Positions 1 to 2,754 of a DNA stretch of 2,754 nucleotides are shown here, piece after piece (positions within the stretch are counted from its first letter, which is position 1; each line of letters begins with the position of its first letter). The position numbers and the translations under genes were made by a program. This stretch comes from a virus. Lineage: Duplodnaviria; Heunggongvirae; Uroviricota; Caudoviricetes. The stretch spans positions 1-2,754 of the IMG/VR virus record IMGVR_UViG_2698536313_000022; one strand, given 5' to 3'. The notes beneath the pieces are model-generated. The model worked only from the letters and a program-made list of their open reading frames with translations, had not been told where the DNA came from and made no database searches.

Positions 1-201
1 TTACCCATTGGCGCGGCTTAAGAGCTTATTTTTGAATTCACAATGGTCACGATATAACCATCTTGCTCGACCGTGGATAACTTTGGCTTTTGGCAGGTCG
101 CCGGACTTAATCCGGTCGTAGATGAAGGTTTTACCAAAGCCAGTATCGGCCATGATGAATTTCAAATCAACCAGTGAATCAGGTTGTAGTTCGTGTTGCA
201 T
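1..201 (-). CDS. AlpA/Xis-like excisionase-family DNA-binding protein (66 aa, complete)
   Basis: Complete ORF from ATG (201..199) to TAA (3..1), with GGAG 9 nt upstream of the ATG. The translation ...LVDLKFIMADTGFGKTFIYDRIKSGDLPKAKVIHGRARWLYRDHCEF... fits the winged-HTH signature recalled for the phage AlpA / P4 Vis family (TG-x-S/G-x-x-T-IY-x-x-I-x-x-G-x-F/LP-x-P/A-x-K/V-x-G-R-x-x-W-x-x-x-E/D-x-x-x-F/W). Its position at the end of an ea-type module is where xis/alpA normally sits next to int. Confidence 0.7.
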   Translation of the reverse strand: MQHELQPDSLVDLKFIMADTGFGKTFIYDRIKSGDLPKAKVIHGRARWLYRDHCEFKNKLLSRANG

Positions 202-240
202 GAGTGCTATCTCCGAATAGGGAATCGAACCTGCAAATCA

Positions 241-270
241 GGCAAGAAAAAACCGCCATCAGGCGGCTTG
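241..270 (-). terminator. Rho-independent terminator downstream of the zinc-ribbon gene
   Basis: Read on the minus strand: 5'-AAGCCGCC-UGAU-GGCGGUU-3' followed by UUUUUUCUU. The core is a 5-bp GC stem (CCGCC/GGCGG), extendable by G-U and A-U pairs, with a 4-nt loop and a T-tract. It lies about 64 nt after the stop at 333. The plus-strand reading has a poorer T-tract, so it is mainly unidirectional. Confidence 0.65.
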
Positions 271-332
271 GTGTTCTTTCAGTTCTTCAATTCGAATATT
301 GGTTACATTGTTTTCATATATGAATAAATAAA

Positions 333-512
333 TTAGCTTTTTTCGTTGCCTTCGCGTTCTTTATTAATTTTGACAAAATCGTTTTTACCACGCTCTCCAA
401 ATGCGTCTTTAGAGTCGTTGTATCCGCAATCGCAGCACACATAATCATCAGACCATCCACGCATTGTTTTTTCTTTTGCAATATTTCCAGAACCGCATTT
501 TGGACAAGACAT
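333..512 (-). CDS. Small stand-alone zinc-ribbon protein (59 aa; CPKC-x22-CCDC), function unknown
   Basis: ATG at 512..510 is preceded by GGAGG with a 7-nt spacer (minus strand ...TTTGGAGGTAGTGATATG); stop TAA at 335..333. Translation MSCPKCGSGNIAKEKTMRGWSDDYVCCDCGYNDSKDAFGERGKNDFVKINKEREGNEKS has two Cys pairs spaced as a zinc ribbon and a Lys/Glu-rich tail. The TTG start at 545 given by the ORF track has no Shine-Dalgarno and is probably not used. Hand count gives about 39% GC for this gene versus roughly 53-57% in sampled stretches of the neighbouring 609..1256 gene. Confidence 0.65.
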   Translation of the reverse strand: MSCPKCGSGNIAKEKTMRGWSDDYVCCDCGYNDSKDAFGERGKNDFVKINKEREGNEKS

Positions 513-608
513 ATCACTACCTCCAAAGCATGAGAGAGATGACAACGTAACATTGATTGGAGATTAACAATAGATTGCTGATGTAAAAGATATGTATAAG
601 CTTAGCTA

Positions 609-1256
609 TCAAAGGGGAGGCTCTGGTAGCGGCATCCAGTGTGACGGTTTCCACGACGCACCAGGAATTATCCACCCATCATTAGCGTCAGGATGCCCCG
701 GGATGTAAGTCGCCCATTTCATTCGCCAGTCACCTTTCCTGTCAAACTCCCTGGCAACAAGAACGGCTGTTTTGGTATCCGGCATTCGCTCACTACAGCT
801 TATCCAACCATCAGGAGTTACCGGAGAGTTGCCGGGTTCTTTAATGTGCAAGCGAGGCTCACCATCTTTTGGCTCAGGCCACTGGCGCTCCATGTTGATC
901 TTCAATTTATCTTCCATAGCAACGTTAATTTCAGCATCGCTGATGCCAGCACGGCGCTGTGCATCCCACAACAGAAACTGCATATCAGCCCACTCGCTAA
1001 GATCGTCTGGTTCGGCTGCGGCTTCCAGTGCCTCTTTTGAGAGATGTTTCAGCGGACCAATGGGGCCAACGCAGCCAAATGTGGAGTCAGACCATTTGGC
1101 ATGCTCGTGGCGAATCTGTTCGCGTTCCAGTGATGCCAGCGCAATTCGTGCCAGTTCTTCCGCTTCTTCTGCTGGCAGTACAACGTTGCTACCCGGTCCG
1201 TATGTTTCGCGCCACTGCTGGATTGTCAGCAGGCGTTCTTTGGTAATAGTGGTCAT
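609..1256 (-). CDS. Phage DUF550 (dATP/dGTP pyrophosphohydrolase-like, MazG-type all-alpha NTP-PPase) / DUF551 fusion protein (215 aa)
   Basis: ATG at 1256..1254 lies 2 nt after the upstream gene's TAG (minus strand TAGCTATG), with AAGGTG 6 nt upstream. The N-terminal about 130 aa are acidic and helical (EEAEELARIALASLEREQ..., LSEWADMQFLLWDAQRRAGISDAEINVAMEDKLKINMERQ), consistent with prophage DUF550 proteins. The C-terminal about 70 aa (DGWISCSERMPDTKTAVLV...WMPLPEPP) match the DUF551 motif pattern I recall from enterobacterial prophages. Assignment is by pattern recognition, not a computed alignment. Confidence 0.75.
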   Translation of the reverse strand: MTTITKERLLTIQQWRETYGPGSNVVLPAEEAEELARIALASLEREQIRHEHAKWSDSTFGCVGPIGPLKHLSKEALEAAAEPDDLSEWADMQFLLWDAQRRAGISDAEINVAMEDKLKINMERQWPEPKDGEPRLHIKEPGNSPVTPDGWISCSERMPDTKTAVLVAREFDRKGDWRMKWATYIPGHPDANDGWIIPGASWKPSHWMPLPEPPL

Positions 1257-1258
1257 AG

Positions 1259-1450
1259 CTATTTCACCTTAATCTCAACATTTCGCAGCTTTAGCTCTAC
1301 TGGCAGGTCTGACTTTCCGGTTAATGCTAATGCGAGATTTTCTGGAGTAATGAGAGCAGTTATTGTTTTCCCCCTCGCCAGACGAATAATCATTCGTATC
1401 TCGCAATCGTCACATGCTCCCGGTCGAACAATTGAGATTTGTCCGTTCAT
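1259..1450 (-). CDS. Hypothetical small protein (63 aa), no family recognised
   Basis: ATG at 1450..1448 is preceded by a near-consensus Shine-Dalgarno (minus strand AAAGGAGAGTGAGATG, 6-nt spacer) that overlaps the last codons and TGA stop of the upstream Ead-like gene (TGA-G-ATG). Stop TAG at 1261..1259 is 2 nt before the next start. Translation MNGQISIVRPGACDDCEIRMIIRLARGKTITALITPENLALALTGKSDLPVELKLRNVEIKVK. The longer 117-aa version in the ORF track would overlap the Ead gene out of frame and lacks an RBS. Confidence 0.6.
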   Translation of the reverse strand: MNGQISIVRPGACDDCEIRMIIRLARGKTITALITPENLALALTGKSDLPVELKLRNVEIKVK

Positions 1451-1451
1451 C

Positions 1452-2222
1452 TCACTCTCCTTTGATGCGAATGCCAGCGGCGCGCTCGGCTTCACTTTGT
1501 TCCCAAAACCACTTGTGAAGCGCCATAAGCTTTTCGTCAATCGGTGCATATTTGCGATTAAAGTAGGCCTGAGCATCTTTCTCAGATTCGTCCGGTAATT
1601 CGCCAGGGCCAAACAGTGTGTTATAAATCCATGCTAGTCCGCTCTTAGCGTCGCCAGTTGCCTGCCATTCGATAATGGCAGCCTGCATGACCAGAATGTT
1701 TTTCCCGATTAACAGGTCCAGTTCTTTGTACCGGTTGCGGATGTATGCATTCTCGCTTTGTAATTTTGCGTTGCGCTTTTCTGAGGCTTCAAGTAACGCC
1801 TGCTTATCGCGTAGCGCTTCTTCCAGTTCAGCAACATGGCATTCGCTATCAATAAGGTTGTTCTCTGCTGCTTCAAGCTCAACACGCAGCTTCCCTACTG
1901 TTAGCGCAATATCCTCGTTCTCCTGGTCACGGCGTTTGATGTATTGCTGGTTTCTTTCCTGTTCATCCAGCAGTGCCAGCACGGTAGCCGGGTTAGCCTC
2001 TGCTATGAATTCAGCGTTTGCATAAGCCTGAGCATCTGATTCAATCAGGCAGTTAACATGACATTCCGCAATCACGCCACCGGGTTCTCCTTTCCATTTT
2101 TGGCAAACAAAAACTCCTGTTAAATTGCCGTGCTGGTTAACAGATGTATGCCCTACGATGTAGCTTCCTTTAGTTGCTTTCTCTGCCTTTTCACGCAGTG
2201 CCTGATAATTAATTTCGCTCAC
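1452..2222 (-). CDS. Ead/Ea22-like family phage protein (256 aa) with central coiled coil
   Basis: GTG start at 2222..2220 overlaps the upstream TGA by 4 nt (GTGA), with AGAGG 6 nt upstream. The N-terminal MSEINYQALREKAEKAT... and the ...ANPATVLALLDEQE... segment resemble conserved Ead/Ea22-like regions. A strongly heptad-like segment follows (LRVELEAAENNLIDSECHVAELEEALRDKQALLEASEKRNAKLQSENAYIRNRYKELDLL), then a distinct C-terminal region. There is no in-frame ATG until about residue 186, so the GTG start is favoured. Confidence 0.75.
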   Translation of the reverse strand: MSEINYQALREKAEKATKGSYIVGHTSVNQHGNLTGVFVCQKWKGEPGGVIAECHVNCLIESDAQAYANAEFIAEANPATVLALLDEQERNQQYIKRRDQENEDIALTVGKLRVELEAAENNLIDSECHVAELEEALRDKQALLEASEKRNAKLQSENAYIRNRYKELDLLIGKNILVMQAAIIEWQATGDAKSGLAWIYNTLFGPGELPDESEKDAQAYFNRKYAPIDEKLMALHKWFWEQSEAERAAGIRIKGE

Positions 2223-2440
2223 TTCGAACCTCTCTGTTTACTGATAAGCTCCAGATCTTGCTGGCAACTGGCACAAGTCCGACAACCCTGAACGGCCAGT
2301 CGTCTTCGTTCATCTATCGGATCGCCACACTCACAACAATGAGTGGCAGATATAGCCTGGTGGTTCAGGCGGCGCATTTTTATTGCTGTGTTGCGCTGTA
2401 ATTCTTCAATTTCTGATGCTGAATCAATTATGTCTGCCAT
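2219..2440 (-). CDS. TraR/DksA-family C4-type zinc-finger protein (73 aa)
   Basis: ATG at 2440..2438, stop TGA at 2221..2219. Translation ...ATHCCECGDPIDERRRLAVQGCRTCASCQ... aligns by eye with the F-plasmid TraR motif CEACGNPIPEARRKIFPGVTLCVECQ (CxxC-x17-CxxC plus the conserved G-P-I-x-E-x-R-R). The Shine-Dalgarno is weak or atypical (AGGGA about 14 nt upstream), so the exact start is less certain than the family call. Confidence 0.8.
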   Translation of the reverse strand: MADIIDSASEIEELQRNTAIKMRRLNHQAISATHCCECGDPIDERRRLAVQGCRTCASCQQDLELISKQRGSK

Positions 2441-2488
2441 CTTTCATTAATCCCTGAATTGTTGGTTAATACGCTTGAGGGTGAATGC

Positions 2489-2518
2489 GAATAATAAAAA
2501 AGGAGCCTGTAGCTCCCT
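2489..2518 (-). terminator. Probable rho-independent terminator after the 71-aa gene
   Basis: Read on the minus strand: 5'-AGGGAGC-UACAG-GCUCCUU-3' running into UUUUUUAUUAUU. The stem is 5-7 bp including one G-U, with a 5-nt loop, and starts about 20 nt after the stop at 2539. The stem is short, so strength is uncertain. Confidence 0.45.
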
Positions 2519-2538
2519 GATGATTTTGCTTTTCATGT

Positions 2539-2754
2539 TCACCGTTCCTTAAAGACGCCGTTCAACATGCCGATCGCCAGGCTTAAATGAGTCGGTGTGA
2601 ATCCCATCAGCGTTACCGTTTCGCGGTGCTTCTTTAGTACGCTACGGCAAATGTCATCGACGTTTTTATCCGGAAACTGCTGTCTGGCTTTTTTGATTTC
2701 AGAATTAGCCTGACGGGCAATGCTGCGAAGGGCGTTTTCTTGCTGAGGTGTCAT
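2539..2754 (-). CDS. Hypothetical small protein (71 aa as seen; start coincides with window edge)
   Basis: ORF with ATG at 2754..2752, the last three bases of the window, and TGA at 2541..2539. Translation MTPQQENALRSIARQANSEIKKARQQFPDKNVDDICRSVLKKHRETVTLMGFTPTHLSLAIGMLNGVFKER has a basic helical N-terminal half and a hydrophobic or amphipathic C-terminal stretch (TLMGFTPTHLSLAIGMLNGVF). The upstream region is not visible, so the true N-terminus and RBS cannot be verified. Confidence 0.5.
   Translation of the reverse strand: MTPQQENALRSIARQANSEIKKARQQFPDKNVDDICRSVLKKHRETVTLMGFTPTHLSLAIGMLNGVFKER

Follow-up and report, generated by a model that had tools for sequence, protein, structure and literature searches.

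The window analysed here, a 2,754-nt stretch of DNA from a Caudoviricetes virus (IMG/VR record IMGVR_UViG_2698536313_000022, positions 1–2,754), carries all of its genes on the minus strand. Read in the direction of transcription, these encode a ZapA-like small protein (2539–2754), a TraR/DksA-type zinc finger (2219–2440), Ead/Ea22 (1452–2222), a 63-aa ORF (1259–1450), a dATP/dGTP pyrophosphohydrolase-DUF551 fusion (609–1256), the stand-alone zinc-ribbon protein that is the subject of this report (333–512) and a TorI/AlpA-type excisionase (1–201). The gap between the last two genes is occupied by the lambdoid intrinsic terminator t'I (244–269, minus strand) and by a cII-dependent pI-type promoter for the torI-like xis (208–246, minus strand), which includes TTGC-N5-TTGC at 233–245. 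The promoter assignment was transferred from the annotation of phage HK620 (“promoter: phage integration”, “cII protein”), whose match to window positions 200–780 is 97.9% identical and spans the promoter stretch; this promoter belongs to the neighbouring gene and lies outside the zinc-ribbon cassette.

The zinc-ribbon ORF is, with near certainty, the eaG gene of phage P22, also known as hkaD in HK620, as “Eag protein” in RefSeq and as phrog_2945. Nucleotide identity to P22 eaG reaches 97.8% over 180 of 180 nt, the HK620 copy is equally close (97.8%), the Sf101 Eag gene is identical (100%), and identities across P22, HK620, Sf101, HK629/HK633 and Stx phages range from 97.8 to 100%. The similarity extends over window positions 243–641, which are 97–99% identical to P22, HK620, Sf101, HK629, HK633 and some Stx phages. 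At the protein level, the phrog_2945 profile matches residues 1–58 (E = 5.3e-31), and the RefSeq entry WP_001277762.1 (“Eag protein”) has the same coordinates as the window ORF. In P22, in HK620 and in the closest E. coli prophage alike, the final ORF ahead of t'I, at the xis end of the PL operon, is eaG. P22 and HK620 EaG agree with the window copy in start codon, in leader and in the surroundings of the terminator, with no material difference; the flanks do differ, in that the window has a torI-type xis like that of HK620, whereas P22 instead has eaC and xis. The window protein also carries Asp22 where most other copies have Gly. The P22 record (L06296) itself labels the protein assignment “EaG(?)”, and a search of the literature on eaG, Eag and hkaD returned genome annotation tables only, with no functional work and no transcriptome that takes in the gene.

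In the closest complete E. coli genome, the genes run on a single strand in the order cIII-kil-gam-bet-exo-...-DksA-like-Ea22-dATPase/DUF551-EaG-torI. Since the window genes follow the part of this order downstream of exo, the window's eaG can be placed at the xis-proximal end of a lambdoid early-left (pL) operon. Between ea22 and xis there is known to be a variable gene set under pL control (PMC8614690, PMC10834534), and record L06296 describes the P22 “Ea” genes as early proteins of the PL operon. eaG is best read as a dispensable accessory gene at the variable xis-proximal end of this operon, a region referred to as exo-xis.

The coding sequence itself was delimited correctly by the original prediction, positions 333–512 of the minus strand encoding 59 aa followed by TAA. 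A strong Shine-Dalgarno sequence of its own was likewise anticipated, and GGAGGT is found at 519–524 (minus strand), separated by a 6-nt spacer from the ATG at 512 and annotated as a ribosome-binding site in P22 (L06296). The proposal that this ATG, rather than a TTG at 545, is the start codon agrees with the RefSeq, P22 and HK620 records, all of which annotate ATG512; as every diverged EaG homologue also starts M-x-C-P, the rejection of TTG545 was right. A GC content of about 39%, against 53–57% in the adjacent gene, had been counted by hand, and computation gives 38.9% for eaG (GC3 31.7%), 53.1% for the upstream gene (609–1256) and 46.7% for the whole window. The low-GC zone is wider than the ORF, with the whole block 243–641 at 38.3%, and the GC content of each EaG family member falls 4–12 points under that of its own locus; low GC characterises the EaG family as a whole, the window copy being no special case. 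Because dN/dS over the core codons 1–38 is 0.08–0.31 against diverged lineages (whose leaders are unalignable and whose synonymous sites are saturated), eaG is a real translated gene under purifying selection. In Salmonella phages 22 and 34, a 1-nt deletion in eaG rewrites the tail of the protein, which is consistent with dispensability of the gene, and phage replication is known to tolerate removal of the exo-xis stretch (PMC10834534).

The description of the product as a stand-alone zinc ribbon is borne out by two conserved CxxC knuckles and by a three-stranded ribbon in the AlphaFold2 prediction, whereas the spacing originally given for its motif, CPKC-x22-CCDC, needs correction: cysteines occur at positions 3, 6, 26, 27 and 29, making the pattern CxxC-x19-CxxC. 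Cys3, Cys6, Cys26 and Cys29 are invariant in 10 sequences that are 29–83% identical to the window protein, while Cys27 is not a ligand, being replaced by Ser, Gly, Val or Leu in homologues. Homologues 29–56% identical to the window EaG retain C3, P4, C6, S8, K13, D23, C26, C29 and F38, and nearly always G19-W-S/T-G22-D-Y24, whereas charge and variability mark the 20 C-terminal residues, with a frequent K-W/L-K-L-K ending. Modelled from the family alignment, the protein forms a three-stranded antiparallel zinc ribbon (strands 11–16, 19–26 and 32–34) with a pLDDT of 74–85 over residues 1–40 and of ~51 in the disordered tail. By this predicted fold, EaG is a stand-alone zinc ribbon with a disordered charged tail.

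To generic zinc ribbons (HVO_2753/aS21-type, the TFIIB Zn ribbon and S27ae), EaG bears a resemblance in fold only. It shares their two-knuckle, three-stranded architecture, but matches to these are sub-threshold, and context and motif differ. Sequence searches of the PDB with the single protein and with the family profile returned generic zinc ribbons only (E >= 0.002), Foldseek against PDB and BFVD gave no match at E <= 0.001 (the top BFVD match being unnamed), and PADLOC yielded no defence-model match, only zinc-ribbon noise from Cas12 models. Pfam gave a sub-threshold match to HVO_2753_ZBP, and NCBIfam several zinc ribbons, all sub-threshold. The family itself is small: a full HMM scan across 1.84 billion representative proteins yielded no more than 17 matches, and a profile search of a larger collection recovered 72 EaG clusters (about 70 at 90% identity), those with a source name coming from E. 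coli, Salmonella, Cronobacter and Enterobacter. A scan of genome contigs with a peptide pattern requiring Gly22 picked up one locus on a 1.1-kb “Kocuria” scaffold; as the scaffold appears to be contamination, this locus is uninformative on the taxonomic range of EaG.

The intrinsic terminator expected after the gene is present as a hairpin, yet it starts 64 nt past the stop codon and proves to be the t'I of the lambdoid backbone. The hairpin (269–250, minus strand) comprises 8 bp, 5 of them G-C, and is followed by the U-tract TTTTTTCTT; the 47-nt stretch that contains it (236–282) folds at -14.6 kcal/mol (z = -2.5). Record L06296 names the P22 hairpin t'I and gives it as identical to lambda 29106–29165, and in BK000583 the same hairpin, on the other strand, is the terminator of the aI RNA. 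Alignment to lambda shows that the two sequences have window positions ~243–306 in common and nothing beyond. Lambda orf55 (lambdap35) ends in ...VTNIRIEELKEHQAA*, and exactly its last 16 codons are left in the window (259–306, minus strand, from the lambda alignment and the lambdap35 translation), their stop codon falling within the loop of the hairpin. The orf55 remnant marks the recombination joint. The presence of both the orf55 tail and the backbone t'I indicates that eaG recombined in upstream of a pre-existing terminator, displacing most of orf55.

In keeping with its place in the backbone, t'I is conserved in phages that lack eaG, namely lambda, 434, 933W and Sf6. The slot upstream of it is filled in 933W and Sf6 by a different, 103-aa gene (L0063-like), and lambda orf55/Ea8.5, 933W L0063 and Sf6 gp19 are positional equivalents of EaG, all of them small accessory genes upstream of t'I, albeit with no sequence similarity to it. 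For these, the predictions are an alpha/beta protein in the case of orf55 and a hybrid of homeodomain and zinc finger in that of Ea8.5 (PMC8614690). In Sf6, the matching segment lies partly within the annotated “boundary sequence” bsq2, which consists mainly of gene 18 and the pI promoter.

Presence or absence of eaG in relatives is patchy. Among phage records, eaG occurs in 39 and the terminator segment (240–310) in 169; among 5426 complete E. coli genomes, eaG occupies 335 places in 329 genomes and the terminator segment 3202 places in 2487 genomes. These counts come from redundant collections in which many records are P22 isolates, and by them the t'I segment outnumbers eaG four- to tenfold in loci. 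The limits of the exchanged unit were located by comparing 82 eaG loci (80 IMG/VR contigs together with P22 and HK620), in every one of which the block 247–640 is present. On the xis side, homology breaks at 239–247 in 50 of the 82 and runs on into the same torI-type xis in the other 32; on the upstream side, 56 of the 82 break at 640–647, within the final ~12 codons of the DUF551 gene that precedes eaG. The segment 513–640 (minus strand) combines the eaG leader with the last ~32 nt of that gene and holds the upstream mosaic junction. The leader (516–608, 93 nt) is itself found in 39 phage records, with an organism breakdown equal to that of the 39 eaG records. From the block limits and this co-occurrence it follows that the mobile unit is the leader plus the ORF, always docked on t'I. 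eaG moves as a ~400-bp low-GC mosaic block (window ~247–640), and in the slot this block stands in place of other small genes, lambda orf55 among them.

All EaG homologues lie within accessory regions of temperate enterobacterial phages, at several kinds of position. Lineages L010-13, L095, L101 and L105 have the gene at the xis-proximal pL end; L008, L103, L106 and L108/109 have it in the nin region, mostly just upstream of ninB; it stands beside a pol III theta homologue in L096 and L106, and near the terminase gene in L098. A DUF551 gene is found immediately or closely upstream of eaG in the window, in 82 of the 82 close loci and in L013, L103 and L106, and the association between the two is suggestive.

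The leader of the window copy offers several candidate control elements. A conserved 14-nt motif, ACATATCTTTTACA / ACAYAWCYTTTWCA (582–595, minus strand), occurs once per eaG locus, 66–69 nt before the ATG, in the window, P22, HK620, L008, L010-13 and L095; it is missing from lambda, 933W and Sf6, and zero chance matches are expected. Comparison by eye with boxA, IHF, CRP, TyrR, Pho, Tor box and cII sites gave no convincing match, and the long-range pairing between the motif and the start-codon region in the minimum-energy fold of the window was rejected (z = -0.56, with no complement in other lineages). Nearer the gene, an anti-SD stretch AAUCUCCAA (556–564, minus strand) is able to pair with UUGGAGGU in the RNA fold. 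The computed probability that the Shine-Dalgarno sequence is paired in the window is 0.99, a value matched by 14% of shuffles. Across the family, pairing is predicted (P >= 0.95) in 7 of 10 lineages; sequestration is weak in the window copy and strong in L014, L101 and L103, and L014 and L103 have long stems, with folding energies of about -26 to -27 kcal/mol for the 87-nt leader regions. Rfam found nothing relevant on the whole window.

Promoter signals are similarly uneven. A consensus scan and a re-scan, the latter applying the same criteria to the window and to the closest leader type, found no minus-strand consensus sigma-70 site between 513 and 660. An extended -10-like element, TGtTACGTT (544–552, minus strand), ends 31 nt before the ATG and may be a weak promoter; its hexamer agrees with the consensus at 3 of 6 positions only, and the promoter scans found no -35 element for it. 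A -10-like hexamer ending 30–31 nt before the ATG nevertheless recurs in 6 of 8 other lineage representatives, as TATTAT, TATCAT, TATGAT, TATAAT and similar, and 0 of 5000 shuffles reach 6. A second type of leader (type B), seen in L014/L108, L101 and L105, has consensus-grade promoters and also long SD-sequestering stems, and a canonical intrinsic terminator lies within 65 nt past the eaG stop codon in 6 of 12 lineage representatives. Some autonomy of transcription within the EaG family is plausible.

Morons, as known from lambdoid phages such as HK97, are optional genes of atypically low GC content with a downstream terminator and a patchy spread, and their defining property is expression from the repressed prophage. 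The original prediction saw such an element here, and part of that reading stands: eaG resembles morons in being optional, horizontally exchanged, atypical in base composition, patchily distributed and followed by a terminator. It differs from them in that the terminator belongs to the backbone, a consensus promoter is absent and the gene replaces others instead of splitting neighbours, relatives filling the slot with orf55 (lambda) or the L0063-like gene (933W, Sf6) where a moron would be inserted between otherwise adjacent genes. Because the slot is otherwise filled, the terminator is backbone and the predicted promoter is only a weak candidate, eaG is an exchangeable accessory cassette and not a textbook moron. 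The stronger proposition, that eaG is a true moron active as an autonomous unit in the repressed prophage, running from the weak extended -10 (544–552) to the terminator (250–269) and helping its lysogen, for instance through superinfection exclusion or defence, is somewhat unlikely. Its patchy distribution and its low GC across relatives would fit, as would the fact that its operon varies from phage to phage while a leader of its own, 75–170 nt long, goes with it in every case; the position-conserved -10-like hexamer, the consensus promoters in the leaders of L014/L108, L101 and L105, and the intrinsic terminators after the gene in half of the lineages (6/12) point the same way. Against it stand the window hexamer, with half of the consensus positions and a missing -35, the standing of t'I as part of the lambdoid backbone, the placement of eaG in line with the pL operon in a slot that relatives fill rather than leave empty, and the lack of any match among the PADLOC defence models. 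It is rather doubtful that the family constitutes a self-contained, translationally gated cassette encoding an uncharacterised zinc-ribbon effector. On that account the unit would include a leader of its own, with the 14-nt motif, -10-like element and SD-sequestering stem; it would enter either early operon just upstream of terminators that are under antitermination control; and the effector might be, for example, a new anti-defence protein or a modulator of RNA polymerase or antitermination, with the GW[ST]GDY hairpin as the surface that binds its target.

As regards the protein, the closest named look-alike is Lar/RalR of the Rac prophage, and on one rival reading EaG would be a restriction-alleviation protein of that type, a small zinc ribbon protecting phage DNA that lacks modification against type I restriction. 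Like EaG, Rac Lar/RalR is a small (64 aa) stand-alone CxxC...CxxC ribbon of weak similarity, encoded near xis in a lambdoid prophage. EaG scores E = 1e-4 with Pfam Lar_restr_allev, many EaG clusters carry PF14354 among their precomputed Pfam tags, BLASTP aligns 54 residues with RalR (E = 0.007), and a Lar-family protein comes second in the viral (BFVD) fold search (E = 0.14). The scores are nonetheless below threshold throughout, for BLASTP, Pfam, NCBIfam and hhalign alike, and family membership was rejected: the score is 23 bits for PF14354 (cut-off 28.6) and 14.5 for TIGR03655 (cut-off 39.6), and hhalign gives a probability of 7.2% with the ribbon alone aligned. EaG members match the TFIIB-type ribbon (7/10) as well as they match Lar (6/10), and the HVO_2753 type likewise; R49-W50-N51-x-R53, invariant in RalR relatives, is missing in EaG, just as the conserved GW[ST]GDY hairpin of EaG is missing in Lar; and some eaG-type prophages (L012) already encode Ral. 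A restriction-alleviation role of this type is improbable, and the Lar label that the collection's precomputed Pfam tags attach to EaG is not justified. Reasoning by analogy with RalR/RalA, one might also suppose EaG to act as the small toxin in a toxin-antitoxin-like module of type I, silenced by the SD-sequestering leader, as RalR is annotated as a type I toxin and the Shine-Dalgarno is predicted to be paired in most lineages, with the long stems of L014 and L103. That supposition is very improbable: the homology to RalR is unconvincing, EaG has no hydrophobic or nuclease motif, and the pairing in the window is equalled by a seventh or so of shuffles (14%), while the lack of an Rfam match and of a plus-strand promoter-like site near 200–650 is weak negative evidence as regards an antisense sRNA. 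Least probable of these readings is that the ORF is non-functional or decaying and merely hitch-hikes on a recombination-prone boundary sequence. Frameshifted copies do exist, including those of the viable phages 22 and 34, and exo-xis deletions are compatible with phage replication (PMC10834534), but the core dN/dS of 0.08–0.31 across lineages with saturated synonymous sites, the invariant zinc ligands and retained GW[ST]GDY across homologues of 35–56% identity, and the conserved strong Shine-Dalgarno all speak for a maintained gene.

The reading preferred here, held with moderate confidence as a whole, is that the locus is the known eaG, an accessory cassette embedded in the early operon and not an autonomous moron, and that its product is a non-enzymatic zinc-ribbon binder. 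The gene would be transcribed mainly by read-through, coming last on the pL transcript under N antitermination. Unmodified transcription would be stopped by t'I before xis, insulating xis/int, which would have their own cII-dependent promoter downstream. The protein contains no catalytic motif and would act as a non-enzymatic ribbon in which Cys3, Cys6, Cys26 and Cys29 bind one zinc ion. The conserved hairpin (K13, G19-W-S/T-G-D23-Y24) may then be the surface that binds, and the tail, fast-evolving and rich in Lys/Glu, would be disordered. EaG may bind its partner via the hairpin, with the basic tail assisting. Most likely this would amount to stoichiometric binding of a host or phage macromolecule early in infection, modulating host physiology or defence.

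As to the role that such binding may play, an anti-defence or anti-restriction-like protein binder can be put forward tentatively. A regulator of development that binds nucleic acid or RNA polymerase is a little more doubtful; a regulator role has also been proposed for the exo-xis proteins Orf73 and Orf55 (PMC8614690), in line with this option. It is rather unlikely that EaG is an exclusion or defence factor expressed by the prophage, and more unlikely still that it does something outside these categories. That it is a toxin is very unlikely, and that it has no role is equally so.

The name eaG dates from the deposition of the P22 PL-operon sequence, and the gene is an ordinary one and not a new type of element. 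A phage specialist will find few surprises in it; the lambdoid exo-xis region has its variable “dark matter”, and eaG is part of that. What has been newly described is the extent of the mobile cassette, of which the terminator is backbone and not cargo, and a small enterobacterial EaG family with a conserved hairpin of putative binding function and conserved leader elements. The exo-xis region influences the decision between lysogeny and lysis, and hence the release of Shiga toxin. A function for EaG, were one to be established, for example in anti-defence or in modulating the development of Stx phages, would fill a further gap in the picture of exo-xis.

Upstream of eaG, a tightly packed gene that encodes a 63-aa protein (window 1259-1450, minus strand; phrog_1222, function unknown) has a GC content of 43.8% and returned no Pfam match. 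In the window this gene is flanked by Ea22 and by the dATPase-DUF551 gene, which lie directly adjacent to one another in L102, the closest of the complete E. coli genomes; the pattern of a gene inserted between neighbours therefore fits the 63-aa gene better than it fits eaG.

Within eaG itself, an A-rich run, GCAAAAGAAAAAAC (window 471-482, minus strand), occupies codons 11-14, and several database variants (P0019, P0033, and P0034) look like frameshifts beginning at this run, which may reflect sequencing errors or slippage. A further locus, H214 (NZ_OY754382.1, 1491782-1491872), contains no more of eaG than its initial 91 nt, which are overlain by a gene with the annotation 'phage anti-RecBCD protein'; this locus is a recombinant joint within eaG.

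The leader carries a conserved 14-nt motif, ACAYAWCYTTTWCA (window 582-595, minus strand; 4920-4933, 4918-4931, and 1306-1319 in the homologue-bearing loci L008, L010, and L095, respectively), which precedes the start of eaG by a constant 66-69 nt across lineages whose leaders are otherwise unalignable, and which matched none of the known binding sites with which it was compared. In L010-L013, a 21-codon mini-ORF, MAKSAAERKAALTQPFQFSAA (4883-4948), overlaps the upstream gene's stop codon and spans this motif; its ATG is ATA at the equivalent window position.

Downstream, eaG homologues of the nin region that lie just upstream of ninB (L008, L014, L103, and L108) are followed, about 15-60 nt past the stop codon, by a conserved hairpin without a U-tract (GTCATCGGAGCCTGAACAACTCCGGTGAC in L008, L014, and L103; divergent in L108), which, like t'I in the window, places the homologue just before a conserved structured element. 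L014 (NZ_JAVHZE010000050.1, 1115 bp) was deposited as Kocuria sabuli, an actinobacterium, and carries an eaG homologue of enterobacterial type; the leader of this homologue and the flank downstream of it match the corresponding parts of the lambdoid nin-region loci L108, L008, and L103, and the scaffold is probably a contamination of that assembly.

For the torI-type excisionase, a pI-like promoter and a cII-type activator site (window 208-246, minus strand) were transferred from the HK620 annotation; they follow directly on the t'I hairpin, with TTGC-N5-TTGC half-sites at 233-245 (minus strand) whose spacing is 5 nt rather than the 6 nt of lambda. In the L010-L013 and L095 prophages, whose EaG homologues are 48-51% identical, the next gene, beside xis and int, encodes 79-84 aa and is preceded by a near-consensus promoter, TTGACA-17-TACTGTATATAAATACAG (about 5185-5240 in L010-L013; about 1640-1665 in L095), that overlaps a LexA box, which suggests that this gene is SOS-inducible.

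Finally, the gene upstream of eaG (window 609-1256, minus strand) encodes a fusion protein that matches PF04447 (dATP/dGTP pyrophosphohydrolase) at E = 2e-41 and carries a C-terminal DUF551. The upstream junction of the eaG cassette always falls inside a DUF551 gene, within its final ~12 codons, and DUF551 genes also adjoin the diverged homologues in L013, L103, and L106; a functional link between DUF551 and eaG is possible.

Follow-up and report, generated by a model that had tools for sequence, protein, structure and literature searches.

What would a nucleotide-hydrolysing enzyme do among the early genes of a lambdoid prophage, and what purpose would the variable domain at its C-terminal end serve? 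These questions are raised by a 2,754-nucleotide stretch of DNA from a member of the Caudoviricetes (positions 1 to 2,754 of IMG/VR record IMGVR_UViG_2698536313_000022), called the window throughout, which carries a complete 215-aa coding sequence on its minus strand at 609..1256. A sequence-only reading of the window had proposed that the product joins an N-terminal, MazG-type DUF550 domain, of the kind annotated as a dATP/dGTP pyrophosphohydrolase, to DUF551 in a fusion architecture. It had further proposed that the gene is co-transcribed with a TraR-like gene, and that its product might remove alarmones or signalling nucleotides used by the host.

Results

The 215-aa frame in the ORF list of the window runs on the minus strand from an ATG at 1256-1254 to a stop codon at 611-609. 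A Shine-Dalgarno-like AAGGTG, read directly from the sequence at 1265..1270 on the same strand, lies 8 nt 5′ of this ATG, and the stop codon of the preceding 63-aa ORF (1259-1261) ends 2 nt ahead of it. The gene is a common, already catalogued prophage gene of the P22 eaA type. An identical 215-aa sequence is public in NCBI, ENA and UniRef (18 contigs) under the names 'DUF550 domain-containing protein' or 'dATP/dGTP pyrophosphohydrolase domain-containing protein'; more than 8000 close relatives are present in a set of 5.8 billion proteins, and the family makes up 4441 clusters at 50% identity in a representative library. No NCBIfam model and no PADLOC defence-protein model matched the protein, and the sole Rfam match on the window was a chance miRNA (E=0.23). 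Proteins called 'HNH endonuclease' in the same 90% cluster were considered as an alternative fusion and rejected as a clustering artefact, their sequences being unrelated; the one likeness is a C-terminal AAGIRIKGE tail that these cluster members have in common with the neighbouring Ea22-like ORF.

Profile searches bore out the two domains that had been proposed and defined their boundaries. PF04447 (DUF550) matches residues 48-143 (828..1115, minus strand) over profile positions 1-96 of 97, with 140.4 bits against a cut-off of 23 (E=2.3e-41), and PF04448 (DUF551) matches residues 150-214 (615..809, minus strand) with 76.7 bits against a cut-off of 22 (E=2.5e-21); both scores are far outside chance. 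The placement of DUF550 at the N-terminus did not survive, although the domain call itself did: residues 1-43 (MTTITKERL...ARIALASL; 1128..1256, minus strand) constitute a third module, predicted to be helical, with PHROG matches of its own (phrog_3323 and phrog_660, residues 1-54), so that DUF550 is the central domain of the protein. This N-terminal module is swapped independently of the other modules. Alternative N-termini are seen in the homologue alignment A2, the module also occurs on a protein that lacks DUF550, and the DNA block at window positions 1118-1256 is common to other genomes by itself. Within DUF550, which resembles the all-alpha NTP pyrophosphohydrolase core of MazZ, the predicted metal-binding motif E75-x-x-E78 ... 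E88-W-A-D91 (984..1034, minus strand) is equivalent to MazZ E35/E38/E50/D53, and the domain has a conserved C-terminal WPEPKDGEPRLHIKE segment. DUF551, identified by Pfam and by its AF2 model as a small beta-rich domain, contains a hypervariable cassette at residues 160-205 (642..779, minus strand), flanked by the fixed anchors PVTPDGWISCSERMP and HWMPLPEPP.

Every ORF of the window that has family support is on the minus strand. From left to right on the window these are a TorI/Xis-like excisionase (1-201), an Eag-like zinc-ribbon ORF (333-545), the 215-aa gene, the 63-aa ORF directly 5′ of it (1259..1450; phrog_1222), an Ead/Ea22-like gene (1452..2222; PF13935, E=3.7e-36), a TraR/DksA-type C4 zinc-finger gene that is the counterpart of lambda orf73 (2219..2440; PF01258, phrog_54), and a truncated phrog_303 ORF (2539-2754). 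The TraR-like, Ea22-like, 63-aa and 215-aa ORFs are spaced by −4 (a 4-nt overlap), 1 and 2 nt, and minus-strand terminator-like hairpins are found only outside this four-gene block, one 5′ of the TraR-like gene (2518-2500) and one between the Eag-like and TorI/Xis-like genes (269-250). This arrangement makes it reasonable to infer, from the sequence, that the gene is co-transcribed with the TraR-like gene, and the linkage that had been suggested thus holds, within one tightly packed, same-strand lambdoid early-left block. Among complete genomes, the closest match is to an E. coli prophage that covers 93% of the window at 98.7% identity and in which the 63-aa ORF is missing; here the block sits between xis/torI and exo, bet, gam, kil and cIII, followed by immunity and replication genes. 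This location assigns the window to the early-left (pL) exo-xis region, called 'ea' in P22, of a lambdoid E. coli prophage. The exo-xis region is reported to influence lysogeny as well as the induction of prophages that carry Shiga toxin (PMC3824215, PMC4699033).

P22 EaA (NP_059588.1) proved to be the nearest named relative. It begins with the same MTTITKER... sequence, carries PF04447 with the best score that we saw (167 bits), and ends in a PF04448 domain with the same anchors; its DUF550 core is 77% identical to that of the window by tblastn, or 53% over the gapped BLASTP alignment. The tblastn search of phage genomes with the DUF550 part placed relatives of P22 eaA, too, at about 77% identity. 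In P22, eaA likewise lies between recombination genes (erf/abc, as compared with bet/exo in the E. coli match) and xis, and is followed by the Eag gene. The shared start, both domains and the equivalent genomic position identify the window gene as eaA-type. P22 EaA differs in being 317 aa long, with extra linkers on both sides of DUF550 and a different DUF551 cassette. The domain pair seen in the window is thus already that of P22 EaA, and does not set the protein apart as a special fusion. The earlier statement that the role of such proteins had not been tested agrees with our literature searches, which found no study testing the function of a lambdoid or P22 EaA-type protein and nothing relevant on P22 eaA.

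Detecting a structural relative of DUF550 required remote homology. Phmmer searches of PDB with the protein gave nothing, the best match being a nitroreductase at E=0.74, and of the PDB searches only a profile built from 8 distant DUF550 sequences reached the S-2L MazZ structure (7ODY), matching 94 positions at E=6.4e-14. Together with the E-x-x-E...E-x-x-D cluster, this match upholds the MazG-type assignment of the sequence-only reading, in a qualified sense: canonical MazG (PF03819) gave no match at E≤0.1, PF04447 and PF04448 being the only families reported, and DUF550 is a different family whose kinship with canonical MazG is at the superfamily level only. S-2L MazZ is a (d)GTP-specific tetramer with a MazG-HisE fold, in which E34, E35, E38, E50 and D53 coordinate three Mn2+ ions, R83 lies at the β-phosphate, K76, N80 and W85 are contributed by the partner chain, and D60 contacts the 2-amino group of guanine (PMC8342488). 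The two proteins share about 90 homologous residues at about 31% pairwise identity, and have in common conserved metal ligands, the transition-state arginine, the second-chain pocket, the D60/D98 pair and a C-terminal R-x-H. MazZ is a single-domain chain of 111 residues encoded in a PurZ/DatZ Z-genome cluster, whereas the window protein has the additional N-terminal and DUF551 modules, no Z-cluster nearby, and several changed residues on the base side.

The correspondence between the two active sites can be followed residue by residue. Metal ligands E35, E38, E50 and D53 of MazZ align with E75, E78, E88 and D91 of the window protein, although for E38 a plain pairwise alignment selects A76 through gap placement and the profile alignment is preferred. 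The remaining ligand, E34, is replaced by K74, and is the only one that varies among MazZ-1 homologues. R83, at the β-phosphate in the transition state, corresponds to R124; the partner-chain pocket residues K76, N80 and W85 to K117, N121 and W126; the guanine-contacting D60 to D98; and R94 and H95, from the C-terminal segment of the pocket, to R135 and H137. Nine of these positions (E75, E78, E88, D91, D98, K117, N121, R124 and W126) do not vary in alignment A3, which takes in enterobacterial, Klebsiella-phage, actinophage and Z-phage members, among them the biochemically characterised SH-Ab 15497 protein, and the same nine are at least 90% conserved across 150 cluster representatives. As judged by these alignments, the metal- and phosphate-binding half of the DUF550 site is preserved. 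On the base side, I12, I16, N20, K31 and I56 of MazZ are replaced by H52, S56, F60, H71 and F94, and the base specificity of MazZ is consequently not transferable to the window protein.

Structure prediction, which the sequence-only reading had suggested, was informative for one domain and not for the other. An AF2 model of the full-length protein with 34 close homologues had a mean pLDDT of 56.7, with the enzyme domain helical over residues 29-123 at pLDDT 35-60, values to be read in the light of input homologues that are all very similar and of the possibility that an obligate oligomer models poorly as a monomer. A Foldseek search of PDB with this low-confidence model returned no match at E≤0.001. 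The predicted fold, all-alpha of the MazG-HisE type with a C-terminal beta hairpin, and the site geometry are therefore taken from homology to 7ODY. On that footing, the 215-aa protein is likely to be an active, oligomeric, metal-dependent NTP pyrophosphohydrolase. DUF550 is also found in virulent Klebsiella siphoviruses (Webervirus) and in Z-genome phages; in Mycobacterium and Gordonia phages the domain forms a protein by itself, of about 105-140 aa.

The name under which the protein is annotated has a more distant origin. It derives from a two-domain DUF5664-DUF550 protein of the Acinetobacter phage SH-Ab 15497. This enzyme produces the monophosphates from dGTP and dATP, and gave rise to the Pfam name (PMC12884076, PMC8342488). 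That protein has PF04447 with the signature E-x-x-E...E-F/W-A-D...K-x3-N-x2-R-x-W, yet its score is only 33 bits, its identity to the window protein is about 40% over just 42 aa, its N-terminus is PF18909 (DUF5664), it lacks DUF551, and it is encoded beside purZ and an HD hydrolase. Because Arthrobacter phage Wayne has a DUF5664 protein with dNTP pyrophosphohydrolase activity of its own (PMC12884076), and given the 33-bit score, the SH-Ab result alone is no proof of catalysis by DUF550. Could the window protein nevertheless be a true dGTP/dATP pyrophosphohydrolase acting on bulk pools, as in the Z-genome phages, so as to slow DNA synthesis by the host or a rival phage or to rebalance dNTPs early after induction or infection? 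The Pfam/PGAP name, the activities of the SH-Ab protein and S-2L MazZ, and the retention as D98 of the aspartate that contacts guanine N2 would agree with such a role. We consider it unlikely, since the Z-phage enzymes form a monophyletic group of their own in trees of phage DUF550 (PMC12884076), the window protein is only distantly related to the SH-Ab enzyme, and several base-side residues are unlike those of MazZ. Moreover, neither the window nor 20.5 kb of the closest E. coli prophage contains an adenylosuccinate-synthetase-like (purZ) or HD-hydrolase (datZ) gene, which argues that the protein is not an enzyme of the Z-genome pathway, and a drain on these pools would be expected to harm the phage's own replication.

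The TraR-like gene in the same tightly packed block would be compatible with a different substrate. An Atd1-type (p)ppGpp 5′-pyrophosphohydrolase could remove the alarmone while the product of its neighbour takes the ppGpp/DksA site on RNA polymerase. Depletion of (p)ppGpp has been reported for Atd1, an anti-defence enzyme of a Pectobacterium phage (preprint 10.1101/2022.06.09.495361); it is, like the window protein, a phage-encoded member of the all-alpha NTP pyrophosphohydrolase superfamily and a proposed manipulator of host nucleotide signalling, although it has a canonical MazG catalytic domain. Lambda Orf73, a TraR homologue, is reported to reprogram host transcription (PMC9239242), and the guanine-type aspartate D98 is kept. 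Against these points, DUF550 is not canonical MazG; a cyanophage MazG is reported to leave magic-spot nucleotides unhydrolysed (PMC6850273), so that hydrolysis of alarmones is not a property of the whole superfamily; and the association with TraR lacks specificity, since neighbouring genes change freely throughout this mosaic region. An Atd1-type (p)ppGpp hydrolase seems improbable to us, and removal of alarmones or signalling nucleotides by the 215-aa protein is speculation.

DUF551 behaves as an autonomous domain. When residues 141-215 were modelled alone, AF2 gave a small beta-rich domain with a mean pLDDT of 84 and a pTM of 0.68. Every match of a BFVD structure search with this model, at TM 0.5-0.63, was itself a DUF551 protein, and the phages of origin were very diverse; structure searches with DUF551 yielded no informative structural relative. 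Its anchors, W...ERMP and HW.PLP, are invariant or nearly so in alignments A2 and A4. The domain has been called a portable module on the strength of YfdS of prophage CPS-53 and an Ea22 variant (PMC10834534, PMC4776307), and PF04448 occurs without DUF550 both in K-12 YfdS and in the Ea22 variant V2 of Stx phages. Among 123 homologues that have both domains, the DUF550 core shows a median pairwise identity of 98%, as opposed to 20% for the DUF551 middle between PVTPDGWISCSERMP and HWMPLPEPP, which ranges from 33 to 65 residues and sorts into at least 26 discrete cassette types. The high identity of the enzyme core, maintained despite rampant shuffling around it, suggests that the core is under constraint. 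Stand-alone DUF551 proteins of 60-125 aa carry the cassette of the window with identities that reach 100%, and it is also present on an Ea22-like protein (H103), while DUF551 is elsewhere paired with a non-DUF550 middle module. The 5′ anchor corresponds to a DNA block of 55-66 nt that is 91-98% identical across otherwise unrelated DUF551 genes, as would fit cassette exchange by homologous recombination. A diversity-generating retroelement was considered as the source of the variability and rejected, the variants being indels and wholesale replacements of discrete types and not adenine-directed substitutions.

These observations show that the protein consists of three independently shuffled modules, a result that is new in this analysis. 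DUF551 is present in only 43 of the 150 DUF550 cluster representatives. Of 5426 complete E. coli genomes, 2488 (about 46%) have matches to parts of the gene, and only 52 contain at least 80% of this particular combination of modules. Given such free shuffling, the 'fusion' is best seen as one product of domain-level mosaicism and not as a dedicated architecture. The protein at this position in an O145 Stx1 prophage has the same N-terminal module and a DUF551, with an unrelated middle segment replacing DUF550, from which it follows that the frame does not need the enzyme. Carried further, this would make DUF550 mainly a structural scaffold, for oligomerisation or nucleotide sensing, with DUF551 the biologically active part and catalysis irrelevant; many prophages carry DUF551 as a gene by itself, and for K-12 YfdS, sensitivity to H2O2 on deletion of yfdS and a contribution to multicopy suppression of hda-185 have been reported (PMC4776307). 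We find a scaffold very doubtful, since the metal ligands (MazZ E35/E38/E50/D53), the transition-state arginine and the second-chain pocket are kept in very distant members, for which a pure scaffold would have no need, and DUF550 occurs by itself in actinophage proteins of about 105 aa.

Discussion

The domain annotation of the 215-aa protein is correct but routine, and the gene family is known and widely annotated. We favour an explanation, with a probability of roughly 0.6 for the whole, in which the protein is an EaA-type early-left accessory factor that combines a MazZ-like hydrolase, probably directed at a non-canonical or regulatory nucleotide, with a DUF551 adaptor. Homology, residue conservation, gene context and module shuffling form its direct basis, and from these it extends to catalytic activity, oligomeric state, substrate class and adaptor role.

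In the proposed mechanism, DUF550 would function as a divalent-metal (Mg/Mn)-dependent nucleoside-triphosphate pyrophosphohydrolase of the MazZ/MazG-HisE type. The analogy with S-2L MazZ suggests a dimer of dimers in which two chains contribute to every active site. The enzyme would hydrolyse a purine-type (d)NTP, or a related 5′-polyphosphorylated nucleotide, to a monophosphate and pyrophosphate. Since the phage has ordinary DNA, without PurZ or DatZ, and since a drain on canonical dGTP and dATP would be expected to harm its own replication, the target is more likely to be a non-canonical or regulatory nucleotide than bulk dGTP or dATP; purine dNTPs altered by oxidation or deamination, and (p)ppGpp, would be candidates. 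Support for a target of this class comes from one source, the Atd1 report, and the cyanophage MazG provides a counter-example.

The fixed ends of DUF551 would allow its variable core to be exchanged by recombination, and the domain would most likely serve for binding or targeting, with an oligomeric enzyme core displaying several copies. As DUF551 has no informative structural relative, this adaptor role is a guess drawn from its variability. A bolder proposal, to which we attach little confidence, is that EaA-type proteins are modular enzymes for manipulating the host or rival phages. A near-invariant hydrolase would take its direction, or its activation, from a DUF551 'specificity cassette' that recognises variable proteins of host defences or competitor phages. 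Recombination at fixed DNA anchors would reassort the cassettes, of which there are at least 26 types, in a manner recalling the target-recognition domains of type I restriction specificity subunits. The target would then lie among defence-related or regulatory nucleotides, such as (p)ppGpp or a toxic nucleotide analogue of host origin.

The function currently annotated for these proteins rests on a name copied from a distant enzyme of a Z-genome phage. The substrate of the non-Z DUF550 clade, once shown, would correct or confirm thousands of annotations, and could reveal how temperate phages tune the nucleotide pools or alarmones of their hosts at the decision between lysis and lysogeny. The pairing of an invariant enzyme with a cassette-like DUF551 also offers a simple handle on the binding partners of DUF551, and a role as an adaptor or in targeting during an arms race would be the most interesting, if improbable, candidate for what selects for cassette diversity. 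If the modular-manipulation proposal is true, DUF551 would represent a new family of phage-encoded binding domains driven by such an arms race.

The eaA position in other E. coli prophages

At the position equivalent to that of the eaA-type gene (609-1256), an E. coli O145 Stx1 prophage encodes a 200-aa protein (L008:2311-2913) whose N-terminal module, residues 1-43, is nearly identical to that of the window protein and which likewise has a DUF551. The two proteins differ in between, where the Stx1 prophage protein has, instead of DUF550, a stretch of about 85 aa that is unrelated to it and has no Pfam match. In the E. coli ESDR8 prophage the eaA-type gene is replaced by three DUF551 ORFs in a row (L007:2109-3179), two of which are annotated as incomplete pseudogenes. 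This row has the appearance of either debris from recombination of DUF551 cassettes or a donor pool for it.

The 90% identity protein cluster of P0389, which holds the window protein, also contains 'HNH endonuclease' proteins of 195-202 aa (P0390, P0391 and P0399), whose sequences are unrelated to that of the window protein. These entries have in common with the Ea22-like ORF of the window the tail AAGIRIKGE, and their clustering with the window protein looks like an artefact that arose via chimeric ORFs.

Neighbouring genes and terminator-like hairpins

Upstream on the minus strand, a 63-aa ORF (1259-1450; phrog_1222) separates the eaA-type gene from the Ea22-like gene. This ORF has a weak match to a 'DNA methyltransferase' PHROG, at the C-terminal end of that family. 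It is absent from the closest E. coli prophage (L001), and the O145 Stx1 prophage has a counterpart at L008:2916-3107. In the PADLOC search, the C-terminal half (residues 145-243) of the protein encoded by the Ead/Ea22-like gene (1452-2222, minus strand) matched the model 'DpdH' (PDLC02890) with E=1.4e-36. DpdH is a member of the Dpd 7-deazaguanine DNA-modification/defence cluster; the segment similar to it in the window is carried on an Ea22-type coiled-coil protein.

On the other side of the eaA-type gene, the Eag-like ORF (333-545, minus strand) lies where the window is richest in AT (GC 0.355-0.38) and encodes a CxxC...CxxC zinc ribbon with sub-threshold matches to the Lar restriction-alleviation and HVO_2753-type zinc-ribbon families. 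The TorI/Xis-like excisionase (1-201, minus strand) matched the PADLOC model mad1 (mads_1) with E=7.6e-14, a match that probably reflects generic likeness to excisionase/AlpA-type HTH proteins. Two intrinsic-terminator-like hairpins on the minus strand, at 2500-2518 and 250-269, flank the TraR-to-Eag gene block on both sides; in a lambdoid pL operon, N antitermination would carry transcription through such hairpins.

DUF550 in virulent Klebsiella phages

DUF550 is present in virulent Webervirus siphoviruses, namely Klebsiella phage Sushi (L005:2707-3282) and about 365 Klebsiella phage records. The Webervirus protein shares the DUF550 core with the window protein at 55% identity, but its N-terminal region of about 95 aa is different and it lacks DUF551. 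Since virulent phages carry DUF550, the enzyme is not restricted to a temperate life style.

Follow-up and report, generated by a model that had tools for sequence, protein, structure and literature searches.

The four genes carried on the minus strand between positions 609 and 2440 of the window, which is the whole 2,754-nucleotide stretch of DNA analysed here, are very probably a stretch of the exo-xis early region, in the distal pL operon of a lambda-like E. coli prophage, and not a fixed four-protein system. The exo-xis region, its TraR-like lead gene, the pairing of that gene with ea22 and the variability that follows are already known from lambda and Shiga-toxin phages, and the arrangement is an ordinary one. 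In the complete genome closest to the window, the genes run on one strand in the order cIII-kil-gam-bet-exo-DUF1317-DUF1382-71aa-TraR-Ead-...-TorI, and the same order from cIII to TorI is found in contigs that are 100% identical to the window. The exo-xis core is represented within the window by an orf61-like gene, orf73 and ea22 in that order, with orf60a and orf63 lying outside the window and present in the contigs 100% identical to it. Between ea22 and xis, where the published exo-xis region holds variable genes (PMC8614690), the genes downstream of ea22 likewise differ among loci.

An earlier note on this DNA, made from the sequence alone, had described a four-gene module here. We find all four of its open reading frames on the minus strand, with gene boundaries identical to those in the RefSeq annotation of the closest complete genome, including the GTG start of the Ead gene, and Pfam matches bear out the identities it had given to the genes.

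The genes of the block and their neighbours

The lead gene (2219..2440, minus strand) encodes a 73-residue protein of the TraR/DksA family, the orthologue of lambda orf73 (PF01258 zf-dskA_traR, E 5e-9, 36.4 bits against a cutoff of 24.9; phrog_54), and the product is 97% identical to lambda Orf73 (lambda 30395-30613). Read from the translation, it holds a C4 zinc finger of the form CxxC-17-CxxC (C35, C38, C56 and C59) and an N-terminus, MADIIDSA, with the DxxDxA motif at D3, D6 and A8; this motif was defined as an N-terminal element reaching the active-site region of RNA polymerase (PMC9239242). The protein also matches by sequence the chains of F-plasmid TraR that were solved with RNA polymerase. 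No protein reached any curated NCBIfam cutoff, the best model for TraR being TIGR02419 at 55.6 bits against a 59.7-bit cutoff. Lambda Orf73 binds RNA polymerase and inhibits rRNA and ribosomal-protein promoters, and it increases the yield of phage about 4-fold (PMC9239242); the earlier note was correct in stating that TraR homologues of phages target RNA polymerase.

The second gene (1452..2222, minus strand) starts with GTG and encodes a 256-residue protein of the Ead/Ea22 family (PF13935 Ead_Ea22, E 3.7e-36), with the match extending over residues 2-141, which comprise the N-terminal and coiled-coil signature. The allele is of the Stx-phage type, and positions 1451-2754 of the window are 98.2% identical in DNA to phage 933W; residues 76-156 alone resemble lambda Ea22, at 56%. 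The lambda-type C-terminal domain solved by NMR is absent from this protein, and a search of PDB sequences returned no match beyond spurious hits to repeat proteins, which is consistent with the different C-terminal domains of published Stx-type variants. The ea22 genes are described as mosaic (PMC10834534), and Ea22 is pro-lysogenic (PMC7093339, PMC8614690), so that the link to the lysis-lysogeny choice drawn in the earlier note also holds. As a separate observation, the C-terminal domain of Ead matched a PADLOC model labelled DpdH; PADLOC returned no defence-family match for TraR, the small gene or the DUF550/DUF551 gene.

The third gene (1259..1450, minus strand) encodes a 63-residue protein assigned to phrog_1222. 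It sits as an optional element between Ead and the next gene, and the closest complete genome lacks it. The protein had no match in Pfam, and its 95 protein clusters, drawn mostly from genomes of Enterobacterales and their phages, are all labelled hypothetical. An AF2 model (pLDDT 86) has a beta-beta-beta-alpha-beta topology, for which Foldseek found nothing in the PDB at E 0.001 or better (best E 0.54), and the PDB sequence search was equally uninformative (best E 0.44). Its two cysteines are not conserved among homologues.

The last of the four (609..1256, minus strand) is a three-part gene of 215 codons, comprising an N-terminal module of about 45 residues that is common to many different genes, a DUF550 core (PF04447, dATP/dGTP pyrophosphohydrolase; residues 48-143, E 2e-41, 140.4 bits against a cutoff of 23, positions 1-96 of the 97 in the domain) and a C-terminal DUF551 (PF04448; residues 150-214, E 3e-21). 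The acidic residues E75, E78, E88, D91 and D98 are kept in 71 distinct homologues. By family membership, the DUF550 core is likely to be a (d)NTP pyrophosphohydrolase; within DUF550, published activity is limited to a distant protein from Acinetobacter phage SH-Ab 15497 (PMC12884076). A PDB sequence search returned no solved structure (best E 0.74), and a scan of species-representative genomes with the full protein returned only distant DUF550 cores joined to other termini.

Three further genes lie on the same strand of the window. Upstream of TraR lies a 71-aa orf61-like gene (2539..2754, minus strand; phrog_303), which the earlier note had left outside its block; it matches lambda 30715-30928 with a frameshift in the region relative to the annotated lambda orf61, and it stands 101 nt upstream of TraR in 52 of the 57 usable TraR-anchored loci. 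Downstream of the block by 96 nt is a 59-aa zinc-ribbon gene (333..512, minus strand), named Eag protein in RefSeq and preceded by a strong Shine-Dalgarno (SD) sequence, GGAGG (-10.6 kcal/mol). The prophage ends with a TorI-type excisionase (1..201, minus strand; RefSeq response regulator inhibitor TorI, phrog_66) that adjoins the host dsd genes. No RNA family in Rfam matched the window.

Conserved junctions and exchanged genes

The earlier note had counted four tight junctions; four genes have three, and all three have the spacing that it described. Read directly from the sequence, the TGA stop of TraR (2221-2219) and the GTG start of Ead (2222-2220) overlap as GTGA, the TGA stop of Ead (1454-1452) is separated by one base from the ATG of the 63-aa gene at 1450 (TGAgATG), and the TAG stop of the latter (1261-1259) is separated by two bases from the ATG of the DUF550/DUF551 gene at 1256 (TAGctATG). 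The placement of each SD motif within the preceding coding sequence is likewise confirmed, with GAGAGG for Ead inside TraR (-7.2 kcal/mol against the anti-SD), AAGGAG for the 63-aa gene inside Ead (-9.1 kcal/mol) and a modest AAGGTG for the DUF550/DUF551 gene inside the 63-aa gene (-4.8 kcal/mol). Such spacing is common in lambda, where 32 of 62 same-strand junctions (52%) overlap or leave a gap of at most 2 nt and where tight junctions follow one another in runs of 4, 4, 4 and 8. The tightness of the junctions in the block is no more than the default for such genomes and does not rise above background. Thermodynamic prediction gives the region from -15 to +3 of the three internal starts an unpaired probability of 0.54-0.58, and ribosome-binding sites that are predicted to be mostly unpaired do not indicate strict or obligate coupling.

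The conservation of the four genes was assessed in four IMG/VR sets of 80 nearest-relative loci, each anchored on one of the genes, of which 57, 52, 63 and 77 were usable; many of these loci nearly duplicate one another and some are truncated at contig ends, and the counts are therefore descriptive and carry no phylogenetic correction. All four genes together, in any allele, occurred in 0 usable loci across the four sets. Among 5426 complete E. coli genomes, 4175 hold part of the block and none holds all four genes; a single genome has at least 80% of the block in one place, and it does so without the 63-aa gene. Part of the window is matched by 572 phage records, none of which covers 80% or more of it. 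In phage and E. coli genome matches alike the breakpoints fall at gene and domain boundaries, those of the DUF550/DUF551 gene lying at about 1118-1134, where the N-terminal module ends, and at 778-784, the boundary between DUF550 and DUF551.

What is retained in these comparisons is the junction. TraR is followed by the GTGA overlap in 61 of 70 distinct contexts, in each of which the overlapping ORF, 55-261 aa in length, begins with an Ea22-type N-terminus (MSEIN...). After Ead, a gap of 1 nt is kept in 48 of 57 contexts and leads to no fewer than 12 different genes, and a 2-nt gap follows the small gene in 52 of 62, with downstream ORFs of 68-473 aa. Both the junction geometry and the SD motif reside in the conserved 3' end of the preceding gene, whatever gene comes after. 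Conservation is confined to the 5' junction of orf73 with ea22, and the body of Ead, the small gene and the DUF550/DUF551 gene each vary on their own. The Ead interior (1485-2175) is replaced in otherwise identical prophages: where the flanks are 100% identical, the Ead allele has 135 aa and keeps the terminal codons alone, and in prophages that match the window at 99.7-100% identity elsewhere the interior is a different one. The locus is, in its own right, a clean example of kept junctions with swapped gene interiors. A candidate pattern in which ea22 would often be absent after TraR, drawn from tblastn hits (Ead in 34 of 57 TraR-anchored loci), was rejected by the ORF-level analysis.

These data bear on two readings that would bind particular proteins of the block together. 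The earlier note proposed an unnamed module of four genes with enforced stoichiometry, the products of which would act together, for example in a complex around the RNA polymerase effector, with coupling to fix their ratio. Three successive junctions of at most 2 nt with SD motifs inside the upstream genes, the lack of an internal terminator and the recurrence of the arrangement in several draft assemblies speak for such a module, and in all 10 places among the draft-assembly matches listed the exact DUF550/DUF551 protein has TraR or Ead upstream. Outside the swapped interior of Ead, however, those assemblies match the window at 99.7-100% identity, so that they reflect shared descent and offer no independent support. 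The four genes are nowhere found together in the usable IMG/VR loci or the complete E. coli genomes, the interior of Ead is exchanged between identical flanks, one junction geometry is shared by many different genes downstream, 52% of same-strand junctions in lambda are equally tight, and the internal ribosome-binding sites are predicted to be mostly unpaired. The module is thus unsupported in what is a published region with shuffling genes, and we consider it very improbable; the earlier note had itself named independent occurrence of the four genes as the observation that would speak against it, and this is largely what the IMG/VR, E. coli and Ead-swap data reveal. A narrower partnership would join the 63-aa protein, perhaps as a regulator or chaperone, to the N-terminal module of about 45 residues in the next gene, independently of TraR and Ead. 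In its favor, 58 of 62 distinct contexts have the small gene followed after 1-2 nt by an ORF that starts M(T/N)T(I/L)TKE(R/W), with a remainder that varies between 68 and 473 aa. The same module, however, also occurs directly after Ead where the small gene is missing and is thus independent of the small protein, the association may be a mere conserved junction piece that spans a gene boundary, and the PDB sequence and fold searches gave no structural or functional clue for the small protein. We regard this partnership as quite unlikely.

Transcription boundaries and the upstream region

Two terminator-like hairpins on the minus strand bracket a longer interval than the block. Upstream of TraR, an intrinsic-terminator-like hairpin with a T-run (2491..2530; stem 2518-2500, then TTTTATTATT) is identical to the predicted terminator t2 in the interval between orf61 and orf73 of lambda and phi24B (PMC4195576, Table 4). 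Downstream, a second hairpin (250..269) is almost identical to lambda's predicted t5 terminator (PMC4195576), which makes the 59-aa gene the fifth member of the terminator-bounded interval alongside the four. We found no minus-strand terminator-like site in a scan of 609-2440, and the same region holds a single promoter-like site, within chance expectation; with three promoter-like sites in the promoter scan against 3.7 expected by chance, internal promoters are without evidence. Expression of the genes as a unit, as the earlier note supposed, is therefore plausible insofar as it means co-transcription, but the unit extends beyond the four genes, to the whole pL operon or, at a minimum, to the interval from t2 to t5 including the gene at 333-512.

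Between the 71-aa gene and TraR we also noted a possible 31-aa ORF (2447..2542, minus strand), the GTG start of which overlaps the stop of the 71-aa gene as GTGA and which crosses the terminator-like hairpin to stop 6 nt before the ATG of TraR. Lambda encodes an identical ORF at 30715-30620, and the ORF is intact in 140 of 144 loci. Ribosome profiling of lambda reported a 31-aa peptide in the conserved region (PMC8614690), which we infer to be the product of this ORF. The ribosome site of orf73 itself is predicted to be largely paired.

The hairpins raise the question of whether the interval from t2, with the predicted promoter p1 that overlaps it (PMC4195576), to t5 is a separately regulated sub-operon led by orf73, in which the slots after ea22 would hold interchangeable host-takeover effectors, with a function tied to the position and not to particular partners. 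The bracketing is exact, from TraR through the 59-aa gene; lambda orf73, ea22 and ea8.5 have mRNA levels unlike those of the genes that precede t2, and in phi24B orf73 and ea22 are expressed above orf61, which led the authors to predict p1 (PMC4195576). The lambda cluster orf73-ea22-ea8.5-orf55 is also linked to inhibition of host replication initiation, in work cited in PMC9239242. Against this, p1 is a software prediction, our own minus-strand scan of the t2/p1 region found no sigma-70-like promoter, the published -35 and -10 boxes lie about 19-21 nt apart by count from the sequence, and the possible 31-aa ORF ties the upstream gene to TraR by overlap and so argues for continuity with the upstream operon. 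We view a separate sub-operon as rather unlikely. It is also conceivable, if unlikely, that the units under conservation are the junctions themselves, each made up of the terminal part of one gene, SD motif included, the stop and start and the first codons of the following gene, and that they serve as plug-and-play adaptors that chain incoming genes translationally; the chain might begin with the 31-aa ORF, the translation of which would control readthrough of t2 and expression of orf73 and the genes downstream. A literature search for conserved linker or boundary sequences in lambdoid mosaicism found nothing specific. The 31-aa ORF could bear on the published and unexplained differences in orf73 and ea22 expression between lambda and Stx phages.

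Likely course of expression and relation to known systems

If the four genes belong to the exo-xis region, as we favor, they would probably be co-transcribed from pL in the early phase that follows induction or infection, with N antitermination, and by analogy with lambda this transcription would read through the terminator-like hairpin upstream of orf73. The near-zero spacing is ordinary compaction of a lambdoid operon, which may permit some termination-reinitiation and does not bind these particular four proteins together. TraR would then bind RNA polymerase and shut down rRNA and ribosomal-protein promoters as its 97%-identical lambda counterpart does, Ead may favor lysogeny as the literature on Ea22 suggests, and the four proteins most likely act separately on the host. 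In such a scheme orf73 and ea22 belong to the conserved core, and the 63-aa and DUF550/DUF551 genes to the variable genes that occupy the stretch from ea22 to xis, with recombination presumably exchanging gene interiors and whole genes between the conserved junction pieces. As a discovery the block has little weight, and the useful outcome is a negative one: tight stop-start junctions in lambdoid early operons are no ground for inferring a dedicated multi-protein system. The exo-xis region is under active study for its influence on prophage induction and hence on toxin release.

Comparison of the last gene with the MazZ-type dATP/dGTP pyrophosphohydrolases of phages with Z (2-aminoadenine) DNA reveals the same PF04447 match and the conserved acidic residues, but the domain here has no PurZ or DatZ context and is joined to DUF551 as well as to an N-terminal module of lambdoid type. 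The lead protein closely resembles F-plasmid TraR and lambda Orf73, which act through the secondary channel of RNA polymerase independently of ppGpp: it likewise has 73 residues, DxxDxA and CxxC-17-CxxC, it retains the two extra cysteines typical of lambda Orf73, and it differs from the latter by two to three amino acids.

Comparative studies of HK97, HK022 and HK620 have reportedly described the evolution of lambdoid phages as mosaic and modular, with recombination joints at gene or domain boundaries. The locus is alike in its boundary breakpoints, its short conserved pieces that span junctions and its exchanged interiors, and nothing essential differs.

[quoted passage not shown] Both of the predicted lambda terminators t2 and t5 are matched, and at the DNA level the ea22 allele shares 98% identity with its 933W counterpart. 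Where lambda has ea8.5 and orf55 after ea22, the prophage has the 63-aa, DUF550/DUF551 and zinc-ribbon genes, and its excisionase differs from that of the lambda region in being of the TorI type (KplE1-like), at a prophage end that adjoins the dsd genes. The overall plan is nonetheless that of the published region, a core of orf60a-orf63-orf61-orf73-ea22 followed by variable genes.

Gene junctions and expression of the block

The block at 609-2440 consists of four minus-strand genes: a 73-aa TraR/DksA-like gene orthologous to orf73 (2219-2440; Pfam zf-dskA_traR), a GTG-initiated 256-aa Ead/Ea22-like gene (1452-2222; Pfam Ead_Ea22), a 63-aa gene identified as an open reading frame (1259-1450), and a 215-aa gene (609-1256) matching the Pfam dATP/dGTP pyrophosphohydrolase family (formerly DUF550) and DUF551. 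The Pfam domain calls bear out the gene identities proposed in an earlier note, and the same gene boundaries are annotated by RefSeq in the closest complete genome. Direct reading of the sequence shows that the TraR stop overlaps the Ead start (GTGA) and that gaps of 1 nt (TGAgATG) and 2 nt (TAGctATG) precede the 63-aa and 215-aa genes, respectively; the spacing was thus described correctly, but four genes give three junctions rather than the four claimed. As also claimed, each downstream start has a Shine-Dalgarno-like motif inside the preceding gene, with GAGAGG (-7.2 kcal/mol) in the TraR gene, AAGGAG (-9.1 kcal/mol) in the Ead gene and AAGGTG (-4.8 kcal/mol) in the 63-aa gene. This tightness is not unusual: in phage lambda, 32 of 62 same-strand junctions are overlaps or gaps of at most 2 nt, with runs of 4, 4, 4 and 8 consecutive tight junctions. 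Three consecutive tight junctions are the normal look of lambdoid operons.

A sequence scan found no minus-strand terminator-like site within 609-2440, and the window contains three promoter-like sites, versus 3.7 expected by chance, with a single one in the block. Expression as one unit is upheld to the extent that co-transcription is plausible, but the transcription unit is larger than the four genes, being the pL operon or, at least, the interval from terminator t2 to t5 that includes a minus-strand 59-aa zinc-ribbon gene (333-512; 'Eag' in RefSeq). By partition-function folding, the ribosome sites at the three internal starts are predicted to lie mostly unpaired (0.54-0.58), which suggests that they could initiate on their own and lends no support to the enforced stoichiometry previously proposed.

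Upstream of the block, a minus-strand 31-aa ORF (2542-2447) begins at a GTG that shares bases with the stop codon of the orf61-like 71-aa gene (GTGA), crosses the terminator-like hairpin t2 and ends 6 nt short of the TraR start codon (ATG). Of 144 related loci, 140 retain it intact, and its lambda counterpart (30715-30620) is identical, with an ATG start. Lambda ribosome profiling reportedly picked up a 31-aa peptide from this conserved stretch (PMC8614690), and the ORF may correspond to that study's 31-aa 'orf2313'. Partition-function folding predicts that the orf73 ribosome site is for the most part paired (0.17), and translation of the 31-aa ORF could be linked to t2 readthrough and orf73 expression. 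The orf61 homopolymer is A7 in reference lambda (30715-31024; locus L304) versus A6 in the window (2539-2754). Because this length differs, the annotated 61-aa lambda product ends early and the common part is the MTPQQENALRSIARQANSEIKK segment only; the 71-aa ORF of the window runs on in a frame left unannotated in lambda.

Largely independent shuffling of the four genes

Whether the four genes keep company or occur independently was the question on which the earlier note had staked its module, and a synteny survey was used to address it. Parts of the window are matched by 572 records of the phage collection, and coverage stays below 80% in all of them. Part of the block is held by 4175 of 5426 complete E. 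coli genomes, at a median of two places per genome, and the only one with at least 80% of it in one place lacks the 63-aa gene. For each block protein, the 80 nearest IMG/VR loci were also retrieved and the positions of all window proteins in them determined; among the usable loci of these four sets (57, 52, 63 and 77), none carries all four genes in any allele. In the 57 TraR-anchored loci (at least 97% identity), the upstream 71-aa gene lies at a fixed 101 nt in 52, while an Ead allele of at least 90% identity is found in 3, the 63-aa gene in 2 and a full DUF550 core in 6.

Mosaic breakpoints coincide with gene and domain boundaries, falling at about 2206-2261 (the TraR-Ead junction), 1451 (the junction of Ead and the 63-aa gene), 1236, about 1118-1134 (the end of a ~45-aa N-terminal module of the 215-aa gene) and 778-784 (the DUF550-DUF551 boundary). 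The clearest case is given by prophages (L336, L339 and L343) that match the window at 100% identity over 1-1484 and at 99.7% over 2176-2754, yet carry another Ead interior in place of 1485-2175; the swapped allele is 135 aa long, 41% identical, and retains only the first ~11 and last ~10 residues. Here one allele has cleanly replaced another between junction pieces that are conserved. The four genes do occur in exactly this arrangement, but they were found only in contigs that, apart from the swapped Ead interior, are 99.7-100% identical to the window; because of this near-identity, they share descent rather than reflecting independent co-selection. These data largely refute a dedicated four-gene module, and to take the genes for an unnamed system of enforced stoichiometry is an over-reading.

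Conserved junctions and mosaic proteins

An ORF-level survey counting distinct sequence contexts revealed what is retained. The GTGA overlap follows TraR in 61 of 70 contexts, and the next ORF (55 to 261 aa) always begins with the Ea22 N-terminus, MSEIN. Of 57 contexts after Ead, 48 keep the 1-nt gap, and at least 12 different genes come next; the 2-nt gap follows the 63-aa gene in 52 of 62, where the downstream ORFs are between 68 and 473 aa long and in every case start M(T/N)T(I/L)TKE(R/W). It is the junction that is conserved and not the gene partnership; the Shine-Dalgarno motif and stop/start geometry are part of each upstream gene's conserved 3' end, serving whichever gene comes next. 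Lambdoid phages are generally pictured as mosaics that recombine at short conserved boundary pieces, and the junction conservation fits this picture. The junction-conserving mode of mosaicism is, together with the 31-aa ORF ahead of TraR, a residual point of possible interest.

The 215-aa protein is itself a mosaic built of three pieces: an N-terminal module, a DUF550 core and DUF551. The module (MTTITKERLL; 1118-1256, the first ~45 codons) is 85-97% identical across many downstream genes encoding 68-473 aa with other bodies, such as DUF551-only or DUF550-only, and is a portable N-terminal segment. The NTP-pyrophosphohydrolase-like identity agrees with the Pfam match and with retained acidic residues compatible with a MazG-like pyrophosphohydrolase, but published DUF550 activity lies elsewhere, only in a distant Acinetobacter phage protein (PMC12884076). 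The 63-aa protein, previously called an orphan, is not one: there are 95 protein clusters, all 'hypothetical' and drawn largely from genomes of Enterobacterales and their phages. Conservation does not extend to its two cysteines. Its AlphaFold2 model (pLDDT 86, confident; beta-beta-beta-alpha-beta) has no significant fold match in the PDB, and it may represent an undescribed small fold mainly limited to enterobacterial prophages. Neither protein matches a known defence family.

The C-terminal domain of Ead (residues 145-243; 1494-1790) matches, at E 1.4e-36, a PADLOC model of 127 positions that carries the label 'DpdH', the name of a component of the Dpd system for 7-deazaguanine DNA modification; the model could be mislabelled or contaminated, or the shared domain could be real.

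Correspondence to the lambdoid exo-xis region

In the closest complete E. coli genome, the window sits within a lambdoid prophage with all genes on one strand in the order cIII-kil-gam-bet-exo-DUF1317-DUF1382-(71-aa gene)-TraR-Ead-DUF550/551-Eag-TorI. Draft-assembly contigs 100% identical over all 2754 bases have a like context, their end adjoining host dsd genes. TraR is 97% identical to lambda Orf73 (30395-30613), and in lambda, as here, the orf73 stop overlaps the ea22 start. The terminator-like hairpin at 2518-2500 has exactly the sequence of t2, the terminator predicted in the orf61-orf73 gap of lambda and phi24B, and that at 269-250 matches predicted terminator t5 (PMC4195576). From this combined evidence, the locus is the published exo-xis region. 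The Ead gene is of the Stx-phage type (1451-2754 is 98.2% identical to 933W DNA), its likeness to lambda Ea22 being confined to the central coiled-coil part, and ea22 has been reported as mosaic (PMC10834534).

The activities attributed to the pair are documented as well. Orf73 has been shown to bind RNA polymerase and, without ppGpp, to inhibit rRNA and r-protein promoters; it also slows the growth of the host and increases phage yield about 4-fold (PMC9239242). TraR here carries all motifs defined in that study (DxxDxA, CxxC-17-CxxC and two extra cysteines); Ea22, tied earlier to the lysis-lysogeny choice, is pro-lysogenic (PMC7093339).

The 59-aa gene, which has the strongest Shine-Dalgarno motif of the window (GGAGG), fills the slot of lambda ea8.5, whose product is a zinc-binding protein; the 59-aa protein shows weak, sub-threshold likeness to the Lar restriction-alleviation and HVO_2753-type zinc-finger families. 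The excisionase gene at 1-201, at the very end of the prophage, is TorI-type (KplE1/CPS-53-like) and adjoins host dsd or sucrose-utilisation genes in the flanks of two compared loci (L001 and L335), which contain no adjacent integrase gene. The recombination module is therefore split across both prophage ends, in contrast to the xis-int pair of lambda. The region itself is already known: it is the exo-xis region, with a conserved orf73-ea22 pair and interchangeable cargo, packed as tightly as the rest of a lambdoid genome.

Follow-up and report, generated by a model that had tools for sequence, protein, structure and literature searches.

Organization of the locus

The window, by which we mean the whole stretch of 2,754 nucleotides of phage DNA that was analysed, carries all of its genes on the minus strand. 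Among them, a gene of 63 codons is tightly packed between an Ead/Ea22-like gene and a DUF550-DUF551 gene, with the following features:

1259-1450, minus strand: coding sequence of the 63-aa protein, ATG at 1450-1448 and stop codon TAG at 1261-1259, sequence MNGQISIVRPGACDDCEIRMIIRLARGKTITALITPENLALALTGKSDLPVELKLRNVEIKVK; member of PHROG 1222
1457-1462, minus strand: Shine-Dalgarno sequence AAGGAG of the 63-aa gene, within the final codons of the Ead/Ea22 gene (I-K-G-E-stop)
1451-1454, minus strand: upstream junction of the 63-aa gene, with TGA at 1454-1452, a single G at 1451 and ATG at 1450
1254-1270, minus strand: downstream junction of the 63-aa gene, with AAGGTG at 1270-1265, TAG at 1261-1259, CT at 1258-1257 and ATG at 1256-1254
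1452-2222, minus strand: Ead/Ea22-like gene, the upstream neighbour, 256 aa, mosaic, GTG start; PF13935, E 3.7e-36
609-1256, minus strand: DUF550-DUF551 gene, the downstream neighbour, 215 aa, mosaic; PF04447, E 2.3e-41, and PF04448, E 2.5e-21
2219-2440, minus strand: TraR/DksA zinc-finger gene of the same operon, of the TraR/DksA family, as lambda orf73 is described
333-512, minus strand: small zinc-ribbon gene, weakly Lar-like, likely start ATG 512 with GGAGGT

The 6-nt spacer between AAGGAG and ATG 1450 (AGTGAG) holds the TGA of the Ead/Ea22 gene, and the TGA-G-ATG junction is, as judged from its spacing, at termination-reinitiation distance. At the other end of the gene, the AAGGTG inside its final codons is the Shine-Dalgarno sequence of the 215-aa DUF550-DUF551 gene. 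Predicted pairing with the 3' end of 16S rRNA amounted to -8.7 kcal/mol for the 63-aa gene, the second rank among the gene starts of the window after that of the zinc-ribbon gene (ATG 512, GGAGGT; -10.6 kcal/mol). An earlier note on this DNA had described one of the best ribosome-binding sites in the window, with AAGGAG and a 6-nt spacer, and gaps to the neighbours of 1 nt (TGA-G-ATG) and 2 nt (TAG-CT-ATG), and all of this was indeed confirmed. A weak hairpin extends over the Shine-Dalgarno sequence and the start (z -1.3 versus shuffles), and the shuffle comparison gave no significant mRNA structure hiding the Shine-Dalgarno sequence; no element was found at the ORF by the Rfam, promoter and terminator scans. 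We also considered longer starts, that is, a TTG opening a 117-aa ORF and the 77/78-aa calls of the databases, but these are extensions into the Ead gene and are unsupported by the family alignment. Since the ribosome-binding site is strong and the intergenic gaps are near zero, the co-expression with both neighbours that had been proposed is very likely. Such spacing is not peculiar to the 63-aa gene, however, because the TraR/DksA and Ead genes of the same operon overlap by 4 nt (GTGA, 2222-2219).

A protein identical (100%) to the 63-aa protein is encoded by E. coli O39:NM F8704-2 (RefSeq WP_001014291.1, 'hypothetical protein'), where the genes are ordered N, cIII, kil, gam, bet, exo, DUF1317, DUF1382, hypothetical, TraR/DksA, Ead/Ea22, 63-aa gene, DUF551 protein, ..., xis and int. 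By this order, the genes belong to the exo-xis section of the pL early-left operon, for which the gene order has been described (PMC8614690). Terminator-like hairpins with T-runs at 2518-2500 and 269-250 (minus strand) bracket the block from the TraR/DksA gene to the zinc-ribbon gene, and are presumably read through under N antitermination.

Several observations concern the other genes of the window. In the 215-aa downstream protein, a leader (MTTITKER...ARIALASLE) is followed by DUF551 and by a dATP/dGTP pyrophosphohydrolase module of the DUF550 type as its further components. The C-terminal module of the Ead/Ea22-like protein (residues 145-243) matches the PADLOC model 'DpdH' (PDLC02890) with an E value of 1.4e-36, reflecting either a prophage module related to a Dpd-island protein or a PADLOC model derived from a passenger gene of a prophage. 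With its 73 aa, the TraR/DksA zinc finger scored 55.6 bits against TIGR02419 (TraR family), just below the 59.7-bit cutoff. In the zinc-ribbon region, the ORFs at 314-553 and 333-545 (minus strand) overlap, each in its own frame; that of the zinc ribbon has support from a match to PHROG 2945 (E 5e-31) and from weak matches to Lar/HVO_2753, and the RefSeq annotation of the other frame as HK633 gp28 (79 aa, MLRCH...) is probably a mis-call. Finally, positions 2539-2754 encode a 71-aa PHROG 303 protein; some phage records call it 'cell division protein ZapA', but its match to Pfam ZapA is below threshold (E 0.014).

A conserved protein-coding gene

Because the window contains 34 ORFs of at least 30 aa, a 63-aa ORF is by itself not above chance. 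We took it as real because of its conservation with purifying selection and its full-length match to PHROG 1222. Conservation in relatives, which the earlier note had named as a test, was assessed with two diverged copies. An enterobacterial prophage copy (L087) shares 68% nucleotide identity with the gene of the window, with pS 0.88 and pN 0.14, and a Dhillonvirus copy (L002) shares 62%, with pS 0.84 and pN 0.22, so that synonymous sites are saturated in both pairs. In addition, the changes among 38 close variants are chiefly synonymous, with dN/dS mostly 0.06-0.3, and the frame, the length and the N-terminus of the protein are kept in homologues down to 35% identity. This pattern of substitution demonstrates a genuine protein-coding gene under purifying selection. 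An opposite explanation is that the stretch is conserved as DNA, serving as a homology 'linker' for module shuffling with an incidental ORF, and it would fit that lambdoid loci are 95-100% identical in nucleotide sequence here and have their mosaic joints exactly at the borders of the stretch. However, the protein is conserved where the DNA is not, as the two diverged pairs show, frame and length persist at 35% identity, and a confident fold was predicted from co-variation; the linker explanation is thereby essentially refuted, and we give it hardly any credence.

Family and distribution

Residues 1-63 aligned with profile positions 1-63 of 63 of PHROG 1222 (E 1.1e-40, 138 bits), identifying the protein by sequence as a member of a catalogued but uncharacterised family. 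The family is listed as of unknown function, and neither Pfam-A nor NCBIfam scans returned any family at E values up to 0.1, nor did a PADLOC scan; the family likewise has no Pfam or NCBIfam model and no structure. The earlier statement that no family could be recognised therefore holds as far as characterised families are concerned. Pfam, NCBIfam and PADLOC scans extended to 33 diverse relatives also produced nothing usable, with only weak, motif-level MDMPI_C matches in 6 members (best E 6.5e-4).

The gene proved to be widespread. A word-indexed search found at least 95 clusters at 90% identity, all labelled 'hypothetical', and an exhaustive profile search of 1.84 billion representative proteins gave 78 family representatives at 50% identity. 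Among 5426 complete E. coli genomes, 716 (13%) contain DNA of the gene, at 800 places, annotated as a hypothetical protein; the description of the gene as an 'orphan' thus had to be dropped. By tblastn, the gene was detected in 231 phage records of at least 6 lineages. The lambdoid carriers include Stx1a and Stx2a converting phages, BP-4795, JLK-2012, O104:H4-type phages and HK633, besides Salmonella phages. Virulent carriers are represented by Dhillonvirus siphophages (65-70% identity), and further copies occur in a Vequintavirinae myophage (81%), in Guelphvirus/Veterinaerplatzvirus (about 39%) and in Erwinia phage 49 (35%). The BP-4795 homologue is named PBV4795_ORF6 in a note of the ACG-M12 record, and searching the literature by accessions and locus names retrieved no paper naming the gene.

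Predicted structure and conserved residues

We modelled the protein with AlphaFold using 49 close homologues (pLDDT 82.7) and 33 diverse homologues (pLDDT 90.3, pTM 0.71), and the two runs agreed on a single domain with β1 at residues 4-8, β2 at 18-25, β3 at 28-34, a helix at 36-43 and β4 at 52-56. The product is thus predicted to be a domain of roughly 7 kDa, with a four-stranded antiparallel sheet and one helix. Foldseek against viral models returned family members only, and the fold searches gave no significant neighbour; the model, like the sequence, matches no known fold or characterised family.

The positions conserved throughout the family are I7, R9, G27, T44, G45, S47 and R56, and the strongly conserved polar set comprises S6, R9, R23, G27-K28-T29, T44-G45-x-S47 and R56-N57, so that the family can be described by the motifs S-I-x-R, G-K-T-I-T, P-E-x-[FL]-A-L-A-[LI]-T-G-x-S-[DE]-x-P and R-N. 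No conserved CxxC pairs were found in the family, C13 and C16 of the window protein being unconserved, and the window protein has no aromatic residues. The net charge of the family averages about 0 (range -2 to +3), which counts against generic nucleic-acid binding.

The G-K-T-I-T...P-E stretch also raised the question of a minimal ubiquitin-like/β-grasp domain, a distant relative of ubiquitin or of the Listeria-Bacteroides (InlB B-repeat) domains, since E values of the profile matches reached 1e-16 for polyubiquitin chains and 7e-18 for Flg_new proteins with multiple repeats. These values come from summation over repeats, however. The profile search of the PDB gave polyubiquitin only, through the repeat-summed G-K-T-I-T hairpin, with a single ubiquitin not significant, and in the large Listeria-Bacteroides repeat proteins returned by the exhaustive profile search each repeat (Flg_new, PF09479) contributed 4-11 bits, the significance being the sum over 4-18 repeats. 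As neither a significant single-domain sequence match nor a fold match was obtained for a ubiquitin-like/β-grasp domain, we rejected both candidates and regard this kinship as very improbable.

Some relatives are fused to other segments. Zinc ribbons (CxxC...CxxC) are joined to the family domain at either end in P0100, P0126, P0112, P0130 and P0104. P0100 (L090/L091, 5001-5315) was encountered on 6 contigs, its setting being an early region with RecT-YqaJ...integrase, and its ribbon resembles the zinc-ribbon protein of the window (BLASTP E 0.002). In P0119, the N-terminus of a methyltransferase is joined to the C-terminal half of the 63-aa protein, a hybrid that probably explains a weak match to PHROG 11564, 'DNA methyltransferase'. 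Pfam identified no domain in the C-terminal extensions of fused relatives (P0105, P0113, P0114, P0120, P0133 and others).

Interchangeable neighbours in lambdoid loci

We compared 80 viral and 3 genomic loci, together with annotated phage regions, and the counts for lambdoid loci refer to 81 or 82 loci. The lambdoid junctions are uniform, with TGA, 1 nt and ATG upstream and TAG, 1-2 nt and ATG downstream; the upstream geometry of the window recurs in at least 80 related loci. On the other hand, the genes that they join are highly variable. The upstream genes fall into 26 types (102-416 aa), mostly with an Ead/Ea22 N-terminus, and the downstream genes into 36 types (57-473 aa), while the 63-aa gene between them keeps an identity of 95-100%. 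When the loci were aligned with the window without gaps, homology was lost within 0-20 nt before the start in 51 of 82 cases, and within 0-10 nt past the stop in 59 of 82. With its own Shine-Dalgarno sequence and mosaic joints on both flanks, the 63-aa gene therefore behaves as a discrete cassette. The comparison demonstrates, at the level of sequence, that this cassette moves autonomously, that its neighbours are interchangeable and that its tight junctions are generic.

These results bear on the proposal that the 63-aa protein is a partner subunit, made in fixed proportion to the Ead/Ea22-like and/or DUF550-DUF551 protein and in complex with it. The gaps of 1 and 2 nt and the embedded Shine-Dalgarno sites are compatible with this model, and so are several constant traits of the lambdoid slot: an upstream gene with the tail IKGE, IKGA or VKGK in 80 of 81 loci, whatever its type, and a downstream gene with an MTTITKE-like leader in 78 of 82 and a DUF551 motif in 65 of 82. 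Furthermore, one divergent relative has, in a different arrangement, a weak Ead_Ea22 gene beside it, and Ea22 variant 2 of Stx phages combines the Ead_Ea22 and DUF551 modules by fusion (PMC10834534). However, hypervariable flanks around a near-invariant gene amount to an absence of co-variation, and the DUF550 pyrophosphohydrolase module, whose adjacency to the 63-aa gene in other prophages had been named as a check, is found downstream in only 4 of 82 lambdoid loci. Neither neighbour accompanies the family in Dhillonvirus, in Guelphvirus, in Erwinia phage 49 or in other prophages, and the spacing is just as tight beside those unrelated neighbours and between other genes of the operon. Co-inheritance as of an obligate partner was found neither for the Ead/Ea22 nor for the DUF550-DUF551 protein. 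The stoichiometric coupling put forward in the earlier note thus did not withstand the comparison; an accessory protein that works on its own agrees better with the data than a partner subunit does, and we consider the latter decidedly improbable. Because the lambdoid slot is near-constant and Ead_Ea22 and DUF551 are fused in some Stx phages, a link in pathway to Ead-type or DUF551-type proteins is still conceivable.

The mosaic character of the flanking genes is visible in further details. Across the loci L006-L086, upstream genes end in ...GIRIKGE or NIGIKGE, and downstream genes start with MTTITKER... or MNTLTKEW..., share an ARIALASLE-type junction motif and mostly have a DUF551 end (...HWMPLPEPP). 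Modules occur on either side, as in L079, where the upstream gene opens with a 'downstream-type' leader. In four loci (L028, L035, L038 and L051; 4001-4204 or equivalent), a 67-aa variant has residues 1-62 identical and a different tail, so that the mosaic joint falls within the last codons of the gene; the gene that follows is a different one, overlaps it by 8 nt and encodes 57 aa in L051 and 266 aa in the other three. The zinc ribbon of the window recurs in only 4 of the lambdoid loci that were fetched.

Occurrence in other phage lineages

Outside lambdoid phages, homologues were always located in early replication/recombination regions. In Dhillonvirus Bas83 (L002, 3001-3192), the homologue lies between DNA polymerase and VRR-NUC genes; in Erwinia phage 49 it comes after DnaB, in Guelphvirus ACG-M12 it is followed by RecE-RecT-SSB, and in other prophages it is downstream of RecT/YqaJ/Rad52/GamL. 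The junctions are also tight in these settings, with gaps of 2-4 nt or overlaps of 4 nt. In Dhillonvirus HK1 (L100, 3792), by contrast, the polymerase is 97% identical to that of Bas83 and VRR-NUC is directly next to it, without the 63-aa gene. The Dhillonvirus-type polymerase was found in 157 records and the homologue in about 56. The gene is therefore an accessory one in virulent phages, and the natural genomes show it to be dispensable in Dhillonvirus.

The constant placement in DNA-metabolism regions could indicate a replication/recombination accessory, namely a small DNA- or enzyme-binding protein that aids or regulates the adjacent nuclease, polymerase or helicase, and the conserved Arg, Lys, Thr and Ser residues and the zinc-ribbon fusions would agree with such a role. 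However, the gene is dispensable in Dhillonvirus, the adjacent enzyme varies by lineage, and the protein, with the family's net charge near 0 and no aromatic residues, has no fold likeness to known DNA-binding domains. Hence we consider this role improbable.

Proposed function

Taken together, we favour, with somewhat better than even confidence, the reading that the locus carries an autonomous and dispensable early accessory cassette, consisting of its own Shine-Dalgarno sequence and 63 codons, whose product binds a conserved target. From the position in the pL early-left operon, the protein would be made early after infection or induction, from pL. Translation would most likely start at the gene's own strong Shine-Dalgarno site, probably assisted by reinitiation of ribosomes that terminate 1 nt upstream; the tight packing would then be a generic operon trait, and not a device for matching the amounts of subunits. 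We infer these steps from the gene order and the start signals.

Acting alone, the 63-aa protein may be a small protein that binds or modulates either a target conserved among the Enterobacterales hosts or the phage DNA-metabolism machinery. It could thus serve a dispensable function of the host-takeover or counter-defence type, spread from phage to phage by recombination at gene boundaries. This part of the proposal is speculative, and we would expect it to prove wrong rather than right, because many other roles would fit the size, the position, the mobility and the dispensability from which it is drawn; the choice of host-takeover factor, regulator or partner subunit offered in the earlier note is likewise a guess. 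The stronger version, in which a previously unrecognised small fold is a mobile counter-defence or host-takeover factor that is shared by recombination between lambdoid temperate phages, Stx phages among them, and virulent phages of Dhillonvirus, Vequintavirinae and Guelphvirus, and acts on a target conserved in Enterobacterales, seems to us unlikely.

As it stands, the gene is an ordinary conserved hypothetical phage gene, one of very many small ones, and belongs with the accessory early genes of exo-xis and replication regions; none of the findings shows a new mechanism; the main value of the follow-up is a negative one, in that the 'orphan' and 'partner subunit' readings are removed. If a role were found, a function would be assigned to a protein that about one in eight complete E. 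coli genomes encodes and that is carried by Stx1/Stx2 converting prophages, the phage type of the O104:H4 outbreak and candidate therapeutic virulent phages. Natural presence/absence pairs, for instance Bas83, which has the gene, and HK1, which lacks it, open the way to direct tests, and with its prevalence in Stx phages they make the gene an easy experimental target.

Comparison with known systems

A catalogued counterpart is HK633 gp30, which occupies the same slot between Ead/Ea22 and DUF551 genes, and which the RefSeq note likens to the HK620 protein HK620p06. More generally, the 63-aa gene resembles the small exo-xis region genes in lambda and Stx phages, since it belongs to the same pL operon, with the same timing, between exo and xis, and to the same size class. 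These genes (Orf60a, Orf63, Orf61, Orf73, Ea8.5 and Orf55) are dispensable and are said to modulate the lysis-lysogeny decision (PMC8614690, PMC10789677). The published work uses lambda, Phi24B and 933W; our check covered the first two. The gene is absent from lambda, which carries ea8.5 and orf55 in the variable slot after ea22 where the 63-aa gene resides. In Phi24B (L089, HM208303; 2830-3953), a TraR-like gene is directly followed by a 301-aa DUF550+DUF551 protein, with neither an Ead-type gene nor the 63-aa gene, so that this standard exo-xis model phage is without the cassette. Since lambda and Phi24B lack the gene, the published exo-xis phenotypes in these phages do not include it. Lambda Orf55, with three predicted strands and one helix, is similar to the 63-aa protein in secondary structure, and the two occupy the same slot, yet we discarded a relation between them at an hhalign probability of 0.15%.

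Lar/Ral-type restriction-alleviation zinc ribbons lie near family members in some phages, and in Erwinia phage 49 the second gene downstream of the homologue encodes a true Lar (PF14354, E 1.8e-10). Unlike these ribbons, the 63-aa protein has no conserved cysteines. We regard the Lar/zinc-ribbon association as a weak lead only, because the 'Lar-like' gene of Dhillonvirus matches no Pfam family and is retained by HK1, where the 63-aa gene is absent, and because the ribbon of the window recurs in so few lambdoid loci.

In contrast to the exo-xis small genes, the 63-aa gene family extends to virulent phages. A functional analogy, in part following PMC8614690, may be drawn with small phage-encoded inhibitors such as T7 Gp2 and phi29 p56, which, like the 63-aa protein, are early, stand-alone proteins of about 60 aa that combine a sheet with one helix.
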